64,000 nt of DNA from Enterobacter phage ZX14. Numbering within the stretch: position 1 is the first letter of the stretch; each line of letters starts with the position of its first letter. The DNA lies in sequence record PP236086.1. One strand, 5' to 3'. The notes beneath the pieces were generated by a model. The model searched no databases and was not told the origin of the DNA. It saw nothing but the letters and a program-made list of their open reading frames with translations. Shown here one piece after another: positions 1 to 64,000 of this stretch. The translations under genes and the position numbers were made by a program.

Positions 1-190
1 CTGCTTCCTGTTGTGTGATACGACCATTACAAACCCGACCCATTAATCGATCAAGCTCATCACGTGCTACATTGTATGAAGGGTTTTTAGTAATCAATTG
101 TCCTATGCCAATAGTCCAAAAACCTTCAGTGTCTTTGTATAATTCTAATTTACAGCCTTCGTCAATACGAAGCATACCAAAAATGTCCAT
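1..190 (-). CDS. e: Lysozyme (endolysin), N-terminal portion; gene runs off the window start
   Basis: The reverse-strand translation starts [35 protein letters not shown], closely matching the T4 lysozyme N-terminus [33 protein letters not shown]. The ATG is the complement of 188-190, preceded by an AGGAGG SD at 192-200. Confidence 0.85.
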
Positions 191-222
191 AGGACCTCCT
201 ATCTAATTGATAGAAGTATTTA

Positions 223-699
223 TCAACCTACAGACTTGCTTTCTTTTGGGAACAGGCGTTGCATTACATTGAACAGACTTGGTCCCATGACATAATTCCA
301 TTGAGATGGTTTAATCAATGCAAATGCGTCAATTTCAGGGAACCGTTCACCAGTTTCACGGTCTTCATGGTATGCCGTACAGACACAATCCTTGAACTGC
401 TCGTGGCGGACAGGGAGCGGATAAATGAACAGATGCAAATCTTTATTACTTGCGTACTTCTGTCGTCCTAGGTCTACCAGGAGCGCAGGATTGTAGTCAA
501 TAAAACCGGTTTCTTCGCGGCACTCACGTACTGCGGCTTCAAGAGCAGATTCGCCCTCTTCAATATGTCCTTTAGGGATATCCCAACGAGAAGGCATTCC
601 AGGAGCAAGGCTTGAATTAGTCACACGGCCCATGAATAGTTCTTTATCTTCGGTGAAGAATAAAATCCCAGCCGATACTTCTTTTTTAATTATGGCCAT
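223..699 (-). CDS. nudE: Nudix hydrolase NudE (e.1)
   Basis: Nudix box GHIEEGESALEAAVRECREETG is present. The gene sits directly upstream of e as in T4. Start is taken at M7 (699), preceded by AAGGA; the ORF track begins it at 717. Confidence 0.85.
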   Translation of the reverse strand: MAIIKKEVSAGILFFTEDKELFMGRVTNSSLAPGMPSRWDIPKGHIEEGESALEAAVRECREETGFIDYNPALLVDLGRQKYASNKDLHLFIYPLPVRHEQFKDCVCTAYHEDRETGERFPEIDAFALIKPSQWNYVMGPSLFNVMQRLFPKESKSVG

Positions 700-1006
700 T
701 ACGGCATCCTTTAACAAAATCGGTTAATTGCACATTTTGTAAATTCTTTTCTTGTCTTTTTGCTTTAATCTTATCATTTATATGAATATGAATAGCACCA
801 CAAATGCCACCTATAATAATAGCACCTCCATAAGAAATAAATGCTAAAGCGAGCATTGCTACAAAATGGAATGGGTGGAATGGTGTAAAGCCAAACAGCC
901 AAATTGCACTCCCGACCAAGAAGACCCAATACCATGCGGCCATCCACTTATCACAATAATAATCATATTCATTTCGTGGGATTCTGTTTCTAACTTCTAC
1001 GCCCAT
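686..1006 (-). CDS. small membrane protein, paralog of the next ORF
   Basis: Two predicted TM helices. The C-terminus ends FVKGCRNGHN, and that coding sequence overlaps the SD and ATG of nudE. Start is taken at the internal M preceded by AAGGATGCCGTAATGG. Confidence 0.5.
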   Translation of the reverse strand: MGVEVRNRIPRNEYDYYCDKWMAAWYWVFLVGSAIWLFGFTPFHPFHFVAMLALAFISYGGAIIIGGICGAIHIHINDKIKAKRQEKNLQNVQLTDFVKGCRNGHN

Positions 1007-1502
1007 TACGGCATCCTTTAATGAATTTATCGAATTCTTTTTGCTTAGCTTCTGTTTTCTCACGGCGTCTAAGGAATGGATAGTGAATCCCATAAGCCAC
1101 AATACCGGTAAGAAGAGCTAAAGCACCACCAACCAAAACAGAGAAAATAACCCAAGGAACAATACAGACCAATGAAATAAAAATAGCACCGGCGATAGGG
1201 AGTCCTTTAGCCATTAAGATTGGCCATAAGAAGAAATATACCGTCAATGGATACCCAAGCCAACCTAATGAGTGCATCCCTACATCAACATTACGGTCAA
1301 CGTTATCATACCAGTATTCTTTTTCAACTTCAGTTTTCTTTTCTGGATAAGATATATTAGGTTGATATCCACGGCTCATATTATAATCCTCAATTAAAAT
1401 TAATTTTACTTCAATTGGACATCCTGTCCAATCTACCCAATCTACTGGAATGCCATAAAACGGATCGTCCAGATTACGCCAATGAATTTGATGAATAGCC
1501 AT
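990..1502 (-). CDS. membrane protein
   Basis: Several hydrophobic helices. The C-terminus ends FIKGCRNGRRS, and the same 19-nt junction sequence recurs as at 699-717. Its start overlaps the upstream stop (TAATG). Confidence 0.5.
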   Translation of the reverse strand: MAIHQIHWRNLDDPFYGIPVDWVDWTGCPIEVKLILIEDYNMSRGYQPNISYPEKKTEVEKEYWYDNVDRNVDVGMHSLGWLGYPLTVYFFLWPILMAKGLPIAGAIFISLVCIVPWVIFSVLVGGALALLTGIVAYGIHYPFLRRREKTEAKQKEFDKFIKGCRNGRRS

Positions 1503-2215
1503 TACCAGCCTTCCATAGGGAACTCAAGATAAACCTGAGCGTTCACTCTGATTTCGTTGGTAATCTTTTTGACTCGGTCTGTGTTACGGGAGACTCGACC
1601 GAACCAGCGCCACCCATTTTTAACAGCCTTAGAACCAGTGTGCCAGGTAGCATGGTTGAATTGAAGTAATGTACGGTCTGGAGCTTCCCATTGCTTAAGG
1701 TTACCGTCTTCGATGTGACGTAAGACTTCTGGATGCCAGTGCTTGTAAATAGTTTTGCCTTCAGGAACTTCAGAAAACGTAGCACGTCCTGTCGCAAAAT
1801 GAGTAGGACACACATCAGCGTTAACGAGCCCAATAATATGTTCAGAAAGGTAACGAGGGTTATCATAATCAGGTTGACCTGCAGTTAAGAAATGCTGACC
1901 TGCTGGAATATCAGGACGTGGAACGTCATCATGGTGGTAGCCAGGGATAGCAGGATACCAGCCAGGCATCAGCATATGAATACGAGTATCAATTACAACT
2001 TGGTCGTTATTCCAATCATCAGGCAGATTCATGATGAAGCTACGAGTGATAGGACCGCCATTATCAAAAGCGAAAGCTAAATCACAGTTGAAGAACATTG
2101 TTTCGTTCTTGATTTTGTCATTAGAAATACGACCAGCAAAACTACCTACAGCACGAGCTTGAGAATCAAAAGTTTTTGGACCATTCATAATATTTTCCTC
2201 ATTAAAGGAGGACAT
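1502..2215 (-). CDS. hypothetical protein, possible 2OG-Fe(II) oxygenase-like
   Basis: 237 aa ORF with a GAGGAAAA SD and an early promoter upstream. It contains HHD...H and RxFGRVS stretches suggestive of an HxD...H facial triad; no certain family assignment. Confidence 0.5.
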   Translation of the reverse strand: MSSFNEENIMNGPKTFDSQARAVGSFAGRISNDKIKNETMFFNCDLAFAFDNGGPITRSFIMNLPDDWNNDQVVIDTRIHMLMPGWYPAIPGYHHDDVPRPDIPAGQHFLTAGQPDYDNPRYLSEHIIGLVNADVCPTHFATGRATFSEVPEGKTIYKHWHPEVLRHIEDGNLKQWEAPDRTLLQFNHATWHTGSKAVKNGWRWFGRVSRNTDRVKKITNEIRVNAQVYLEFPMEGW

Positions 2216-2223
2216 CTTATCAT

Positions 2224-2242
2224 GTCCTCACTCTGTTGTAAA
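2224..2242 (-). promoter_or_regulatory. T4-type early promoter with -10 inside a hairpin
   Basis: Minus strand reads GTTTAC, an 18-nt spacer, then TAAGAT. An 8-bp inverted repeat GAGGACAT/ATGTCCTC flanks the -10. Confidence 0.5.
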
Positions 2243-2674
2243 CTATGGAAGTAAATTGCCGCCGGTTACTTTCTTGATTTCACCTGCAAAACCTAATGCA
2301 ATTTCACGTTCACGGTTCTTAGCGTTCAACAGATTTTCTTTGGCGTACTTACGGGTATTCCACCATTTTTTGATAAAACCGTTTGTAGATATTTCACCTG
2401 TACGAGTGCTCATACGGTTTGTTCGTACGAGATGGATATAACGTGAATAACGGGTCCAAAAATATATTTGTTGAACAAAAGCTGTAATCCAAGTAAAGAA
2501 CCAGACTTGCGTACTTCCTTGGAACCAAGGCCCGAAGATAGAAAGTCCCCAATAAGTAAATGCACCCATGATACCAGCGCAGGCAAAACTGATTAAAATA
2601 ATAGCAAAGAACTTTTCTGTTTTCCAAAGCCAATCAGAATTAGTATGCCATAAGTACAGTTGTTTGATAATCAT
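2243..2674 (-). CDS. membrane protein
   Basis: 143 aa with hydrophobic helices (FFAIILISFACAGIMGAFTYWGLSIFGPWF). Tightly packed with its neighbours. Confidence 0.5.
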   Translation of the reverse strand: MIIKQLYLWHTNSDWLWKTEKFFAIILISFACAGIMGAFTYWGLSIFGPWFQGSTQVWFFTWITAFVQQIYFWTRYSRYIHLVRTNRMSTRTGEISTNGFIKKWWNTRKYAKENLLNAKNREREIALGFAGEIKKVTGGNLLP

Positions 2675-2676
2675 TT

Positions 2677-3606
2677 TCAGTCCTTCTTAAATGGCAGAAT
2701 CATGTGCTGGTTTTTCTTGAAGCGTTCGATGTAATCATTTACGCCAAGCGTTTTATACATATGGACTACTTTATGGTAGTTTTCCCATGCATATTCACGG
2801 AACCAACCACTCGTAATTGACGTACAGACCTTCTCTAGGGCCATCATGAACGAATGTTCTGAAGATACATTCTTGAAGTCATTAGGGACCTGAGAACGTT
2901 CCAGGGCTAACACACAAGTCTCTTCATAGACACCTGCCAGTTTAATAGCTTCAGGTAATGCTTCGAACTTTTCACGACTTGTCATTACTTCAGAACCGTC
3001 TTTCATATAGAAAGTATATGCAGGACGATCCGCCAGAGCTACGGCACGATGGATGCTATCATGGTCCAAAGTGTAAATCGTATCATTAAAGAAAGTATTT
3101 TTGTTTACATCCAGTTTAGGATGATTGTAGTTCAAAGTTTCCTTTTCACGTTCTTTGACGATCAGCTCGAGCTGAGCAGTTAATTTAACGCCTTTATTAC
3201 GAAGGAAACGAATATGTTGCATTGTCTTACGGAAGAATGGGTTGTTCTTCTTATAGCGATGAGAAAGCTTAATAGCCAAGCACATCTCTGGAGTAGCCCA
3301 ATGGAAACCTGAAAGATTATCTTTTTTCAAAAATGTTTGGGCGTATTCAGCCAGCATAATATTAGAACCAGATTTATCAGTCCAGTCGAAAAGATATGCT
3401 TCAAAATATGTTTCGCGGCCATTATGGTGGCATTTAAAAGCACGAACGTTAGGAGTATTAACTTCTACTTCAGCACCCATCATACGGCATTTGAAATCTT
3501 GCCATGCATTAGTTGAGGCAATGAAGTCCCAGTCAGAATTTTTGATATCGTCAGAGCCAATCAAACCATGGTGCTCAAGAGCACGCGAACCGATAACTAA
3601 TAACAT
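2677..3606 (-). CDS. hypothetical protein, putative nucleotidyltransferase-fold (Pol beta superfamily) N-terminus
   Basis: 309 aa. The N-terminus IGSRALEHHGLIGSDDIKNSDWDFI resembles the GS...SDxDh motif of minimal NTases. A GAGGAAAAT SD and an early promoter lie upstream. Confidence 0.5.
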   Translation of the reverse strand: MLLVIGSRALEHHGLIGSDDIKNSDWDFIASTNAWQDFKCRMMGAEVEVNTPNVRAFKCHHNGRETYFEAYLFDWTDKSGSNIMLAEYAQTFLKKDNLSGFHWATPEMCLAIKLSHRYKKNNPFFRKTMQHIRFLRNKGVKLTAQLELIVKEREKETLNYNHPKLDVNKNTFFNDTIYTLDHDSIHRAVALADRPAYTFYMKDGSEVMTSREKFEALPEAIKLAGVYEETCVLALERSQVPNDFKNVSSEHSFMMALEKVCTSITSGWFREYAWENYHKVVHMYKTLGVNDYIERFKKNQHMILPFKKD

Positions 3607-3640
3607 AATATTTTCCTCTTAAGGTTATCCCAGTAGGGTC

Positions 3641-3670
3641 ACTATAACATGACCCTAGATGTTTGTAAAC
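3641..3670 (-). promoter_or_regulatory. T4-type early promoter
   Basis: Minus strand reads GTTTAC-N18-TATAGT. The inverted repeat TAGGGTCA/TGACCCTA encloses the -10. Confidence 0.5.
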
Positions 3671-3672
3671 TG

Positions 3673-3903
3673 CTAGATTTCGTAACAATACGTATTGTGC
3701 GTTTCGATGTAATCTTCAAGAGAAGAGCATACTAACGGGTCTGTAGTACCACAGACATCTTCATTATATGGGTCAATGCCACAGTGGGCATCTTCAAATC
3801 GAACACCATAGTCAGACTTTTTATAACTGACACCGAAGATTTGTTTAAACTTCTTACGAGAGATTTTGTGGCACTCTCCATCACCATTAGGATGATACAT
3901 CAT
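3673..3903 (-). CDS. small Cys/His-rich hypothetical protein
   Basis: ORF with a GAGGTAAACGTT SD before the internal Met at 3903. Several Cys residues (CHK..CGID..CGTT..C). Confidence 0.4.
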   Translation of the reverse strand: MMYHPNGDGECHKISRKKFKQIFGVSYKKSDYGVRFEDAHCGIDPYNEDVCGTTDPLVCSSLEDYIETHNTYCYEI

Positions 3904-3913
3904 AACGTTTACC

Positions 3914-4111
3914 TCAACAAGAATAGGATGATGACTGCCAACCATTGATAATCATGGAGTTGCCATCAACTTGAATAGCTTCACCAAGGTCTAACCCAGA
4001 ACGATCATCAAAATAGATATGGACCATTTCGCGCTCATCAGAGGCAACTTGGAACAGGTTTTCAAGGGCTGCTTTAGCCGTACGTACTGCACAATCTAAT
4101 TCACGAGACAT
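3914..4111 (-). CDS. small hypothetical protein, member A of the W-x-SSS-x-x-C C-terminal paralog family
   Basis: 65 aa ending GWQSSSYSC. Its start overlaps the neighbouring gene. Confidence 0.5.
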   Translation of the reverse strand: MSRELDCAVRTAKAALENLFQVASDEREMVHIYFDDRSGLDLGEAIQVDGNSMIINGWQSSSYSC

Positions 4112-4379
4112 TTTGATTTCCTCTACACATTTGAATGAAGGACTCGAGGCTAATCTCGTCCTTGTTTACTTCTGTAAACGGCTCCCATAACACTTTAATA
4201 GGGTTCCAGACCATATCAGGCCAAGTGAATGGGTCTGGTTGTTGACGATGATATACGGCTACTGCACGTCTGATATATTCAGTAACATAAATCGAATGTT
4301 CTACATATGACAAAGAAATGCATGTAGTGCTGTCAGTGCCATCGATTTCAAGGTAACCATCTACTATACGAAGTTTCAT
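4101..4379 (-). CDS. hypothetical protein
   Basis: 92 aa with a strong SD (AAAGGAGGAAATATG) and an early promoter immediately upstream at 4408-4437. Confidence 0.55.
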   Translation of the reverse strand: MKLRIVDGYLEIDGTDSTTCISLSYVEHSIYVTEYIRRAVAVYHRQQPDPFTWPDMVWNPIKVLWEPFTEVNKDEISLESFIQMCRGNQNVS

Positions 4380-4407
4380 ATTTCCTCCTTTATAAACAAG
4401 TACGGGT

Positions 4408-4437
4408 ATCTTATCACTAAGACACCCGTTTGTAAAC
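4408..4437 (-). promoter_or_regulatory. T4-type early promoter
   Basis: Minus strand reads GTTTAC-N18-TAAGAT. The inverted repeat ACGGGTGTC/GATACCCGT encloses the -10. Confidence 0.5.
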
Positions 4438-4439
4438 TG

Positions 4440-4673
4440 CTAGCAATTCTGCATAGAAGAACTATACCAGAAGCCTTGGTCGTGTGGCAGATAGTTTTCT
4501 TCACGAATCCATTTGTATTCGTCCCACTCATCAGAAGATGCTGGGATGTACTGCTCGTTACCGGCCCAGAAGTGTTCACCTGTTGCTTCGGCGATTTCTT
4601 CACCTTTAGAAATCAGAGCAGAAATGCCTTTAGCAATATCATCAACAGTGTTTACGTCAAATTCAAATTTCAT
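4440..4673 (-). CDS. small hypothetical protein, family member B
   Basis: 77 aa ending GFWYSSSMQNC. Confidence 0.5.
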   Translation of the reverse strand: MKFEFDVNTVDDIAKGISALISKGEEIAEATGEHFWAGNEQYIPASSDEWDEYKWIREENYLPHDQGFWYSSSMQNC

Positions 4674-4682
4674 TTTATTTCC

Positions 4683-4913
4683 TTAACAAGAAGAAGGTTG
4701 CCAGATAGAGCCATCAGCTTCTACATGGAATTCGCGGCCAACTTCTTCGCCGTAGCAAGAAGAATTATTCCAGTCATCAAAACGCATACTACCATCATAG
4801 GTATTGAATTCAAAACCGAAAGAATCGGCAGAAGCCAGTTCGCTTACTTTGTTGAACAGAATGGCAAGTTCTTTAGCTGCTTGTTCGAGTTCAATATTAC
4901 CAGATATAGACAT
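4683..4913 (-). CDS. small hypothetical protein, family member C
   Basis: 76 aa ending IWQPSSC. Confidence 0.5.
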   Translation of the reverse strand: MSISGNIELEQAAKELAILFNKVSELASADSFGFEFNTYDGSMRFDDWNNSSCYGEEVGREFHVEADGSIWQPSSC

Positions 4914-4922
4914 AATGTTTCC

Positions 4923-5207
4923 TTAGCATTCCATAGAAGATGATACCCAACCACCTGATTCGAGGCTGGTATAATATGAGTGTTGGTTGACGGTGGCCCA
5001 ATTTGGCTTGCCTTGTTCGGTATAATGCTCAAGTTCCTTTTTCAAGAATCCAGGAGAATAATACGTTCCGCCCATACCATAAGCAGGGGCGATTTCAAAA
5101 CTCAGGTCGTATTTGTCAGCGACTTTCTTTGCTTGATTAATAGCTTCAGAAATGGCCGCTTCAGCAGCAGCCATCGCAAGTTCAGGTTTGTGTTTAGACA
5201 TTAGCAC
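4923..5207 (-). CDS. small hypothetical protein, family member D
   Basis: 94 aa ending GWVSSSMEC. Contains a TYYSPG motif. Confidence 0.5.
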   Translation of the reverse strand: MLMSKHKPELAMAAAEAAISEAINQAKKVADKYDLSFEIAPAYGMGGTYYSPGFLKKELEHYTEQGKPNWATVNQHSYYTSLESGGWVSSSMEC

Positions 5208-5518
5208 ATCTCACTTGAAGAAATCCAGGTACCTTCAACCAGATTACCGTTTTCATCAAGTTCGTAATCGTATTGACGGCATGCGTATTCAATATAGTTA
5301 TCTTCGGCATTAGTGCCTTTAGGATAATAGGTCTCACCATTGCCATAATCGCCACGGCTCATAGAAATACCATATTGGTCCATCAGTTGTTCTGCACGAG
5401 CTTCATCTACAGGTTCTAGAAGAGCTTCAATTGCTTTGCGAGCAGAGGCCGCATCGGTAATCAGAGGGATACGAGTTTCAACAACTTCAAAGGCCTGGTT
5501 TTTCAGTTTCTTACTCAT
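5201..5518 (-). CDS. small hypothetical protein, family member E
   Basis: 105 aa ending TWISSSEMC. Contains an ETYYPKG motif. Confidence 0.5.
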   Translation of the reverse strand: MSKKLKNQAFEVVETRIPLITDAASARKAIEALLEPVDEARAEQLMDQYGISMSRGDYGNGETYYPKGTNAEDNYIEYACRQYDYELDENGNLVEGTWISSSEMC

Positions 5519-5880
5519 TTTCTTCTCACATTTTTAATAAAAAGTTCAGTTGATTTACGCTCATTAACTAAATCATGAGCAGCTCTTTCTGCCATATATT
5601 CTTTGTTATGTTTCTTCCATGGAAGATATTCTTTAAAGAAATAACTTACACGTTCACTTTGATAGGTCAAATACCAAGATAATGGAAACCCACAAATCAA
5701 ATATTTTGTTGTTTCAACTACCCAAGGCGCAACTTTATCTTTCATGCCTTTATCAAAAATAAGCATATCGGCAAAACAAAAAGCAAGAGCTAATACAGCA
5801 GAAAGAAAAGCCGCTATTAAAAATGAACCAAACCAATCTAAGTTACGACGAAATGTAGGCTTCATTCTATAGTACATCAT
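5515..5880 (-). CDS. membrane protein
   Basis: TM segment FGSFLIAAFLSAVLALAFCF. Start is taken at the Met preceded by AAGGAG (5878-5880). Confidence 0.45.
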   Translation of the reverse strand: MMYYRMKPTFRRNLDWFGSFLIAAFLSAVLALAFCFADMLIFDKGMKDKVAPWVVETTKYLICGFPLSWYLTYQSERVSYFFKEYLPWKKHNKEYMAERAAHDLVNERKSTELFIKNVRRK

Positions 5881-6571
5881 AGGCTCCTTTACGGGCTTTA
5901 ATATTAGCACGACATTGGTCTACGAAATCTAAGACAATAATAGAACGGTCCTGATTTCGACCTTTAGCCTTATGGAAATATTCGTCGATTTTAGGGAACC
6001 AATATTCTTTCAAGGATTTAATCTTATCACTGGTATAAGAAAGCTTACCAATGACCGTATCACCCGTAGTAATAATAACACCGAACTTAGTTTTGTTGAA
6101 TTCAAGAGCAATGTAGTATGTATTATCACTACGATTATTAAAAGCAGAAACAGACTTTTTCAATGATTGCCAATTCCGCTCATCATTATTAAAGGCAAAA
6201 ATTGAATATTCTAACGAGTAGATATCAATGATTTTAAGCTGCCCGTGTCCATCTACTTCTTTAAAGAACTTAATGATGTTATTCATATCATTAAGAACAA
6301 ATGCTGGTGCCAACCCCGCTTTAAAATCATTAGAACCAATAGAAGACCTTGATGGAGCCCAGTCACTATTCGTTATTTTTGAACTAGGGTACTTTGCTGC
6401 AATTTTAATAATATCCATTGGTAAACGAGTATTAACAGCAAAACTCTGAATCATATCTCGTTGATTGTGTTTTAAATGACGAGTTACAGCAATCAATTCA
6501 TCCGTGTATTCAGCGCTATTGACACCTGATTTAGGCGAAATATCAGGCCCACAACCTTCGTAAAAACTCAT
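5867..6571 (-). CDS. hypothetical protein (234 aa)
   Basis: Long ORF with an SD (GAGGAAAATATT ATG). No family recognised. Confidence 0.5.
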   Translation of the reverse strand: MSFYEGCGPDISPKSGVNSAEYTDELIAVTRHLKHNQRDMIQSFAVNTRLPMDIIKIAAKYPSSKITNSDWAPSRSSIGSNDFKAGLAPAFVLNDMNNIIKFFKEVDGHGQLKIIDIYSLEYSIFAFNNDERNWQSLKKSVSAFNNRSDNTYYIALEFNKTKFGVIITTGDTVIGKLSYTSDKIKSLKEYWFPKIDEYFHKAKGRNQDRSIIVLDFVDQCRANIKARKGAYDVL

Positions 6572-6610
6572 AATATTTTCCTCAAGATGTTAATCTTAAT
6601 TATCCCAGTA

Positions 6611-6628
6611 AGAGGGCCGAAGCCCTCT
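6611..6628 (-). terminator. UUCG-tetraloop hairpin downstream of the PspA-like gene
   Basis: Minus strand reads AGAGGGC-UUCG-GCCCUCU. There is no long U-run, so it may be a stabiliser rather than a terminator. Confidence 0.4.
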
Positions 6629-6633
6629 TCATA

Positions 6634-7227
6634 TTATTTCAGACTTGCCAGATATTCTTCAACATCAGCTTCAGTCGTTACAGTGCCAGGTTCAGCAGTG
6701 TGGAAGGTGTCAACTTTCATCAGAGTATCATCGACGGCAACTTTGGCCAGTGCAGCGATTTCAGTTACATCTTCGGCAGTTGCAACACCAAGAGCAGCAG
6801 CGCTACGAGTTTCACGGATGAATTCGAGCTTAACAGCCAGGTCTTGACGAGCATCGTCCAGCTCAACTACTTTCTGTTCGATTTCTTGACGCATGCCTAC
6901 ATATTCGTCTGCTTTCTTAATCAAAGCTTCAGCAGTACGACGATACAGAAGACCAAGCTTAGCATGAGTGCCTACAGGCTGACCATTTGCCAGGAGACGC
7001 TTGATTTCTTTTTCTTTACTTTCGGCCAGAGTAGTTTTTTCTGCGGCCAGAGCACGGATGCGTTTTTCTTCGTTGATGGATTTCACATGGCTGGTACGCA
7101 GCATAGTGATTTTATCAATCAGAAGGTTAGCAGCTTCAGTGTACTGGTCTTCTACAGTAGTGTTACGAGCAACAAAAGAACCCAGTTTAGCACGGATGAA
7201 TTCAACCAGTTTTTTCAGAATAGCCAT
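6634..7227 (-). CDS. PspA/IM30-family (phage shock protein A-like) coiled-coil protein
   Basis: 197 aa. The N-terminus [28 protein letters not shown] parallels the PspA N-terminus ([25 protein letters not shown]). Coiled-coil heptads run throughout. An early promoter lies upstream and a UUCG hairpin downstream. Confidence 0.55.
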
Positions 7228-7282
7228 TTTATTTTCCTTTCATGTGATTAAGAATTAAATTATATCCCGGTAGTGTAGAAGC

Positions 7283-7312
7283 ATACTAACACAACTCCTA
7301 CACGTTGTAAAC
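7283..7312 (-). promoter_or_regulatory. T4-type early promoter
   Basis: Minus strand reads GTTTAC-N18-TAGTAT with a TGT extended -10. The inverted repeat GTGTAGGAG/CTTCTACAC encloses the -10. Confidence 0.5.
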
Positions 7313-7542
7313 TACTTATAAGTTTCGATAATTTCTTCCATGAAATCAAGTACAAGATTATCAATCACAGAGTGTTCGTCTTCGCCGTGAGTTTGCATAG
7401 CAGACAGAATAATATTTTCCATTGCACGTAAAGCAGACAAGCGTTCTTCACCAGATGGGAAGTTAGGCGTCTGTCCGAACAGACGTCCAAAAGAACTGAA
7501 ATAGGCTTGTGCTGCAGCTTTAGCTTTATCAGGATAATGCAT
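7312..7542 (-). CDS. hypothetical protein (76 aa)
   Basis: ORF with a GAGGAAAATAAC SD and its own early promoter at 7552-7581. Confidence 0.5.
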   Translation of the reverse strand: MHYPDKAKAAAQAYFSSFGRLFGQTPNFPSGEERLSALRAMENIILSAMQTHGEDEHSVIDNLVLDFMEEIIETYK

Positions 7543-7551
7543 GTTATTTTC

Positions 7552-7581
7552 CTCATATTGTCTGTAGGAACATCATAACAC
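7552..7581 (-). promoter_or_regulatory. T4-type early promoter
   Basis: Minus strand reads GTTTAC-N18-TATGAT. A perfect 8-bp inverted repeat CTGTAGGA/TCCTACAG encloses the -10. Confidence 0.55.
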
Positions 7582-7604
7582 GTCCTACAGACATTGTAAA
7601 CACT

Positions 7605-7952
7605 TTATTTGTACCATTCTTCTTTCATGGCTTTAAGGACTTCAATATCTGTTTCTCTGCTGTAACGATACTCTTTCATGCGACGCAATAAGGCGATATC
7701 ACTACCAAAGTTAGAAGAAATTTCTTCAAGCACATGGTCGAACGAGTAGTAGAATCGCCCTGATGGTTTGTTGTTAGCCCTGAATTTAACAAATTTGTAA
7801 AATCCAGTATCAGGGTCTTTATAGAAGCAAAACGTACAGAAACGTAAAGCTTCAGGGCTTACAGCCCGCACAAGAAAATCTTGTTCAGAGAAAGAAATAC
7901 CTTTAGAAGGCTTAGCAAAGAACATTAAAGAGCCAGCACCAAAATAAATCAT
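7605..7952 (-). CDS. hypothetical protein
   Basis: Start is taken at the internal Met with a GAGGAAACA SD, just after the upstream stop. Confidence 0.45.
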   Translation of the reverse strand: MIYFGAGSLMFFAKPSKGISFSEQDFLVRAVSPEALRFCTFCFYKDPDTGFYKFVKFRANNKPSGRFYYSFDHVLEEISSNFGSDIALLRRMKEYRYSRETDIEVLKAMKEEWYK

Positions 7953-7959
7953 TGTTTCC

Positions 7960-8550
7960 TCACTTAGTTTTCTGGCGGCAAATACGACGAGCTTCATCTT
8001 CGGCCAAGTCAATGATGCTACGCAGAACAGGAACACGTTGATAAGTAGAATGAATATCTAAAACGATATATTTCGTCTTGCCATCGTCATGCCAGCCCCA
8101 GGACTTTTCACCATGAGAGCCTTTGATTACCGCTGATACTTCTACTGAGCGACCACCATCAGCAATCTTAGTTTCTACTTTCCATTCATTACGCTCAATT
8201 GCTTCAGCCTTTTTTCGGTTATCTTCTGCTGCAGCAGCAGCCCAATCAAACTTACCAAAAGCATGCATAGCTGCACTTTGGAATTCATTAGCAACATATT
8301 TCTGCATAATAGTCATAACATCTGAAGGGTCTACCTCTTCACTATTTTCCATAGACAAAGGTTCGGACAGACCCATGAGTTCATCTACGGTCAGGCATTC
8401 AGTGTCATCAGTGATAGCAAAACGTTTTTGGTACCAAGGATAATCCAGGCAGTTATGAGTCTGGGCCGTCAGCGGACTGATGCGAATCAATTGCTGACCA
8501 TTGTGCATTACAAAGCTTTCACCTACAGCAACATCTTTAAAAAGTTTCAT
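7960..8550 (-). CDS. hypothetical protein
   Basis: ORF. Start is taken at MKLFKD, preceded by AAAGGA. Confidence 0.5.
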   Translation of the reverse strand: MKLFKDVAVGESFVMHNGQQLIRISPLTAQTHNCLDYPWYQKRFAITDDTECLTVDELMGLSEPLSMENSEEVDPSDVMTIMQKYVANEFQSAAMHAFGKFDWAAAAAEDNRKKAEAIERNEWKVETKIADGGRSVEVSAVIKGSHGEKSWGWHDDGKTKYIVLDIHSTYQRVPVLRSIIDLAEDEARRICRQKTK

Positions 8551-8551
8551 A

Positions 8552-8857
8552 TTAGTGTCCTTTGCCAAAGAAATAATCAGTCAGAGCCATTTCAACCGAT
8601 TCGTCGAGAAATACAAGTTCATCATCGGCATCAAGCATATCTGGGGTGTCTTCAAGAGCAGCTTCACCGTCACGAAGACCTTGAAGTGCTGCAGCCCAGG
8701 CACCTTCGAAATCACCGTCAGCCTGACGAGCAATTAGATTTGCATGAGTCATAATCCAAGAGGCTTGCCAGTGCATAGTTTTATCATCGAAGATTTTGAA
8801 CGATGGGCATTCAAACATCTCGGCAGGATATTCCATTGAAATCAGATTACGTCGCAT
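8552..8857 (-). CDS. acidic hypothetical protein (101 aa)
   Basis: ORF with a GGAGA SD and an early promoter at 8889-8918. Confidence 0.5.
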   Translation of the reverse strand: MRRNLISMEYPAEMFECPSFKIFDDKTMHWQASWIMTHANLIARQADGDFEGAWAAALQGLRDGEAALEDTPDMLDADDELVFLDESVEMALTDYFFGKGH

Positions 8858-8888
8858 TTTTGTATCTCCAGTTCGTTAGTGTAGGAAC

Positions 8889-8918
8889 ATACTAACACGC
8901 CTTTTTATGGATGTAAAC
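8889..8918 (-). promoter_or_regulatory. T4-type early promoter
   Basis: Minus strand reads GTTTAC-N18-TAGTAT with a TGT extended -10. Confidence 0.5.
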
Positions 8919-9336
8919 ACCCGCCCTAGATACCCGAAAGGGCTCCCATTTCTGAGAACCCTTTCGAATCGGCGCTGTACGTAGTCGCACCTAGAGGTAC
9001 CATTCGCCTTACGGTTTCATTTGCGATATCCACCGTCGTTCGTTTAAGTTGATTTGTCATAGGGCTCGAACCTACACGCTTAGGTCTGTCGCACCGGTTT
9101 CCGCCTTACTCACCTGGGTACCAACCAGGGTTTCAAACAAGCTATTCCAGTCGTGTCTACCAAATTTCACCACACAAATCATAAATTATACGGAACGCCG
9201 GGGCATGCACCCGGTTATAAAGCAGTTGACGCTACTCTATATTTTTAAGAGGCGAGCATCTCGACCATATCCGAACGTTTCGTCAAAAACGCTACTCGGC
9301 TTACGGCAAAGATGGGTCCTCGAACCGTTTGTTTAG

Positions 9337-9410
9337 AGGCGGGTGATGGACTCGAACCATCGCATATCGGGATATGAACCCGACCTTCTACCAACTGAAT
9401 GTAACCCGCA
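9337..9410 (-). tRNA. tRNA-Met (anticodon CAT), initiator-like
   Basis: Hand-folded cloverleaf: T-arm GATGG-TTCGAGT-CCATC and anticodon arm TCGGG-TTCATAT-CCCGA. The anticodon stem has three consecutive G-C pairs and the 1-72 position is unpaired, both initiator hallmarks. CCA is not encoded. Confidence 0.5.
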
Positions 9411-9674
9411 TTTGTCCGGGTCCAGAGAGTACTAATAAGTAGGCTGTAGTAGAACCCATTGACTAGAATCAATGAGGGAACATGAACCTTTAGCCCCGGC
9501 ATTATCTTATGGACTTCAAACTCTTCTCTCTAGACTGCCTCGTATTATTGCGCCCATCTTGCTGTGGCATTAGACCATGAAGCATTACCGAAATCGCCTG
9601 ATTACGTTAATGTCTGGGTGCTATCCAGGGAACAGAGCTTGGACGGCTTTCCATATCGTCATATGGATTTCTGT

Positions 9675-9750
9675 TGGGGTGACCTGTGGGACTTGAACCC
9701 ACGACTACAAGAATCACAATCTTGAATTCTACCAACTGAATTAAGGCCAC
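9675..9750 (-). tRNA. tRNA-His (anticodon GTG)
   Basis: 76-nt cloverleaf: acceptor GTGGCCT/AGGTCAC, D-arm ATTC-AGTTGGTA-GAAT, anticodon loop TTGTGAT, T-arm GTGGG-TTCAAGT-CCCAC. CCA is encoded. Confidence 0.6.
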
Positions 9751-9785
9751 ATCAATATTCACTCGTAAATGAATATTAATTTGGC

Positions 9786-9856
9786 TAGGGTATCAGGACT
9801 CGAACCTGAGCATAATGGGATCAAAACCCACTGCCTTACCAACTTGGCTATACCCT
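9786..9856 (-). tRNA. tRNA-Gln (anticodon TTG)
   Basis: Acceptor AGGGTAT/ATACCCT, anticodon loop TTTTGAT, T-arm CAGG-TTCGAGT-CCTG. Confidence 0.55.
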
Positions 9857-9863
9857 ATTTAAC

Positions 9864-9947
9864 TGGCGGTTAGTGCAGGTATCGATACCTGCCTTGTCCT
9901 AAGACACGGATTAACAGTCCGTCGCTTCCCCTCTCAGCCAACTAACC
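9864..9947 (-). tRNA. atypical tRNA with Asn anticodon GTT but a long (about 13 nt) variable arm and an 8-nt T-loop
   Basis: Perfect 7-bp acceptor GGTTAGT/ACTAACC with G73 and encoded CCA. The anticodon arm ACGGA-CTGTTAA-TCCGT matches E. coli tRNA-Asn. The D-arm is Ser-like (TGGCTGAGAGGGGAAGC), the variable arm is GTCTTAGGACAAG, and the T-arm GCAGG-TATCGATA-CCTGC is palindromic. Confidence 0.45.
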
Positions 9948-9953
9948 GGAATT

Positions 9954-10032
9954 TGGTGGTTGTGCCTGGAATCGAACCAGGGTTCCTAAATTTAACTAAA
10001 GGGCGCTTATGCCTGCTTGGCGCGACACAACC
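9954..10032 (-). tRNA. tRNA-like gene, anticodon probably TAA (Leu) but atypical
   Basis: Acceptor GGTTGTG/CACAACC with A73 and CCA, and T-arm CCTGG-TTCGATT-CCAGG. The D-loop is long (13 nt). The anticodon stem CTTTA/TTAGG has a T-T mismatch and the loop is GTTAAAT. Confidence 0.4.
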
Positions 10033-10038
10033 TGAATT

Positions 10039-10114
10039 TGGTGGGTCTGGATGGACTCGAACCATCGACACCCGCATTAAAAGTGCGGTGCTCTACCAAC
10101 TAAGCTACAAACCC
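10039..10114 (-). tRNA. tRNA-Lys (anticodon TTT)
   Basis: 76-nt cloverleaf: acceptor GGGTTTG/CAGACCC, D-arm GCTT-AGTTGGTA-GAGC, anticodon arm CCGCA-CTTTTAA-TGCGG, T-arm GATGG-TTCGAGT-CCATC. CCA is encoded. Confidence 0.65.
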
Positions 10115-10196
10115 ATATTACTGTTCTTTAGTCGAGCCGACTTGTCCGTATTCTTTCAACGGTGAGCTGATAGCTGTAACAGTAATACTCTAAATT

Positions 10197-10284
10197 TGGT
10201 GGGGAGTGATGGAGTCGAACCACCCGAGTCGCAATGACAACAGATTTACAGTCTGCACCGCTACCTCTACGGAATTAACTCCCC
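10197..10284 (-). tRNA. tRNA-Tyr (anticodon GTA), class II with long variable arm
   Basis: Acceptor GGGGAGT/ACTCCCC with A73 and CCA, anticodon loop CTGTAAA, long variable arm, T-loop TTCGACT. Confidence 0.55.
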
Positions 10285-10297
10285 GTGATACTTTTAT

Positions 10298-10540
10298 TTA
10301 TTCAGTATATCTCTTGAACTGTAAAGCAAAATCTTCATCAACCTTAGTCAAGAAGTGTCCTGCCTTAAATCGTTTAGAGCTACCTTCAACTTCTACACCG
10401 TAACCGTTCTTACCAAGGACTCGACCAACTCGCATTTCACCAGGGTCACCCATTGAATTACAACGAACACCATATAGAACAAAATCATTTTCGAACACCG
10501 GAGTTTGTTTCCGATCTTTAATTAATTCTATCATATTCAC
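10298..10540 (-). CDS. hypothetical protein (80 aa) embedded in the tRNA cluster
   Basis: ORF abutting the NADAR gene (ATGA overlap). Confidence 0.45.
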   Translation of the reverse strand: MNMIELIKDRKQTPVFENDFVLYGVRCNSMGDPGEMRVGRVLGKNGYGVEVEGSSKRFKAGHFLTKVDEDFALQFKRYTE

Positions 10541-10541
10541 C

Positions 10542-10997
10542 TTAAAGCATATTACGTTTTAAGTTTTCACGAACTCGATAAAGGTTTGAACAGAATTCCT
10601 GTTCGGTTAGAACGGTTTCATTCTTTTTCGACTTGCCCATCGAGTGAGTTAATGTAGAGTTCTGTGTAGCCAGAAGTGCTCTCTTGAACCCTTCATTACG
10701 TCCTAATTCATTATATGCACGTTCAATAAGAAGTCTGTAGGCGTCACTCTGACGTTGCATAGGCACACCTTTCCAGTACAGGGTTTGAGTACGCCACCAC
10801 TTCTTTTTCTTACCTTTGAACTTAGCTGCTTTACCAACTAGAGTACAAACATGTTCTTGCATTTCGACTGAACTAAATTTCAGTGATTGCAAAAATCCTT
10901 CCATCGAAGCACATTCTACACCATCAATTGTAAAAGCATGAGGTGCAAAATTACTTAATGCAGATGAAGGATAACCTGAACCTGAACCAATATCCAT
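10542..10997 (-). CDS. NADAR / YbiA-like (DUF1768) domain protein
   Basis: 151 aa with SNFAPHAF...GVECASMEGFLQSLKF...KFKGKKKK...YWKGV...RLLIERAYNELG...LLAT, matching the NADAR signature pattern (FSNF..H.F.....Y.S.E...Q..KF). Confidence 0.5.
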   Translation of the reverse strand: MDIGSGSGYPSSALSNFAPHAFTIDGVECASMEGFLQSLKFSSVEMQEHVCTLVGKAAKFKGKKKKWWRTQTLYWKGVPMQRQSDAYRLLIERAYNELGRNEGFKRALLATQNSTLTHSMGKSKKNETVLTEQEFCSNLYRVRENLKRNML

Positions 10998-11209
10998 TAT
11001 TCATTTTCCTTTTCAAGAAGGAACATATACATATCGTCATGGTCTTGCATAACGTTTTCAAATTGTGATTCGTATTCAGCCAATGGTGCAGAACCAAGCC
11101 AGTTAGCACATTGAATACGTAAGTCGCCATTAGCGCCTTGATAAATCAAAGCTTCAGAATATCCACCTGAAGCCCATTCGATAATTGCATGTCCTAAACG
11201 ATATTTCAT
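10997..11209 (-). CDS. hypothetical protein (71 aa)
   Basis: Start is taken at MKYRLGH with a GAGGAAAATATA SD. The first Met in the ORF track (11254) would overlap the tRNA-Arg gene. Confidence 0.45.
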   Translation of the reverse strand: MKYRLGHAIIEWASGGYSEALIYQGANGDLRIQCANWLGSAPLAEYESQFENVMQDHDDMYMFLLEKENE

Positions 11210-11227
11210 TATATTTTCCTCAGTGTC

Positions 11228-11304
11228 TGGTGTCCCCTGATGGATTCGAACCATCGACCCACAGCTTAGAAGGCTGTTGCTCTATCCGGCTGAGCTAAGA
11301 GGAC
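11228..11304 (-). tRNA. tRNA-Arg (anticodon TCT)
   Basis: 77-nt cloverleaf: acceptor GTCCTCT/AGGGGAC, D-arm GCTC-AGCCGGATA-GAGC, anticodon arm ACAGC-CTTCTAA-GCTGT, T-arm GATGG-TTCGAAT-CCATC. CCA is encoded. T4 carries an Arg(UCU) tRNA at the equivalent position. Confidence 0.7.
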
Positions 11305-11308
11305 GAAA

Positions 11309-11385
11309 TGGTGGCCCTTCTGGGAGTCTAACCCAGCTTACACCGGTTATGAGCCGGGTACTTTCACGCGACAGTACAAAGGGCC
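11309..11385 (-). tRNA. tRNA with CAT anticodon (Ile2-lysidine type or elongator Met)
   Basis: Perfect acceptor GGCCCTT/AAGGGCC with CCA, D-arm TACT/AGTA, anticodon loop CTCATAA. The T-arm is CTGGG-TTAGACT-CCCAG, i.e. an unusual A56. Confidence 0.5.
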
Positions 11386-11394
11386 TGAATAATT

Positions 11395-11479
11395 TGGTGC
11401 ACCGAGTGGGACTTGAACCCACAATCCATAAGGCGTATCATTTTAAGTGATATATGTATACCAATTCCATCATCGGTGC
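11395..11479 (-). tRNA. tRNA-Leu (anticodon TAA), class II
   Basis: Acceptor GCACCGA/TCGGTGC with A73 and CCA, anticodon arm TATCA-CTTAAAA-TGATA, long variable arm, T-arm GTGGG-TTCAAGT-CCCAC. T4 tRNA-Leu likewise carries UAA. Confidence 0.6.
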
Positions 11480-11704
11480 GTTCTATTTCGAAAGCTCTCT
11501 TGATGCACTAGAAGCCGTTAGGTATATTCTAATGTCTAACACGTTGTCACGAATAAACAGAAACCCTGCGCAAAGTACCGTCCAAATCGTCTAGAGAACT
11601 TTCTGAATAGAGGCCTCAATTTTTAGAGAGGGTATAGGATTAGTTTTGACTATCCTTGAGGCCAAATTGGAGTCATAACTCCAGGTAGTAATAATAACAC
11701 TTTA

Positions 11705-12004
11705 TTATAAAAGCATATTAATGTAAGTATTTTGAATCTGTGGGAGATTAAGTTCATCTTTAAAGATGTCATATTCTTTAATGCTCTTACCATCTTCAGA
11801 AACAAAGAAGGAAAGATTCACACTATTGAATTCCCAGCGCATATCAACTAGCCGTACCGCAGTAGAGCTTCGGCCTATGGCCACTACATCTACTTCATAA
11901 AGAAAATCAGGGCCCCAGGTTTCGATATGTTCTTCACACATTTCTTGATCAGCTTTATAGCCGTTCTGTGGCTTAGTAATCTGAGCAAACAATTTCATCA
12001 GCAA
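11705..12004 (-). CDS. hypothetical protein (99 aa)
   Basis: ORF; first gene after the 5' flank of the tRNA cluster. Confidence 0.45.
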   Translation of the reverse strand: MLMKLFAQITKPQNGYKADQEMCEEHIETWGPDFLYEVDVVAIGRSSTAVRLVDMRWEFNSVNLSFFVSEDGKSIKEYDIFKDELNLPQIQNTYINMLL

Positions 12005-12390
12005 TTACCTTCTGCAACAATCACATGAGTTTTGGCATTAACAATCTGCCACCATTGGAAACGACCACTGCCATAAAGAGGCTTGTTTTCGTTGGCTGCA
12101 ATAATATCACGCAGTTCATCTTCGGTCGCTGCTTTTGCTATAAGGTCTTCATAACCACCGCGTGGATAGTAGTTCTCACCGGCAAACAGCAAGAAGTTAG
12201 GCACGATAGCCTTGAACTCTTCCAGGGTAATTACAGTTCCACCTGGCTGCATAATTTCAACATAACTATAAGGGCAATTCTGAGCTACGTCTACAGCTTG
12301 CAGAAGTGTATCGTGTGCAAAGCAGATTTGATTATCTTTATCCTTAGAAGGATTTGCTGAATAGTCACCAAATACTTTATACATCTTCAA
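11998..12390 (-). CDS. hypothetical protein with YYPxGG motif
   Basis: 130 aa containing ENYYPRGGYEDLIAKAATEDE. Confidence 0.5.
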   Translation of the reverse strand: MKMYKVFGDYSANPSKDKDNQICFAHDTLLQAVDVAQNCPYSYVEIMQPGGTVITLEEFKAIVPNFLLFAGENYYPRGGYEDLIAKAATEDELRDIIAANENKPLYGSGRFQWWQIVNAKTHVIVAEGNC

Positions 12391-12625
12391 CCACCTTCAT
12401 TGTACGTTTGCAGACAACATAGTCTTCACGGTTCAACCCTTCAAAGTCAAGTTCTTTCAAAGCATCTTCAACAGTGTCAAAACCTAATGCTTCAGTCAGA
12501 CCAGTTAGATACCAGCCACCATATTCAAAATCGCTATTATACGCACAGAAAGAACCAAACTCTTTATTTCGAATTACATAATCAAAAGTTTCCATATTTT
12601 CCTCACAGATCGTCACAATCACCAC
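12377..12625 (-). CDS. hypothetical protein (related motif EYGGWYLTGLTEAL)
   Basis: ORF; the real start may be the internal METFDYV. Confidence 0.4.
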   Translation of the reverse strand: MVIVTICEENMETFDYVIRNKEFGSFCAYNSDFEYGGWYLTGLTEALGFDTVEDALKELDFEGLNREDYVVCKRTMKVVEDV

Positions 12626-12794
12626 TATAAATGGTCGTAAAAGATGAATCCATTACTTCATAACGGTCATAACAACCAGAAGTACCATTTTCTCTGGCAT
12701 ACTCTAAAGCTTGTTCTGGTGAGCTAAAGGTATCGATAAGGTCTCGAGACCCACCGCCAGGATAATAACGAGACCACATAAACAGTGCGTACAT
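12603..12794 (-). CDS. hypothetical protein with YYPGGG motif
   Basis: 63 aa containing RYYPGGGSRDLIDTFSSPEQALEYA. Confidence 0.45.
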   Translation of the reverse strand: MYALFMWSRYYPGGGSRDLIDTFSSPEQALEYARENGTSGCYDRYEVMDSSFTTIYSGDCDDL

Positions 12795-12800
12795 ATTTCC

Positions 12801-12995
12801 TCACTTAGCGATGTTGTGCATCAGGAATGCAATACCACCAATAACTGCGGTTACGGCCAGTGAAACCATATTCTCAGTTGTCGTCAACAGGCCAGTCAAG
12901 AATCCAGCAAACATAGAGAAGCTGAAAGTTGTTACTGCGACGAGGGCTGCTACATTACGGATTGCTTCGGCACGTTTCATTTTATTCTCCATCAC
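12801..12995 (-). CDS. small membrane protein
   Basis: 64 aa with two hydrophobic helices. An early promoter lies at 13017-13046. Confidence 0.45.
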   Translation of the reverse strand: MMENKMKRAEAIRNVAALVAVTTFSFSMFAGFLTGLLTTTENMVSLAVTAVIGGIAFLMHNIAK

Positions 12996-13016
12996 TTCAT
13001 TTGTTTTGATAGGACC

Positions 13017-13046
13017 ATCTTATCATGCCCTATTCAGCTTGTAAAC
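13017..13046 (-). promoter_or_regulatory. T4-type early promoter
   Basis: Minus strand reads GTTTAC-N18-TAAGAT, with the same CATGATAAGATG core as the promoter at 2224. Confidence 0.5.
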
Positions 13047-13048
13047 AC

Positions 13049-13315
13049 TTATTTTAAATGTTTTTTGATATCACTAATTTTAACTGGCTTACCATCGATG
13101 CGAAATTCTTTAGCACCCCAACCTTTGATGTGGTTCAGAAGAGTATCAAGGTCTTTTGCTTCACCAAGGTCAACCATTGCGTTCTCATGCGAACCTTTAA
13201 TATGTACAGCACGGAACAACTTGTGAGTACCATATTGGGAATCGGTAATACTCAGTTCGACATGATTGAAAGCATCGCCTTTAGCTTCATTGATAAATTC
13301 TTGATAAGTTTTCAT
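13049..13315 (-). CDS. internal protein (ipI-like) with N-terminal capsid targeting sequence
   Basis: Start is taken at MKTYQEFINEA (AAGGAAA SD). This matches the T4 IPI/IPII/IPIII capsid-targeting sequence MKTYQEFIAE, which is cleaved by the gp21 protease. 88 aa, near the tRNA cluster and 57B as in T4. Confidence 0.6.
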   Translation of the reverse strand: MKTYQEFINEAKGDAFNHVELSITDSQYGTHKLFRAVHIKGSHENAMVDLGEAKDLDTLLNHIKGWGAKEFRIDGKPVKISDIKKHLK

Positions 13316-13342
13316 TTTTGTTTCCTTAAGTTGGTATGAGAG

Positions 13343-13372
13343 TATAGTAACACGGGTATTTATGGATGTAAA
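13343..13372 (-). promoter_or_regulatory. T4-type early promoter (ip gene)
   Basis: Minus strand reads GTTTAC-N18-TACTAT with a TGT extended -10. Confidence 0.5.
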
Positions 13373-13383
13373 CACTTAAATGC

Positions 13384-13407
13384 AAAAAAGGAACCCGAAG
13401 GTTCCTT
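13384..13407 (-). terminator. intrinsic terminator after the ip-like gene
   Basis: Minus strand reads GGAACC-UUCG-GGUUCC followed by UUUUUU. Confidence 0.6.
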
Positions 13408-13411
13408 AACA

Positions 13412-14355
<944 letters not shown>

Positions 14356-14372
<17 letters not shown>

Positions 14373-15081
14373 TTAAAACCTCGTTAAATTTTTTGAATAG
14401 TTCATCAGTTGTGCCATCGTTTTCAATAACAATGTCACGGTCAATAATAGGGAGACCAGCTTCTGTAATATGCTGATCAGATGAATCGACTGTATCAGGA
14501 CGAACCACATGAATAATTGTGACACCCATCGCCCGGAGAGCTTCGATTTCGTGTGTTTGTCTTACATCCGGAACAACGAAATAATCGAAATCTGAATAAA
14601 ATTTATCATAATACTTTTCAGCAAATAATTTCATCCAGAACATGCGGTCAATACCATCTACGACAATGTCAGTTCCAAGGGTCTGCATGAAACGTCGAAT
14701 AGTCCATGGTACATTGTTATTTATTGTAAGTTTTTCAATTAGATCGCCAATCGAATTACCGCCATCGAATTTGAAATAATCCAGACGATGGCGTCTTGAA
14801 AGCCAATCAAGAGATTCTTGGAAAAGGTCTTTAGCTTCGTAATTATTCATTACAAATGGGCGTTCACGGTCCCACTCGCCAATACCTTCCCAATCTTCCC
14901 ATTGAAGTTTAGGGTGAGCACTTTCATGATTGAACCGACGTTTCCAAGCCTGAGACAAAGTCTCTTTAATAGGCTCGGCAAGTTGATATTTGAACCCATT
15001 ACATTCATTTACTACATATTCGGCCAGCGTATCTTTACCAGATCGCTTTTTACCGACAATAGCAATTAATTTCATTTTCAC
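14356..15081 (-). CDS. 1: deoxynucleoside monophosphate kinase (gp1)
   Basis: The P-loop GKKRSGKDT and the motifs YQLAEPIK and VPDVRQTHEIEALRAMGVTIIHVVRP match T4 gp1 along its length (241 aa). Confidence 0.85.
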
Positions 15082-15689
15082 CTCATAGAAGGATGCATAG
15101 CCATTTTACGCCCTTCGAGTCTGCCTTGACCGGCATCATCAATTTGTGGACGACCTAGTACTATATTACCATCTATTTCTACTGCAAAACTCTTGAAGTT
15201 AAATGTAGCCATGCAAGGCACAGCAGGGTCAGAATCTTCACGATAGTTGAACTCAATTTCAGAAAGGTCTGAAGGCCAAGCACCGTAATAATGAATAGAC
15301 ATAACAATATTCTGTTTTGAGTTATCAAGGATATGAACAGTCACAGCAGAAGGCTGTCCAGAAGCGTGCCAGGCTTCGCTCTCGTGTGTCATATAGTTGT
15401 TTAATGATAACATCCATTTATAGATTTCGAGCCAACCTGAGAGCTCCCTGTCCACCAGGAAGTTAACCATAAGAGGGTCGAATTCTATAGTGCTTCCTGG
15501 AAGTTTAGCTCGAGAAATACCTTGTGTTCCACCCGGTAAATCGCCTACTGGGATATGAATCCCAGGCAAAGTTGCTGCTTGACAGTTCAACTTAAATGAT
15601 TCAGTGAGGCCATTATCAGAGACCTCAAGGATAAAGTTAGTTACGTTAGTCTGGTTAAACAGACCGCCATTTTGACCACTCATATTCAC
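15078..15689 (-). CDS. 3: gp3 tail sheath stabiliser / tail tube terminator (by position)
   Basis: 203 aa ORF between gene 1 and gene 2 on the minus strand, the T4 order 1-3-2-4. The sequence itself was not recognised. Confidence 0.55.
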   Translation of the reverse strand: MNMSGQNGGLFNQTNVTNFILEVSDNGLTESFKLNCQAATLPGIHIPVGDLPGGTQGISRAKLPGSTIEFDPLMVNFLVDRELSGWLEIYKWMLSLNNYMTHESEAWHASGQPSAVTVHILDNSKQNIVMSIHYYGAWPSDLSEIEFNYREDSDPAVPCMATFNFKSFAVEIDGNIVLGRPQIDDAGQGRLEGRKMAMHPSMR

Positions 15690-15769
15690 ACCTTATACGC
15701 TTAATTCCCGGGCAGTGTATAATGGTCTTAGGTCTGTTCCATTCAATAACTGGCCGGGATAATAGATTA

Positions 15770-16603
15770 TTATTTACTGTTAGCCCATACTTTCTGAGCA
15801 GAGAAACGCTTACCTTTAGACATGAACTGTTGTAATGGCATCATGACAACATTAGCCCAATCGGCTGGTTTTATTTCAACTAAAGGTCCTTTAATATTTC
15901 CAGGGATATAAGCTTTAATCATCTGGTCAGCACCTTGGAATCCTTTCACTTTAGTCCAATCAATCTTCAGTTTAGTAGAATTCGTGATAGTAGGCGTGCT
16001 CGCATATTGCTTCAGCAATTCTTCTAAAAACTGTTGTCTAGCTTTAGGCGGAATGTAGTGTAAGTTCAAGCCATACATCAAATTATGCTTACCTAACCCA
16101 AGATATATCACAAGTGGATATTTGTCCCAGTATGGTAATGTGTCTTTATGTTTAGCGTCATAGATGTAAGCATAAATCTTGCCAGGTTGTGGCTTAGAAA
16201 CCTGATGTCCTCTGATACCTTTCTTTAATGTCTCTGTAAACCAACGAGCTGATTTGTTGTTTACTGCAGCGCCTTCATTAGCAATTTTATCTCTTATGCT
16301 TTTACGAAAGCTATTAATCATTATAAGCTGACGTTCGGCTTTGGTCAATTTATTGCCAGGTTTCTTTTCAAGCTTTTGGACTTGATGCGCCAGCTTGATA
16401 CGCGAAGCGTATCGTGACATTGCTTTAGTGAACGTAGCATAATTCAATCCACGTTCATCAGCGAAAGCTTTACCAGATTGGCCTTTAGCCTTTGCGTTAT
16501 ACCAATCAACACCTATTGCTACCCACTGTTGTTCATTTTTAGTAGGTTTAGCTGTTCGTTCTGTTGATTCGTTGATGAAAGAAATAATGCTCATCCTTTC
16601 CAT
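15770..16603 (-). CDS. 2: gp2 DNA end protector protein
   Basis: 277 aa (T4 gp2 is 274 aa). Basic protein in the conserved position. Confidence 0.65.
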
Positions 16604-17052
16604 CCTAATTTCTTGAGTGAATTCTCTGTAATCAATCTAAAATTGATACCCATCTTATTTGCTGTAGCCTGAGCAGCAGTCCATTTATCTTTGTTCACAC
16701 ACCATGTGTAGTATTCATTCATAAATCGCTTTTTAGAAGCTGCAGTCATATTAGCAGGTTGTTTTGGTGGCTGGGTTTCTTTAGAAGGTTTTACTTCAAA
16801 GAAGAATTGTTTACCATCATCAAACTTAGCCCAGAAATCCATAAAGTAACGACGTTTTTTGCCGTCAGCATTGCTAAAATAAGGGATAACAACTTCTTCA
16901 CTGTTCCATTGTACAACATTTGGATGGTTGTCAAGCCATCTCATGAAGTATTGTTCCCATGACGACCGATAGGTTATTTTCTTCCAATCGCCTTTATATT
17001 TCTGTTTGTTAGTTGGAATAAATTTTCCCGAGTAGGCCATAGGGACCTCCAT
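16591..17052 (-). CDS. 4: gp4 head completion protein
   Basis: 153 aa (T4 gp4 is 150 aa). Divergent from gene 53, with a late promoter between them. Confidence 0.65.
17042..17049 (+). promoter_or_regulatory. late promoter TATAAATA (gene 53)
   Basis: Exact TATAAATA lying about 40 nt upstream of the gp53 start. Confidence 0.55.
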
Positions 17053-17070
17053 ATAAATATTGATATACTT

Positions 17071-17078
17071 ATTTATAA
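17071..17078 (-). promoter_or_regulatory. late promoter TATAAATA on the minus strand (gene 4 operon)
   Basis: The palindrome ATTTATAAAT reads TATAAATA on the minus strand, upstream of the gene 4 start at 17052. Confidence 0.45.
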
Positions 17079-17089
17079 ATGGAGGCTTT

Positions 17090-17692
17090 ATGCTCTTTTC
17101 ATTTTTCGATCCTATAAATTATGAAGCCAAAACTATTAAGAAAAATGCGGCCTCATTAACAAAATTAGATGTTCAGCCTATTCCAATGGCAGACATTTTC
17201 CGTGACTATATGTCATATTTCAAAAAAGTTGCAGCTAACTATAAGCTTAAAACTTATTATATCAGTGGTGCTCCTCGCCCAGAAGAACTTGCATATCAGA
17301 TTTATGGCAACAGCCAACTATATTGGGTTCTTTTGATGTGTAATACCACTTACGACCCATTCTGGGGTTGGATTACAGGGCAAGAGGCTGCATATCAAGC
17401 ATCTATTCAAAAATATAAAGATGTAGGTGGAAATAAAATTCTTTATCATGTAAACGAAAATGGTGAGAAGTTCTGGAACTTAGTTAGTTATCCTGATGCA
17501 CCACAGACTTGGTACGACAAAGGCGATAGAAATAGAATGTATCCACAATACCAAGGCCCACTTGCAGCCGTAGATACTTATGAAGATGCTATTCTTAAAA
17601 ATGAAGCTAAGCGTGAAATAAAGATTATTGACCCTTATGATATTGAATCTTTTATTTCTAATCTTATCCGTGAAATGGAAAAAGCCGTATGA
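17090..17692 (+). CDS. 53: gp53 baseplate wedge protein
   Basis: Start is taken at the ATG after the GGAGG SD (MLFSFFDP...), giving 200 aa against 196 aa in T4. Precedes gene 5. Confidence 0.65.
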   Translation: MLFSFFDPINYEAKTIKKNAASLTKLDVQPIPMADIFRDYMSYFKKVAANYKLKTYYISGAPRPEELAYQIYGNSQLYWVLLMCNTTYDPFWGWITGQEAAYQASIQKYKDVGGNKILYHVNENGEKFWNLVSYPDAPQTWYDKGDRNRMYPQYQGPLAAVDTYEDAILKNEAKREIKIIDPYDIESFISNLIREMEKAV

Positions 17693-19431
17693 TTAATATC
17701 AGTGATTCAGTTTCATGGTTCGTCGGTGTTGTTGAAGACCGAATGGACCCTTTAGAACAAGGTCGTGTACGCGTACGTGTGTGGGGTCTTCACCCTTATG
17801 AGAAAACTCAAGGTCCTGTAAAGGGGATTAAAACTGAAGACCTTCCATGGATGTCTGTACTCCAGCCAACATCATCAGCATCTGTTTCTGGTATTCAGCA
17901 AGCTATTACTGGAATGGTTCCGGGCACGCATGTATATGGTCATTTCTTAGACAAGTGGAAACTTAATGGACTTGTGTTAGGAACTTATTCCTCTAACTCA
18001 ATGGTTAAAGCTAATCCTAATGAAGGTTTTGCTGACCCAACAGGACAATATCCACTTTATCTTGGCAATGACACGAACCCATTAAACCGTGGTGGTATTC
18101 CTGGTGATGATTCTACAGCGAATATTATTCAGGACGCTAACCTTGATGTTGGTATTAACCCAGATGGAAAACCTCTGTCCGAAATACCAGAAGACAATAA
18201 CCCTGATTATACTATCCAAGCAATGGTTCAACGTGATGAAGGTCTTCGTCTTAAAATATATTGGGATGTGCGTGGATATACCGTAGGTATAGGACATTTC
18301 ATTGGGGAATTTGCCCAAGGTGATATGGCTGGTGCTAATAAAGCATTAAGTGAACAAATAGGAAGAAAGGTAACTGGAAATCCTGGTTCTATCTCAATGG
18401 ATGAGGCCAGTGAATTATTTAAAAAAGATTTAGAAAATGTCCAACGCGATATTAAAATAAATGGAACTATTGGGCCTGTTTATGCTAGGATGAACCGTTC
18501 TCGTCAGATGGCACTCGAGAATATGGCTTTCCAATTAGGAATAGGTGGTCTGGCAAAATTCACTAATATGTTGGCGGCTATGTTTATTGGTGATTGGGTC
18601 ACCGCGTATAAAGAAGCTAGAGACTCTCTTTGGTTTAATCAGACTAAAGGTCGAGCTTCTCGTGTGTCCATGATTATTCTTACTGGTAATATGGAATCAT
18701 ATGGTATTCCGGTTAACCCTAATCAGAATCCAAACGGAAGAATGGCTAGTTTTGCAATGCTTGCTGCGACAGCAGCGCCAGCAAGTGACCCGGCGGACCC
18801 ATGGGTCCCAGAAGACACTAGAATATTGTTTAAAGAACCTCCTTCAAGCTATAAAGGACAATATCCTTATGTCCAGACTATGGCTACCGAAGGTGGGCAT
18901 ATTCAAGAATTTGACAATACTCCCGGACAAGAACGTTATCGCTTAATTCATCCTACTGGAAGCTATGATGAAACTGCTCCTGATGGCCGTCGTACTATTA
19001 AATCAGTAGCTGATGCTTATTATATGACCCAAGCCGATTGTTCTACAATGATTGGTGGTGATAATAAAGTCAACGTTGGTGGGAATGAAGTCAAATATAA
19101 TATGGCTGATGTTAGGCGTCAAACTGATGGTAATGAAACTATTTTCATCCGTGGTAATGACACTAAAACAGTAGAAGGCGATGGGACTCTTCATGTTAAA
19201 GGCAATATTAAAATTATTGTTGAAGGTGATGCAGATATCGAAGTTCAAGGTAATGCAAAATCTCATGTTGTCGGAAACCATGAGTACACCGTCGATGGTA
19301 ACTTAACTTGGAAAATTGCCGGGACAGTAGATATTGATGTTGGTGGTTCTTGGACTGAGAAATTTGCTTCTATGAACTCTGTCGCATCGGGTCAGTATAC
19401 TATTGATGGTAGCAGGATTGATATTGGCTAA
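17689..19431 (+). CDS. 5: gp5 baseplate hub / tail-associated lysozyme
   Basis: 580 aa. Contains a T4-lysozyme-like domain (LRLKIYWDVRGYTVGIGH) and a C-terminal beta-helix repeat region (VEGDGTLHVKGNIKIIVEGDADIEVQGNAKSHVVGN). Confidence 0.85.
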   Translation: MINISDSVSWFVGVVEDRMDPLEQGRVRVRVWGLHPYEKTQGPVKGIKTEDLPWMSVLQPTSSASVSGIQQAITGMVPGTHVYGHFLDKWKLNGLVLGTYSSNSMVKANPNEGFADPTGQYPLYLGNDTNPLNRGGIPGDDSTANIIQDANLDVGINPDGKPLSEIPEDNNPDYTIQAMVQRDEGLRLKIYWDVRGYTVGIGHFIGEFAQGDMAGANKALSEQIGRKVTGNPGSISMDEASELFKKDLENVQRDIKINGTIGPVYARMNRSRQMALENMAFQLGIGGLAKFTNMLAAMFIGDWVTAYKEARDSLWFNQTKGRASRVSMIILTGNMESYGIPVNPNQNPNGRMASFAMLAATAAPASDPADPWVPEDTRILFKEPPSSYKGQYPYVQTMATEGGHIQEFDNTPGQERYRLIHPTGSYDETAPDGRRTIKSVADAYYMTQADCSTMIGGDNKVNVGGNEVKYNMADVRRQTDGNETIFIRGNDTKTVEGDGTLHVKGNIKIIVEGDADIEVQGNAKSHVVGNHEYTVDGNLTWKIAGTVDIDVGGSWTEKFASMNSVASGQYTIDGSRIDIG

Positions 19432-19943
19432 TGGCTGAAATACTTCCTATGAGCACAGACCTTTCCGAAGATATGGAAGGGTCTTCTATCGACGTCACGT
19501 TCACTGCTCAATTTTTAGAAGGCGAGACGTTAGAGTCAATAAATATAATAGATTATGAAGCCACACCAGGCGTTAATGTTGTAGGCAACCAATTATTTGG
19601 TACTTATCGAGATGTTTTTGCACTTGGTGGTGATGCTTTAAAATATAGAACAATTCAAGGTCAACTTCTTTCTGCTGATTCTTGGGACTCACTTCCTGGT
19701 TCACTAGATGCACAACTTTATTACTTTAAAGCCCCTAAGGCGCTCACTAAGACATTTAATTATGTTGTAGAGTTAATCTATTGGTACCAAGCCCCTAGTA
19801 CAGGAGGGAGCGCCCCTGACGACCCTGTCGTTACTCCCCCAGCAGAGAAAAGAACTATCAGAAAAACTTATTTCAAAACTATCGTAGGTAATTGGTCTAG
19901 ATGGGCAAATCAATTACGTTCGTACGTTTATGCGAGGCCATAA
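19431..19943 (+). CDS. gp5.1-like hypothetical protein
   Basis: 170 aa ORF in the position of T4 5.1. Confidence 0.45.
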
Positions 19944-19945
19944 AA

Positions 19946-20239
19946 ATGCCAGCTTTAAGTTTTAATAATTGTATGACAACAGGCCACCAAGCGTGGCCAC
20001 CAACAGAAGTTTTAGCATCTCAAGGCAAGGTATTTACTGGTGGTATAGCGGTTGTTATAGCCGGGGATAAAATAGTACCTCATACTGAAATTAAAAAGCC
20101 TTATGAGACACACGGTGGTTCTGTTGAACCAAGGACGAGTAAAGTCTTTGTTACCGGTAAGAAAGCAGCCGCAATGGCAGACCCTATTTCTTGTGGTGAT
20201 ACCATCGCACAGGGTTCACCAAAAGTATTCATTCACTAG
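19946..20239 (+). CDS. 5.4: gp5.4-like PAAR-repeat spike tip protein
   Basis: 98 aa starting [15 protein letters not shown]...; small and Gly-rich. T4 gp5.4 is 97 aa. Confidence 0.55.
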
Positions 20240-20248
20240 GAAAATATA

Positions 20249-22192
20249 ATGGCAGACCAACCTACTAATTTTCAGTTAACTAGACAAGTTAACGCAATCC
20301 CAAAAGTATTTGTGGGAGCAACATTTGAAGAAATTAAAAAGAACATAATTGATTGGCTGTCGGGTCAAGATGAATTTAAGGATTACGATTTTGCTGGTTC
20401 TAGAATGAACGTCCTTATTGACATGCTAGCGTATAATACTCTTTATATGCAGCAGTTCTCTAATACGGCAATTTACGAATCATTTATTGGGACAGCGAAC
20501 CAACGTTCTTCTGTTGTTCAGGCCGCACAGGATAAAGGATATCTTCCTTCTTCTAAGTCTGCAGCAAAAACAAGTGTTCTTTTAACTGTCGAGAATGCTC
20601 GCCCTGATTACAGTATTAAAATACCTCGTGGGACTAAATTCCTTGCTTATGCACGGGAATCACGAGTTGATCCGTATCCGTTCGTAGTAACTGAAGACGT
20701 TATTGCAATCAGAGATAATGCCGGACAATATCGACCTATTATTAATCTGGCCCAAGGTAGAATTATTCGTACAGAGCTTTTGTTCGACCCAACACAGCCT
20801 ATTATTATCCAAGACCCAGATATAGACCGTAAAGAAGTTAAATTGAAAGTAAACGGAATTGAATGGACTGATTGGACTAATAAATCTATGGTTCATGCAG
20901 GTTCTACTTCTACAATTTTCTATATGCGTGAAACCGTAGATGGCTTTACTGAATTCTTCTTTGGTGAAGGTGAAAGTTCCCCATCGGTAGCAGGCGGTGT
21001 AATGGAAGCTAACTATATCGGTGGGTTAAAACCAACTAAAGAATCTTCAATCGTTATTGAATATCTTCGTACAGACGGTGAAGCTGCTAATGGTGCAACA
21101 GATTTCAGCTATGCTGATACATTAACTAACCTTACTGTTGTTGCTATTACCGAAAACTATGATAATAGTCCTGATTATGTTGGTGCGGACGGCGGCGGTG
21201 ACCCTGAAGACATTGAACGTATTCGTGAACTTGCTGTCGTTAAACGTGAAGCACAGATGCGCTGTGTGACCGGTACAGACTATGACACGTTTATTTCAGA
21301 ACGGTTTGGTTCTATTGTCCAGGCCGTCCAGACATTTACAGACCCAGGTAAACCGGGCTATGCATTTATTGCGGTTAAACCTAAATCAGGATTGTATTTG
21401 ACGGCAGTTCAGCGCGAAGATATGCAAAATTATTTGAATGGATTTAATGTTTCAACTATTACACCAAGTGTAATTAGCCCTAACTACATGTTCTTGAAAC
21501 ATAATATTCGTGTAACTTACGCCCTTAATAAGCTTCAAGAATCTGAACAGTGGTTGAAAGCGCAGGTCATTGACCAGATTGATAGATATTATATAGATGA
21601 AGTTGAAATCTTTAACCGTGGATTTGCAAAATCTAAAATGCTTACTTATGTAGATAATGCAGATCATAGTATTTTAGGTTCTTCTGCGACAGTTAGCATG
21701 GTTCGTGAAGTATTAAACTTCTTTAAAACACCAGCAGCTGGTATTAAATACTACAATCAATATACAAACCGTTCTGTAGAATCATCTGTCTTTAAATTCA
21801 TTCCTACCACAGGAACAAAATACGATGTTAGAATCGTAGCAACAGATAGAAACGCTACAACAGGTAAAGGTAAAATGGTTATTGGACCGTTCCGTAATGG
21901 AGATGTTACAGTTGGAACTCTTTATACGGGAAGTGATTTCAATAAGATGTCTGCTCCTGCGGACCAATCACGTTATTATGTGATTGGCGATATCGATTAC
22001 TATAGCGATTTCATTTATTGGGATATTGCTGCTATAGGATTAACTTCTAATAAATTTGAAGTCCAATCTATCGAACTCTATGCAGGTCCTTCACAAGATA
22101 ATATCTTTACTAAAGACGGTTCATTAATTGTGTTTGAGAATGACCTTCGTCCTCAGTACACTACAATAACAATGGAGCCAATTGCACAATGA
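20249..22192 (+). CDS. 6: gp6 baseplate wedge protein
   Basis: 647 aa (T4 660 aa), in the conserved order. Confidence 0.8.
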   Translation: MADQPTNFQLTRQVNAIPKVFVGATFEEIKKNIIDWLSGQDEFKDYDFAGSRMNVLIDMLAYNTLYMQQFSNTAIYESFIGTANQRSSVVQAAQDKGYLPSSKSAAKTSVLLTVENARPDYSIKIPRGTKFLAYARESRVDPYPFVVTEDVIAIRDNAGQYRPIINLAQGRIIRTELLFDPTQPIIIQDPDIDRKEVKLKVNGIEWTDWTNKSMVHAGSTSTIFYMRETVDGFTEFFFGEGESSPSVAGGVMEANYIGGLKPTKESSIVIEYLRTDGEAANGATDFSYADTLTNLTVVAITENYDNSPDYVGADGGGDPEDIERIRELAVVKREAQMRCVTGTDYDTFISERFGSIVQAVQTFTDPGKPGYAFIAVKPKSGLYLTAVQREDMQNYLNGFNVSTITPSVISPNYMFLKHNIRVTYALNKLQESEQWLKAQVIDQIDRYYIDEVEIFNRGFAKSKMLTYVDNADHSILGSSATVSMVREVLNFFKTPAAGIKYYNQYTNRSVESSVFKFIPTTGTKYDVRIVATDRNATTGKGKMVIGPFRNGDVTVGTLYTGSDFNKMSAPADQSRYYVIGDIDYYSDFIYWDIAAIGLTSNKFEVQSIELYAGPSQDNIFTKDGSLIVFENDLRPQYTTITMEPIAQ

Positions 22193-25100
22193 CTGTAAAA
22201 GCACCTGACGTAACTAGTTTACGAATTGACAAACTTTCTGCCAATCAGGTCAGCATTCGTTGGGATAACGTCGGTGCAAACTTCTATTATTTCGTAGAAG
22301 CATGCCAAACTCGCGATAATGGGGTCCCTTTAGACCCCTCTAGATATCGTTGGAGAAACTTAGGTTATACCGCAGAGAATGACTGGTTTGAAGATACATT
22401 CGTATCACCGAATCGCTACTATAAAATGAGGGTGGCCGTAGCTGCTAAAGGATTTGAACAATCTAATTGGGTTGAAACTGAAGAATTCCAAATGTTTTCT
22501 CAAAATGCTTATACTTTTGAGACAATGAGAGAGTTCACATTAAGTACAAAATTTATTAACGAAAAATTTGTTTTCAATCGTCCTTATATTGACTTCAACC
22601 GTGATTCTATAGTTGCGTCTTTAATGGCAGAGAATTTTCAATATTCTCCAGCATTTAATGATGTTAGTTCCATTAAAAACTTTATTCTAAATTCAGACCA
22701 GTTCCATGAAATACAAGGTCCTATCGAAAAGGTGTGTATTGATGTAGAACGAACTATGCTGGCTGAAATCGGCGACGTTCTTTACTTATTCGAGCGCTTC
22801 CAGCCATTAGTAAAAGTTTCTAACGATAAAGGACAAAACTGGCAATATGTAAAATTATTTACAGACCGTGTTGGTAATCCTGTTTCAAGAATTCCTTATT
22901 ACCAATCTAATACCACAACTTATGTTTTAGGTTATGACCGTGTGTTTTATGGGCGCCAATCTAACGATATAAGATGGTCTTCTGACATTGTTAAATTTAG
23001 TTCTCAGGATGTGACATTTGCCAAAATAGGCGACCAGCTTAAATTAGGCTTTGATGTAGAAATCTTTGGTGATTATGCAAGACTGCCACTGGCCATCTCT
23101 AAGATAGCAGAGGCGATTACTGTCTCTGATGACTATATCTATGTGGTCGGGCGTGATAAAGTCTTTAAGGCCAAAACTACCAACGCTCCTGTTGATACAG
23201 ACCCTAACTCACCAACATTCGGTGAGAAGATGTTTGAAACCGGATTTTCTAATATCACCGGCAACCCTAAAGCTGTATGCTTTAAAATGGATTCTGTTGA
23301 TGGTAGAGTACTGGCGCTAATCACAGGTGAAGTTAAAACTCTAGGAATGGACCCTACTGTCCCTGCTAATGTTATTGATTCTGAATCTAAAGGCGTTTAT
23401 TGGCTTGACGTTGAAACTGATACATGGACTCGCGTATTTGGTAATACTGAAGAAGAACGCCGTCGTATTGAGCATGGCTGGACTTCATTAGGCACAGACG
23501 GTAAAGAAATATTCTTCTCTAGTAGCAACTTTAAATTTGAAGTAGAAGCTGATTCTGAAATTTCTGCAAAATATCCTGATTTAGTTAATTCTGGTGTTAG
23601 GTATGCGTATGCAGACGAAAAAATCCATGATAAGCATTACTTAATGATGAGCTTTAGATCATCAGCAGATTCAGATTTTAAAGAGTTTAAGCCTGGTCGA
23701 ATGACCTATTATGCCGAGCCTTTCTTTGGTTGGTGCAGAAGAGATAGTGTTCGTTCTTGGATAACTAACAGCAATAGAGCAATGGTTGTTTATTCAGACC
23801 AGCTTTATCAAAAGACTATCGACCCGTATGGCTCAGGTTCTCCGGACAGGATTGTTCATGAATACTGGGAAAAGGGTCATGTGACTGTAACTGCTCCTAA
23901 TATAGAATTCAAAGGATTCAAAAAATACGCATCGGGTATTCTTCTTCATAAAAATACCGGCGAGATAATTGGCTACTTCGAATTTGACTATCGTGTTAGA
24001 GACGAAGCCTTGATTTTCTGGAAGCCAACTGAAATAATGTTTACGGCTGAACTGCAAAACCAAGAACGTGAAATACCATGGACTCCTAAAGTAACGAATT
24101 CTGAACGAGACCCAGACCTCAGACCACTTCTTACTAAAATGGTTCCTGATAGCTATTTGCTTCAAGATACTAATTTTGAGAAGTTCTGTGAATACTATCT
24201 CCAGTTTATATCCGACGGTTCAGGTACCCAGTATAACAACCTATTGAATCTTATTCGTAACAAATATCCAAGAGAAGAGGATGCTTGGGAATATCTGTGG
24301 TCTGAGATTTACAAACGAAATATTTACTTGTCAAAAGATAAACGTGACGAAGTTGTTCGCTTCTTTGAAGCACGTCAATCCGATTTATGGATGACAAAAG
24401 GTACAGAAGCTTCTTATAAGTTCTTGTTTAAACTTCTTTATAATGAAGATGTTGAAATTGACATTGAGTCAAAAAATACTACTGAATACGATATTATCGT
24501 AGAGTCTGATAACATCAATGAAGATGTCGTAGGAACAAGCATTTATACTCCTACCGGACGTAGTAATGTAACTTATATTGAGCGTGAATATAAAGATGGT
24601 AAGCTTAGATGGCGTGTCACTATTCACAACCTTTTAGGTAGATACTTAGTTGGTCAAGAAATCAAATCCGACATAACTGGATTCAAAGGAATGATTATCC
24701 AAGGTGTTCGTGGTAAAGATTTAATGACTAACAGCATTGATTATATCGACCGTAACAGAAGTTATTATGTTATGACGATTAAATCTAATCTGCCTACTTC
24801 TAGATATCGTAATGACGTCTTAAGATTTGTTCATCCGGTAGGATTTGGCTTCATTGGTATTACGCTCTTAACAATGTTTGTTAATACTGGTTTGACATTA
24901 AAACATGTTGAAACTATATTAAATAAACTTAAAAACTATCGTTGGTCCGATGGAATTCCATCAGAATGGTATGACCGAGTTGCATCTTTAAATAGCGCTG
25001 GTGATGTTAACCGAGACCCTGTTACAGGTGAAGTTATTTACTTGATTGCTCCTAATGCAGGTTTGCCATTCCCATTACCTTCAGATTATGACTCGGAAAA

Positions 25101-25281
25101 TGATAATTCTATTTTCCAAGGTCAGACTCCTTCTGAAAGGCGCAAAAAACTAAGTGCTCTGTTAGACCAAAGCGGAATAACATTCTGCCAATGGCGTGAA
25201 CTTGTTGATAAACGTCTTAAAGATGATATAGGTAATCCTAGAGACCCACGTAATCCAACACAGGTAAAAGTAGATGAATAA
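22189..25281 (+). CDS. 7: gp7 baseplate wedge initiator
   Basis: 1030 aa (T4 1032 aa). Confidence 0.8.
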   Translation: MTVKAPDVTSLRIDKLSANQVSIRWDNVGANFYYFVEACQTRDNGVPLDPSRYRWRNLGYTAENDWFEDTFVSPNRYYKMRVAVAAKGFEQSNWVETEEFQMFSQNAYTFETMREFTLSTKFINEKFVFNRPYIDFNRDSIVASLMAENFQYSPAFNDVSSIKNFILNSDQFHEIQGPIEKVCIDVERTMLAEIGDVLYLFERFQPLVKVSNDKGQNWQYVKLFTDRVGNPVSRIPYYQSNTTTYVLGYDRVFYGRQSNDIRWSSDIVKFSSQDVTFAKIGDQLKLGFDVEIFGDYARLPLAISKIAEAITVSDDYIYVVGRDKVFKAKTTNAPVDTDPNSPTFGEKMFETGFSNITGNPKAVCFKMDSVDGRVLALITGEVKTLGMDPTVPANVIDSESKGVYWLDVETDTWTRVFGNTEEERRRIEHGWTSLGTDGKEIFFSSSNFKFEVEADSEISAKYPDLVNSGVRYAYADEKIHDKHYLMMSFRSSADSDFKEFKPGRMTYYAEPFFGWCRRDSVRSWITNSNRAMVVYSDQLYQKTIDPYGSGSPDRIVHEYWEKGHVTVTAPNIEFKGFKKYASGILLHKNTGEIIGYFEFDYRVRDEALIFWKPTEIMFTAELQNQEREIPWTPKVTNSERDPDLRPLLTKMVPDSYLLQDTNFEKFCEYYLQFISDGSGTQYNNLLNLIRNKYPREEDAWEYLWSEIYKRNIYLSKDKRDEVVRFFEARQSDLWMTKGTEASYKFLFKLLYNEDVEIDIESKNTTEYDIIVESDNINEDVVGTSIYTPTGRSNVTYIEREYKDGKLRWRVTIHNLLGRYLVGQEIKSDITGFKGMIIQGVRGKDLMTNSIDYIDRNRSYYVMTIKSNLPTSRYRNDVLRFVHPVGFGFIGITLLTMFVNTGLTLKHVETILNKLKNYRWSDGIPSEWYDRVASLNSAGDVNRDPVTGEVIYLIAPNAGLPFPLPSDYDSENDNSIFQGQTPSERRKKLSALLDQSGITFCQWRELVDKRLKDDIGNPRDPRNPTQVKVDE

Positions 25282-26284
25282 TAGTTCTGTAGTCTATCGT
25301 TCGATTGTTACTTCAAAATTTCGAACTGAAAAGATGTTGAACTTCTATCAATCTATTGGTGATGGTGCAAATCAAAACACGATGTATGTTACTTTCGGAC
25401 GCTCAGAACCCTGGGCGTCAAACGAAAATGACCCAGGTTTTGCTCCTCCTTACCCAGTAGATGATGTTGAAGGAATTGAAGATATGTGGACCCATATGAT
25501 GGGTTCTGTTAAAGTATACAAGTCAATGCTTGATGCTATTACTCCACGTAAAGATTGGGGTGATATCAGATATCCAAACCCACGTAACTTCCAAGTCGGT
25601 GAAATAGTAGTTTCTAACAGCGCTCCATATAACCGAACGGATGCTGGCGCTGGTTGGATGGTTTATCGTTGTGTTGACATTCCAGACACCGGTACATGCT
25701 CAATTTATGAACTCACTAATAAAGAAGAGTGTATGAAATTAGGCGGTAAATGGACATCTAGTATAGATTCTATGATACCGCCATCTGGGACTCGTGATAC
25801 CGAAGGTGGTGAAATAATCAACTTAGGCGATGGTTATCTTTGGGAATATCTTTATGAGATTCCACCTGATGTAAGTATTAACCGTTGTACTAATGAATAT
25901 ATCGTGGTTCCTTGGCCTGATGAAGTTAAGGAAGACCCTGAACGTTGGGGTTATCAAAATAACTTATCATGGCAAACTGGCGATTATGGTGTTGTGTTTA
26001 GAGTTAAGGCGAATACCATAAGATTTAAAGCCTTCTTGGATTCGGTTTATTTCCCTAAATTTAGTTTACCTGGTAACAATGGTTTCCGTCAGATTTCTAT
26101 TATTAGTAATCCATTAGAAAAACGTGTTATTCCAAGCGACCCTAATGTCAAAGCTATCAAAGAATATTACGATGCTGTTGATTTAGATCGCCATTCCGGT
26201 GAAATGATATACATGGAAAATAGACCTCCTGTAATAAGAGCTATGGACCAGACAGAAGAAATTAACATCATCTTCGAATTCTAA
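25274..26284 (+). CDS. 8: gp8 baseplate wedge protein
   Basis: 336 aa (T4 334 aa). Followed by a UUCG hairpin terminator. Confidence 0.8.
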   Translation: MNNSSVVYRSIVTSKFRTEKMLNFYQSIGDGANQNTMYVTFGRSEPWASNENDPGFAPPYPVDDVEGIEDMWTHMMGSVKVYKSMLDAITPRKDWGDIRYPNPRNFQVGEIVVSNSAPYNRTDAGAGWMVYRCVDIPDTGTCSIYELTNKEECMKLGGKWTSSIDSMIPPSGTRDTEGGEIINLGDGYLWEYLYEIPPDVSINRCTNEYIVVPWPDEVKEDPERWGYQNNLSWQTGDYGVVFRVKANTIRFKAFLDSVYFPKFSLPGNNGFRQISIISNPLEKRVIPSDPNVKAIKEYYDAVDLDRHSGEMIYMENRPPVIRAMDQTEEINIIFEF

Positions 26285-26287
26285 TAA

Positions 26288-26305
26288 GGGCCTTCGGGCC
26301 CTTTC
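26288..26305 (+). terminator. hairpin terminator after gene 8
   Basis: GGGCC-UUCG-GGCCC followed by UUUCGGGG. Confidence 0.5.
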
Positions 26306-26312
26306 GGGGCTA

Positions 26313-26320
26313 TAAATATT
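26313..26320 (+). promoter_or_regulatory. late promoter TATAAATA (gene 9)
   Basis: Exact consensus 25 nt upstream of the ATG, after the gp8 terminator. Confidence 0.6.
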
Positions 26321-26344
26321 GATATACAATAAAGAGGCTAAATT

Positions 26345-27205
26345 ATGATTCCACAAGTAAATGGCAAACTTTTAATCGACGTTGGAGAGATTGGTAACGC
26401 CTCTACCGGCGATATTCTCTACGACGGTGGTGTTAAACTCAACACAGATTTAAACAACATCTATAATACATTCGGTGACCAACGTCTAGCCGATGTATAT
26501 GATTCACAGAAATTACATGCGACCGGATATTATCAAAAGGTTACTAAGACTTCGGATTTCGGACCTGGTGTAGACCCTGGCACTCAGGCTGACGTAGATA
26601 CTTCAGCTGGCAATATAATTTGTGCTGTTCGAAATGGTAAAGTAGGCGAAGGCGTAGTCTTTATCAATAGCACAGGTAGTTTTAGCACAGAAAACTTTTT
26701 TGAGATTCAAGTAGTAGATAGTTTTGTTTCTATTCCTTCTGGGAACCTTCGTGTTACTACGCCTTTTAGTAGAATTACTGTTTGGTGTGTTAGTGTAGAA
26801 GGCGGCGTAGTTAAATGGGATTATAGCATCGAAAGTATGTTCGGTGATAAGTCAATTCCTTTAAACAAAACGTTCCAACTTTCTAATGTTAAACGTGATA
26901 TTCAGCTTTTCCCTAAAGGACAATATCAAACAGCTAAAATATTAGCAACCGCTTCTACTACAGACGGAACTAAATATAAAGTATCTGAAATCCTTTTATA
27001 CGTTGATAGCGTTGCTAATAAAGTATATTCGACTGAATATGCGGTTATAAGAGGTGGAGCCACAGACGACGAAGATGAATTATATGATTTGACGTTTAGC
27101 TCTCCTGTAGGCGATTATATAATTGCTACAGTAAATAGCCCGAGCCCAACAATGCGCTTGGCTCTTAAAATAGTAGAAACGCAATCATTTGGGGTTACTA
27201 TCTAA
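26345..27205 (+). CDS. 9: gp9 baseplate wedge / long tail fibre socket
   Basis: 286 aa (T4 288 aa). A TATAAATA late promoter lies upstream. Confidence 0.75.
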   Translation: MIPQVNGKLLIDVGEIGNASTGDILYDGGVKLNTDLNNIYNTFGDQRLADVYDSQKLHATGYYQKVTKTSDFGPGVDPGTQADVDTSAGNIICAVRNGKVGEGVVFINSTGSFSTENFFEIQVVDSFVSIPSGNLRVTTPFSRITVWCVSVEGGVVKWDYSIESMFGDKSIPLNKTFQLSNVKRDIQLFPKGQYQTAKILATASTTDGTKYKVSEILLYVDSVANKVYSTEYAVIRGGATDDEDELYDLTFSSPVGDYIIATVNSPSPTMRLALKIVETQSFGVTI

Positions 27206-29022
27206 TGAAACAAAATCTTAATGTAGGTAACGTTGTAGACGACGGTACCGGTGATTACCTGAGAAAAGGTGGTCTTAAGCTTAATAATAACTTTGATGAG
27301 TTATATTATCAATTAGGCGATGGCTCATTCCCGCACGCTGCAGGTGCATGGAAAACATATTCCGCTACACAGGGTGCTGTATTAACGGCTAACTTTGGTA
27401 AATCATATGCTTTGAATACTACTAGCGGGCGTATTACCGTAAATCTACCTAAAGGGACTATTGATAACTATAACTATGTTATTCGTCTGAGAGATGTATT
27501 CGGTACATGGCAACGCAACCCAGTTAGAATAGTTCCTGCTGCTGGTGATACCATTAAGGGTTCTCCTAACGCAGTAGAAATTAACAGAAACTTTGCCGAC
27601 CTAGAATTAGTTTATTGCTCACCTGGTCGTTGGGAATATATCAAGAACAAATCAATCGACCGTATTGATAACAATGATATCGCCACAGTAGCAACTCAAG
27701 AATTTATTGCTACACAAGGACAAAGGGATTTCATGAACATCTTTTCTGCTCATGATTACAACCCTACGAACTTGAAAGTTTTCCATCGTGGTAACTTATT
27801 GTTCTACGGTAAAGATAATGTTTTTGATCCTGTTAACGCTGAAGTAGGTTCTCCTGTTCCAGGTAATTCGACTGCACTTCAGGCATATGATGGCAAAAAT
27901 ATAAGACTTCGTAACGCATGTAATGAAGGCGATACTGTTATTGTTGTGTCTTATATGGATGGTTTAGGCCAATGGCGATCTTCATATAACCGTAGACAAG
28001 TCCGTGTTCTTGATTCTAAGTATACAAATAAAACTACTATAAATGGTAGTGTTATTGTTGACGATTTAGAAAATAAAAAAGTTTTTACCATGGCTGAACT
28101 GGGTGTTACTCCAGACCAACCTGTGAACCCTAATGCGGTTGAATTGTCTATAAACTCTGTCCTTCAATACCAGGCAGGTACAGCTGGTTTACCTGTATTC
28201 CGATGTGAAGGTGCCGATACTGAAGACGCAGACGACTGTTATGCTTTAGGTGGCCAATGGGTTGAATCCGCTACTGATTTCCTTTTTGATTCGGGACCGG
28301 ACGGTATTATTGTTGAAGAAGTTAGATTTGATAAACCTTTAGAACACGGTGATATTATCACTTTAGTTTGGTATAACAATAATATCGGAACCACACTAGA
28401 ATTAGAAGAAATTTTATTAGAGACTGATTCTAGATATGTTTCTGGTATGGACACTGTTAACATCACAGGTGATGTTCGTATCACGGATGTTAATAATCCG
28501 TTCTGGCCTAACGTTGAACCAGCTGCTCCTACAGAATTCCAACCAAGTACGGTACCGGCTATTTTCGATTTAGTCTATCCTATTGGAAGTGTTTATGAAA
28601 ATACTGTGAACCCTAATAACCCTTCTACTTATATGGGCTTTGGCCTTTGGAAAAGATTGGAAGGAACTGTTTTAGTAGGTTGGTCTTCATCTCCTGGTAC
28701 TAGGTTTAACCTGAATAATAACCACTTAGATACTACAGGAAAACAGCAAAGTACAGCAGGTGGCACAGGCGGTAATGATGATTTGACTCTTAAAGCAGGT
28801 CAAATTCCTATGCTTAGAACCGACGACAAAGTTCTAGTCGTAGACCCTAATGGTCCTATTGTGGTTGGTGGATGTCAATTTGACCCGGATGCATCAGGTC
28901 CTGCTTATACAAAATATCGTGAAGCTCAAGCTACAATCAATAAAGAAAATATTATTGACCCTGCTAGTATTGATATCATGAACCCATATATAACCGTTTA
29001 TCGTTGGATGAGGGTTGCTTAA
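27205..29022 (+). CDS. 10: gp10 baseplate wedge / short tail fibre attachment
   Basis: 605 aa (T4 602 aa). Confidence 0.8.
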   Translation: MKQNLNVGNVVDDGTGDYLRKGGLKLNNNFDELYYQLGDGSFPHAAGAWKTYSATQGAVLTANFGKSYALNTTSGRITVNLPKGTIDNYNYVIRLRDVFGTWQRNPVRIVPAAGDTIKGSPNAVEINRNFADLELVYCSPGRWEYIKNKSIDRIDNNDIATVATQEFIATQGQRDFMNIFSAHDYNPTNLKVFHRGNLLFYGKDNVFDPVNAEVGSPVPGNSTALQAYDGKNIRLRNACNEGDTVIVVSYMDGLGQWRSSYNRRQVRVLDSKYTNKTTINGSVIVDDLENKKVFTMAELGVTPDQPVNPNAVELSINSVLQYQAGTAGLPVFRCEGADTEDADDCYALGGQWVESATDFLFDSGPDGIIVEEVRFDKPLEHGDIITLVWYNNNIGTTLELEEILLETDSRYVSGMDTVNITGDVRITDVNNPFWPNVEPAAPTEFQPSTVPAIFDLVYPIGSVYENTVNPNNPSTYMGFGLWKRLEGTVLVGWSSSPGTRFNLNNNHLDTTGKQQSTAGGTGGNDDLTLKAGQIPMLRTDDKVLVVDPNGPIVVGGCQFDPDASGPAYTKYREAQATINKENIIDPASIDIMNPYITVYRWMRVA

Positions 29023-29684
29023 TGTTTAGTTTATCACGTTCTAAGGCGGGAGTAATATCTCGCCTTGCCGATTATCTTCAATTTCGGCTAAATCCTAATA
29101 AAACAGATTTTGTAGCAGGACAAAGGGCTGTAGGTGGCCCTTCAGCCTCTCAAACGCAATTAGGTATTTTTTATCCTACTGTCCAGGGTGCAATTGATGA
29201 TTTGGTAGGTCGTTGTGATTTACCTGTAAATACTGTAGTAATTAACACAGACGGACTTCCGCCTGGCTTTACTAATCAAACAGACCAACTTAAATTTAGT
29301 GGTATTGTTCAAGGCCCGACCGGTTCAGAACAAATGATTTATGTTTTAGGCTTCCCAGTTAAAGTCGCTGAAGGTGATACTGATATATCAGTAGCAGCTA
29401 AAGCACATGCTGTCTTAACCGATGCTGTTGTTAATTCTATTGCGATTTCATCTGTAGAAATAGATAGTACTGACTCTACAGTATTAAATATTACATATAA
29501 TGATTATCAGACACATATTTACCAGCCAGTGCCTCAATACGGTATTTCAATAACTCAAACTATTGTAGTAGAAGGTAAAGCCGGATACGGTAACTGGGCT
29601 AGAATGGGTACTGTGGACCAAACTTTGACCGGTGGCGAAGTTGATGGTAATATTACTTTGTATTATTTTAGAAGAGAATCATAA
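29004..29684 (+). CDS. 11: gp11 baseplate wedge / short tail fibre attachment
   Basis: 226 aa (T4 219 aa). Confidence 0.75.
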   Translation: MDEGCLMFSLSRSKAGVISRLADYLQFRLNPNKTDFVAGQRAVGGPSASQTQLGIFYPTVQGAIDDLVGRCDLPVNTVVINTDGLPPGFTNQTDQLKFSGIVQGPTGSEQMIYVLGFPVKVAEGDTDISVAAKAHAVLTDAVVNSIAISSVEIDSTDSTVLNITYNDYQTHIYQPVPQYGISITQTIVVEGKAGYGNWARMGTVDQTLTGGEVDGNITLYYFRRES

Positions 29685-31258
29685 TGACTACTAATACAAT
29701 ACGTCACGTCAGTGACGAATCAGTATACAAAATTTTTAAACCCGCAGGAACCGCATTTCCTTCTAATATCACAAACGTTCAGGCTGCCTTAGCAGCCTTG
29801 AACCCTATTGCGATTAATGGCATCCCTAATGCAACACAAACTGTTGTAGGGATAAGTCGATTTGCGTCTCAGGCGGAGGTAGATAGCGGCACTCTTAACA
29901 ACGTTAGTGTTTCTCCAGCAACATTAAAGTCCGCCATCCTGCGTCCACCTGCAACGACTACAGTAGCGGGTCTTACTAGATATGCTACTACTTCGGAAGC
30001 CTTAGCAGGAACAGTAGGTGATGCTGCGGTGGTTCCTACAGGACTTAAAGCTTCTGTTGATGCAGCAAAAACACAAATTCTTTCTACCCAAGCCACTGAA
30101 CTAGTTATGGGTCTGGCTAAAATATCTACACAAGCTGCTGCTTTAGCAGGTGCAGATGATTTAACTATAATGACCCCTAAAAAAGTTGCGCTAGCTATTG
30201 GTAAAGCTATTGCGACCGTTCCGTCATATTCTAACGCGTCTGAAACAAATTATGGCTTAGTTAGAATGGCTACTGCCGGTGAAGTTCAGGCAGGTAACGT
30301 TGGTAACGCGGTTGCAATATCCCCAGCAAATTTAAAAACTTTAATTTCTACTACTTCGAGAAATGGTTTAATTTCTATTGCTTCTGGTGCTGAAGTCGCT
30401 GCTGGTACTAATAATACCAAAGCTATTACTCCAGCTGCATTATTATCTAGAACAGGTAATGAAAGTAGAACAGGTCTTCTTAAAACAACTCGAACTGTTG
30501 GTTCAGGTGATGGAAGCACTGCATTAGCGTATAATGCGAATGTTATTTCAACCCAAGGCAACCAATCTATTAATGGTGGATTGACTCTTACGGGTCTTCA
30601 GATTAATGGGCAGGCTAATATAACATCAAATACGACAATTGGCGGTAATTTAACTGTATCAGGCGGGATTACTTCTAGAGGACAACAAGTTGTTACTATC
30701 GATATGATAGGTGACGACGTTCCTGTAGGTGTTATTGTTATGTGGATTGGTGCTGCAAATAAGGTCCCAGCCAAATGGCGTATTTGTGATGGTGGATATA
30801 CTTATTCTGCATCTTCAAACCCGGCTCTGTGGAATGTTTTACCTACCGGGCGTGTTCCTGATATGAGGGGTTTATTTGTTCGTGGTGCTGGTGTTGGCGC
30901 TGATATTCTTAATGCCCGATCGCCTGATAGTAAAGGTAAACCAGGTCTTGGTGTAGGTTGTGGTGCTGGTGCGGTTGGTACAGTTCAAGCTCAAGCTGTT
31001 AAGAAACACAAACACAACAGTGGATGGGGTGAACATAATAGAAAATCCGACGCATATTTCGGTTCTACTATGATAAACGGTAAACGTGGTAGTAATAGAA
31101 CAGATAGTGATAACTGGCTGTATTTCACTAATGACGGCGAAGAGACTGAACCGGAAAATATCCGAGATTCATTCGGAACAATGAACCCTAAAGACCTTAT
31201 GCAAGACGAAAACCGTCCTTGGAACATCGCAGTATATTATATCATCAAAATCCAATAA
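29684..31258 (+). CDS. 12: gp12 short tail fibre
   Basis: 524 aa (T4 527 aa). Ala/Thr-rich repeats and a C-terminal receptor-binding domain with CDGG and HKHN motifs. Confidence 0.8.
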   Translation: MTTNTIRHVSDESVYKIFKPAGTAFPSNITNVQAALAALNPIAINGIPNATQTVVGISRFASQAEVDSGTLNNVSVSPATLKSAILRPPATTTVAGLTRYATTSEALAGTVGDAAVVPTGLKASVDAAKTQILSTQATELVMGLAKISTQAAALAGADDLTIMTPKKVALAIGKAIATVPSYSNASETNYGLVRMATAGEVQAGNVGNAVAISPANLKTLISTTSRNGLISIASGAEVAAGTNNTKAITPAALLSRTGNESRTGLLKTTRTVGSGDGSTALAYNANVISTQGNQSINGGLTLTGLQINGQANITSNTTIGGNLTVSGGITSRGQQVVTIDMIGDDVPVGVIVMWIGAANKVPAKWRICDGGYTYSASSNPALWNVLPTGRVPDMRGLFVRGAGVGADILNARSPDSKGKPGLGVGCGAGAVGTVQAQAVKKHKHNSGWGEHNRKSDAYFGSTMINGKRGSNRTDSDNWLYFTNDGEETEPENIRDSFGTMNPKDLMQDENRPWNIAVYYIIKIQ

Positions 31259-31267
31259 GGAATTAAA

Positions 31268-32635
31268 ATGATCGAACATTTGGAATTAAAAAATCTTCCA
31301 TATGTCGATGGCTATCCTGAAGCAGACCAGAAGCGCATCCCATGGGTGCGCAATGGCGAATGTTTAGACGGTGCTACGACAAAATATGGTAATGATGGCA
31401 CATTGAATGGCGCGCCGTTAGGAATTCAGCGAAACGTTGAAAGGCTTGAAGAAAACTCTGAACTTACTAAAGATGCTTTAAATGTAGTTATTGACAATGT
31501 TAATAACATTAATGAAGCCTTAGAAGCGGGTTCTGATGTAAGTATCATCCAACAGGTTTCTAAAAACAAAGAAAATATAGAAATTCTTCAGGTCCATATG
31601 CAATTTGCTGAAGATAATATTGGAGACCTTTATACCGACACCGAATTCCTTAAAGAAGATTTAGGTGTTTATGACCCAGCGCTTGACGGATATTATCGTC
31701 CTGTTCGTGACGATATTGTATTCCTGAAAAAAGAAATTGGTCAATACCCAGACCAGGATATAAACGGTCAGTCTAAACCAGGTGCAGAAGCAACTGGTAT
31801 GAAGCGTCGCATTATTAACAATAGCTCGGCTATTGTTTCTCATGCTATCAGAATTAAAACTTTAGAGGATAATTACACCGATTCTGACGTAGGTTCATTA
31901 AGTATTAAAATTAATGAGCTGCGCTCTGAATTAGGCCCTAGAGCAAGTTCTATCGGTAAGCCTGACGTTTATACTCGCCTTGATTCTTTAGATTCCATTA
32001 CTGATATTTCCAAAGAATCTATTGACGAAATTAAAGAAGCTATCGGTTTAGGTAGCGGCGCTTCTATTAACACCAGGATGAGTTCTGCTGAATCTAGACT
32101 AAATGCTATTGATGTTAATCTGAATACTCCTATTACAGGATTAAACCCTAAGGTTGCTAGCATAGAAAGCGCTATCGGTACTTCTTCAGAAGCGTCTACT
32201 ATAAACGGTAGATTGTACAGATTAAGAGAAGATCATAATGCTTTAGCCGCTATTGTTGGGAATGATTCAAGCTCAGGTCTTCGTGGACAGGTTGCATGGA
32301 TGTCTGAAACAATTGGCACATCTGTCAATCCGGCTCCTACAAGTATTCAAGGTCGGCTGACTTCAGTCACCACTATGGCTACTTCTTCTGCTTCCGATAT
32401 CCAAGATATCCAAGTCGAAATCGGTACAAACCAAACTGGTTTAAAAGGTTCTGTTCTGACGTTAACACGACAAATGAATGGTACAAACCCTAATGGGAAT
32501 ACTGTTGAAGAACGTGGTGTAGTTAATAGTGTTAAACAATTAGAAACCAATAAGATTTCTGATGCTCCTAGAGATGGCCAGGCTTACGTCCGTGTAGACG
32601 GTGCTTGGGTTCTTTTAAGTACATTCTTATCGTAA
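31268..32635 (+). CDS. wac: fibritin (whisker) Wac
   Basis: 455 aa coiled-coil protein ending in a foldon-like [27 protein letters not shown]-type C-terminus ([22 protein letters not shown]). Confidence 0.85.
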   Translation: [455 protein letters not shown]

Positions 32636-32637
32636 TA

Positions 32638-32657
32638 AAGGGCTTCGGCCCTTTTTT
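32638..32657 (+). terminator. intrinsic terminator after wac
   Basis: AAGGGC-UUCG-GCCCUU followed by UUUU. Confidence 0.7.
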
Positions 32658-32660
32658 GGC

Positions 32661-32668
32661 ATAAATAC
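32661..32668 (+). promoter_or_regulatory. late promoter variant CATAAATA (gene 13)
   Basis: One-mismatch late box after the wac terminator. Confidence 0.4.
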
Positions 32669-32692
32669 TTATATCTAATATGAGGACATCTT

Positions 32693-33619
32693 ATGGCTAC
32701 AGAATCTTATAACCCTAAACAACTCAAGGATTCGATCCTTAGACGTTTAGGTGCACCAATTATTAATATTGAAGTTACTACTGATCAAGTGTACGATTCA
32801 ATCCAGCGCGCCCTGGAGCTTTATGGCGAATATCATTATGATGGATTTAACAAAAACTATTTTGCGTTCCATATCGGTGAAGAACAACTTGCACGTGATT
32901 TAGTATTTGACCTTTCAGGGCGTGGCGTATTTGCTGTGACCCAGATTGTTCGAACTAACGTTGGTTCTTTAACATCGATGGACGGGCAGGCTACTTATCC
33001 GTGGTTCACTGACTTTGTTCTTGGCTTAGCCGGTATTAATGGTGGTATGGGCTCGAGTTGTAATACGTTTGGACCTAATGCTTTCGGCGCGGACCTTTCT
33101 TATTTTACCCAGCTTATGCAATACCGTTCTATGATGCAGGATATCATGGTTCCACTTCCTGATTATTGGTATAACGATGACACTGAAATGCTTAAAGTAA
33201 TGGGCAACCTTCGTAAAGGCGACCTGTTAATTGTCGAAGTATATACTCAAAGTTTTATTGGTGTAGATGGGATGGCAGTAGGTCAGGCCGGTGTTGGATA
33301 TGCTCAATCTTGTTCTACGGACCCTTGGTCTTTACAAGACAAATATGAAGCTCCTTGGAGAACAACCGGCCCAGCTCGTGCTGGTGAATCTACTGCTCCT
33401 AGACAAGGCGCATATAACAACCGTTGGGTTAAAGATTATGCTACTGCATTAACAAAAGAAGTTTGGGGTAACGTTCTCGCTAAACACCAAGGAATGCAGA
33501 TGCCAGGTGGTGTAACTGTAGACGGTATGCGTTTAATCGAAGAAGCTCGACTTGAAAAAGAACGTCTCCGTGAAGAACTCGATTTACTTGACCCACCTTT
33601 CGGTATTTTGGTAGGATAA
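32693..33619 (+). CDS. 13: gp13 neck protein
   Basis: 308 aa (T4 309 aa). Confidence 0.75.
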
Positions 33620-33620
33620 T

Positions 33621-34397
33621 ATGGCAACTTTCGATTCAAGTTTATTTGCAAAGCTCGAGAATAACACGGGCTATAATAACACGAACGAAACTGAAATATT
33701 AAACCCGTATGTAAACTGGAATCACTATTCTAATGTCCAAACGTTAGCTGATTCTATTGTGGCTGAATCCGTTCAGATGCGTGGTATTGAACTTTATTAT
33801 ATCCCACGTCAATATGTCAAACCAGATATTATCTTTGGTGAAGACCCACGGTCTAAGTTTGATAAAGCCTGGAAATTTGCAGGATATTTGAATAGCTTTG
33901 ACGGTTACAGCGGTGACAATACTTATTACAGTAAGTTCGGTATGATGGTTAATGATGAGGTTGAAATCACTATTAACCCAAATCTCTTTAAACACCAAGT
34001 GAACAATAAAGAACCACAATCTGGTGATTTGATTTATTTCCCTATGGACAACAGTCTATTTGAAATAAATTGGGTTCAACCTTATGACCCGTTCTATCAG
34101 GTCGGTCAGAACGCAATGCGTAAACTTACAGCAACTAAGTTTGTTTACTCTGGCGAGGAAATTAAACCATCACTTCAAAGAAATGAAGGGATTAATATTC
34201 CTGAATTCAGTGAACTTGATTTAATGCCGGTTCATAATATTGATGGATTGGCCGATACCAATATCGAGCAATATGCGGAGTCTAATGCATTTAATGAAGA
34301 AGCCGCTGAATTCGTCGAACCTTATGTAGTTATTAACGGTAAAGGTGATATGGCTCCTCCTAAGAGCTCTCCTTTTGATGATGATTTTATGTCATAA
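33621..34397 (+). CDS. 14: gp14 neck protein
   Basis: 258 aa (T4 256 aa). Confidence 0.75.
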
Positions 34398-34451
34398 ATA
34401 AAGCATATAATACCCCGGCTCCGGCCGGGAATAACTCACTGGAGGTGAACT

Positions 34452-35317
34452 TTGTTTGGTCATTGGTACAATTCATCTCTTCGTCGTTACATTGTTCTAA
34501 TGGGTGACCTTTTTTCCCACGTTCAAATACAACGTATGCGCGAAGATACTGGGATGAAATATATTAAGGTCCCTATTACATACGCATCTAAAGAACACTT
34601 TATGATGCAGCTTGGCAAAATAAACGCCATTCAAAATATTCCTTCGCCTGATATGTCTCCTGAAGAAAGAGCTGCTCAGATTGCGAAGATTGAAACCATT
34701 CTACCTCGTATGAACCTTCATTTGGTTGATATGATGTACAACGCACAGTATAAAACAGCCCTTCAAAACAGGTCGATGGCCCAATATAGGGATAATGACC
34801 CTAGAAAAGCAATAAGCCAATTCAGTCCTGTTCCTATGAAAATGATTTTTGAATTAGGCCTTTATACTAGAAACCAAGATGATATGTTTCAAATCATCGA
34901 ACAGATTATGCCGTATTTCCAGCCACATTTTAATACGACAATAACTGAACTTTATACTAACGAAATCAAATTTGAACGTGATATCAGAATTGTATTCCAA
35001 TCGTTAGCGATGGACGAAGTAATTGAAGGTGATGCCGCATCTAAGCGTCGTCTTGAATGGTCTATCATGTTTGAAGTAAATGGCTGGCTTTATCCTCCTG
35101 TTTCTAATTTAGAAGGTGAGATTAAAACAGTTTATCTGGACTTCTTTGCTAATAGCAGAGAATTAAAACCAGAAGGTAATTTTGAATCAGTGGACTCTGA
35201 AGTTGTCCCTCGTGACGTAGAACAAAGCGAGTGGGACGGCGAATTAATACAGACATATGATTCATCAGGTAAACCTATTCCGGTCGCCCCTGAGCCACCA
35301 GGACCACGAGGTACATA

Positions 35318-35318
<1 letters not shown>
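34452..35318 (+). CDS. 15: gp15 tail sheath stabiliser / tail completion
   Basis: 288 aa with a TTG start after a GGAGGTG SD (T4 272 aa). Confidence 0.7.
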
Positions 35319-37638
<2,320 letters not shown>

Positions 37639-37667
37639 AGATAAAGCAAACTATTTGAGGAATTAAA

Positions 37668-39647
37668 ATGGCTTTATTATCTCCGGGCGTAGAGCTCAAA
37701 GAAACCAGTGTACAGAGCACTGTGGTTCGTAATGCTACGGGTCGTGCTGCTCTGGTTGGTAAATTCCAGTGGGGTCCTGCATTCCAGGTTGTACAAGTTA
37801 CTAACGAAGTAGAACTTGTTGATATGTTTGGTGGTCCTACTAATGAAGTTGCCGATTATTTCATGTCTGGCATGAACTTCCTTCAGTATGGTAATGACCT
37901 TCGTACTGTTCGTGTTGTTAACCGTGACGTTGCTAAAAACGCATCACCAGTAGCAGGGAATATTGAAACAACCATTCTCACTGCTGGTAGTAACTATAAA
38001 GTTGGCGATGCCATTCGCGTCAAATATCTCCAGACCGTTATCGAAGAAGATGGTAAAGTAACAAAAGTAGATACTGATGGTAAAATTCAGGCAGTGTTCA
38101 TTCCATCTGGCAAGATTATCGCTCATGCGAAATCTGTTGGCCAATATCCAGCATTAGGTTCTGCATGGACTGCTGAAATTACTTCTTCAAGTTCTGGTGT
38201 TTCTGGTACTATTTCTATCGGTAAAATCGTAACTGATTCCGGTATTCTGTTGACCGAAGCTGAATCCGCCGAATCAGAAATTACTTCTTTAGATTTCCAG
38301 GAATCTCTGGCTAAATATGCAATGCCTGGTGTTGTAGCTCTTTATCCAGGCGAAATCGGTTCTACTATTGAAGTCGAAATTGTTTCTTATGCCGATTTCC
38401 AAAAAGGTAATGCTCTGCAATTGCCTATTTACCCTACTGGTGGTACTCGTGCTTCTGTAGCCAAGGCTATTTTCAACTACGGCCCACAGACCGAAAACCA
38501 GTACGCTATTATTGTTCGTCGTGAAGGCGCAGTAGTAGAGAACGTTATTCTGTCCACTAAGCGTGGCGAAAAAGACGTTTATGGTAATAACATCTTTATG
38601 GATGATTATTTCGCTAAGGGTACTTCAAACTACATCTTTGCAACTTCTCTGAACTGGCCTGCTGGTTTCAGTGGTGTTATTCAGATGCAGGGTGGTGTTT
38701 CTGCAAACGATCAAGTTACCGCTGGTGACCTGATGCAAGGTTGGGATTTGTTCGCTGACCGTGAAGCTCTTCATATTAACCTGCTGATTGCTGGTGCTTG
38801 TGCCGGTGAAGGTGATGCAGTTGCTTCTACCGTTCAGAAACACGTTGTAAGTATTGCCGACGAACGTCAGGATTGCTTGGCATTTATTTCTCCACCTAAA
38901 GGTCTGTTGGTTAATGTTCCACTGGCTCGTGCAGTAGATAATTTAATCGATTGGCGTGGCGGTACCGGTTCATTTGATACCGACAACATGAATATCAGCT
39001 CTACTTATGCTGCTATTGATGGAAACTATAAATACCAGTACGACAAATATAACGATGTAAACCGTTGGGTTCCATTAGCTGCTGATATGGCAGGCTTGTG
39101 TGCTCGTACCGATGATGTTTCTCAGCCTTGGATGTCTCCGGCCGGTTATAACCGTGGTCAGATTCTGAACGTCATTAAATTGGCTATTGAACCACGTCAA
39201 ACTCAGCGTGACCGTATGTACCAGGATGCTATTAACCCAGTTGTTGGTTTTGCTGGTGGTGATGGCTTCGTTCTGTTCGGCGATAAGACTGCAACCAAAG
39301 TCCCAAGCCCAATGGACCATATCAACGTACGTCGTCTGATGAACATGCTGAAGAAAAATATCGGCGATGCTTCTAAATACAAACTGTTCGAGTTGAACGA
39401 CAACTTCACTCGCTCTAGCTTCCGTATGGAAACTTCACAGTACTTAGAAGGTATTCGTGCTCTTGGCGGTATTTACGAAGGTCGTGTAGTTTGTGACACC
39501 ACGAACAACACCCCATCCGTTATTGACCGTAACGAGTTCGTGGCTAGCATTTATGTTAAGCCAGCGCGCAGCATCAACTATATCACTCTGAACTTCGTAG
39601 CTACATCTACCGGTGCTAACTTCGATGAACTGATTGGTCCAGCCTAA
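37668..39647 (+). CDS. 18: gp18 tail sheath protein
   Basis: 659 aa, identical in length to T4 gp18. Starts MALLSPGVELKE... Confidence 0.9.
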   Translation: MALLSPGVELKETSVQSTVVRNATGRAALVGKFQWGPAFQVVQVTNEVELVDMFGGPTNEVADYFMSGMNFLQYGNDLRTVRVVNRDVAKNASPVAGNIETTILTAGSNYKVGDAIRVKYLQTVIEEDGKVTKVDTDGKIQAVFIPSGKIIAHAKSVGQYPALGSAWTAEITSSSSGVSGTISIGKIVTDSGILLTEAESAESEITSLDFQESLAKYAMPGVVALYPGEIGSTIEVEIVSYADFQKGNALQLPIYPTGGTRASVAKAIFNYGPQTENQYAIIVRREGAVVENVILSTKRGEKDVYGNNIFMDDYFAKGTSNYIFATSLNWPAGFSGVIQMQGGVSANDQVTAGDLMQGWDLFADREALHINLLIAGACAGEGDAVASTVQKHVVSIADERQDCLAFISPPKGLLVNVPLARAVDNLIDWRGGTGSFDTDNMNISSTYAAIDGNYKYQYDKYNDVNRWVPLAADMAGLCARTDDVSQPWMSPAGYNRGQILNVIKLAIEPRQTQRDRMYQDAINPVVGFAGGDGFVLFGDKTATKVPSPMDHINVRRLMNMLKKNIGDASKYKLFELNDNFTRSSFRMETSQYLEGIRALGGIYEGRVVCDTTNNTPSVIDRNEFVASIYVKPARSINYITLNFVATSTGANFDELIGPA

Positions 39648-39730
39648 TAAACGCCAGGGCTCTTTAATTAGGGCCCTGATAAATCTATTGGTTGTTGAAT
39701 TTAAATCAATCAGGCGCCGCCTGGCAACGT

Positions 39731-39738
39731 ATAAATAT
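39731..39738 (+). promoter_or_regulatory. late promoter TATAAATA (gene 19)
   Basis: Exact consensus 17 nt upstream of the gp19 ATG. Confidence 0.6.
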
Positions 39739-39754
39739 ACAAAGAGAGACTACA

Positions 39755-40246
39755 ATGGAATTAACAGATATCACTCGCGCGTTCGAGTCAGGTGACTTTG
39801 CTCGCCCTAACTTGTTCGAAGTCGAAATTCCTTTCCTTGGTAAAAACTTCAGCTTCAAATGTAAAGCTGCTCCAATGCCTGCTGGTATTGTGGAAAAGGT
39901 TCCGGTCGGTTATATGAACCGTAAGATTAACGTCGCTGGTGACCGTACATTTGATGATTGGACTATTACCATTTACAACGATGATGCTCATGACACTCGT
40001 CAGGCTATTGTTGATTGGCAGAACCTTTGCCATGGTATGACTAATGAAATTTCTGGTGCAGCTCCGGCCGATTATAAAAAGACGGCTATTGTTCGTCAAT
40101 TCCATCGTGACGGTAAGCGTGTAACTAAAGAAATTACTATCACCGGTTTATGGCCTACTAATATTGGCGAAGTCCAGATGGATTGGGATTCCAACAACGA
40201 GGTAGAGACATTCGAGGCGACTTTCGCAATCGACTGGTGGGAATAA
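39755..40246 (+). CDS. 19: gp19 tail tube protein
   Basis: 163 aa from the ATG at 39755 (T4 163 aa). A TATAAATA late promoter sits at 39731. The ORF track's upstream extension is not used. Confidence 0.85.
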   Translation: MELTDITRAFESGDFARPNLFEVEIPFLGKNFSFKCKAAPMPAGIVEKVPVGYMNRKINVAGDRTFDDWTITIYNDDAHDTRQAIVDWQNLCHGMTNEISGAAPADYKKTAIVRQFHRDGKRVTKEITITGLWPTNIGEVQMDWDSNNEVETFEATFAIDWWE

Positions 40247-40267
40247 GGTAATAAATAGATATATCAA

Positions 40268-40285
40268 GGAGCTTCGGCTCCTTTT
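40268..40285 (+). terminator. intrinsic terminator after gene 19
   Basis: GGAGC-UUCG-GCUCC followed by UUUU. Confidence 0.65.
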
Positions 40286-40306
40286 CCCAAAACTTCGGAG
40301 ACTCTA

Positions 40307-41887
40307 ATGGCAGGATTTAATAACGGCATTTTAAGTATTTTTGCTCCTTGGGCAAAAGCCGATGAGAACGAATATAAAGAACAAATTAATAATGACTTGG
40401 AGTCCATCACAGCACCGAAGTTTGATGATGGAGCTCGTGAAATCGAAACGAATGAACGAGAAGTTCCATATAACGCGCTTATGCAACAGATGTTCGGTAA
40501 TAATGAACCGACTCTTAAAAATACGCGTGAACTTATCGACACATATCGCAATTTGATGAATAACTACGAAGTCGATAATGCTGTGGCTAATATTGTTTCA
40601 GACGCTATCGTTTATGAAGATGACCATGATGTAGTGGCTCTTAACTTAGACGGTACCGATTTTAGTCAGAATATAAAGGATCGAATTCTTGACGAGTTTG
40701 GTGAAGTATTAAATTGCCTTCACTTCCAACGTAAAGGTACTGACCATTTCCAACGTTGGTATGTCGACTCTCGTATTTTCTTCCATAAGATTGTCGACCC
40801 TAAAAACCTCAAAGCAGGTATTCAAGAACTTCGTCGTTTAGACCCTCGCCAAATGCAGTTCGTCCGTGAAGTTATCACTAAAGACGAAGCTGGCGTTAAA
40901 ATTGTTAAGGGTTATAAAGAATATTTCATTTATGACACTGGCCATGAAAGCTATGCCTGTGATGGCAGAATTTACGAAGCCGGAACTAAAATTAAAATTC
41001 CAAGATCGGCCATCGTTTATGCCCATTCTGGTTTATTGTCATGCTGTGGAAAAAACATAATTGGTTATCTGCATCGAGCTATTAAGCCTGCAAACCAATT
41101 AAAGTTAATGGAAGATGCTTTAGTAATTTATCGTATTACCCGTGCTCCAGACCGTCGTGTATTCTACATTGACACAGGCAACATGCCTTCACGTAAGGCA
41201 GCAGCACACATGCAGCATATTATGAACACGATGAAAAACCGTGTCGTATATGATGCAACGACCGGTAAAATTAAAAACCAGCAACACAATATGTCTATGA
41301 CTGAAGACTATTGGCTGCAGCGTCGTGATGGTAAAGCGGTAACAGAAGTTGACACAATGCCTGGTGCAACTGGTATGTCTGATATGGATGACGTTCGTTA
41401 TTTCCGTCAGTGCTTATACCGTGCATTACGTATTCCTGAGTCTCGTATCCCTTCAGACCAAAATAGTGGTGTGATGTTTGATGCTGGTGCAACTATATCA
41501 CGTGATGAGTTAGCATTTGCTAAATGGATTCGTCAGCTCCAAAATAAATTTGAGGAAATCTTCCTCGACCCTCTGAAAACCAACCTTATTCTGAAGAAAG
41601 TTATTACAGAAGATGAGTGGGACAAAGAGATAAATAATGTTAAAGTTGTGTTTAACCGTGATAGCTATTTCACTGAAATGAAAGATGCAGAAATCATGGA
41701 ACGCAGAATCAATATGCTAACTATGGCTGAGCCGTTCGTTGGGAAATATATTTCTCACCAAACAGCTATGAAAGATTTCCTTCAGATGTCTGATGAGCAA
41801 ATTAATCAAGAAGCTAAGCAAATTGAATTGGAGTCTACTGAGGCTCGTTTCCAAAACCCAGATGAAGAAGAAGAAGAGGAATTCTAA
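40307..41887 (+). CDS. 20: gp20 portal protein
   Basis: 526 aa (T4 524 aa), with an acidic C-terminus. Confidence 0.9.
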
Positions 41888-42168
41888 TGGACGATTTAAT
41901 TCAAGCTATTAAATCAAACGACCTCGTCGCCGTTCGCAAAGTGTTCGAAGCGCATATGGCACCTGTTGTTTCCAGTTTGATTGAAGCTGAAAAAATCAAA
42001 ATCGCACGTTCTATCATGATTGAAGGCGAAGAGCCTAAAGATGAAGATGATGGCGATGATAAAGACGAAAAGAAAAAGAAAAATAAAGAAGAGTCTGATG
42101 GCAAAGGTGCTGATTCCGGCGGTGACGCTGATGAAGGCGATGACGAAGACGAAGATGAGGACGACTAA
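41887..42168 (+). CDS. 67: gp67 prohead core protein
   Basis: 93 aa with a poly-acidic C-terminal tail (DEDDGDDKDE...DEDEDEDD). Confidence 0.6.
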   Translation: MDDLIQAIKSNDLVAVRKVFEAHMAPVVSSLIEAEKIKIARSIMIEGEEPKDEDDGDDKDEKKKKNKEESDGKGADSGGDADEGDDEDEDEDD

Positions 42169-42597
42169 ATGTATCTTCTCCCTGAAAGCTATGAATTAGT
42201 AACGGAAAATGTTGAAAACTTAATTCCAGAAGCGCAGGGTCGTTTTGATAGTCTTTCTAAAGCACTTGATAAAGCTGATATAAATAAACTTGTAGAGAAC
42301 ATGTTTGAGAGTGGTGATGTCGATTTAGCCATCGCTCTCGGTTCTATTAACGAAGAAATGGCTTTAAACGAATTTATCGTTAAACACGTTTCTTCTCGTG
42401 GTGATATTACGCGTACTAAAGACATTAAAACTCGTCAGCGTAATGCATACCAAACTACAGGTCTTTCTAAAGCTAAGCGTCGTCAAATTGCTCGTAAAGC
42501 TACTAAGACCAAGCGCTCTAACCCATCAACTCAGGTTCGTGCTGAGCGTAAGCGTAAAAAAGCTCGTGCGAAACGTAAAGCATTTGGATTAAGCTAA
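42169..42597 (+). CDS. 68: gp68 prohead core protein
   Basis: 142 aa (T4 141 aa) with a basic C-terminus. Confidence 0.6.
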
Positions 42598-43232
42598 TGA
42601 ATGAACCCCAACTCTTAATCGAACATTGGGGTCAACCAGGTGAAATTATCGATGGGGTTCCTATGTTGGAATCCTACGATGGAAAAGATACAGGATTAGC
42701 TCCTGGTCTATACATCGAAGGTATTTTCATGCAGGCGGAGAAAGTAAACCGAAATAAACGTCTTTATCCAAAGAAAATTTTGGAAAAGGCCGTAGCCAAC
42801 TATATGGCAGAGCAGGTTGTTACTAAACAAGCTCTCGGCGAATTAAACCATCCACCTCGTGCGAACGTTGACCCTATGCAAGCAGCCATAATTATCGAAG
42901 ATATGTGGTGGAAAGGAAACGACGTATACGGTCGTGCAAGAATTATTGAAGGTGACCACGGTCCTGGTGATAAACTAGCGGCAAATATCAGAGCTGGATG
43001 GATTCCTGGAGTGTCTAGTAGAGGCCTGGGTTCTTTGACAGAAACCAATAAAGGTTATAAGCTGGTAAATGAAGGATATCGCCTGACGGTTGGCGTAGAC
43101 GCTGTATGGGGTCCTAGCGCTCCGGATGCATATGTCAAACCAAAACAAATTAATGAAAGTGCGGAAAATACTTCCGATACTAGTGCCGATGACGCCTACC
43201 TGGCTCTCGCAGAGGCCATGAAAGCGTTATAA
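42597..43232 (+). CDS. 21: gp21 prohead core scaffold protease
   Basis: 211 aa (T4 212 aa), in the conserved position. Confidence 0.85.
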   Translation: MNEPQLLIEHWGQPGEIIDGVPMLESYDGKDTGLAPGLYIEGIFMQAEKVNRNKRLYPKKILEKAVANYMAEQVVTKQALGELNHPPRANVDPMQAAIIIEDMWWKGNDVYGRARIIEGDHGPGDKLAANIRAGWIPGVSSRGLGSLTETNKGYKLVNEGYRLTVGVDAVWGPSAPDAYVKPKQINESAENTSDTSADDAYLALAEAMKAL

Positions 43233-43235
43233 ATA
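43228..43235 (+). promoter_or_regulatory. late promoter TATAAATA (gene 22)
   Basis: Exact consensus upstream of the gp22 start. Confidence 0.55.
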
Positions 43236-43262
43236 TTATTATCTAAACAACAGGACTACAAA

Positions 43263-44090
43263 ATGCTTAAAGAACAACTGATGACCGAAGCGCAGAATAT
43301 TGACGTTTCCGTTGCTCTTGACAGTATTTTCGAATCAGTTAATATTTCTCCAGAAGCTCGTGAGACTTTTGGCACTGTATTCGAAGCAACCGTCAAGCAG
43401 CAGGCTATTAAACTGGCCGAATCCCACATTGAATCCATCGCTGAAAAAGCGGAAGAAAAAGTTGCTAAGGCTAAAGAAGAAGCTGAAGAGAAAGCAGAGA
43501 AAGATATTCAAGAATCTGTTGCTCGCTTCTTAGACCACCTGGGTAAAGAATGGCTGGCAGAAAATAAACTGGCTGTTGACCGTGGTATTAAAGCCGATCT
43601 GTTTGAATCCGTAATGGGTGGCATGAAAGAATTGTTCGTAGAACACAACGTTGTAATTCCAGAAGAAGCTGTTGATGTTGTAGCTGAAATGGAAGAAGAA
43701 CTGGCCGAACAGAAACAAGAAACTGCTCGTCTGTTCGAAGAAGTAACTAAGCGTGATGCATATATCAATTATGTACAGCGCGAAACCGTTCTGGGTGAAG
43801 CAACTCGTGAGTTGACCGAATCTCAAAAAGAAAAAGTTAGTTCTCTGGTCGAAGGTATGGAATACTCAGATTCATTCCCTGCTAAGCTGGACGCTATTGT
43901 AAATATGGTAAAAGGTTCTATTACCGAATCCGGTTCTAATGAAAAACCGATTACCGAAGGTGCTATAAATACACCTGAAGATGATGCTGCAGCTCTGAAC
44001 TTTGTTTCAGAACCGGTCGTCGAACAGGCTCAAAAGCCTGCAATGTCTTTAGCTGACATGGCTGCTCTTGCAGCATCACGTATTTCTTAA
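43263..44090 (+). CDS. 22: gp22 prohead core scaffold protein
   Basis: 275 aa, acidic and coiled-coil (T4 269 aa). Confidence 0.75.
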   Translation: MLKEQLMTEAQNIDVSVALDSIFESVNISPEARETFGTVFEATVKQQAIKLAESHIESIAEKAEEKVAKAKEEAEEKAEKDIQESVARFLDHLGKEWLAENKLAVDRGIKADLFESVMGGMKELFVEHNVVIPEEAVDVVAEMEEELAEQKQETARLFEEVTKRDAYINYVQRETVLGEATRELTESQKEKVSSLVEGMEYSDSFPAKLDAIVNMVKGSITESGSNEKPITEGAINTPEDDAAALNFVSEPVVEQAQKPAMSLADMAALAASRIS

Positions 44091-44110
44091 TTTAACAAGG
44101 TTATTATCAC

Positions 44111-45673
44111 ATGAAAAAGAATGAACTCGTCCAGAAATGGCAGAATCTGTTGGAAAACGAAGCACTGCCGGAAATCGTAGGCGCTTCTAAGCAAGCTATT
44201 ATTGCTAAAATCTTCGAAAACCAGGAAATGGACATCATGAATTCTCCGGAATATCGTGATGAGAAAATCGCTGAAGCATTCGGTTCCTTCCTGACTGAAG
44301 CAGAAATCGGTGGTGACCATGGTTATGACGCTACTAACATCGCTTCTGGCCAGACCTCTGGTGCAGTAACCCAGATCGGTCCAGCAGTAATGGGTATGGT
44401 TCGTCGTGCTATTCCTCATCTGATTGCTTTCGACATCTGTGGTGTTCAGCCTCTGAATAACCCAACTGGCCAGGTATTCGCCCTGCGTGCCGTTTACGGT
44501 AAAGACCCAGTTGCTCCAGGTGCTAAAGAAGCATTCCACCCAATGTACGCTCCAGACGCAATGTTCTCTGGTCAGGGTGCAGCAGGTGCTAACTTCCCAG
44601 CTCTGGCTGCAGGTACTGTAACCGAAGTTGGTAAGATTTATCGTCATGATTTCGTACAGACCGGTACTGCTTATTTCCAGGCTACCGAAGTTGTTACTGT
44701 TGATGCAGCTGCTACCGATGCCGCTAAACTTGATGCAGAAGTTCTGAAGCAGGTTGAAGCTGGTGTGTTCGCTGAAATCGCAGAAGCAATGGCTACTTCT
44801 ATCGCCGAACTGCAGGAAGGCTTCAATGGTTCTAGCGATAACCCATGGAACGAAATGGGCTTCCGTATCGATAAGCAAGTTATCGAAGCTAAATCTCGTC
44901 AGCTGAAAGCTTCTTACTCTATTGAACTGGCACAGGACCTGCGCGCTGTTCACGGTATGGACGCTGATGCCGAACTGAGTGGTATTCTGGCTACTGAAAT
45001 CATGCTGGAAATTAACCGTGAAGTAATCGACTGGATTAACTATTCCGCACAGGTTGGTAAGTCTGGCTTTACTAACACCGTTGGTGCTAAAGCTGGTGTG
45101 TTTGACTTCCAGGACCCTATCGACATCCGTGGTGCTCGTTGGGCTGGTGAAAGCTTCAAAGCTCTGCTGTTCCAGATTGACAAAGAAGCAGCTGAAATCG
45201 CTCGTCAGACCGGTCGTGGTGCAGGTAACTTCATCATCGCTTCTCGTAACGTAGTTAACGTACTGGCTGCAGTTGATACCGGTATTTCCTACGCTGCACA
45301 AGGTCTGGGTCAAGGTTTCAACGTTGACACTACCAAAGCCGTGTTCGCCGGTGTTCTGGGTGGTAAATACCGTGTGTATATCGACCAGTACGCTCCACAG
45401 GACTACTTCACCATTGGTTATAAAGGTGCTAACGAAATGGATGCTGGTATTTACTACGCGCCATACGTTGCTCTGACCCCACTGCGTGGTTCCGATCCGA
45501 AGAACTTCCAGCCAGTAATGGGCTTCAAAACTCGTTACGGTATTGGTATTAACCCGTTCGCTGATAGTGCGGCTCAACAGCCTAAAGGCCGTATCGTTAA
45601 TGGTATGCCTGATATCACTAACAGCCTGGGTAAAAACGGTTACTTCCGTCGCGTGTTCGTTAAAGGTATCTAA
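44111..45673 (+). CDS. 23: gp23 major capsid protein
   Basis: 520 aa (T4 521 aa). Starts MKKNELVQKWQNLLENEALPEIVGASKQAIIAKIFENQE. Highly expressed-gene codon usage. Confidence 0.95.
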   Translation: MKKNELVQKWQNLLENEALPEIVGASKQAIIAKIFENQEMDIMNSPEYRDEKIAEAFGSFLTEAEIGGDHGYDATNIASGQTSGAVTQIGPAVMGMVRRAIPHLIAFDICGVQPLNNPTGQVFALRAVYGKDPVAPGAKEAFHPMYAPDAMFSGQGAAGANFPALAAGTVTEVGKIYRHDFVQTGTAYFQATEVVTVDAAATDAAKLDAEVLKQVEAGVFAEIAEAMATSIAELQEGFNGSSDNPWNEMGFRIDKQVIEAKSRQLKASYSIELAQDLRAVHGMDADAELSGILATEIMLEINREVIDWINYSAQVGKSGFTNTVGAKAGVFDFQDPIDIRGARWAGESFKALLFQIDKEAAEIARQTGRGAGNFIIASRNVVNVLAAVDTGISYAAQGLGQGFNVDTTKAVFAGVLGGKYRVYIDQYAPQDYFTIGYKGANEMDAGIYYAPYVALTPLRGSDPKNFQPVMGFKTRYGIGINPFADSAAQQPKGRIVNGMPDITNSLGKNGYFRRVFVKGI

Positions 45674-45690
45674 TCCTTTTAAAAAATTAT

Positions 45691-45720
45691 GGGAGACTTC
45701 GGTCTCCCATTCTTGTTTCT
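45691..45720 (+). terminator. intrinsic terminator after gene 23
   Basis: GGGAGAC-UUCG-GUCUCCC followed by a U-rich tract. Confidence 0.65.
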
Positions 45721-45727
45721 GTAGCTT

Positions 45728-45735
45728 TATAAATA
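45728..45735 (+). promoter_or_regulatory. late promoter TATAAATA (gene 24)
   Basis: Exact consensus after the gp23 terminator. Confidence 0.6.
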
Positions 45736-45763
45736 ATATTATTATCCACTAAGGAAAAGCGCA

Positions 45764-47044
45764 ATGGCTAAAATCAACGAACTTCTGCGCGAATCAACTA
45801 CAACGAGCAGCATCCAATATGGTCGTCCGAATCTCGTTGCTTTGACACGCGCTACTACCAAATTAATTTACAGCGATATCATCGCGGAACAACGTACTAC
45901 ACAGCCAGTTGCGGCATTGTACGGTGTCAAATATCTTACCCCAGATAATGAATTCAGCTTCGCAACCGGTGCTACTTATGGTGGTCAAGTAGGTTCTAAA
46001 GATAGAGAATCTATTCCTAAGCTGACTTCTAAAGCCCAAAGCATTGCACAGGGCGATTATTTCGTATACGAGAACATTGTTTATAAGGCACTCGAAGCGG
46101 ACCCCCTGGCGGCGACTAACGCAACAGAGCTGGCTGATGCTCTTAAAGAAGCTTTAATCCTTTTAAAATGCCGTTTAGTTCCGGATGCTGCTAGTACTGC
46201 TAAATTCGAAGATAAAGATGTAGAAATCAGCAATGCTGTATTTGAAGTGAATAAATGGAATGCTCCTGTTAAATCACGTAAGCTTAAAACTTCTCTGACT
46301 GTAGAACTTGCACAGGATATGGAAGCCAATGGCTTCGATGCTCCAGCATTCTTAGAAGATTTACTTGCTACTGTCATGGCCGATGAAATTAACAAAGATG
46401 TTCTTCAGTCACTGATTACTGTTTCTAAGCGTTATAAAGTCCAAGGACTTTGTGAGAATGGTATTATTGACCTGTCTTATGATAACTCACCAGAAGCCTC
46501 AAGAAAATTATATGAAGTCGTTTGTGAAATGAACTCTGAAATTCAGAGAACTACTTCATATTCCGGAACGTTTGTTGTTGCCAGTTCTCGTGTGGCTGCA
46601 TTACTTGCAGGTTCCGGTTGGTTAAAACATCGCCCTGAAGATGATGAATGGCTTCCATCTACAGCATATGGCTATCTGACTAATGGACTGCCTGTTTTCT
46701 GTGATGTTAACAGTCCATTAGATTATGTTACGGTTGGTGTTAAAGAAAGTTATGGTGGTAATGAAATCGTAGGTTCTATTTTCTATGCTCCATATACTGA
46801 AGGTCTCGATTTAGACTCTAAAGAACATGTTGGTGCATTTAAAGTTATTGTGGACCCAGATTCTTTACAGCCGTCTATTGCACTGATGGTGCGTTATGCA
46901 TTATCTGCTAACCCATATACCGTAGCCAAAGACGAAAAAGAAGCTCGTATTATTGATGCTACCGATATGGATAAAATGGCTGGCCAGTCTAACATGTCAT
47001 ATCTGCTTGGTGTTAAACTTCCACCTATTATCTACGAGGCATAA
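45764..47044 (+). CDS. 24: gp24 head vertex protein, copy A
   Basis: 426 aa (T4 427 aa), a gp23 paralog fold. A late promoter and a terminator lie upstream. Confidence 0.85.
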   Translation: MAKINELLRESTTTSSIQYGRPNLVALTRATTKLIYSDIIAEQRTTQPVAALYGVKYLTPDNEFSFATGATYGGQVGSKDRESIPKLTSKAQSIAQGDYFVYENIVYKALEADPLAATNATELADALKEALILLKCRLVPDAASTAKFEDKDVEISNAVFEVNKWNAPVKSRKLKTSLTVELAQDMEANGFDAPAFLEDLLATVMADEINKDVLQSLITVSKRYKVQGLCENGIIDLSYDNSPEASRKLYEVVCEMNSEIQRTTSYSGTFVVASSRVAALLAGSGWLKHRPEDDEWLPSTAYGYLTNGLPVFCDVNSPLDYVTVGVKESYGGNEIVGSIFYAPYTEGLDLDSKEHVGAFKVIVDPDSLQPSIALMVRYALSANPYTVAKDEKEARIIDATDMDKMAGQSNMSYLLGVKLPPIIYEA

Positions 47045-47045
47045 T

Positions 47046-48326
47046 ATGGCCAAGATTAATGATTTAATTTACGAATCAACTTTGACCCAGGCGAACAGCT
47101 TGGGTCGTCCTAGCTTGTTGTCTTATACTAAAGCTACAAACAAAAGAATTTTTAAAGCTCTTGTGGCAGAACAACCTACGACACAACCAGTAGCGGCCCT
47201 TTATGGTATCAGAGTTCTGAATCCAGAAGATGAAATGACTTATCTGGGTGGTGCTACTTTTGCCGGTCAATTTGGAATGGGCGAACGTGCTGCTGTCCCT
47301 GAATTAACCGCACTATCAGGTTATTCTAAAGGTGACTTGTTCAAATTTGAATCTGTTATTTTCAAATGCCTTGAAGATAATCCATTTGCCGGAACGACCG
47401 AAACAGATTTAGGCGAAGGCGTATCTGAAGCTATTGCAGCCGGGCATATTCGTATGATGTCTGATGCAGCTGTTACTTCTAAATTTGAAAGTAATACTCC
47501 TGAAATTTCTGAAGCAGGTTTCAGAATTGACAAATGGCAGACTAATGTACGTTCACGTAAGCTTAAAACTTCTTTGACAGTAGAACTTGCGCAAGATTTA
47601 GAAGCTAATGGTTTTAATGCCCCTGATTTCATTGACAATATTTTAGCAATCCAAATGGCAGAAGAAATTAACAAAGATGTTCTTCAGTCACTGATTACTG
47701 TTTCTAGTCGATTTAAGGTCCATGGCGTGTCTTCTAAAGGCGTGTTGGATTTAACTGATGCTCTTTATGATAATGCCCAGGATAGAGCTCGTGCACTTTA
47801 TTACTATATGTGTGAAATGAACTCTGCTGTGCAACGTAATACTTCATTTGCCGGGACTTATGCTGTTGCTAGTTCTCGTTGTGCTGCTATTTTAGCTGCA
47901 TCCGGTTGGGTAGAAAAGAAAGACGATACGGACCCTCTGGCGTATGGTGTGCTTAAAAATGGTCTTCCATTATATGCAGACGTGAATAGTCCTTGTGATT
48001 ATGTTATCGTTGGTGTTAATGAAGATTTAGGCGAAGGACAGACGGTAGCTTCGTTGTATTATGCGCCATATATTGAGGGTGCGGATGGTATTCAAGAAGA
48101 AAGTGATACTCCAGTTGGTTCACACAAAGTTATCGTGGACCCAGATTCTTTACAACCTGTAGTTTCCTTGTTAAGTCGTTATGCATTATCTGCAAACCCT
48201 TATACAGTGGCTAAAGATGAAAAAGAAGCTCGTATCATTGATGGTGGGGATATGGACAAGATGGCAGGTCAAAGCCAATTGAGTTCTTATCTTGGTGTTA
48301 AATTACCACCTTTAGAAAAAGAATAA
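47046..48326 (+). CDS. 24: gp24 head vertex protein, copy B (tandem paralog)
   Basis: 426 aa starting 1 nt after copy A. The two copies align along their whole length (MAKINDLIYEST... versus MAKINELLREST...; both end ...YLGVKLPP). Confidence 0.85.
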   Translation: MAKINDLIYESTLTQANSLGRPSLLSYTKATNKRIFKALVAEQPTTQPVAALYGIRVLNPEDEMTYLGGATFAGQFGMGERAAVPELTALSGYSKGDLFKFESVIFKCLEDNPFAGTTETDLGEGVSEAIAAGHIRMMSDAAVTSKFESNTPEISEAGFRIDKWQTNVRSRKLKTSLTVELAQDLEANGFNAPDFIDNILAIQMAEEINKDVLQSLITVSSRFKVHGVSSKGVLDLTDALYDNAQDRARALYYYMCEMNSAVQRNTSFAGTYAVASSRCAAILAASGWVEKKDDTDPLAYGVLKNGLPLYADVNSPCDYVIVGVNEDLGEGQTVASLYYAPYIEGADGIQEESDTPVGSHKVIVDPDSLQPVVSLLSRYALSANPYTVAKDEKEARIIDGGDMDKMAGQSQLSSYLGVKLPPLEKE

Positions 48327-48348
48327 GGGAGCCAATGGCTCCCTTTTT
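48320..48348. terminator. bidirectional terminator between gene 24B and rnlB
   Basis: GGGAGCC-AAU-GGCUCCC with TTTTT downstream and AAAAA upstream. Confidence 0.65.
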
Positions 48349-48351
48349 AGT

Positions 48352-49353
48352 TTAATTACTTACTAATTCAATCCATACTGGACGAATTACACCTTGGACA
48401 TAAGTCACAAGTTCTTTCTTAACTACATCAGGCTGGTCAGCATCAGTAATAAAGATTTCTTCACGACCTGCTTCTTCCAGAATATCCTGAACAGTCAGGC
48501 CCATAACTTTACCAAAATCTTTAGGACCAATTTGGCCAATTTTACTGATAACGTTGTTTACACGATTCAGAGTAGCGTAAGCCGCTAGAGTAGACAATGC
48601 AACTTTATCTACATCGGTCAGAACAGCTTTAGCTTTGATTGGTTTATCAGATTTTGATTTTTCACTGAACTTAGAGTTCTTACACTTAATAGCAACACGA
48701 GCACCATTAGGGAAGAACTTAGGATAACAAGGCTTCAGAACATAACCTTCTGCGACATTCTTGTTTTCTACTTCAACTTGGAATGGAGTGCTATTAGCTT
48801 CTTTTAGACCATGGGCTTCAATAGCTTTATTATAGCGATGGACAACTACATCCAGGTCATTAGGTAGTTTAGACAATTCATCAAACTTACCACGGCCAAG
48901 CAGTGGGGCTAATTTGAAACCGAAAGTATTACAGATGGTTTCCATCATATAATCGTCTACAAACTGATTCGTGCCTTCGGCGGTCTTGACCAGGATATCG
49001 AATACGTAGAAGTCTTTCTCGCCATAATCGACGCCCTTCTGAATTCCGCCGCCTGCAAACTCACCGAAAATCTGCATCGACGAGCCTTCTTTAATAGTGT
49101 GTTGAACAGCTTTGATACTGTCATTATATTTCTTCAGGATAACAGAATAACCAAAGAAATCTTCTGCAGGCAGGATAGGACCAGTGCGCTTCGCGCATGT
49201 GACTGCGTCACGTTCAATTATGATGGAGAAGTTTGTACCATGAATCTTCTCACGTGCTACCCATGGTTCAGTTACATCAAAACCTGCATTACGAATCTTC
49301 TCAATGAACTTACCATTGTAGTGGTTCTCAAGACTAGAATATTTCTCAAACAT
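48352..49353 (-). CDS. rnlB: RNA ligase 2 (RnlB)
   Basis: 333 aa. [19 protein letters not shown]...EKIHGTNFS...[23 protein letters not shown] matches T4 Rnl2, including the KIHG ligase motif I. Confidence 0.85.
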
Positions 49354-49402
49354 ATATTACCTTATAAATATCATTATAAATTAGAAAGAGAGTAACTAAT
49401 CT

Positions 49403-49433
49403 TCTTACCACCAATCACTCTCAACTTGTAAAC
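49403..49433 (-). promoter_or_regulatory. possible early promoter upstream of rnlB
   Basis: Minus strand reads GTTTAC, about 19 nt, then GTAAGA/TAAGAA. The spacing is less good. Confidence 0.3.
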
Positions 49434-49471
49434 CATTATACCTAATATATCACAAAAATTCTTAAAGCATA

Positions 49472-49843
49472 TTAGAAAACAATTTCGACCCAATCGCCAT
49501 CGCGTTGGTCGTGTTTCCAATTCACCATCACACCATCATCTTGCATCCATTTAGTTAACTGGTCTTTGTATTTCTTTGCCAGAGCTGATGGGTACCAGTT
49601 AAATTGACGTTTACCTTTCTTAGCCTGAGCCAGAAATTCCTGTTCAACTTCATCTTTCGCTTGTTTCAGCTCATCTGTAGCGACAGCGTCCGCCAGGGCA
49701 CCGTAATGAGTAGCCAATGATGTAATACGTGTCTCTTTAGTAGGCGGCTTCAGACCGCCAATAGGATGGCCTGCCTCGTCCCAACCTTGGATACGACGTC
49801 CAAACTGTGGGCCTCTAATCATTTCTTCATTTAATTCAGCCAT
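49472..49843 (-). CDS. hypothetical protein (24.2-position)
   Basis: 123 aa ORF. Confidence 0.45.
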   Translation of the reverse strand: MAELNEEMIRGPQFGRRIQGWDEAGHPIGGLKPPTKETRITSLATHYGALADAVATDELKQAKDEVEQEFLAQAKKGKRQFNWYPSALAKKYKDQLTKWMQDDGVMVNWKHDQRDGDWVEIVF

Positions 49844-50054
49844 TGTAGCCTCTCATCTTTTCAACTAATTTTGTGTGGTCTGTGATAAGACGTTTACGAT
49901 AAACAACACGCTCACGAGTCTTTGCACGTTCTTTTGCTTTTTCAACTTTCATCCATTCCTGCATAGCTTCCTTAGCACTGATACCGAACTGCTTAGCGAT
50001 GTCAATAAAAGTAACACCGTTTTCGTGCATCATATGAATCTTTAATGCTTGCAT
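49836..50054 (-). CDS. small HTH DNA-binding protein (putative regulator)
   Basis: HTH-like VTFIDIAKQFGISAKEAMQEW. Start is taken at the Met after the GAGG SD, which lies inside the hairpin at 50058-50084. Confidence 0.4.
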   Translation of the reverse strand: MQALKIHMMHENGVTFIDIAKQFGISAKEAMQEWMKVEKAKERAKTRERVVYRKRLITDHTKLVEKMRGYNG

Positions 50055-50112
50055 GATTAGCCTCATTTGTTTATGATGAGGCTATTAAATCACGCATTTT
50101 TAAAGCAAGAAA

Positions 50113-50301
50113 TCAATTCTTGGCATTAAGTTTCTTAAAGGCAGAAGACACCCCACCTATGATACACACCAAAGAAATTAATGCTATAAAGACACATAAG
50201 AACGTCCCTATAAGAATCGGCTCGGCTATAGCCATCAATGAAAAGACGAAGACTATAGATGATACGGCTAAAAAGAAAGCATCTTTCACAACTTCTTTCA
50301 T
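50113..50301 (-). CDS. small membrane protein (24.3-position)
   Basis: 62 aa with two hydrophobic segments. Confidence 0.4.
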   Translation of the reverse strand: MKEVVKDAFFLAVSSIVFVFSLMAIAEPILIGTFLCVFIALISLVCIIGGVSSAFKKLNAKN

Positions 50302-50313
50302 AAATCTCCCTAA

Positions 50314-50327
50314 GGGGCCGAAGCCCC
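50314..50327 (-). terminator. UUCG hairpin after hoc
   Basis: Minus strand reads GGGGC-UUCG-GCCCC. The identical element recurs at 51813-51826. Confidence 0.45.
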
Positions 50328-50331
50328 GACG

Positions 50332-51807
50332 TTAGTAAATATAATCATATATTATTCCATTTTCAAGAGCCGAGCGGTGAACAATCCTACCGTTTCTAGA
50401 TTCTTGCACATCAACTTCTGGGTAGTCCGTAATCATTTTAGACAGAACTGCCAAATGACAATGATAAGGACTATCAAGCCAAGAGGCAGTTTTCCAATCT
50501 TTACCTTCTGAAGTAAGCTTCTGGATAGCATCCATAACCCACCAACCAGCCCAGATATAAGCAGATGCTCTCCACGGTAACGGGTGTACATAAATTAATT
50601 CACATGCCATATCAGGTATATTTACGGTATATGAAGCTTCAAAAGACCTTTCACTATACCCAGGAGCAGAAATGGTTACCTTAAGATGATAAGTATTTTC
50701 GCCAGGTCTAATCGATTTTGGTTCTAAATTTACACTAGGATACTTAGTACCTTGATCTGTCCACTCATATGCAACTGTGGCATTAGATAAATCAATACCG
50801 ATTATTTTAGGAGATAATACAAATTTCTCTCCTTCTGGGACTGGAAGACTTTGATGACTTGCTTCTATGCTAAGCGTTACATCAGGAATAACTGTTATCG
50901 TTGCGTTGTTTTGACTGATGATAGGAGGATATGTTTCCGAGCCAATAAAAATAATTTCAGCTTTAGCCGATACTTTATATTGCTTCATAGTACTTTGACT
51001 AAATGTATAGTTAGGTCCTACGGCTCCTTCTACTAAAACATCATCAACATACCAGCTATAAACTATATTACTAATAGGGGATTCGACACGAGATAAATCA
51101 AGAATATACACTAGCGTTACGGGCTCATCAATAAGAACGGTTTTATTGCCTGGTTCTAAATTAGACCCAACAGTGTTTGAAAGAGGCGTAGTTACAACGG
51201 TTACATCCTTTGTTGCAAAAACACGAGTTACCATATAATTAGGATGGGTAAGTTTGGCCTCTACTGTATAAATCCTAGTCCCGACTTTATCACCTCTAGC
51301 AGTGAATAAAGAATTAGTTTCATTAGCAATAGGCTGCAAAACATTGTCTACTTTTTCACTCCAAGTGTATTTTAAAGTTAAACTAGGGTCGGACAGCAGT
51401 GGATGGGTAACAGATATAGATGCTTTGAGATCGGTATTAGAAAGATGTTCTATTGTTACTGTGGAGGGGCCTTCTATTTTTATACTAGGTGAGCCCATGT
51501 ATCCTAAACCCGAAGTCAATGTGTAATATGCTTCAAATTGTTCATCTTCATAGCCAGGCTTAGAAACAGTAGCTCTTAAAATTACTTGCTCTGTACCAGG
51601 TCTAATCCAAGTGGGTTCTAAAGTAGGCGTATTATAGAATTGATCTCTAAAAGACCAGTTATAATCACTTATTACCGCATCATCAAGTCCTGTTACTTGG
51701 GCGCTAAGGATAAATGTTTCATCCTCAAAAGGGCGTGGGAAAGAATCATAGTTTTGGACTATTTCTAATGTCGCCGGGTTCGGAAGATCTGCCATTTTAT
51801 TCTCCAT
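50332..51807 (-). CDS. hoc: Hoc-like outer capsid protein with tandem Ig-like domains
   Basis: 491 aa. Shows repetitive beta-rich Ig-like modules about 90 aa each, followed by a distinct C-terminal domain. Located between rnlB and the inh position as in T4. Confidence 0.5.
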   Translation of the reverse strand: MENKMADLPNPATLEIVQNYDSFPRPFEDETFILSAQVTGLDDAVISDYNWSFRDQFYNTPTLEPTWIRPGTEQVILRATVSKPGYEDEQFEAYYTLTSGLGYMGSPSIKIEGPSTVTIEHLSNTDLKASISVTHPLLSDPSLTLKYTWSEKVDNVLQPIANETNSLFTARGDKVGTRIYTVEAKLTHPNYMVTRVFATKDVTVVTTPLSNTVGSNLEPGNKTVLIDEPVTLVYILDLSRVESPISNIVYSWYVDDVLVEGAVGPNYTFSQSTMKQYKVSAKAEIIFIGSETYPPIISQNNATITVIPDVTLSIEASHQSLPVPEGEKFVLSPKIIGIDLSNATVAYEWTDQGTKYPSVNLEPKSIRPGENTYHLKVTISAPGYSERSFEASYTVNIPDMACELIYVHPLPWRASAYIWAGWWVMDAIQKLTSEGKDWKTASWLDSPYHCHLAVLSKMITDYPEVDVQESRNGRIVHRSALENGIIYDYIY

Positions 51808-51812
51808 TTATA

Positions 51813-51826
51813 GGGGCCGAAGCCCC
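51813..51826 (-). terminator. UUCG hairpin after the inh-position gene
   Basis: Identical 14-mer GGGGCCGAAGCCCC. Confidence 0.45.
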
Positions 51827-51835
51827 ATTGTCAAA

Positions 51836-52558
51836 TTACTTGAGTGTTACGAAAGATGAGTTGCGTGTTTCTCTAACAAGAATAGAACCATCTCTATAAA
51901 TGTAGTAGAGTAAGCTGAATAGCGTTTGGTGCGCGCTAGGATGAGGGAAGCTGGTAGGTCGAGATTTCCAATCTGGAGTCTCTTTAATCCATTGGTAAAT
52001 CCACCAAGGTAGAGTTACATAACCTGGATTTTTGCCCATCAGAATAAGATGAGGGCTGAAGTCAGCTGGTAATTCGAATTTTTCTTCTGAAGTTTCTTCT
52101 TTATTTTCTGGAATAGTCGGAGCATTAATTACAGGCTCTTCATAAACTACTTCAGCTTTAATTGGGATTATTTCAGGTTGACGTAGCTCAACTTCAGGAA
52201 TTTGAACCGGGGCTTCATTAACTTGAATGTGTTCGACCGCATGAGTCATCGGAGCATCAAACAGCAGAACCGCTTCTTCTTTAGCTTCGGTTTCACCTTC
52301 AATATGAGCTTTAGCGCCACTGATTTCGTCATCAGCATCAATCAAATCACTGATACTCAACCCACCTTCCACTTCATCAACTGGTTCAGCAGCAAGTTCT
52401 TTAAGACCGGCTTCGATGTCAATTACTAGATTATCAAAACCTTTAGATTTTTTGAGTTGAAGGCCAAACTGTTCTGCATATTCAATAAGTTTAGCCTTAG
52501 CTTCTTTTTTATCGTCTAATTGACGGAGTTCTTCAATATACTGGTGGTCCATAATCAT
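51836..52558 (-). CDS. acidic hypothetical protein in the inh position
   Basis: ORF with a Glu-rich middle region. Start is taken at the internal Met (the first Met in the track overlaps the uvsW late promoter). Confidence 0.4.
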   Translation of the reverse strand: MIMDHQYIEELRQLDDKKEAKAKLIEYAEQFGLQLKKSKGFDNLVIDIEAGLKELAAEPVDEVEGGLSISDLIDADDEISGAKAHIEGETEAKEEAVLLFDAPMTHAVEHIQVNEAPVQIPEVELRQPEIIPIKAEVVYEEPVINAPTIPENKEETSEEKFELPADFSPHLILMGKNPGYVTLPWWIYQWIKETPDWKSRPTSFPHPSAHQTLFSLLYYIYRDGSILVRETRNSSFVTLK

Positions 52559-52572
52559 TCTCTTTTCTAGTG

Positions 52573-52580
52573 TATAAATA
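52573..52580 (+). promoter_or_regulatory. late promoter TATAAATA (uvsW)
   Basis: Exact consensus 30 nt upstream of the uvsW ATG. Confidence 0.55.
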
Positions 52581-52610
52581 TGTATGTATTTATAACTAGA
52601 GAATATCCTC

Positions 52611-54110
52611 ATGCAAATCAAAGTTCATTTTGAAAATTTTAGTCATGTACGTATTGAGTGTGATGAATCCACTTTCTACGAACTAAGAGACTATTTCTCA
52701 TTCGAAGCCGACGGCTATAAGTTTAACCCTAAGTTCAAATATGGTCAGTGGGACGGGAGAATTCGTCTTCTTGATTACAACCGTATGTTACCGTATGGTC
52801 TAGTTCCACAGATGCGTAAATTCGCAGACCAATTCGAATACGAATTGTGGGTTGACCCTAAAATCACAGAGAAAGAAGAAATCACTCGTGAAGGGTTTGA
52901 TTCATGGTTATCTGAACTAGAAATTTATTCAGGTTCAACTAAGATTGAGCCTCATTGGTATCAAAAAGACGCTGTGTTCACCGGCTTGACCAACAGACGT
53001 AATATCCTGAATTTACCTACATCTGCAGGTAAATCGTTAATACAGGCACTCCTGAGTCGTTATTACGTAGAGAACTATGAAGGTAAAATTCTTATCTTAG
53101 TTCCTACTACTGCACTCGTCGACCAGATGATAAATGACTTTGCCGATTATCGTTTATTCGGTAAACAACATATGCTCGGTATTCGCGCTGGTACTAAGCG
53201 TGATTCAGATGCAATGATTTATGTCAGTACTTATCAAACTGCAATTAAACAGCCCAAAGAATGGTTTGCCCAGTTCGGCTTATTCATGAATGACGAATGC
53301 CATTTAGCGACAGGTAAAAGTATTTCTACCATTATTGAAGGTTTAACGAACTGTATGTTTAAGTTCGGTCTTTCAGGTTCACTGAAAGACGGCAAAGCCA
53401 ACCTTATGCAATATATGGGCTTGTTCGGTGATATTTTCCGCCCGGTATCAACTTCACAATTAATGGATGAAGGCGCCGTTACGGACCTTAAAATTAACTC
53501 AATATTCCTTCGTTATCCGGATGAATTCTGCGTTAAAATGAAAGGTAAGGATTACCAAACCGAAATCAAAGTTATTACCAAAGCAGATCGTAGAAATAAA
53601 TGGGTTGCTAATCTCGCTGCCAAATTGGCAAAGAATGATGAAAACGTGTTCTTGATGTTTAAGAATATCGAACATGGTAAAAAATTGGTAGAGTTGGTTA
53701 AAGAGGCTGGTGCAGAAAAAGTCTATTACGTTTCAGGTGAAGTCACTACTGAAGTTCGTAACGCTTTAAAAGAAATGGCCGAAAATGGCAAAGGTATTGT
53801 TGTGGTTGCGTCGTATGGCGTATTTTCTACAGGTATCAGCGTTAAAAACTTACACCATGTAATTTTTGCACATCCGGTTAAATCTAAAATTATTGTTCTT
53901 CAGACTATTGGCCGTGTTCTTCGTAAACATACTAGTAAGAAAGTTGCTCAGGTCTGGGACATTATCGACGATATGGGTGTTAAACCTAAATCAGCAACAG
54001 CCAAGAAAAAATATGTTCATTTAAATTATGCATTAAAACATGCTCTTGAACGTATCCAGCGTTATGCTGACGAACAATTCAACTATGTAATGAAACAGGT
54101 AGAAATCTAA
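52611..54110 (+). CDS. uvsW: UvsW helicase
   Basis: 499 aa SF2 helicase with motif I PTSAGKS and motif II DECH. A late promoter lies upstream, as in T4. Confidence 0.85.
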   Translation: MQIKVHFENFSHVRIECDESTFYELRDYFSFEADGYKFNPKFKYGQWDGRIRLLDYNRMLPYGLVPQMRKFADQFEYELWVDPKITEKEEITREGFDSWLSELEIYSGSTKIEPHWYQKDAVFTGLTNRRNILNLPTSAGKSLIQALLSRYYVENYEGKILILVPTTALVDQMINDFADYRLFGKQHMLGIRAGTKRDSDAMIYVSTYQTAIKQPKEWFAQFGLFMNDECHLATGKSISTIIEGLTNCMFKFGLSGSLKDGKANLMQYMGLFGDIFRPVSTSQLMDEGAVTDLKINSIFLRYPDEFCVKMKGKDYQTEIKVITKADRRNKWVANLAAKLAKNDENVFLMFKNIEHGKKLVELVKEAGAEKVYYVSGEVTTEVRNALKEMAENGKGIVVVASYGVFSTGISVKNLHHVIFAHPVKSKIIVLQTIGRVLRKHTSKKVAQVWDIIDDMGVKPKSATAKKKYVHLNYALKHALERIQRYADEQFNYVMKQVEI

Positions 54111-54337
54111 TGAAATCATTTGCCGATATTATCTATGAAGCTAGTATTGATAGCTTTATGTCTAAGATTGGCTCTTGTCAGACCCTAGATGGTCTGAAGG
54201 AGCTCGAAAAATATTACAAAACTCGTGTTAAAGAAACGGATTTGAAAGATTCTGACGATATCAGCATCAGAGATGCTTTAGAAGGTAAGAAAGTAGAACT
54301 TACTTCTATCGATGATGAGGAAGAAGAGGAATTTTAA
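54110..54337 (+). CDS. uvsW.1: UvsW.1
   Basis: 75 aa ORF translationally coupled to uvsW, with an acidic C-terminus (DDEEEEEF). Confidence 0.5.
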   Translation: MKSFADIIYEASIDSFMSKIGSCQTLDGLKELEKYYKTRVKETDLKDSDDISIRDALEGKKVELTSIDDEEEEEF

Positions 54338-54340
54338 TAC

Positions 54341-54369
54341 AAAAAAAGCCCCAACCGAAAGGAAGGGGC
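54341..54369 (-). terminator. intrinsic terminator (minus strand) after the small zinc-ribbon ORF
   Basis: Minus strand reads GCCCC...GGGGC followed by UUUUUUU. Confidence 0.5.
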
Positions 54370-54393
54370 AAAACCAACAAGTTGGTTATCTCA

Positions 54394-54558
54394 CTAGATT
54401 AAAAGCTGAGTCTCGTTTAACTGCTCTTCGGCAGATTCCGTTACCGGCAAACTTTCAGCATAATTATAACATTGGCCAGGATGGCATGGGCCTCGGTCTG
54501 TTTCAACAACCAATGCATCGTCGATTGGCGTTTTACAGACAACACAAATCTGCGACAT
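54394..54558 (-). CDS. small zinc-ribbon protein (uvsY.-2-like), not in the ORF track
   Basis: Reverse translation gives MSQICVVCKTPIDDALVVETDRGPCHPGQCYNYAESLP... (54 aa) with CxxC...CxxxC. An AAGGAGA SD sits 6 nt before the ATG at complement 54556-54558. Confidence 0.45.
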   Translation of the reverse strand: MSQICVVCKTPIDDALVVETDRGPCHPGQCYNYAESLPVTESAEEQLNETQLLI

Positions 54559-54675
54559 GATTGTCTCCTTAGTTGTTTGTATATGTTTATTTATTACAAA
54601 TGAAACGTAAGAACTTTTGAATTCTTACATCAGAAGGTTTATCTTTCTTATAGCTTTTCCAAGTGCGATTACCCA

Positions 54676-55107
54676 TTACTTTTCACCTGCTTCGAATTTA
54701 CGGATGTCTAACATCGTTTTCAGCGAGAATCCACGAGCCTTGATTGCATCAAGCGCTGAACTACAAAAATCTTGCAATAATCCCCAATACTGCATTTGAG
54801 TATCAAGTTTTAGGATACTTGAATCCGCAGCCATCACAGTCTTCATTTCGGTCGGCGTATACTGGTCCATACAGACTTCTTCGCCAGGCTCACTTCTTCC
54901 GGAATAGAAATCTAAACGCTTTTTAGATGCAGATTTTTTCTGAATCTCGATACGCATAATTTCTTTCTTACAATTACTATACAGACGTAACCACTTACTG
55001 TGCAACAGCACGTTGTGCTGTACTTCGTATTGTAATTTCGTTCCGTCGATAACTAAATCTTTATCTAACTCTTCTTGGAACGCCTCTAATTTAAATTCTA
55101 GTGCCAT
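54676..55107 (-). CDS. uvsY: UvsY recombination mediator
   Basis: 143 aa. MALEFKLEAFQEELDKDLVIDGTKLQYE...LYSKWLRLYS...RIEIQKK...LDFYSGR... parallels T4 UvsY. Confidence 0.85.
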   Translation of the reverse strand: MALEFKLEAFQEELDKDLVIDGTKLQYEVQHNVLLHSKWLRLYSNCKKEIMRIEIQKKSASKKRLDFYSGRSEPGEEVCMDQYTPTEMKTVMAADSSILKLDTQMQYWGLLQDFCSSALDAIKARGFSLKTMLDIRKFEAGEK

Positions 55108-55111
55108 AATG

Positions 55112-55155
55112 TTTCCTGTTGTTTAACCCATAGACCCATTATAACACAAGGCCTA
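55112..55155 (-). promoter_or_regulatory. possible middle (MotA-type) promoter for uvsY
   Basis: Minus strand reads AATTGCTGTCC (MotA-box-like), about 15 nt, then TGTGTTATAAT extended -10. The inverted repeat CCATAG/CTATGG flanks the -10. Confidence 0.3.
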
Positions 55156-55165
55156 TGGACAGCAA

Positions 55166-55555
55166 TTAACCACCACTTCTGAGCTGGATTCTAATTTGCT
55201 CTAAAGTATCTGGGTCATCGACTATTGAAAAGCGAACCGTAACAATTATTGAGTTGTCATCATAGATTGGCGTCACTTGAACACCTAATTGAGACACTCT
55301 TGGCTCGAAGTTTTTAATAGCAGAAACAATATTACGCTGAATAGTATCAGCCACTAGAGGTGTCATATTTTCAAAAAGCTGGTCAGTTATATCACAACCA
55401 AATTCAGGTTGGAAAGGGCGTGAGCCCTTTCTTGTAGTAACGATACCGAGAATACTGTTTTTAACTGCACGTGCGCCTACTACTTTAGCAACATCATAAC
55501 GATAGTCTTGCTGCATATTAGGCGACAGGTCGGAGTACATTTTATTGATGTTCAT
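55166..55555 (-). CDS. 25: gp25 baseplate wedge protein
   Basis: 129 aa (T4 132 aa), in the conserved position. Confidence 0.8.
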   Translation of the reverse strand: MNINKMYSDLSPNMQQDYRYDVAKVVGARAVKNSILGIVTTRKGSRPFQPEFGCDITDQLFENMTPLVADTIQRNIVSAIKNFEPRVSQLGVQVTPIYDDNSIIVTVRFSIVDDPDTLEQIRIQLRSGG

Positions 55556-56178
55556 TATATCAACTTAAAGAACTCTTTAAGCCCCTTGACAACATGAATT
55601 TCGTTATGGCCACACTCACAAGAGATAGGCACTGCTAATTGGACTTGTGGTTCAGTCAAATGAGCGAAAATCTTTTCAATATCTTCTACTGTGATAGCAG
55701 AATAAAGATCATTTACTTCTTCATCCGATAAATCATCAGGGAAGATTTCAACATCATCAGGCGTAACAATAGAATGAATGCATTCTGCTACGGTTTGAGC
55801 TTTGTATTTGTCTTGGAAGATATTAGGCCATCTGAATCTAATTTTAAAGTTAGTAAAGGCCCAGACAACGTCCCTGGCTTCTGTAGTGCTTGCCTGAATA
55901 AGATTCATTGGAACCATTTGTTCCCGCCCACAGGCACAATGCCACGGACGTTCTACGTTAACTTCACCTAATGATTGGGCCCACAGCTTAACCAGCAGTA
56001 ATTCTCCTTCATGACGAGGGAGCTCAGGGGCGTCTGTACATTTCTTAAACAGTTCTAAAATTTCTTCTTCAAGTCGCCCTTCGAGTTTTGCCTTTAAAAG
56101 GTCTTTATATTCACGTAAAGTGAATGCACGGCAATTGATGGTTTTATCACCAATCTTCGTCACAAAATTATAGTTCAT
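55555..56178 (-). CDS. 26: gp26 baseplate hub protein
   Basis: Start is taken at MNYNFVTK (AAGGAG SD), giving 208 aa, equal to T4 gp26. The palindromic late promoter lies upstream. Confidence 0.7.
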   Translation of the reverse strand: MNYNFVTKIGDKTINCRAFTLREYKDLLKAKLEGRLEEEILELFKKCTDAPELPRHEGELLLVKLWAQSLGEVNVERPWHCACGREQMVPMNLIQASTTEARDVVWAFTNFKIRFRWPNIFQDKYKAQTVAECIHSIVTPDDVEIFPDDLSDEEVNDLYSAITVEDIEKIFAHLTEPQVQLAVPISCECGHNEIHVVKGLKEFFKLI

Positions 56179-56198
56179 AGTTGGCTCCTTAATAAGCG

Positions 56199-56210
56199 TA
56201 TTTATAAATA
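56199..56210. promoter_or_regulatory. palindromic bidirectional late promoter TATTTATAAATA (genes 26 and 51)
   Basis: A 12-bp palindrome contains TATAAATA on both strands, between the divergent genes 26 and 51. Confidence 0.55.
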
Positions 56211-56226
56211 CACGAAAGGAGATACT

Positions 56227-56976
56227 ATGGCAAATATAATCAGATGTACTATGCCAGATGGTGTCCATCGTTTCAAACCGTTTACAGTCTCAGACTACAG
56301 AGATTTCTTATTGGTCCGAAATGACATGGATAACTATCCGGAAGACGAACAACAAAAATTGATGGATGAATTGTTAGCAGATTATTTCGGAGATTATCCT
56401 GAAAGCTGGCGTCCATATATTTTTATCCAAGTGTTTACAGCCTCTATTGGTAAGACTAAAATTCCGGTTGCATTTGAATGTAACGAATGCGGTGCTTCTA
56501 AGCAACGACTTTTTAACTTAGCGCTTCCTCCACTAAAAGAACCTGAACTAGAAACAGCCGGTGTTAAGATAAAATTTAAATTCCCTGATAAAGAGTATGA
56601 AGACAAGACCCAAATGATTTTAGAAAATATAAAGTCGGTCGAAGATTCAGACGGTGAATATAAATGGGAAGATATACCAGAAGAAACACAAATCCAAGTT
56701 ATTGACGCTATAGATTTAGAATCTTTAGAGAAGCTTATAACTGAAATGAAACCATTCCATATTAAGTTTAAATATGGATGTTGCACACAACATGTTGCGT
56801 ATTATGATAAAATGGTGGATATTTTCAAAATACTTTTAAACCCTAGTGAAGTGTTTAGTTTCTATCAGGTAAACCATTTACTAGTAAAAAGCCACTACAC
56901 ATTAGATAGCATAATGTCTATGCTTCCTATTGAAAGAAATATAGCGTTATCCCTAGTAGAAAAGGATCTTAAATGA
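56227..56976 (+). CDS. 51: gp51 baseplate hub assembly catalyst
   Basis: 249 aa (T4 249 aa). Confidence 0.7.
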
Positions 56977-58184
56977 CTAACAAATCTATACAACGTGAAG
57001 GTTATCCTAATATAAGCATAAAGCTTTATCAGGATTATGATGCATGGCAAACTAACCGTTTTGTAGAGTTAGCTGCAACCTTTACTACATTAACAATGAG
57101 AGACGGGCTTAATGGCGTTAATGAAGGTCTTCTTCAATTTTATGACGCTAAGAATCTCCATACTAAAATGGATGGCGAACAGATAATCCAGATATCTGTT
57201 GGTAATGCAAACTCTCAAAGAACACAAACAAGAATTTATGGTTGTAAACACTTTGCCGTTGGTGTTGACTCTAAAGGCGATAATATTATTACAATCCAAC
57301 TGGCTACCATTCATTCTTTAGAGAACCTTAAATTTAGCCGAATGTTCTTCCCGTCGGTTCAAGAAACACTTATTGAAATGCTTGGTGTTATTTACCAAGA
57401 CCGTACATTACTTACTCCTCCGGTGAATGGAATTAACGTGTATGTGCCTAATGTCCCTTGGTGCGACAATATAAACCGTTATATGGCCTTCGTCCGTGAA
57501 ATGGGTCTTGCAGTTGAAAGTGACCAATTTGTATTTTGTTGGGAAGATATTGACGGTATAGAAATAATGGACTATCAAAGCATGATAGAACAAGAGCCAT
57601 TGAAATTTGCCGTCGGTGAACCAAGACTTATTGGACAATATGTCCAAGATTTAGAAATGCCTATTGCATTTGATTTTGAATGGATGACTAAGGCTAACCA
57701 GCATACTAAAAAGCCATATCAGAATGCCACTTTATATGCACATTCGTTTTTAGATAAAAACGCCACTAGAGTAACATTTGGTGAAGGCCAGAACAGTATA
57801 TTTGTTTCACGTTCAGGTGCATACGCAGAAGCGACATACCGAAACGGTTATGAAGAAGCTAACCGTATTATTACTATGTCTCAATATGATGGTTATGCTA
57901 AGTGTAAAGTATTTGGTAATTTTGAAGTAACTCCGGGTGATAAGATTAATTTCTACGACCCTAAGAATCAATTCCAATTTGATTTTTATGTAGACGAAGT
58001 TATTCATGAAGTGAGTAACAATACATCTATCACTAATATTTACATGTTTACGAATGGTACTCCAATTAAAGTTGAAGAAGTGCCTAAGGTTAAAAATGAA
58101 CTTAAAACTTATTCTGCCGATGAAGAAAATACTGATGAATCAGAAGGAAATCAGTATTCCAAAACTAGGCTTAAAACATCATAA
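56973..58184 (+). CDS. 27: gp27 baseplate hub protein
   Basis: 403 aa (T4 391 aa). Confidence 0.8.
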
Positions 58185-58617
58185 TTTGGTTAAAGATGAA
58201 AAAGACCCTGTAAAGGCTCTTCGCATGATTATGCGAACTATTCATCCTGATTTAGATGCAGCCGAAACAGATTTTGTATCTTTACATCTTTTAGAATTCA
58301 ATGGTAAATTAAAGAGTGAAGTTGTTAAAGATGGCTTTACTTATCGTTTAGCTGATGTTTATATTTGTCAACGACTTGAATTCCAATATCAAGGAAATAC
58401 GTTCAAATTCAGGTCTCACAAACCATTTGAAACGTTTGGTCCTGTCGATGCGGTTTTACAAACTCTTTATCTCGGCGATGACGTACCAGATTTTCTGGAT
58501 ATGCCTGCTTTCGTAGCTAAATGGGCAGATGATATCACAAGCACTGTAGCTATTCCTGGTCCTAATGGCCCTATTAAAGGAATGCTTGAAATAATGGACC
58601 TTTTAAATGTCGAATAA
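58096..58617 (+). CDS. 28: gp28 baseplate hub distal subunit
   Basis: ORF overlapping the 3' end of gene 27 in another frame. Start is taken at the Met after an AAGG SD, giving 173 aa (T4 177 aa). Confidence 0.55.
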
Positions 58618-60352
58618 ATCTGAACAACAGAGTTTTCGTCGTAGAAAGATTATAGAAGAGTCAGCTCCTCAGCGTCGTGCTGAGGCCCTGGCTTCCACTC
58701 AAAACGACGAATTAAGTAATATTGGTTCTCAGCTACAAGACGTCCAGGCAGCCACAGAGATGGTCGCTGAAGGCATTGAACAACAAACTGGAGTAATACA
58801 ATCATCATTAGACAAAATTGGTAAGAAGGTTGATGATGTTGAAGCCGGTGTAGAACTTGTAGCAGAATCATCTGAATCAACTGCGGCAGCGGCCAACGAA
58901 ACTTCTGCTGCAGCAAAAGCTATTTCAAATAAGTTGGCAAAACTTTCTGAAATGCTTTCTGCTAAATTTAGTGCGGACCCTAGTCGTGTTCCACAAGCAA
59001 CTGAAACCGCAGTGGCTGCAGTAGAATCTAATATGCCTATGCCGGTTGAAGAACCAAAGCTTAGAGAACTGTTAGAAAAATTAATCCCAGGCGATGCTCC
59101 GGCTGAAGATGCCCCGTTCCTCCCTCCTGTGGTTCAACCTCCACAAGAAGAGCAAAAACAAGATAAACCATCTAAACAACCTCCTGAAGGGAGTAAATTA
59201 GATGACCTTTTGAAAACAACTAAAAAAGGATTTGGTGCTATTGTAAGCGTTACAGACCGAATTGCTGGAATGCTTTTCAAATACACTATTACGGCTGTAG
59301 CTCAAGCTGCTAAATTTGCTGGGATGCTATTGGCCTTAGTTGTCGGCATCGATATGATTCAAGTTTATTTCCAATACTTCATGAAAGAGTTTAATAAGTC
59401 GTGGGATGAATTTGATAAGAAATTCGAAGAATGGGGACCACTAATATCAGACCTTTTAATAATGACCAAAAACGTGTCTAAAATGTTTGATGAAGGAAAC
59501 TGGTTTAAATTAGCCGAAGCTATTGTCAAAGGTATGGTTAAACTTACCCTGAATATGGCTGATATCTTGATGCTTGGTATTGGTAAATTAACTGCATCAT
59601 TATTACGTTCTCTTGGCTTTGATGAAACCGCCGATAATATTGAAGGTGGGGCATTGATGACGTACCAACAGAACTCTGGTGCAGCGTTAAGTGAAGAGGA
59701 CCAAACTACTCTTGCTAAATATCAAGATAGAAAAGATGCTGAAGCATATAAAGCTAAAGTAGAATTTAATGATCGGTTCAAAGGTAAAGACAGTGGGCTT
59801 AAAGAGGCTCAAAAATACGGAACAGTAACAAAAGAAACTGCTCAAGAAATTAGAGCAGGTAAAGTTGATTCTTCTTTCCGTGATTTACCTGAATCTCAAC
59901 GTCTTGAAATAATTAAAAAGCGTAATGAAACCGAAGCTGCTGCCCGCCGCTTGGTTAATAGAGCTGAAGAAATTATGACGCCAGACGAAAGAGATAAAGA
60001 GAACTTTAAGAAAGAAAAAGACCGTGTTGATACTCTTCTTAAAGACCCTGCTATTAAGCAAGATTCTGCTCTTCAGGCTTTAGCCAAGAAAATAGATTTG
60101 AGCGCTAAGAAATTTGATAAGGTTCCTGTCCAGGCACAACCACCTGAACAAAAAGAAGAAACTATCCAAGTTAAAAGAGTCATGGAAGCTCAAAAGGCTA
60201 AAGAAGCCCAGAAAAATAACGCTGGTGATGGTAAGCTTGGAAATCTTATCCAACAAGTTAACGTTCAGAAAAATAATAAGACGATGTATACTATGCCTGC
60301 TCAAACCTCTATAGCAGACCCTGGAATGCATCGTTCTGTAAATGTGAACTAA
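58607..60352 (+). CDS. 29: gp29 baseplate hub / tail length determinator
   Basis: 581 aa (T4 590 aa). Confidence 0.75.
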   Translation: MSNKSEQQSFRRRKIIEESAPQRRAEALASTQNDELSNIGSQLQDVQAATEMVAEGIEQQTGVIQSSLDKIGKKVDDVEAGVELVAESSESTAAAANETSAAAKAISNKLAKLSEMLSAKFSADPSRVPQATETAVAAVESNMPMPVEEPKLRELLEKLIPGDAPAEDAPFLPPVVQPPQEEQKQDKPSKQPPEGSKLDDLLKTTKKGFGAIVSVTDRIAGMLFKYTITAVAQAAKFAGMLLALVVGIDMIQVYFQYFMKEFNKSWDEFDKKFEEWGPLISDLLIMTKNVSKMFDEGNWFKLAEAIVKGMVKLTLNMADILMLGIGKLTASLLRSLGFDETADNIEGGALMTYQQNSGAALSEEDQTTLAKYQDRKDAEAYKAKVEFNDRFKGKDSGLKEAQKYGTVTKETAQEIRAGKVDSSFRDLPESQRLEIIKKRNETEAAARRLVNRAEEIMTPDERDKENFKKEKDRVDTLLKDPAIKQDSALQALAKKIDLSAKKFDKVPVQAQPPEQKEETIQVKRVMEAQKAKEAQKNNAGDGKLGNLIQQVNVQKNNKTMYTMPAQTSIADPGMHRSVNVN

Positions 60353-60361
60353 GGAATTCAT

Positions 60362-61423
60362 ATGCAGGTAAAAGAATTAACAGACATAGTGAGTGGTTGG
60401 AACACCGGTGAAAAAATATCGGCCGGGCAATCTAAAATCGCTCCTATCCAAAAGACCATAAGTGCTCAATATCCTGCAGAACGTTCTTCTGGTAATGATT
60501 CTACTGGCGATTTTAGAGTTTCCGATCTTTATAAAAATGGGCTGTTATTTACAGCCTATGATTATTCAGCTAGAACAACTCCAGATATGAGGTCATTAAG
60601 AGAACAGTTCCAAAGAGGATTAGGCAGCGGTAACTTCAATCCATTGAAAAACTTTATTAGTGGGTCATACACAACAGATAAGTTTAATAGTACTCCAGTT
60701 GCTAACTTATTATTACCACGTTCTAAGTCGGATACTGATTCTGTTAGTCATCGTTTTAATGATGTTGGTGAATCACTTATTACTAAAGGCGGTAATACAG
60801 CCACAGGTATTTTAAGTAACGTTGCTTCTACATCCGTATTCGGTGCAATAGAAAGTATTACCCAAGGCGTAATGGCTGATAATGGCGAACAGATTTATAC
60901 TACCGCACGTAGTATGTACGCCGGTCCAGACAACCGTACTAAAGTATTTACCTGGGAATTAACCCCACGTAATGTACAAGACCTTATTCAAATTATCAAA
61001 ATCTATGAAGTCTTTAATTATTTTTCTTATGGTGAAACAGGTAACTCTGCATTTGCCGAAGACCTTAAAGAAAAAATAGATTCTTGGTATAAATCGACCT
61101 TCTTTAAAAAAGAAGCTATCGAATCATTTGACGGGCAATTAGTAGGTGAACAGATTACCTCATTCCTTTCTAAGGTTATTGTTGTAAGTAACCCTACAGT
61201 ATGGTTTATTAGAAACTTCGGTACTACAAGTTCATTTGATGGTAAGGCTGATATCTTTGGTCCATGTCAAATCCAAAGTATAAGATTTGACAAAACTCCT
61301 GATGGTAATTTCAATGGATTAGCAGTAGCTCCTAACTTACCTAACACGTTTGTTCTGGAAATTACATTCCGTGAAATCCTTACTCTTAACCGTGGCAATT
61401 TATATATGGGTGGTATTCAATAA
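60362..61423 (+). CDS. 48: gp48 baseplate tail tube cap
   Basis: 353 aa (T4 364 aa). Confidence 0.8.
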   Translation: MQVKELTDIVSGWNTGEKISAGQSKIAPIQKTISAQYPAERSSGNDSTGDFRVSDLYKNGLLFTAYDYSARTTPDMRSLREQFQRGLGSGNFNPLKNFISGSYTTDKFNSTPVANLLLPRSKSDTDSVSHRFNDVGESLITKGGNTATGILSNVASTSVFGAIESITQGVMADNGEQIYTTARSMYAGPDNRTKVFTWELTPRNVQDLIQIIKIYEVFNYFSYGETGNSAFAEDLKEKIDSWYKSTFFKKEAIESFDGQLVGEQITSFLSKVIVVSNPTVWFIRNFGTTSSFDGKADIFGPCQIQSIRFDKTPDGNFNGLAVAPNLPNTFVLEITFREILTLNRGNLYMGGIQ

Positions 61424-62400
61424 TGTTTACATTACAAGAATTCCAAAACCAGGCAGCTAATATAGATTTCCAGCGTAATAACCTTTTTAGTGTGGTCTTC
61501 GCGACCACACCTTCTTCTAAATCACAATCATTGCTTGACCAGTTCGGTGGAGCAATTTTTAATAATCTTCCGTTAGATACCGATTGGTTTGGATTAAAAC
61601 AGGGTGAAATTACTCAAGGAATAACTACATTAGTTACCGCTGGGACACAGCAATTAATTAGAAAATCAGGTGTAAGCAAATACCTTATTGGGGCAATGTC
61701 TAATAGGGTTGTGCAGAGTTTATTAGGTGAGTTTGAAGTAGGAACTTATTTGATGGACTTCTTCAATATGGCTTATCCTACTGCAGGCTTAATGGTACAT
61801 ACCGTTAAAGTTCCGGACAACCAGTTGAACCATGAAATGGATTTAAACCATAATGCCCCTAACATTAAAATAACTGGTAGAGAGTATTCGCCATTTGTTT
61901 TAGGTTTCCGAATGGACTCTGAAGCCGCTAACTACAGAGCATTTAATGACTGGGTTAATAGTGTCCAAGACCCGGTGAGTGGATTGCGTGCATTACCTGA
62001 AGATGTCGAAGCTGATATCCAAGTTAACCTGCATGCCCGTAATGGGCTTCCACATACGGTCGTAATGTTGCAAGGGTGTGTCCCTGTGGGCGTCAGCGCC
62101 CCTGAATTATCATACGAAGGTGATAATACTGTGACAACTTTCGATGTCACCTTCGCATACAGGGTGATGTCTATCGGCGCCGTAGGAAAACAAGCTGCGA
62201 TTGAATGGCTTGAAGATAAAACTATTAATGCTATTACCAAAATTAATGGCGAACGTTCGTTGAGTTCTCAATTAGCAGGATTAAGTAGACTATCTGGTGC
62301 TCAATCAGGAATGACTAACTTACTTAATGGATTTGGTAGTGGTGGGCTGAATGCTGGGATAGGAAGAATAGTTGGGACTGGAACTAGCAGGTTATTCTAA
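61423..62400 (+). CDS. 54: gp54 baseplate tail tube initiator
   Basis: 325 aa (T4 320 aa). Confidence 0.8.
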   Translation: MFTLQEFQNQAANIDFQRNNLFSVVFATTPSSKSQSLLDQFGGAIFNNLPLDTDWFGLKQGEITQGITTLVTAGTQQLIRKSGVSKYLIGAMSNRVVQSLLGEFEVGTYLMDFFNMAYPTAGLMVHTVKVPDNQLNHEMDLNHNAPNIKITGREYSPFVLGFRMDSEAANYRAFNDWVNSVQDPVSGLRALPEDVEADIQVNLHARNGLPHTVVMLQGCVPVGVSAPELSYEGDNTVTTFDVTFAYRVMSIGAVGKQAAIEWLEDKTINAITKINGERSLSSQLAGLSRLSGAQSGMTNLLNGFGSGGLNAGIGRIVGTGTSRLF

Positions 62401-62402
62401 CG

Positions 62403-62430
62403 AAAAAAGGGAGAGCTTTTGCTCTCCCTT
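62403..62430. terminator. bidirectional terminator between gene 54 and the minus-strand ORF
   Basis: GGGAGAGC-UUUU-GCUCUCCC with an A-run upstream, which gives a U-run on the minus strand. Confidence 0.6.
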
Positions 62431-62436
62431 AGGGGT

Positions 62437-62766
62437 TTATTTACGGAAGCCTAAGAACGCAGGGATGGTAATGTCTGGTTCAGGAAGTTCATCAGCCGAG
62501 TTGAAAATATCAAATGACTCGATGTCAATAAAGACGTCAATTACTACTGGCGCTTCACTTTCAAATTGGCCTGTAATAATACCAGTGAAGATATTATCGG
62601 TATGCTCTTCATTTACAAAGTTAGCAACAGGACGGATGTTGAACTGAGCTTTTTCACCAAACACTTTACGAAGTTCTGACACAACTTTATCATTGAAAGC
62701 CACGTCTACTGGACGTACATCTTCAACATAAGCTTCTTTACCATTTACTCGAATGAATGAACGCAT
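62437..62766 (-). CDS. hypothetical protein (alt.-1 position)
   Basis: 109 aa with a GAGGATATC SD and an early promoter at 62797-62826. Confidence 0.45.
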   Translation of the reverse strand: MRSFIRVNGKEAYVEDVRPVDVAFNDKVVSELRKVFGEKAQFNIRPVANFVNEEHTDNIFTGIITGQFESEAPVVIDVFIDIESFDIFNSADELPEPDITIPAFLGFRK

Positions 62767-62796
62767 TTTGATATCCTCACTTGTGATTGAGATTAC

Positions 62797-62826
62797 ATCA
62801 TAACACGTTCATTCGAGCTTGTAAAC
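62797..62826 (-). promoter_or_regulatory. T4-type early promoter
   Basis: Minus strand reads GTTTAC-N18-TATGAT with a TGT extended -10. Confidence 0.5.
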
Positions 62827-64000
62827 TACTCTACAAATTTAGGTGGAGTATCTTCAATGTCGATGAAGGAAGCAAGCAATCCAAGACCTACAGTGGTTGA
62901 TTTAACAAACTTACTGAAGTCTACTTTGACCGGCTCAACTTCGTCCATGTCCATAGCAACCAGTTCACCGGATTCTACTAAAGCATCGCCATCGTAGACA
63001 ACCATGGATTCGTTCAGAGCATCGGCCGTCATAACTTCAGCCTGGATGAATTTCTGGTTATCATATATAAGGCCATCAGAATAAGAAGCATCTGTGATTT
63101 TATCGATTTGAAGCATAGTGCCACGTGGTAAAATAACTTCCATTTCACCGGACATATTACTCAGGTCACCAGGATAAACAACGTTAATCTTATGCGCGCC
63201 TTCGATAGCCCAACCAATCATTACTCGAGTTTTTTCGTATTGGAGAACATCTTGAGCAGCATGGTACTCGTCGTTAAGCCCGAGTTCGGCGTTAGTTGGC
63301 AAATCCATTTTAACAGTTTCTGCTTCGTTATCAGGTCTATTCAATACTGCACGAGTATTATCTGATGTCATTGCTACTGCCTGATTACCTTTCCAACCAC
63401 CAAAGATAATAGGAGACAATGAAGTAGAAACAAAGTTACGGAAATAGAATACACGGTTCTTAACGAGTGCTTCAAAAATAGGCTTACGTACAGTTTGTGA
63501 GCGCCATAATGTCAGGCCTTCAGGTAAACGGTCACCTTTCTTAAAAGCATCATCAAGGTTTTTAATAGCCGTAGTAACTTCTTTTTCAGTTAGCGTATCA
63601 TAATTAGCCGCGTCATAACGTCCTAAAAGCATATTGTTGATGTCTGAATATCCAGAACCAACATATTCCTTAATACCACGTTTTTCCGCATTAGTGTACT
63701 GAAGAGGAGTACGAGTCGTCGTAATCATTTCAATAGAAGATGAAACATTCTTTGCATAGCCTTGAAGAGCTGCCTTAATCATTTTAGTACGTTCTATGTT
63801 CCAAAGATTATATGCCATTTCTTCTTTATCTTTCTGTTCAAGATATTGTGGAACCCGTGTCATAATATGTTCCATTGCTTCATGTTTACGTTCTTCAAGG
63901 GTATCAAGAAGAGTTTGAACATAAGCCTGCATACTCTGAACAGAAGTTAATGGCGCATCGCCTAAACGTTTGGTTAATTCGGCTGCGAATTTACTTTCAA
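62826..64000 (-). CDS. alt: Alt-like ADP-ribosyltransferase, C-terminal portion; gene probably continues past the window end
   Basis: ART motifs: R (LTLWRSQ), STS (FVSTSLSP) and ExE (GEMEVILPRG). Located after gene 54 on the minus strand, as T4 alt is. T4 Alt is 682 aa, so the N-terminus lies outside the window. Confidence 0.6.
   Translation of the reverse strand, partial: ESKFAAELTKRLGDAPLTSVQSMQAYVQTLLDTLEERKHEAMEHIMTRVPQYLEQKDKEEMAYNLWNIERTKMIKAALQGYAKNVSSSIEMITTTRTPLQYTNAEKRGIKEYVGSGYSDINNMLLGRYDAANYDTLTEKEVTTAIKNLDDAFKKGDRLPEGLTLWRSQTVRKPIFEALVKNRVFYFRNFVSTSLSPIIFGGWKGNQAVAMTSDNTRAVLNRPDNEAETVKMDLPTNAELGLNDEYHAAQDVLQYEKTRVMIGWAIEGAHKINVVYPGDLSNMSGEMEVILPRGTMLQIDKITDASYSDGLIYDNQKFIQAEVMTADALNESMVVYDGDALVESGELVAMDMDEVEPVKVDFSKFVKSTTVGLGLLASFIDIEDTPPKFVE

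Follow-up and report, generated by a model that had tools for sequence, protein, structure and literature searches.

Five small proteins encoded at positions 3914-5518 of a 64-kb stretch of Enterobacter phage ZX14 DNA (PP236086.1; the whole stretch is called the window below) share a C-terminal tail beyond chance, and the family to which they belong is tightly linked to one conserved gene for a predicted nucleotidyltransferase. This linkage makes the nucleotidyltransferase a concrete candidate for the reader of the tail, and we give a probability of roughly one half to the reading in which the enzyme has the small proteins as its partners and recognizes their tail. A physical interaction, a role for the tail and any chemistry are what we infer from the family, the constraint on the tail, the linkage, and the fold and motifs of the enzyme. 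The elements concerned are listed here from the upstream end.

5201-5518, minus strand: tail-family member 1, 105 aa, pI 4.32, end EGTWISSSEMC; phrog_899 (E 1e-16)
4923-5201, minus strand: tail-family member 2, 92 aa with an ATG start or 94 aa with an upstream GTG, YGMGGTYY motif, end GGWVSSSMEC; phrog_899 (E 6e-18)
4683-4913, minus strand: tail-family member 3, 76 aa, pI 4.07, end SIWQPSSC; phrog_899 (E 7e-8)
4440-4673, minus strand: tail-family member 4, 77 aa, pI 4.20, end GFWYSSSMQNC; phrog_899 (E 4e-11)
4101-4379, minus strand: unrelated tail-less ORF inside the array, 92 aa; phrog_32323; in 4 of 80 related loci
3914-4111, minus strand: tail-family member 5, 65 aa, pI 4.33, end NGWQSSSYSC; phrog_4882 (E 4e-30)
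3673-3903, minus strand: Cys-rich ORF, downstream of the array and ahead of the enzyme gene, 76 aa; phrog_3723; in 11 of 80 loci
3641-3669, minus strand: promoter-like site shortly before the enzyme gene, TTTACA-17-TATAGT with TG
2677-3606, minus strand: conserved partner gene, 309 aa, DUF7277+DUF7275; predicted Pol-beta-type nucleotidyltransferase

A sequence-only reading of this DNA had given the five tails (GWQSSSYSC, FWYSSSMQNC, IWQPSSC, GWVSSSMEC and TWISSSEMC, all on the minus strand) exactly as they are found here. It had also called all five proteins acidic, in agreement with their pI values of 4.07-5.51, and had placed the array in the plastic e-to-tRNA early region, a location that was borne out. 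The five ORFs are not strictly consecutive, as had been thought, since the ORF at 4101-4379, which is outside the module, lies between members 4 and 5. The ORF at 3673-3903 is confined to close relatives and is probably no core part of the module. A Shine-Dalgarno-like sequence precedes each of the five tail ORFs, and the start of member 2 overlaps the stop of member 1 in the sequence TAATG. The site at 3641-3669 is a consensus match only, the number of such sites being no higher than the shuffled expectation.

The window has 907 stop-to-stop ORFs with a length of 30 aa or more, of which exactly five match W-x-S-S-S-x(0-3)-C-stop, all of them array members. Recurrence of the motif in homologs, a check named beforehand, was observed for 91 of 94 sequences in one homolog set and for 142 of 145 family clusters among the matches listed. 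At 50% identity the family falls into at least 299 clusters; homologs of member 2 were found in 283 phage records. Its members are about 50-170 aa long and end in [G/x]-W-x-[S/A/P]-S-[S/T]-x-x-C-COOH, a pattern that all five window ORFs fit.

The bodies of the five proteins had been described as otherwise divergent. Divergent they are, with 17-29 identical residues per pair of members, but not unrelated: with the last 10 residues removed, hhalign gave E 1e-10 for groups 1-2 and E 9e-11 for groups 3-5, which ties the body of member 5 to group 3, the remaining group pairs being weak (~3e-4), and in the alignment an N-terminal helix and a YG-x-G-x-TYY hairpin motif are common to the member bodies. 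Since the bodies are thus paralogous even when the tail is set aside, the view that the tail alone is shared does not hold. In the other check named beforehand, for hits to unrelated known families, the small proteins had no match in Pfam, NCBIfam or PADLOC, and a BFVD structure search returned just uncharacterized members of the same tail family. The family had not been recognized from the sequence, and its only assignments are to PHROGs 899, 4882 and 23943, all listed as 'unknown function'. Tail and body homology show these three PHROGs to be pieces of one superfamily, in which phrog_23943 represents longer tail-bearing relatives; the N-terminal extensions of the longer members gave no domain match. 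The tail family is phage-only, and no paper describing it was found in literature searches. One candidate member, P0104 (1238 aa), was rejected as a false positive, being a bacterial surface repeat protein.

The extreme C-terminus is constrained much more strongly than the body, in keeping with the earlier picture of a diversifying, tandem-amplified family with a conserved end. There is essentially no variation at the W, at the second S or at the terminal C (210-236 sequences); C is the final residue in 225 of 236 tail-family sequences, and a W-to-C spacing of 7 is shared by 210 of the 236. Two or more copies of the motif occur in 42 of the 236 members, with repeats inside single proteins such as WESSSEGWESSSEGWVSSSSQC, and member 3 has an extra internal copy (DWNNSSC...IWQPSSC). 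These internal repeats fit a recognized linear unit. The tail serines are encoded by a mixture of TCN and AGY codons (AGY 20-26% in 100 distinct tails), and the use of both serine codon families indicates selection on the protein and not on the DNA. An explanation of the tail at the RNA or DNA level was ruled out by this codon mixture and by an Rfam search of the window at gathering thresholds, in which the tRNA genes at 9338-11479 were the sole matches.

In an AF2 model of member 1, which has a pLDDT of 73.8 overall and ~90 over the C-terminal half, the Trp belongs to a beta-strand (pLDDT ~90) that pairs with the ...TYY strand, and the final five residues have a pLDDT of ~71, the lowest in the C-terminal half. 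The model thus suggests that the tail is partly structural and no free tag; from the sequence, a shared tag for targeting, modification or binding on variable effectors had been suggested. The strand pairing would even agree with a purely structural tail, in which the Trp strand closes the fold, Ser and Cys form a cap, and there is no reader. However, Ser and a terminal Cys are seldom irreplaceable for folding, yet they are invariant here while the bodies fall to ~20% identity, and the five last residues are modeled with less confidence than the rest of that half. The motif is furthermore found in tandem internal repeats and on quite different bodies and N-terminal extensions (phrog_23943, members of 139-172 aa), and we consider a purely structural tail improbable. 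As a separate observation, the confident Trp strand counts against the module to the extent that conservation of the tail may be partly structural.

Ser-x-x-Cys-COOH is the formal arrangement behind C-terminal aminovinyl-cysteine rings. Given also its invariant terminal Cys, the tail could on this ground be the substrate of a dedicated processing enzyme, either as a RiPP-like core, for example with a lanthionine/AviCys-type Ser...Cys-COOH or with a crosslink between Trp and Cys, or as a site for a disulfide or a metal. Where RiPP and lanthipeptide systems have dedicated modifying enzymes nearby, no dehydratase, cyclase, flavin decarboxylase or radical-SAM gene was found among the window neighbors or in ~20 annotated or Pfam-labelled loci. 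The spacing also varies (SSC, SSSxxC, SSSxxxC), and divergent partners exist without any Cys, so that we give such processing very little credence.

The enzyme gene encodes the nucleotidyltransferase motifs G6 S7, D25-x-D27 and E69, plus a KVCTSITSGWFREYAWEN motif, and G6, S7, D25, D27 and E69 are invariant in alignments of 19 and 28 sequences. When tested for membership of the Pol-beta superfamily, the enzyme was found to have h-G-[GS], D-x-[DE], a third carboxylate in the core sheet and a predicted nucleotidyltransferase fold, and the folds closest to its predicted structure are those of MenT1, TglT, ANT(2''), MenT4 and LnuA. A Pfam search at E <= 1 returned DUF7275 and DUF7277 alone, DUF1814 (AbiEii/MenT) being absent. 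Few accessory genes of large virulent phages are as conserved as this one: 732 deposited phage genomes carry it, clustering of its products at 90% identity gives over 2100 protein clusters, and the enzymes of enterobacterial and Aeromonas phages are ~45% identical. Nearly all deposited names that we encountered read 'hypothetical protein', literature searches on DUF7275/DUF7277 found nothing relevant, and a jumbo-phage survey covers RlaP and CCA-adding nucleotidyltransferases and does not include the DUF7275 enzyme.

The enzyme gene follows 308 nt after the end of the array. With the enzyme as query (39-98% identity), 80 viral loci were sampled, and one to five tail ORFs, all upstream and on the same strand, were present in 74 of them; 198 of 1801 same-strand upstream ORFs matched the tail as against none of 7286 other ORFs (1899 downstream and 5387 antisense), raw counts that are inflated by inherited synteny, the loci being mostly from related myoviruses with genes all in one direction. 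As a synteny control, the remaining window neighbors are kept in just 4-11 of the 80 loci. When the enzymes are clustered at 70% identity, 34 of 43 clusters have a strict-tail neighbor, and several others have a divergent aromatic-Ser-Ser partner directly upstream (Sundance, ...EEEEYSSSYYEEEEYSSSYYEED; J2-1, ...SWDDSECY; and L101). The pair also occurs outside T4-like phages, in Otagovirus phiPsa374, in Phapecoctavirus ukendt and in the ~350-kb jumbo phages Munch and Kaldavass, and in Menderavirus Yut2 the gene order is reversed, with the tail ORFs downstream of the enzyme and still adjacent. The gap between the last tail ORF and the enzyme gene ranges from 16 to 3377 nt, often with other ORFs between, and the distant members P0119, P0128, P0145 and P0230 are each 0-2 small ORFs upstream of a DUF7275 gene.

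There are also unpaired genes. Four related loci have the enzyme and no tail ORF within 4 kb, which counts against the module. Short-form enzymes in which Ile replaces the conserved Cys have no partner, and the sole partnerless long-form clade has lost W268 and E271, elsewhere invariant, as well as the near-invariant D181; this co-variation of enzyme and partner speaks for the module. The gene next to tail-family member P0223 (locus L105, a 7-kb contig) encodes a 342-aa protein, which was compared with the enzyme and rejected as a homolog, another point against the module.

Such exceptions, one member without an adjacent enzyme and some enzyme homologs without the tail family, would be expected if the small proteins were independent early effectors, acting in anti-defence or host takeover as had been suggested from the sequence, whose tail binds another partner, for example a host protein. 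Their adjacency to the enzyme would then reflect shared early expression and inherited order. The plastic early region in which the array is located agrees with this, as do the proteins themselves, which are acidic, small, tandem-amplified and rearranged between genera. On the other hand, the linkage outlasts the turnover of all other neighbors and persists across unrelated phage lineages and in reversed gene order, and the strict tail is absent both from the 7286 control ORFs and from the rest of the window. We judge independent effectors to be a somewhat unlikely explanation.

The arrangement of the genes bears on a further alternative, in which the tail works in cis as a sensor, through the nascent peptide or its serine codons, and sets the translation or transcription of the downstream enzyme gene in the manner of TnaC or an attenuator. 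A conserved Trp 8 residues ahead of a conserved stop, ORFs on the same strand and upstream of the candidate regulated gene, and a terminator-like hairpin with promoter-like sites within the array would all suit such a sensor. However, the tail ORFs encode 65-105 aa with conserved, foldable bodies, whereas leader and arrest peptides are short ORFs (<~30 aa) directly upstream of the gene they control and do not function in trans. Up to five tail ORFs follow in series, at the variable distances given above, and those of Yut2 are on the wrong side of the enzyme gene; moreover, the serine codons come from both families. The probability of a cis-acting sensor is in our view very small.

With the small proteins as partners of the enzyme, the array and the adjacent 309-aa DUF7277+DUF7275 protein would form a phage-only module. 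Its enzyme half would be a minimal nucleotidyltransferase of the Pol-beta type, whose predicted fold resembles those of MenT/AbiEii and ANT enzymes. Each partner would have a helical hairpin at its N-terminus and a small beta-sheet closed by the strand with the invariant Trp, and after this strand an exposed S-S-S-x-x-Cys-COOH end. An invariant tail would be recognized by an invariant enzyme, and the diverging bodies and the copy number of 1-5 might provide different specificities or doses.

Two versions of the module can be envisaged. In version (a) the acidic tail would fill the NTP/RNA cleft of the enzyme as a pseudo-substrate or regulator, comparable to MenA1 on MenT1 in M. tuberculosis, where MenA1 (68 aa, encoded upstream of menT1) blocks the electropositive active-site face of MenT1 (PMC10435456). 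The likeness lies in a small-protein gene that is upstream and on the same strand, in the order of menA1-menT1. In contrast to MenAT and AbiE enzymes, the DUF7275 enzyme has no Pfam DUF1814 match at E <= 1, and compared with MenT1 it has 309 aa, a long extra helical domain and invariant motifs of its own. The phage partners differ from MenA1, which acts via its N-terminal helix, in their helix-plus-sheet fold and invariant C-terminal tail, and come as 1-5 paralogs where MenA1 is single; the phage module is also found in virulent phages and not in bacterial chromosomes. It may be observed that a single regulator would not require five paralogs, which counts against the module.

In version (b) the hydroxyl of a tail serine would accept a nucleotide, as in the action of an MNT enzyme on its HEPN partner. 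MntA adenylylates HepT (PMC7641770), and in HEPN-MNT type VII systems a minimal Pol-beta enzyme covalently (oligo)adenylylates the small protein of the adjacent gene on a hydroxyl side chain (PMC7641770, PMC11586414). There, too, a minimal Pol-beta nucleotidyltransferase is encoded beside a small protein, which offers a precedent for a tail-serine acceptor. The phage small proteins differ in having neither a HEPN domain (R-x4-6-H) nor another Pfam match, and the candidate acceptor is a Ser in a C-terminal tail, whereas the acceptor in HEPN-MNT is a Tyr in a folded RNase. We regard it as unlikely that the DUF7275 enzyme adds one or more nucleotides to a tail serine in a diversifying set of small acidic proteins, as a phage protein-nucleotidylylation system. 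Nucleotidylylation might activate the small proteins, or it might make decoys of them that resemble nucleic acids, such as mimics of tRNA ends, which would be aimed at RNA-targeting enzymes of the host or the phage.

Two further known systems were compared. The O-nucleotidyltransferases ANT(2'') and LnuA have small-molecule substrates and, to our knowledge, no partner proteins, in contrast to the protein partners proposed for the phage enzyme. The internal proteins of T4 are variable, small, encoded at plastic T-even loci, and equipped with a common short terminal sequence for capsid targeting, and resemble the tail family in these variable small proteins, plastic loci and a short conserved terminal tag. 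Their tag is N-terminal and is removed through cleavage by the T4 prohead protease, and they are basic proteins, whereas in phage ZX14 the tag is C-terminal and the proteins are acidic.

A large family with a nearly constant enzyme neighbor points to a two-part phage module that has so far gone unstudied. In the 125 kb of T4 that were scanned neither the enzyme nor a tail-family gene is present, which is probably why. The linkage merges two unknowns into one testable module, made up of a defined enzyme and a 9-residue recognition candidate, for which the partnerless short-form enzymes and the clade that lacks both the partner and W268/E271 are natural controls. If the tail is a substrate, the module would be a protein-nucleotidylylation system new to phage biology, and virulent phages would have a module for post-translational modification of a new kind should the nucleotidylylation reading be true; if it is an inhibitor, a MenT-like enzyme would for the first time be seen under antitoxin-like control within a lytic phage.

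A bacterial origin of the module was considered and rejected, as just 5 MAG contigs turned up among 185,579 species genomes; four of these contigs have tail ORFs and are thus probably phage DNA. Finally, the enzyme gene often adjoins genes for tRNA, RNA ligase and polynucleotide kinase, and on account of these frequent neighbors the enzyme might possibly act on tRNA ends.

The array region, 95.5% identical to Enterobacter phage vB_EclM_Q7622 (Kanagawavirus, Tevenvirinae), is placed by synteny between lysozyme/nudE genes on one side and a tRNA cluster on the other. It contains five small ORFs (members 1-5, in transcription order) with the C-terminal tail W-x-S-S-S-x-x-C, and directly downstream the gene for a predicted nucleotidyltransferase, here called the enzyme:

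2677-3606 (-), enzyme ORF, 309 aa, Pfam DUF7277 + DUF7275
3673-3903 (-), Cys-rich ORF, 76 aa, five Cys, phrog_3723
3914-4111 (-), member 5, 65 aa, with tail
4101-4379 (-), unrelated ORF, 92 aa, phrog_32323
4402-4429 and 4408-4436 (-), terminator-like 12-bp hairpin with T-rich tail, overlapping promoter-like TTTACA-17-TAAGAT
4440-4673 (-), member 4, 77 aa, with tail
4683-4913 (-), member 3, 76 aa, with tail
4923-5201 (-), member 2, 92 aa from ATG, with tail
5201-5518 (-), member 1, 105 aa, with tail
9338-11479 (-), cluster of eight tRNA genes

All five endings quoted in the sequence-only reading were found exactly as written on minus-strand ORFs, and the members are acidic as claimed (pI 4.07 to 5.51), each with a Shine-Dalgarno-like sequence upstream. 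The array is, however, not strictly consecutive, since the unrelated ORF 4101-4379 separates members 4 and 5. The 60 nt separating member 4 from this ORF contain the hairpin with the overlapping promoter-like site, an element that could divide the array into two transcription units. The Cys-rich ORF between array and enzyme gene is kept in 11 of 80 loci, close relatives only. In transcription order the tRNA cluster lies upstream of e.5/e.6-like genes and the array.

A W...SS...C ending occurs in members 1-5 only, out of 907 window ORFs of at least 30 aa. The shared tail proposed earlier was thereby upheld, but not the view that the bodies are related by the tail only: with the last 10 residues removed they were still homologous in profile-profile comparison (groups 1-2, E 1e-10; groups 3-5, E 9e-11), the other linking group pairs being weak (E ~3e-4). 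An N-terminal helix and a YG-x-G-x-TYY motif are common to the aligned bodies, and member 3 has a second, internal motif copy, DWNNSSC. For member 1, AF2 predicts a helix hairpin and a three-stranded sheet (pLDDT 73.8 overall, about 90 in the C-terminal half). The tail Trp lies within the last strand of the model, and confidence is lower over the five residues at the end.

Of 94 relatives retrieved from 5.8 billion proteins by word-indexed search, 91 keep the tail. When 1.84 billion representatives were searched exhaustively with an HMM, at least 299 family clusters were obtained (E <= 1e-3), nearly all of 65-155 aa and with the profile match running to the last residue. The ending G-x-W-x-[S/A/P]-S-S-x-x-C was present in 142 of 145 relatives among the matches listed, so the motif does recur in homologs, as the sequence-only reading had proposed to check. 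In a set of 236 members (median pI 4.45) the W-to-C spacing is 7 in 210, of which 209 have the second Ser, and Cys is the final residue in 225. Both TCN and AGY codons are used for the tail serines, and the constraint therefore acts on the peptide; a role as cis-acting arrest or attenuator peptide is highly improbable. In 42 of the 236 an aromatic-x-S-S unit occurs more than once per protein, e.g. WESSSEGWESSSEGWVSSSSQC.

More than one kind of body bears the tail. Some members (L049/L050/L052/L079, about 2890-3350) end in ...GWISSSICW, with one Trp beyond the Cys, and others have N-terminal extensions of 80-100 aa without domain match (phrog_23943 and unclassified). In RB69, ORF139c (L004 4607-4822, 71 aa, ending ...GDYGSGRTYYPKGEIVSQWYEK) and ORF138c (L004 4812-4913, 33 aa, ending ...EGAWVSSPALC) overlap by 11 nt and jointly correspond to one member-1-type protein, i.e. 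a split or frameshifted gene, or one possibly expressed via readthrough frameshifting. T4 Tk.1 (tk.1, L112 11347-11535 (-), 62 aa, ...DLSFEISSEYGDAETYYELV...) matched the family profile marginally (E 0.0026 among 1830 T4 ORFs). The likeness is to the body motif and the tail is lacking; Tk.1 may be a remote relative or a chance match.

On each contig encoding the distant tail-family proteins P0119, P0128, P0145 and P0230, a DUF7275 homolog lies 0-2 small ORFs downstream, and jumbo Erwinia phage Kaldavass and RB69 have this arrangement too. Via enzyme homologs (39-98% identity) 80 viral loci were gathered, and 74 of them contain 1-5 strict-tail ORFs, i.e. ORFs matching the tail pattern. All 198 were found among the 1801 upstream ORFs on the enzyme's strand, with none among 1899 downstream and 5387 antisense ORFs. 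The four other window neighbours, used as synteny control, were kept far less often, in 4-11 of the 80 loci. After single-linkage clustering at 70%, 34 of 43 enzyme clusters had a strict-tail neighbour. Nor is the pair limited to Straboviridae: Otagovirus phiPsa374 has four tail copies with the enzyme, Phapecoctavirus ukendt three and jumbo phage Munch one, while the two of Menderavirus Yut2 are enzyme-adjacent but downstream.

The simplest interpretation would be a two-part module, in which an invariant enzyme would act with one to five diverging small acidic partners encoded beside it, their invariant tail being the element that the enzyme would recognise. We put the probability of a functional partnership at about 0.5. 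That the small proteins are independent effectors, with something other than the enzyme reading the tail, appears doubtful. A purely structural tail seems improbable to us, and a RiPP-like or metal site is a very remote alternative.

Several seeming exceptions have a divergent partner ORF directly upstream of the enzyme gene:

L109 2656-2937, Brevibacillus phage Sundance gp088, ends EEEEYSSSYYEEEEYSSSYYEED
L108 2957-3130, Pseudoalteromonas phage J2-1 ORF, 57 aa, ends ...SWDDSECY; ...DEWEDSWDDSECY
L101 3702-3989, MAG ORF, ...DWQSSYSWSDSGC....; ...DWQSSYSWSDSGCSYDDSDWN

All three are acidic, precede genes of distant long-form enzymes and keep aromatic-Ser-Ser units without the canonical ending, which points to an aromatic plus Ser-Ser in acidic context as the core unit of recognition. 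P0223 is a true exception, followed by a non-homologous protein and not by the enzyme. Short-form enzymes (251-263 aa), in Streptomyces, Arthrobacter and Gordonia phages and a KVP40-like Vibrio phage (L095, L096, L097, L107), have no tail-family neighbour; they retain G-S and D-x-D, and where the KVCTSITSGW motif has its conserved Cys they have Ile (KKTITSxxKGW). The sole long-form DUF7275 clade without a tail ORF within 4 kb (L053, L054, L060, L074; enzyme about 4001-4927) has changes at two residues that are otherwise invariant, W268 and E271, and at D181, which is near-invariant, namely KICTSITSG(R)FR(T)YAWEN (W268R, E271T) and Y(Q)HD(D)IH (D181Q). These possibly are the footprint of a partner-binding site, and count as one event because they are confined to one clade. 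In 125 kb of T4 (1-76 kb, 120-169 kb) neither the tail family nor a DUF7275 gene was found.

The enzyme occurs in 732 of 50,697 phage records, and at 90% identity its proteins fall into more than 2100 clusters, almost all named 'hypothetical protein' among the matches listed. In 185,579 bacterial and archaeal species genomes it was found in five MAG contigs only, four of them with tail ORFs. Invariant G6-S7, D25-x-D27 and E69 constitute a Pol-beta nucleotidyltransferase signature, and K113, H116, R117, H182-D183, H186 and the KVCTSITSGWFREYAWEN block are likewise invariant. AF2 modelled the enzyme with confidence (pLDDT 90.4). Pfam DUF1814 did not match; the enzyme is therefore called MenT/ANT-like by predicted fold, outside the DUF1814 family. 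Recurrent neighbours of DUF7275 genes are those for tRNAs, RNA ligase, polynucleotide kinase, DNA ligase or a NinI-like phosphatase (L096, L097, L095, L094, L005, L091), a recurrence that is no more than a hint of RNA (tRNA) ends as substrate.

A minimal nucleotidyltransferase with an adjoining small protein is also seen in MenAT1 and HEPN-MNT. In MenT1 the electropositive face with the active site is blocked by MenA1 (68 aa, gene upstream; PMC10435456), and the HEPN partner is covalently adenylylated by MntA (PMC7641770). Acidity and upstream position of the small proteins lean towards a MenA1-like regulator. Slightly in favour of the tail as acceptor, or of a role in avidity, are the motif repeats in single proteins and the fold relationship to O-nucleotidyltransferases. 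Transfer of a nucleotide onto a tail serine (nucleotidylylation) is unlikely. Five paralogs fit neither a simple plug nor a simple substrate model, suggesting that the bodies confer differing specificities.

Catalogues cover the small family only through PHROGs whose function is listed as unknown (phrog_899 for four members, phrog_4882 for one), and the five members had no match in Pfam, NCBIfam or PADLOC, in line with the first impression that the family was unfamiliar. The enzyme is catalogued as two DUFs only, and full-text literature searches found no paper on either. While the architecture resembles known pairs of nucleotidyltransferase and small partner, it differs from these in the invariant C-terminal tag, in the tandem amplification of paralogs, and in residing exclusively in virulent phages.

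Follow-up and report, generated by a model that had tools for sequence, protein, structure and literature searches.

On a 64,000-nt stretch of DNA of Enterobacter phage ZX14 (PP236086.1; this whole stretch is called the window below), a gene of tRNA type combines the asparagine anticodon GUU with a long variable arm, and the question is what such a molecule can be. To our knowledge, and as textbooks have it, long variable arms are restricted in bacteria to tRNA-Ser, tRNA-Leu, tRNA-Tyr and tRNA-Sec, and synthetases use this arm to tell tRNA classes apart. A first description, made from the sequence alone, saw a chimera: an asparagine anticodon arm set on a Ser-like class-II scaffold, which could be an unusual tRNA-Asn, a tRNA charged with serine, or else a degenerate gene. 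We propose, with a probability of roughly 0.7, that ZX14 carries a damaged allele of a conserved lineage of long-arm tRNA-Asn. The gene lies on the minus strand and reads, from 9947 to 9864, GGUUAGU-UG-GCUG-AGAGGGG-AAGC-G-ACGGA-CUGUUAA-UCCGU-GUCUUAGGACAAG-GCAGG-UAUCGAUA-CCUGC-ACUAACC-G-CCA; its parts are as follows.

9864..9947, minus strand: whole gene, an 84-nt long-arm tRNA-Asn(GUU) with encoded CCA (Rfam RF00005 and reading of the sequence)
9941..9947, minus strand: 5' strand of the acceptor, GGUUAGU, partner of ACUAACC at 9868-9874 (G1:C72, G2:C71, U3:A70)
9924..9938, minus strand: D-arm, with pairs G10-C25, C11-G24 and U12-A23 plus G13.A22, and a 7-nt loop AGAGGGG
9906..9922, minus strand: anticodon arm ACGGA-CUGUUAA-UCCGU, equal to positions 28-43 of E. 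coli tRNA-Asn (16/17 nt)
9913-9915, minus strand: anticodon GUU, in the CUGUUAA loop
9893..9905, minus strand: extra (variable) arm of 13 nt, GUC-UUAG-GAC followed by an unpaired AAG tail, a hairpin in the minimum free energy (MFE) fold
9875..9892, minus strand: T-arm GCAGG-UAUCGAUA-CCUGC, perfectly palindromic over its 18 nt, with a loop of 8 nt
9886, minus strand: single inserted A, private to ZX14, that separates T54 from psi55 in the T-loop, seen by comparison with the BM7/L018 gene
9867, minus strand: discriminator G73 (reading of the sequence)
9864-9866, minus strand: encoded CCA (reading of the sequence)

U8 and G9 stand between the 5' strand of the acceptor and the D-stem. The Rfam tRNA model aligns at full length (model positions 1-71) with 9867-9947 and scores 42.4 bits, for a gathering threshold of 29 (E=1.2e-5 in the 64-kb window); in this alignment the extra arm appears as a 10-nt insertion at the variable region, accompanied by one extra base in the T-loop. 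A register giving a normal variable loop of 5 nt is ruled out, since the extra hairpin persists in the covariance-model alignment as well as in the MFE fold. A variable region of more than 10 nt forming a stem-loop defines class-II tRNAs (PMC7609411), and here 13 nt form a 3-bp stem with a 4-nt loop. The canonical elbow, built on a 7-nt T-loop of the form T54-psi55-C56-R57-A58-N-N, is replaced by the 8-nt UAUCGAUA. The sequence-only reading had thus described the parts correctly, i.e. an Asn anticodon stem-loop with GUU, a 3-bp D-stem, a variable stem-loop of roughly 13 nt, G73 and an 8-nt T-loop within a palindromic arm. It had also proposed to run tRNA gene finders: the Rfam model recovers the gene, whereas ARAGORN makes no call at 9864-9947. 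A search of the locus for overlapping ORFs and for promoter or terminator signals gave nothing above chance.

The gene belongs to a large family. We defined the long-arm family by GUU, G73, a host-type anticodon arm and a hairpin of 13-15 nt with a 3-nt tail, a definition that also requires a position inside a phage tRNA cluster; the ZX14 gene displays all these sequence features, sits in such a cluster and is alignable throughout with 14 other distinct long-arm members. By BLAST, the 87-nt region matched 603 phage records, and in 222 of these the match extends over 80% or more of the gene length; the T5-like version (AKFV33-type) occurs in 291 phage records. Roughly 500 phage records carry the conserved long-arm tRNA-Asn family, among T4-like, T5-like, phAPEC8-like and jumbo phages. 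The genes of the Klebsiella Marfavirus phages F48 and BM7 are 98.8% identical to that of ZX14; Jiaodavirus (KpV477, JD18), Karamvirus CC31, Mosugukvirus PM2, Winklervirus CHI14, the jumbo phage Munch, phAPEC8-like phages and T5-like phages are further carriers. Pattern scans added 29 viral contigs and 21 metagenome contigs. The image of a unique chimera given by the sequence-only reading has therefore to be abandoned for that of one allele among hundreds of phage homologues, and these also rule out an assembly artefact.

With the strict pattern, no long-arm gene was found in cellular genomes. The absence that this seemed to indicate was overturned by a relaxed pattern, which gave about 12 long-arm Asn genes called by ARAGORN among 21 loci, from Flavobacteriales, Bacteriovoracales, Betaproteobacteria, Actinomycetes (isolates of Agromyces and Micromonospora), Methyloprofundus, Bacilli and two archaeal MAGs. 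Most of these loci lie inside dense tRNA arrays, with 7-26 tRNAs per 8 kb. In three arrays (L075, L087, L089) a class-I tRNA-Asn is present alongside the long-arm gene, which hints that the two types are not always simply interchangeable. Where annotated, the genes are labelled tRNA-Asn in databases, with a length of 81-86 nt. We found no description of a long-arm tRNA-Asn in the freely searchable full-text literature, and reviews on tRNA identity, non-canonical natural tRNAs or tRNA arrays do not mention one either. These genes thus appear to be known to databases as tRNA-Asn, with an architecture left undiscussed in the literature, and the ZX14 element is a new and probably defective allele within a lineage of class-II-shaped tRNA-Asn that is widespread and, as it seems, undescribed.

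Among 15 distinct sequences including ZX14, 99.7% of the alignment cells are paired, and 10 of the 24 pairs show double-sided changes. With 18 intact and more diverse members—a set whose search patterns had imposed the anticodon arm and some of the T-arm—all cells are paired in the five helices (100%, versus 32-46% in controls with slid partners). Compensatory changes occur in 14/24 pairs, two of which are among the four pairs of the extra arm, and none of 500 shuffles reached any of the observed values. All seven acceptor pairs covary across the family; C11:G24 is invariant (18/18). Taken alone, the variable region folds into a hairpin of 3-5 bp in 28 of 30 long-arm Asn genes, usually closed by a GNRA-like tetraloop and followed by 2-4 (usually 3) unpaired bases. 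In the same 30 genes GUU is invariant and G73 occurs in 29. The Rfam score of 42.4 bits and this covariation, which includes the extra arm, establish the long-arm cloverleaf as a real structured RNA. The tight conservation of length and hairpin, with compensatory changes in distant members, argues that the extra arm would be kept by selection rather than drift.

The ZX14 copy departs from this family at one point. After trimming, it is identical to the 83-nt BM7/L018 gene save for an inserted A at 9886, turning GGUUCGAUACC into GGUAUCGAUACC. The intact gene scores 52.0 bits with Rfam, so that the insertion costs 10 bits; in the MFE fold the T-arm becomes a 7-bp stem with a UCGA tetraloop. ARAGORN misses the gene because of this insertion. 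The inserted A is absent from the 14 other distinct sequences of phage genomes and viral contigs, and from the metagenome matches obtained with a pattern allowing an extra base (0/21); the insertion-bearing arm has no exact match in viral contigs. As TT to TAT is not an error of the homopolymer type, the additional base is most likely a real and recent mutation. We consider the ZX14 copy, from the insertion, as probably a hypomorph or a young pseudogene, in agreement with the degenerate gene that the sequence-only reading had envisaged. A copy fully functional despite its 8-nt T-loop, or an extra A due to sequencing or assembly, seems unlikely to us. Certainly all helices are intact, CCA and flanks are normal, the score exceeds the Rfam threshold, and no other Asn tRNA exists in the cluster; on the other hand the inserted base falls at the heart of the T-loop/D-loop elbow, and every other family member examined, some 30 distinct sequences, has a 7-nt T-loop. 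Decay is not limited to ZX14: the long-arm copy of phage Bas34 (SelmaRatti) has a 3-nt deletion in the 3' acceptor strand, three non-pairs, a score of 41.1 bits and no call by ARAGORN, and on this basis is a second, independently decayed member.

The surroundings of the gene bear on its role. ARAGORN calls seven other tRNAs in the ZX14 cluster (9336-11479, minus strand), and the long-arm gene is its sole Asn tRNA. ZX14 is a T4-like myovirus. Its closest relatives, the Kanagawavirus phages of Enterobacter Q7622 and IME523, plus CIP9, are about 93-95% identical over the tRNA cluster. Between their tRNA-Lys and tRNA-Gln, Q7622 and IME523 have a single, ordinary tRNA-Asn(GUU) of 73-76 nt; the same slot in ZX14 spans about 181 nt and holds the long-arm gene and a second tRNA-like element. 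As the tRNA content varies freely among these close relatives, loss of the long-arm gene would be tolerated. The second element, at 9954-10032, lies upstream of the long-arm gene and is called by no tool; it has no homologue in the phage database or in viral contigs, and an attempt to read it as a decayed tRNA-Ile or tRNA-Lys, which precede the long-arm gene in other phages, gave no convincing alignment. A comparable exchange is found in T5-like phages: T5 has a 78-nt class-I Asn gene at the position of the long-arm gene of AKFV33, with a shared 3' flank. AKFV33 (24 tRNAs, including two Ser and one Tyr), CC31 (8 tRNAs) and the metagenomic array locus L049 (19 tRNAs) likewise have no Asn tRNA besides the long-arm gene. 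Thus in ZX14's genus and in T5-likes, long-arm gene and ordinary tRNA-Asn are alternative occupants of one locus.

Which amino acid would such a tRNA receive? The identity set of the E. coli AsnRS, made up of GUU and G73, is transplantable into the body of tRNA-Lys (Giege and Eriani, PMC9976931); the ZX14 gene has both G34 U35 U36 and G73. For the indirect pathway, U1:A72 marks bacterial tRNA-Asn for GatCAB (PMC9976931). ZX14 and the other members from enterobacterial phages have G1:C72 at this place, and U1:A72 is unneeded in AsnRS-containing hosts such as Enterobacteriaceae. Most environmental or array members do possess U1:A72, and many have C2:G71, an antideterminant against E. coli SerRS (PMC9976931). 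Tyrosine is not indicated, TyrRS looking for A73 and GUA with U35 as a major element: the gene has U at position 36, and G73, which is an antideterminant against both TyrRS and LeuRS (PMC9976931). Across the family the anticodon arm is 88-100% identical to that of E. coli tRNA-Asn, whose reference sequence finds a 100% match in 5,425 genomes.

Compared with class-I tRNA-Asn (E. coli asnT-W, or Q7622 and IME523), the long-arm genes share GUU, G73, the anticodon arm at positions 28-43, A37 after U36, a 7-bp acceptor, a 5-bp T stem, the tRNA-cluster locus and presumably the synthetase. They differ by a 13-15-nt hairpin instead of a 4-5-nt variable loop, by a 3-bp D-stem with G13.A22, by G1:C72 rather than U1:A72 in the enterobacterial-phage subgroup, and, in ZX14, by the 8-nt T-loop. 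Asparagine identity is favoured because GUU and G73 are near-invariant, the anticodon arm is that of the host, the locus is swapped with ordinary tRNA-Asn, U1:A72 occurs in distant members and the arm has the size of a Tyr arm. The unusual tRNA-Asn of the sequence-only reading, with GUU, G73 and a class-II-type extra arm, is thereby supported, and we hold it for quite probable that charging would be predominantly with asparagine. Class IIb synthetases approach the tRNA from the variable-loop side, so that the long arm might hinder AsnRS.

A serine or dual identity must be weighed against this. Host SerRS would then charge the tRNA partly or mainly, and serine would be inserted at AAC/AAU, which would mean a deliberate or tolerated mistranslation during infection. 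tRNA-Tyr is said to have been turned into a Ser acceptor, by Himeno et al. in 1990, through a small insertion in the variable stem together with G9 and G73. SerRS ignores the anticodon and reads mainly the variable arm and the tertiary shape, with a contribution of G73, G1:C72 and G2:C71 (PMC9976931, PMC7609411). The ZX14 gene has this G73 and these two pairs, which are common in many tRNAs and weakly diagnostic; in the whole enterobacterial-phage subgroup they are joined by C11:G24 and a class-II shape. In this subgroup also, the D region is 80% identical to that of E. coli tRNA-Ser(GCU), versus 58-63% for tRNA-Asn and 55% for tRNA-Tyr. The class-I tRNA-Asn that stands beside the long-arm gene in three arrays goes in the same direction.

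The arm itself speaks against SerRS. Arm length and unpaired bases have discriminating value (PMC9976931). In the family the arm has 13-15 nt, with a stem of 3-4 bp and three unpaired bases on the 3' side (13 nt and 3 bp in ZX14), a Tyr-like geometry. In E. coli tRNA-Ser(GCU) it has 21 nt, and its stem of about 6 bp is flanked by a single unpaired base at either side; the tRNA-Ser genes of the phages themselves have arms of mostly 19-23 nt and a GGAAG acceptor. The long-arm gene lacks both this acceptor and its A3:U70; distant members have U1:A72 and the SerRS antideterminant C2:G71; the Asn anticodon arm is strongly conserved and host-identical though SerRS would not need it; and ordinary tRNA-Asn has been replaced in near-identical genomes with no sign of recoding. 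The likeness to tRNA-Ser (E. coli serV or phage tRNA-Ser) comes down to the class-II outline, G73, G1:C72, G2:C71, C11:G24 and the subgroup's D region. The Ser-like D-arm of the sequence-only reading thus holds for the subgroup of ZX14, but falls to 55-65% identity in other members and bears no close resemblance to the tRNA-Ser genes that the phages themselves carry; its Ser-like class-II scaffold holds for the D-arm, but not for the extra arm. From these sequence features, substantial serylation would be quite improbable; a serine or dual identity appears very unlikely to us, and the chance is slim that intact long-arm genes act as dual-identity adaptors for both AsnRS and SerRS, with a programmed Asn-to-Ser ambiguity at AAC/AAU.

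If asparagine is the amino acid, one may ask what the arm is there for. Compared with host tRNAs the gene is a mosaic: Asn anticodon arm, Ser-like D-arm (in the enterobacterial-phage subgroup only), Tyr-like extra arm and T-arm. Compared with the phages' own tRNAs, the D-arm is nearest to tRNA-Cys and tRNA-Phe, and the identity of the whole scaffold is 0.62-0.78 for all isotypes; a derivation of the scaffold from the phages' own tRNA-Ser is therefore unsupported. The arm could be historical baggage from a Tyr-like class-II ancestor that changed GUA to GUU and A73 to G73, AsnRS tolerating an arm without function. The kinship with tRNA-Tyr (E. coli tyrT/tyrU) is indeed extensive: the E. coli arm, CGUCAUCGACUUC, shares the 3-bp GUC/GAC stem, the size of 13 nt and the 3 unpaired 3' bases; both have a 3-bp D-stem; the T-arm is 0.76-1.00 identical to that of E. 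coli tRNA-Tyr in most members, above Asn or Ser; the anticodon loops are one base apart (CUGUAAA and CUGUUAA); and ZX14 has a tRNA-Tyr-like gene of its own, with the arm UGUCAUUGCGACUCG. However, G73 and U36 replace A73 and A36, the anticodon stem is that of host Asn, the long-arm gene lacks the unpaired base found 5' of the Tyr arm, Ser, Cys or Phe are nearer matches for the D-arm, and the whole-scaffold identity to phage Tyr tRNAs (0.67-0.78) is no higher than to many other isotypes. A Tyr-to-Asn anticodon shift would be a plausible origin, sequences this short allowing no firmer reading of the ancestry. As for an arm without function, it is made doubtful by the length and the hairpin, conserved with compensatory changes in very distant members.

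The arm might also be an immune-evasion device, the altered body defeating host nucleases that target tRNAs—PARIS AriB, colicin-E5-like or other anticodon nucleases—or the tRNA serving as a decoy, while the host-type anticodon arm would be retained for AsnRS, Tgt and the t6A enzymes. This addresses why the arm exists and is compatible with asparagine identity. E. coli tRNA-Asn(GUU), which AriB cuts at 40|41, is among its biologically relevant targets, and a phage tRNA-Asn helps to neutralise PARIS (PMC12409363). Equivalent phage loci are occupied by at least four very different tRNA-Asn designs. Besides the long-arm type there are three of class I, namely a host-like one in Q7622, one in Kosakonia 305 / PEi20 that has C33 and a recoded stem, and one in T5 whose stem is mismatched; on their sequences this diversity looks like diversifying selection. 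The long-arm type retains the exact host cleavage-site sequence, UAAUC|C, so that any escape must come from the body; recognition by AriB also involves features beyond the anticodon arm, among them U16/U17 of the D-loop (PMC12409363), and the long-arm type has no U16/U17. The tRNA-Asn of T5 that rescues from PARIS (PMC12409363) was rejected as functional support for the family, being a 78-nt class-I tRNA. The sole PARIS-tested phage with a long-arm gene, Bas34, is PARIS-sensitive (PMC12409363), but its copy has the 3-nt acceptor deletion, so that we set it aside as a test of evasion; this decay would fit the published failure of its tRNA-Asn to protect from PARIS (PMC12409363). Moreover the design is also found in tRNA arrays of very diverse taxa. 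Evasion is a possible explanation of the arm, with the odds against it.

Two groups of known tRNAs help to situate the family. The allo-tRNAs and the selC* tRNA-Cys (Mukai et al. 2017, PMC5389517; PMC7609411) are likewise natural long-arm tRNAs with anticodons other than Ser, Leu or Tyr, found by sequence mining and often in unusual genomic contexts, and they raise the same question of identity versus anticodon. They have 8/4 or 9/3 acceptor/T arrangements and Ser or Ala identity elements, whereas the long-arm family has a canonical 7/5, a short Tyr-like arm and the complete AsnRS identity set. The nuclease-evading phage tRNAs (T5 Lys, Thr and Asn facing PARIS AriB, PMC12409363; variants of the anticodon loop, PMC10264068) are, like the long-arm type, phage copies of a nuclease-targeted tRNA that differ markedly from the host version. 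In these evaders the substitutions are in or near the anticodon stem-loop; in the long-arm type, by contrast, the host anticodon arm is kept and the body altered.

Returning to a conserved long-arm tRNA-Asn with a damaged allele in ZX14, we propose the following course. In this lineage a hairpin of 13-15 nt takes the place of the usual 4-5-nt variable loop; it has a stem of 3-4 bp, in most cases a tetraloop of GNRA type, and 3 unpaired bases. Intact members would be transcribed within the phage tRNA cluster and processed; the host AsnRS would then, as we infer, recognise GUU and G73 and attach asparagine, and the tRNA would read AAC/AAU during infection; in enterobacterial phages the long-arm gene would substitute for the ordinary phage tRNA-Asn at its locus. 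ZX14 probably acquired its gene as a cassette from a Marfavirus-like phage, a single T-loop base being inserted afterwards. This insertion would disturb the T54-A58, psi55-G18 and C56-G19 contacts of the elbow and favour the extended 7-bp hairpin, leaving a copy that is probably poorly functional or a young pseudogene.

For the annotation of ZX14, where ARAGORN misses the gene, the best label is that of a probable defective allele. The ZX14 gene itself is an ordinary damaged member; the long-arm family is the genuine oddity for tRNA biology, a tRNA with an Asn anticodon and a conserved, covarying extra arm being an exception to the textbook rule on long arms. Charging by SerRS as well would make it a naturally mistranslating tRNA that viruses spread. 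If AsnRS charges it, a class IIb enzyme would tolerate a class-II body, and the question becomes why phages keep the arm.

The window features considered here, all on the minus strand, are these.

9954-10032, minus strand: a second tRNA-like element, uncalled, adjoining the long-arm tRNA-Asn on its upstream side
10200-10284, minus strand: a gene resembling tRNA-Tyr(GUA) but with an atypical D-arm, which scores 39.1 bits in a focused Rfam scan
11312-11385, minus strand: a second tRNA-Met(CAU), scoring only 35 bits
9411-9674, minus strand: a gap of roughly 260 nt that separates tRNA-His from tRNA-Met

The element at 9954-10032 displays a 7-bp acceptor stem (GGUUGUG/CACAACC) followed by A73 and CCA, a perfect T-arm (CCUGG-UUCGAUU-CCAGG) and a GCGC/GCGC D-stem closing a 13-nt loop. 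Its anticodon arm is weak, with a possible loop GUUAAAU that would carry the anticodon UAA, and its variable region has just 3 nt. The z-score of the fold is -2.6, and the sole Rfam signal is a weak match (20.7 bits) to the tRNA/tmRNA clan. Apart from generic T-arm matches, no homologues were found among 50,697 phage records, nor in viral contigs. The element is a decayed tRNA or else a tRNA-like RNA of a novel kind.

The tRNA-Tyr(GUA)-like gene was called neither by ARAGORN nor by the Rfam gathering run over the whole window; its counterpart in IME523, a close Enterobacter phage relative, is annotated "tRNA-Pseudo-GTA". The window gene shares its variable arm, UGUCAUUGCGACUCG, with the tRNA-Tyr of T5. 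The second tRNA-Met(CAU) has two non-standard pairs, one in the D stem and one in the anticodon stem, while its D-loop, CUGUCGCGUGAAAG, is odd. This may be a CAU tRNA of the tRNA-Ile2 type or of some other unusual sort. As for the gap, it is free of tRNAs, and its ORFs are all short (53 aa at most). Small stable RNAs occupy comparable gaps in tRNA clusters of the T4 type.

Beyond the window, the following loci were noted.

L003, 414-486: class-I tRNA-Asn of Kosakonia phage 305
L004, 414-486: class-I tRNA-Asn of Edwardsiella phage PEi20
L044, 6953-7030: class-I tRNA-Asn of phage T5, 78 nt
L070, 2599-2681: tRNA-Asn of phage SelmaRatti (Bas34), annotated as 77 nt
L090, 114-200: tRNA-Asn of Azoarcus sp. 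L1K30, 87 nt
L044, 14618-15052: annotated "tRNA amidotransferase" of T5, 144 aa
L066, 16563-16997: annotated "tRNA amidotransferase" of AKFV33, 144 aa

In the relatives 305 and PEi20 the anticodon loop reads CCGUUAA, C33 replacing the near-universal U33, and the anticodon stem is wholly recoded (GUCGC/GUGAU); this agrees with the idea of nuclease evasion through anticodon-loop changes. The T5 tRNA-Asn has the loop UUGUUAA, and its anticodon stem contains two mismatches, G27.A43 and U30.U40, of which one falls at the position cleaved by AriB, the PARIS defence nuclease. The annotation lists the adjoining "rna3" as a putative tRNA-like RNA. The "tRNA amidotransferase" lies close to the tRNA region in T5 and AKFV33 alike.

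The tRNA-Asn of Bas34 belongs to the long-arm family and has U32; its 3' acceptor strand lacks 3 nt. It is probably non-functional, and this may explain why Bas34 escapes PARIS only when T5 tRNA-Asn is provided in trans.

Class-I and long-arm tRNA-Asn occur together in three tRNA arrays, L075 (a Flavobacteriales MAG), L087 (Agromyces humi) and L089 (a Methyloprofundus MAG); one design thus does not always exclude the other, and their roles there may differ. The added length of the Azoarcus tRNA-Asn comes from a tandem duplication, CCGTAGGTCATCCGTAGGTC, that covers the anticodon stem at its 3' end together with the variable loop. It represents a separate route to a long "variable region", without kinship to the hairpin-arm family.

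T5-like phages also encode tRNA-Leu(UAA/UAG) of 77 nt with A73 and a variable loop of only 5 nt, located on T5-like viral contigs (L017, L022, L030, L033 and L036) and in the AKFV33 record (30369-30445 and 35426-35502). This class-I-shaped tRNA-Leu is the mirror image of the long-arm tRNA-Asn: the class I/class II rule is broken both ways by phage tRNAs.

Follow-up and report, generated by a model that had tools for sequence, protein, structure and literature searches.

The interval 45764–48326 of the DNA of Enterobacter phage ZX14 (PP236086.1; the whole 64,000-nucleotide stretch that was analyzed is hereafter called the window) is best read, with a probability of roughly 0.7 as judged from its sequence, as a conserved bicistronic late operon for two capsid vertex (penton) proteins. 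In T4 there is one gene 24, and its product fills all 11 non-portal vertices; ZX14, in contrast, has two gene 24 copies, here called 24a and 24b, and their relatives in other phages are referred to as A-type and B-type. By sequence comparison, the two genes constitute a conserved two-gene vertex cassette, not a recent duplication, in which 24a corresponds to the ortholog of T4 gp24 and 24b to a member of an old, distinct, and separately conserved paralog family. As a sequence feature, the pair is already known.

Organization and expression signals of the gene pair

The gene order around the pair is gp21, gp22, gp23, 24a, and 24b, followed by rnlB on the opposite strand. The features of this region are as follows.

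45689..45710, + strand: predicted terminator closing the gene 23 transcript; stem-loop of 9 pairs (5 GC), then a T-run TCTTGTTT (terminator scan)
45728..45735, + strand: T4-type late promoter TATAAATA, 29 nt before the 24a start codon (pattern search)
45751..45755, + strand: Shine-Dalgarno sequence AAGGA for 24a (read from the sequence)
45764..47044, + strand: gene 24a, 426 aa plus stop; canonical capsid vertex protein, T4 gp24 ortholog
46385..46427, + strand: putative conversion tract in 24a, 43 nt, codons EINKDVLQSLITVS; exact substring shared with 47664–47706
47036..47039, + strand: Shine-Dalgarno sequence GAGG for 24b, within the final 24a codons (tac GAG Gca = Y-E-A)
47046..48326, + strand: gene 24b, 426 aa plus stop; diverged paralog of the JS98 gp24b/“capsid vertex protein II” family
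47664..47706, + strand: partner of the putative conversion tract in 24b, the same 43 nt
48325..48345, both strands: predicted bidirectional terminator AAGGGAGCC-AAT-GGCTCCCTT; stem-loop of 9 pairs (6 GC) (terminator scan)

The junction of the two genes reads GAGGCA TAA T ATG GCC (compare TAATATGG), with a stop-to-start spacer of exactly 1 nt. In a program-made list of open reading frames, 24b is prolonged in the 5′ direction to a TTG at 46953; the ATG at 47046 is taken as its start because all orthologs begin at the methionine of MAKIN/MxKI and the GAGG Shine-Dalgarno sequence is found at 47036–47039. A BLASTP comparison gives 237 identical residues out of 428 between the two proteins (55%, with 74% positives; E = 5e-173, far beyond chance) and three small indels in 24b, which lie near T4 residues 238, 296–299, and 353, and no internal stop or truncation is found in either gene. 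The open reading frames and this identity agree with the original prediction from the sequence, in which two tightly coupled and clearly diverged 426-aa copies with intact ends, 1 nt apart, had been noticed. Disabling mutations, which that prediction had named as a point against itself, are absent from both copies, whose reading frames are intact and whose dN/dS values are low (see below).

The predicted terminator at 45689–45710 sits just 5′ of the unit, and the late promoter at 45728–45735 is the sole late promoter for both genes, so that 24b, lacking its own promoter, relies on that of 24a. Indeed, the pattern search found no late promoter inside 24a in ZX14 or in the corresponding gene of T4, JS98, VR7, WG01, Melville, Marfa, and CIP9, and the same box is present at −33 to −36 in the latter seven phages. 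Within the window, the late-promoter pattern occurs at 15 sites versus 6.3 expected. A sigma-70 promoter scan, which is irrelevant to T4 late genes, returned counts no higher than those in shuffled sequence. At the position of the 24b Shine-Dalgarno sequence, (A/T)GAGGC is kept in CIP9, JS98, VR7, WG01, and Melville, while the gap between stop and start varies slightly: +1 in the window, CIP9, and Cronus, 0 in JS98 and VR7, and −1 in WG01, Melville, and Marfa. The terminator at 48325–48345 lies directly 3′ of the 24b stop and is common to the convergent rnlB. From the promoter through the junction (−1 to +1 nt) to the terminator, the layout is alike in 7 genomes belonging to 5 genera. Both proteins would probably be made late in infection in comparable amounts; codon adaptation indices relative to gp23 (0.45 for 24a and 0.39 for 24b) are inside the spread of other head genes and are uninformative on abundance.

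Both proteins are members of the gp24 family

The PF07068 profile matches both proteins end to end (residues 18–417 of 24a, E = 2.6e-98; residues 19–418 of 24b, E = 1.1e-97), both match PHROG 138, and a gp23-rooted tree places the two within the gp24 clade. No NCBIfam model exists for either one. T4 gp24 (PDB 1YUE, 5VF3, and 7VS5) aligns over its full length to the two window proteins (427 versus 426 aa) and is 70% identical to 24a and 57–59% identical to 24b. For example, 24b matches the T4 gp24 chain 1YUE over residues 1–423 with 509 bits (E = 1e-151), and gp23 chains with 55 bits (E = 5e-14). The likeness to T4 gp24 extends to an N-terminal decapeptide ending in (L/I)-x-E, to the location between gene 23 and rnlB, and to the TATAAATA promoter at about −35.

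In T4, gp24 loses 10 residues to the gp21 prohead protease (PMC9958956). A gp21 homolog is encoded at 42597–43232 of the window, and the (L/I)-x-E/S protease motif (the slash marks the cleavage site) is kept in both proteins, as L-R-E/S in 24a and as I-Y-E/S in 24b; I-x-E/S is found in every B ortholog. From the motif, residues 1–10 are candidate propeptides in both cases, MAKINELLRE/S in 24a and MAKINDLIYE/S in 24b. Both proteins would then be expected to enter the prohead shell, to lose their first 10 residues, and to form pentamers at the non-portal vertices.

Distribution and age of the pair

In neighbor-joining trees, in which the long B stem is open to long-branch artefacts, the A clade and the B clade are each supported by 100% of bootstraps. 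The A clade nests with the gp24s of T4, Mosigvirus, Karamvirus, and PM2 (90%), while B lies outside that group, and B is a separate clade also in the gp23-rooted tree. The identity of 24a to other A-type copies is 83–99% in one comparison, and 75–86% to those of the annotated pairs named below. B orthologs are 78–82% identical across Dhakavirus, Gaprivervirus, Gelderlandvirus, Marfavirus, and the Enterobacter Kanagawavirus group, and 24b of the window is 66% identical to the second copy of Erwinia phage Cronus. Within a genome, on the other hand, A and B are 55–58% identical in all genomes having both. Because these A/B identities are uniform and the B orthologs are so similar across genera, the split predates those genera, and the reading of the pair as a duplication event special to ZX14 does not hold.

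B-type genes were found in 113 GenBank phage records covering at least 5 genera. The tally of A-type genes agrees with this number (91 records with an identity of ≥80%, and some 22 more from Marfavirus). Furthermore, IMG/VR yielded 17 two-copy loci, in all of which the B-like gene is directly 3′ of a gp24 gene, and a lone B-type gene was seen neither among the 113 B-carrying GenBank records nor among these 17 loci. Both copies are, from substitution ratios, under strong purifying selection: dN/dS between orthologs is 0.03–0.095 for A and 0.024–0.094 for B, with 0.054 for 24b versus CIP9 and 0.094 versus JS98. The pairwise identity and dN/dS that the original prediction had proposed as a check are thus available, at 55% and at 0.02–0.1 between orthologs of both copies. 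The possibility that 24b is a pseudogene was rejected on the basis of its intact 426-aa reading frame, the above dN/dS, and its conservation in the 113 records. A recent tandem duplication confined to one lineage has a negligible probability, as does a second copy that is decaying or an artefact of assembly: only the tandem arrangement and the equal gene lengths speak for such a reading, while synonymous sites between the copies are saturated (dS 1.4) at 55% protein identity, the reading frames are unbroken in all of the genomes and show dN/dS values of about 0.05, and the same pair occurs in independent metagenome contigs.

Whether the pair had already been described, a question left by the original prediction, can be answered from GenBank, where it has been annotated since JS98 (EF469154), as 24a/24b in that phage, as 24(1)/24(2) in VR7, and as “vertex protein I/II” in VR5, VR25, and CGG4-1. 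These phages as well as S16, Melville, and Marfa carry the same cassette, with A copies 75–86% and B copies 78–82% identical to those of the window, and the annotated pairs are like the window in gene order, junction, and promoter and terminator layout. The differences are ordinary ortholog divergence, a 1-nt spacer in place of abutting or overlapping genes, and the lineage-specific 43-nt tract. In the Enterobacter/Kosakonia phages Q7622, Kc305, CIP9, and IME523, the cassette is found at 95–97% nucleotide identity. The ZX14 pair is therefore a rediscovery.

There is a more distant case. In Erwinia phages Cronus and IT22, two gp24 genes stand side by side, joined by TGA-T-ATG; copy 2 groups with the B family (66–67% identical), while the upstream copy of Cronus is a canonical gp24 outside the A clade (63–68% identical to A, T4, and Jiaodavirus gp24s). 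This partner outside the A clade indicates a greater age or mobility for the B family than for the A clade. B may have been acquired as a xenolog, recombined from a different T4-like lineage and inserted beside the resident gene 24, an origin that we rate at somewhat less than even odds. Consistent with this, B is nearer to the single-copy Jiaodavirus gp24 (62–65%) than to its own neighbor A (55–58%), the two-copy phages are not monophyletic in the gp23 tree (Marfa groups with Karamvirus, and Melville lies apart), the Cronus B partner is not an A-type gp24, and the locus can be exchanged by homologous recombination, as seen in Shigella phage PSD9 (see below). However, the grouping with Jiaodavirus has only 63% bootstrap support and vanishes once Cronus and gp23 are added; B is then sister to all canonical Tevenvirinae/Acinetobacter gp24s, a position in keeping with an ancient duplication and numerous later losses, and no phage with a lone B that could be a candidate donor was seen.

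Sequence exchange and natural replacement

The two genes in the window share a run of 14 identical codons (permutation p about 0.001). Both copies of the 43-nt tract are identical to the corresponding stretch of CIP9 24b, while CIP9 24a differs at 3 sites; because of the identity with CIP9 24b, the 24b tract is the likely donor. The shared stretch is read as a short gene-conversion tract. Tracts of 42–43 nt have been homogenized in the window and, independently, in Melville, with about 60% nucleotide identity in the remainder, and the A/B divergence thus seems to be kept up despite sequence exchange between the copies.

Replacement of the whole pair has also occurred in nature. Shigella phage PSD9 is a natural recombinant with a single gp24 in place of the pair: compared with WG01, the region from codon ~59 of 24a through the end of 24b is swapped for one PM2/PEi20-like gp24, between flanks that are 97% and 95% identical at the nucleotide level. 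The adjoining gp23 is almost unchanged (98.8% identical), and gp22 is 100% identical. PEi20, of the same genus as PSD9, has a single-copy gp24. Taken together, PSD9 and PEi20 indicate that B is not indispensable in principle, which fits redundancy as well as specialization. In T4, bypass-24 mutants show that the specialized vertex copy is dispensable (PMC9958956; PMC10580926), and PSD9 can be regarded as the 24b counterpart of this situation.

Sequence differences between the two copies

Among 203 columns conserved in single-copy gp24s, A has replaced 2 and B 26, mostly by conservative residues, leaving 201 and 177 kept, respectively; 24b of the window thus differs from T4 and all other single-copy gp24s at these 26 positions. 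The family-conserved changes specific to B cluster in the region of the N-terminal arm and E-loop/linker and in that of the A-domain, where domains were assigned by the order of the HK97 fold and by the T4 review and not from a model of B. (AlphaFold2 applied to 24b with a 3-sequence alignment of B, A, and gp23 gave a mean pLDDT of 37 and a pTM of 0.32, too low for mapping domains, and no solved B-type structure was found in the PDB.) Over T4 residues 11–70, A copies are 88% identical among themselves and B copies 84%, and A shares 74% with single-copy gp24s, while B is only 51–52% identical to A or to single-copy gp24s. In T4 numbering, side chains diagnostic of A or B include L27/Y27, L34/R34, Y57/V57, and T68/G68. 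This part of B carries the signature LLSYT.ATNKRIFKALV...RVLNP..MTY.GGATFAG, which reads RPSLLSYTKATNKRIFKALVAEQPTTQPVAALYGIRVLNPEDEMTYLGGATFAG in 24b of the window and is present even in Cronus copy 2. The spine-helix and C-terminal regions of B are 65–72% identical to A. The A/B divergence in the I-domain region is uninformative because the I-domain is variable within both clades (63–67%). At 19 diagnostic sites, the comparison with gp23 is mixed, with 5 sites in the B state and 5 in the canonical one, while distant gp24s have the canonical state at 11 and the B state at 5; from these counts, most B states are derived.

On the side of the lattice, a covariation comparison found no gp23 column by which two-copy and single-copy phages can be told apart, and all two-copy phages are wild type at the bypass-24 positions of gp23, V99, A295, N381, and N384. 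As no gp23 residue tracks B, the lattice shows no sign of adjustment to a second type of penton.

Possible roles of the second vertex protein

The functional reading in the original prediction, with two kinds of pentons or one copy put to another use, is plausible. Since the B-family changes are conserved and concentrated in parts contacting neighboring subunits, we tentatively suggest that A and B may form separate homopentamers for different vertex environments of the prolate head (apical versus shoulder) and would not be redundant, although this proposal is more apt to be wrong than right. One type might, for instance, take the apical vertex or the distal cap, and the other the shoulder vertices that border the elongated midsection. 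The division of labor would be optional, in that the pair can give way to one generalist gp24; PSD9 and T4 are examples. The theme would be the same as in the duplication that gave gp24 from gp23, namely a duplicated HK97-fold shell protein of which one copy is tuned to a lattice position. The gp23 and gp24 proteins are about 20% identical, compared with 55% for A and B, and are proven to occupy different shell positions as hexamers and pentamers, respectively.

Alternatively, the pentons may be interchangeable or mixed, with either protein at any vertex in random homopentamers or in mixed pentamers, and be kept for robustness, that is, to withstand a broader range of pH, temperature, or protease conditions, or to escape a vertex-recognizing host factor. 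This is a possible but not a probable explanation. One gp24 is enough, with a gp23 that is almost the same, in PSD9 and also in PEi20, and the absence of gp23 residues covarying with the presence of B points in the same direction. Joint transcription and coupled translation point to similar amounts of the two proteins, for which a mixture fits better than a 10:1 split. In T4, gp24 is among the chief factors by which the capsid withstands low pH, 37°C, and digestive proteases, so that tolerance could be broadened by a second variant (PMC10580926). Full redundancy, however, should not hold two copies at dN/dS below 0.1 across at least 6 genera, nor keep the B-specific N-arm signature back to Cronus, and redundant copies are expected to be homogenized by repeated gene conversion, while only tracts of ~40 nt have been. 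Another idea, that B makes up for absent decoration proteins, was rejected, since soc and hoc are both present in JS98 and a Hoc-like gene is present in the window.

It is improbable that B is not a component of the mature vertex but has an assembly role, such as seeding or triggering gp21 activation, or takes another minor shell position. Attachment of gp24 at the T4 prohead vertices is thought to trigger protease activation, so that a paralog could specialize in this step (PMC9958956), and the 26 replacements at otherwise conserved gp24 positions would be in line with such a change. Against it, B keeps the whole gp24 architecture over residues 1–423 with small indels only, together with 177 of the 203 conserved positions and the similarity to A in the spine-helix and C-terminal regions; the retained architecture corresponds to the needs of a shell subunit, beyond those of an assembly trigger.

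Significance

In the open-access literature, nothing was found on the function, stoichiometry, structure, or virion proteomics of 24a and 24b in two-copy phages, nor any study that asks what maintains two vertex proteins in more than 100 T4-like phages when one is enough for T4. The question is tractable: the pair is present in culturable coliphages and Salmonella phages (JS98, VR7, and S16), and PSD9 as a natural single-gene replacement and T4 head structures at high resolution are available for comparison. If the position-specific pentons suggested above are true, they would be the first shown in a tailed-phage capsid, and would offer a handle on how a prolate shell distinguishes its vertices during assembly. 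A clear answer would bear on the specification of non-equivalent vertices in prolate capsids and the tuning of capsid stability, as well as on the specialization of shell-protein paralogs after duplication, the same process that gave rise to gp24 from gp23.

The Tandem Gene 24 Pair and Its Expression Signals

The gene 24 locus of phage ZX14 lies in a standard T4 head module: the gp21 protease, gp22 scaffold and gp23 genes are found on its 5′ side, and a convergent rnlB on its 3′ side. The features of the interval are as follows:

45689–45710, terminator ending gene 23
45728–45735, late promoter TATAAATA
45764–47044, + strand, 24a, ORF of 426 aa
47046–48326, + strand, 24b, ORF of 426 aa
48325–48345, bidirectional terminator 3′ of 24b

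Two full-length and diverged 426-aa copies, 1 nt apart, had been predicted, and this is borne out in every detail: the ORFs meet at the junction GCA TAA T ATG GCC with a spacer of 1 nt, the proteins are 55% identical (237/428, E = 5e-173), and Pfam PF07068 spans practically the full length of each. The 24b protein also matches T4 gp24 (chain 1YUE) over residues 1–423 with E = 1e-151, compared with about 5e-14 for gp23 chains. A mechanical ORF list prolongs 24b in the 5′ direction to an upstream TTG; its start is placed at the ATG at 47046 because of the ortholog starts and a GAGG Shine-Dalgarno sequence at 47036–47039.

The layout of promoter and terminators and the stop/start distance of −1 to +1 nt are identical in CIP9, JS98, VR7, WG01, Melville and Marfa, and a pattern search found no TATAAATA late-promoter box within 24a. 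The Shine-Dalgarno sequence of 24b is formed by the final 24a codons Y-E-A (tac GAG Gca; 47030–47044). It coincides with a C-terminus, ...IIYEA, specific to the A clade (the first-copy genes of two-copy T4-like phages other than Erwinia phage Cronus, the second copies being the B clade), whereas T4 ends with ...IIIDE; this suggests that the C-terminal coding sequence of 24a is constrained by the downstream gene. In T4, the gp21 protease removes the first 10 residues of gp24 (PMC9958956). The N-terminus of 24a, MAKINELLRE/S, is exactly as in T4 gp24, while that of 24b is MAKINDLIYE/S, with I-x-E/S at the same place in all B orthologs.

Other Features of the Window

The TATAAATA box occurs at 15 sites in the window against 6.3 expected (0/100 shuffles reached 15), mostly directly 5′ of head and tail genes, for example at 42279, 43228, 43964, 45728 and 49363. 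An antisense ORF of 496 aa with a TTG start (44087–45577, − strand) covers nearly the whole of gene 23, and is most likely a codon-bias by-product of a highly expressed gene, not a real gene. At the hoc position, a 491-aa ORF (50332–51807, − strand) matches PHROG Hoc-like families, has no Pfam match, and carries an ESRNG capsid-binding motif in its C-terminal part. In CIP9, a close relative, a gene is missing at this position and inh directly follows the 24.3-like gene; the presence of Hoc thus seems to vary among near-identical phages. A strongly hydrophobic 62-aa ORF (50113–50301, − strand), flanked by the DUF2774 (24.3-like) gene on one side and the Hoc-like gene on the other, has no family match and does not appear in the CIP9 annotation of the region. 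A tRNA gene cluster is typical of T4-like genomes; here seven tRNA genes (Met, His, Gln, Lys, Arg, Met and Leu) are clustered at 9336–11479 on the − strand.

Prior Annotation and Distribution

The original prediction left it undecided whether such a pair had been described. The interval is 94.5–96.9% identical in DNA to Enterobacter/Kosakonia phages vB_EclM_Q7622, Kc305, CIP9, Entb_45, IME523 and MY742, in whose records the pair is annotated as vertex or head proteins, and the whole of it also aligns at 75–77% nucleotide identity with JS98, VR7 and VR5/VR25/VR26. In these records the same pair is named 24a and 24b (JS98), 24(1) and 24(2) (VR7), and “capsid vertex protein I/II” (VR5/VR25/VR26). 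Public annotations thus already include the two-gene vertex cassette, near-identical genomes among them. Of the gp24 proteins, only that of T4 was found in the PDB and none of the B type, and no paper on the role of 24b was found in the open-access literature searched, a set that lacks the JS98 and VR7 genome papers.

A tblastn search with 24b gave 1536 matching places in 1418 phage records, corresponding to two gp24-like genes in about 118 records. The B-type set, defined by a cut-off of E ≤ 1e-180, consists of 113 records, none of them below 77.9% identity to 24b: Dhakavirus, Gaprivervirus, Gelderlandvirus (S16, STML-198, Melville), Marfavirus and the Enterobacter/Kosakonia Kanagawavirus group. 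A-type genes reach the same total, with 91 at 80% identity or more and 22 Klebsiella records of the Marfavirus group at about 76%. In IMG/VR, 17 of 35 loci have two copies, on contigs that are mostly the GenBank isolate genomes again and metagenomic in four only; the B-like gene is directly 3′ of the gp24 gene in 17/17, and none of the 35 loci examined carries a lone B. One of the 17, Erwinia phage Cronus (locus L036, 1719–4284), represents, together with its relative IT22, a more distant two-vertex-gene lineage. Its copy 1 is a canonical gp24 falling outside the A clade, its copy 2 is 66–67% identical to 24b, groups with the B clade and has the B N-terminal signature, and the junction between them is TGA-T-ATG.

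Phylogeny and Origin

In neighbor-joining trees, a single clade (100% bootstrap) unites the A copies from every genus and is nested with the gp24s of T4, Mosigvirus, Karamvirus, PM2 and PSD9 (90%), and the B copies form a separate clade (100%) outside this group. The two copies are 55–58% identical within each two-copy genome, and B is 62–65% identical to the single-copy gp24 of Jiaodavirus. In a gp23-rooted tree including Cronus, the B family is the sister of all canonical Tevenvirinae and Acinetobacter-phage gp24s, after Krischvirus, Slopekvirus and Biquartavirus gp24s have branched off. The A/B split is therefore ancient, and the pair does not stem from a recent duplication. The two-copy phages are not united in the gp23 tree, and the distance trees accommodate either a duplication close to the root of the radiation with many later losses or a lateral spread of the B gene or the whole cassette.

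Selection, Divergence and Gene Conversion

Ortholog dN/dS (Nei-Gojobori) is 0.03–0.095 for A and 0.024–0.094 for B, by which measure both are functional genes; when A is compared with B, the synonymous sites have reached saturation (dS 1.4–1.8). Among 203 alignment columns, each kept in at least 8 of 9 single-copy gp24s, 26 are replaced in the B clade and 2 in the A clade, mostly conservatively (Y/F, L/I, K/R, E/Q, G/A), so that A is canonical and B derived. T4 residues 11–70 are 88% identical within A, 84% within B, 74% between A and single-copy gp24s, and 51–52% between B and either; the A-domain region shows the same pattern (83, 87, 68 and 53–55%, respectively). Cronus copy 2 also carries the signature of the B N-terminal segment. 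Judged from these alignments, the B changes are something other than random drift. By fold order, rather than by a model of B, residues 11–70 probably correspond to the N-arm/E-loop linker. The region around residues 71–150, variable in all groups, fits the 60-residue I domain of T4, and is the only part of an otherwise unusable predicted model to reach moderate confidence. As the T4 head expands, the gp23* and gp24* N-terminal regions shift to the outer surface and become arms that bind neighboring subunits, and the I domain and linkers make intra- and inter-capsomer contacts (PMC9958956).

A 43-nt tract is identical in 24a (46385–46427) and 24b (47664–47706), giving a run of 14 identical codons (p about 0.001 in a permutation conditioned on codon identity at the other positions where the residues agree). 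An independent 13-codon run (p about 5e-5) is present in Melville within a 41-nt tract at the same site, and no such run between the copies was found in JS98 and WG01. In the tract segment, both window copies equal 24b of CIP9, while 24a of CIP9 differs at three sites, which suggests that conversion from B to A took place recently in the window lineage. Likewise, an E/D difference (AKDEKEAR/AKDDKEAR, DE/DD) at codon 397 of the 13-sequence A/B codon alignment, T4 gp24 Glu394, tracks the genome and not the paralog. Short conversion thus occurs, yet outside the tracts the genes remain at about 60% nucleotide identity, which argues that homogenization is selected against.

Single-Gene Replacement and Possible Roles

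Shigella phage PSD9 shares its species assignment with WG01, and the two are 97 and 95% identical in nucleotides in the flanks, 100% in gp22 and 98.8% in gp23. From about codon 59 of 24a through the end of 24b of WG01 (L017, 4218–6781), however, PSD9 (L016, 5128–6408) has only one gp24, which is PM2/PEi20-like, 67.5% identical to WG01 24a and 54.8% to 24b; PSD9 is thus a natural recombinant at the vertex locus. The type Kanagawavirus, Edwardsiella phage PEi20, likewise has a single PM2-like gene 24 (L019, 18676–19956), so that the genus assigned to the closest relatives of the window is polymorphic for the cassette. From these two phages it follows that a lattice built elsewhere with both A and B can be served by one generalist gp24. 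In line with this, no gp23 residue sets two-copy phages apart from single-copy ones, and all of them have the wild-type residues at the T4 bypass-24 positions.

It is well supported that the locus is a conserved late operon of two genes whose products are functional, co-expressed gp24-family vertex proteins, the second belonging to an old paralog family. Tentatively, with a probability of about 0.35, A and B would form separate homopentamers suited to different vertex environments of the prolate head. This is favored because the conserved, family-specific changes of B sit in contact-forming regions, because divergence persists despite gene conversion, and because the 11 prolate-head vertices are geometrically non-equivalent. 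Interchangeable or mixed pentons kept for robustness, a second choice that is only slightly less probable, would sit easily with a generalist gp24 and less so with that persistent divergence; an assembly-only or other minor role of B is improbable and the least likely. A stand-in for an absent decoration protein is ruled out, JS98 having both soc and hoc. Whatever the arrangement of A and B, the PSD9 locus shows that a single gene can replace it, and the remaining value of the pair lies in a well-posed, easily testable question, that of position-specific pentons.
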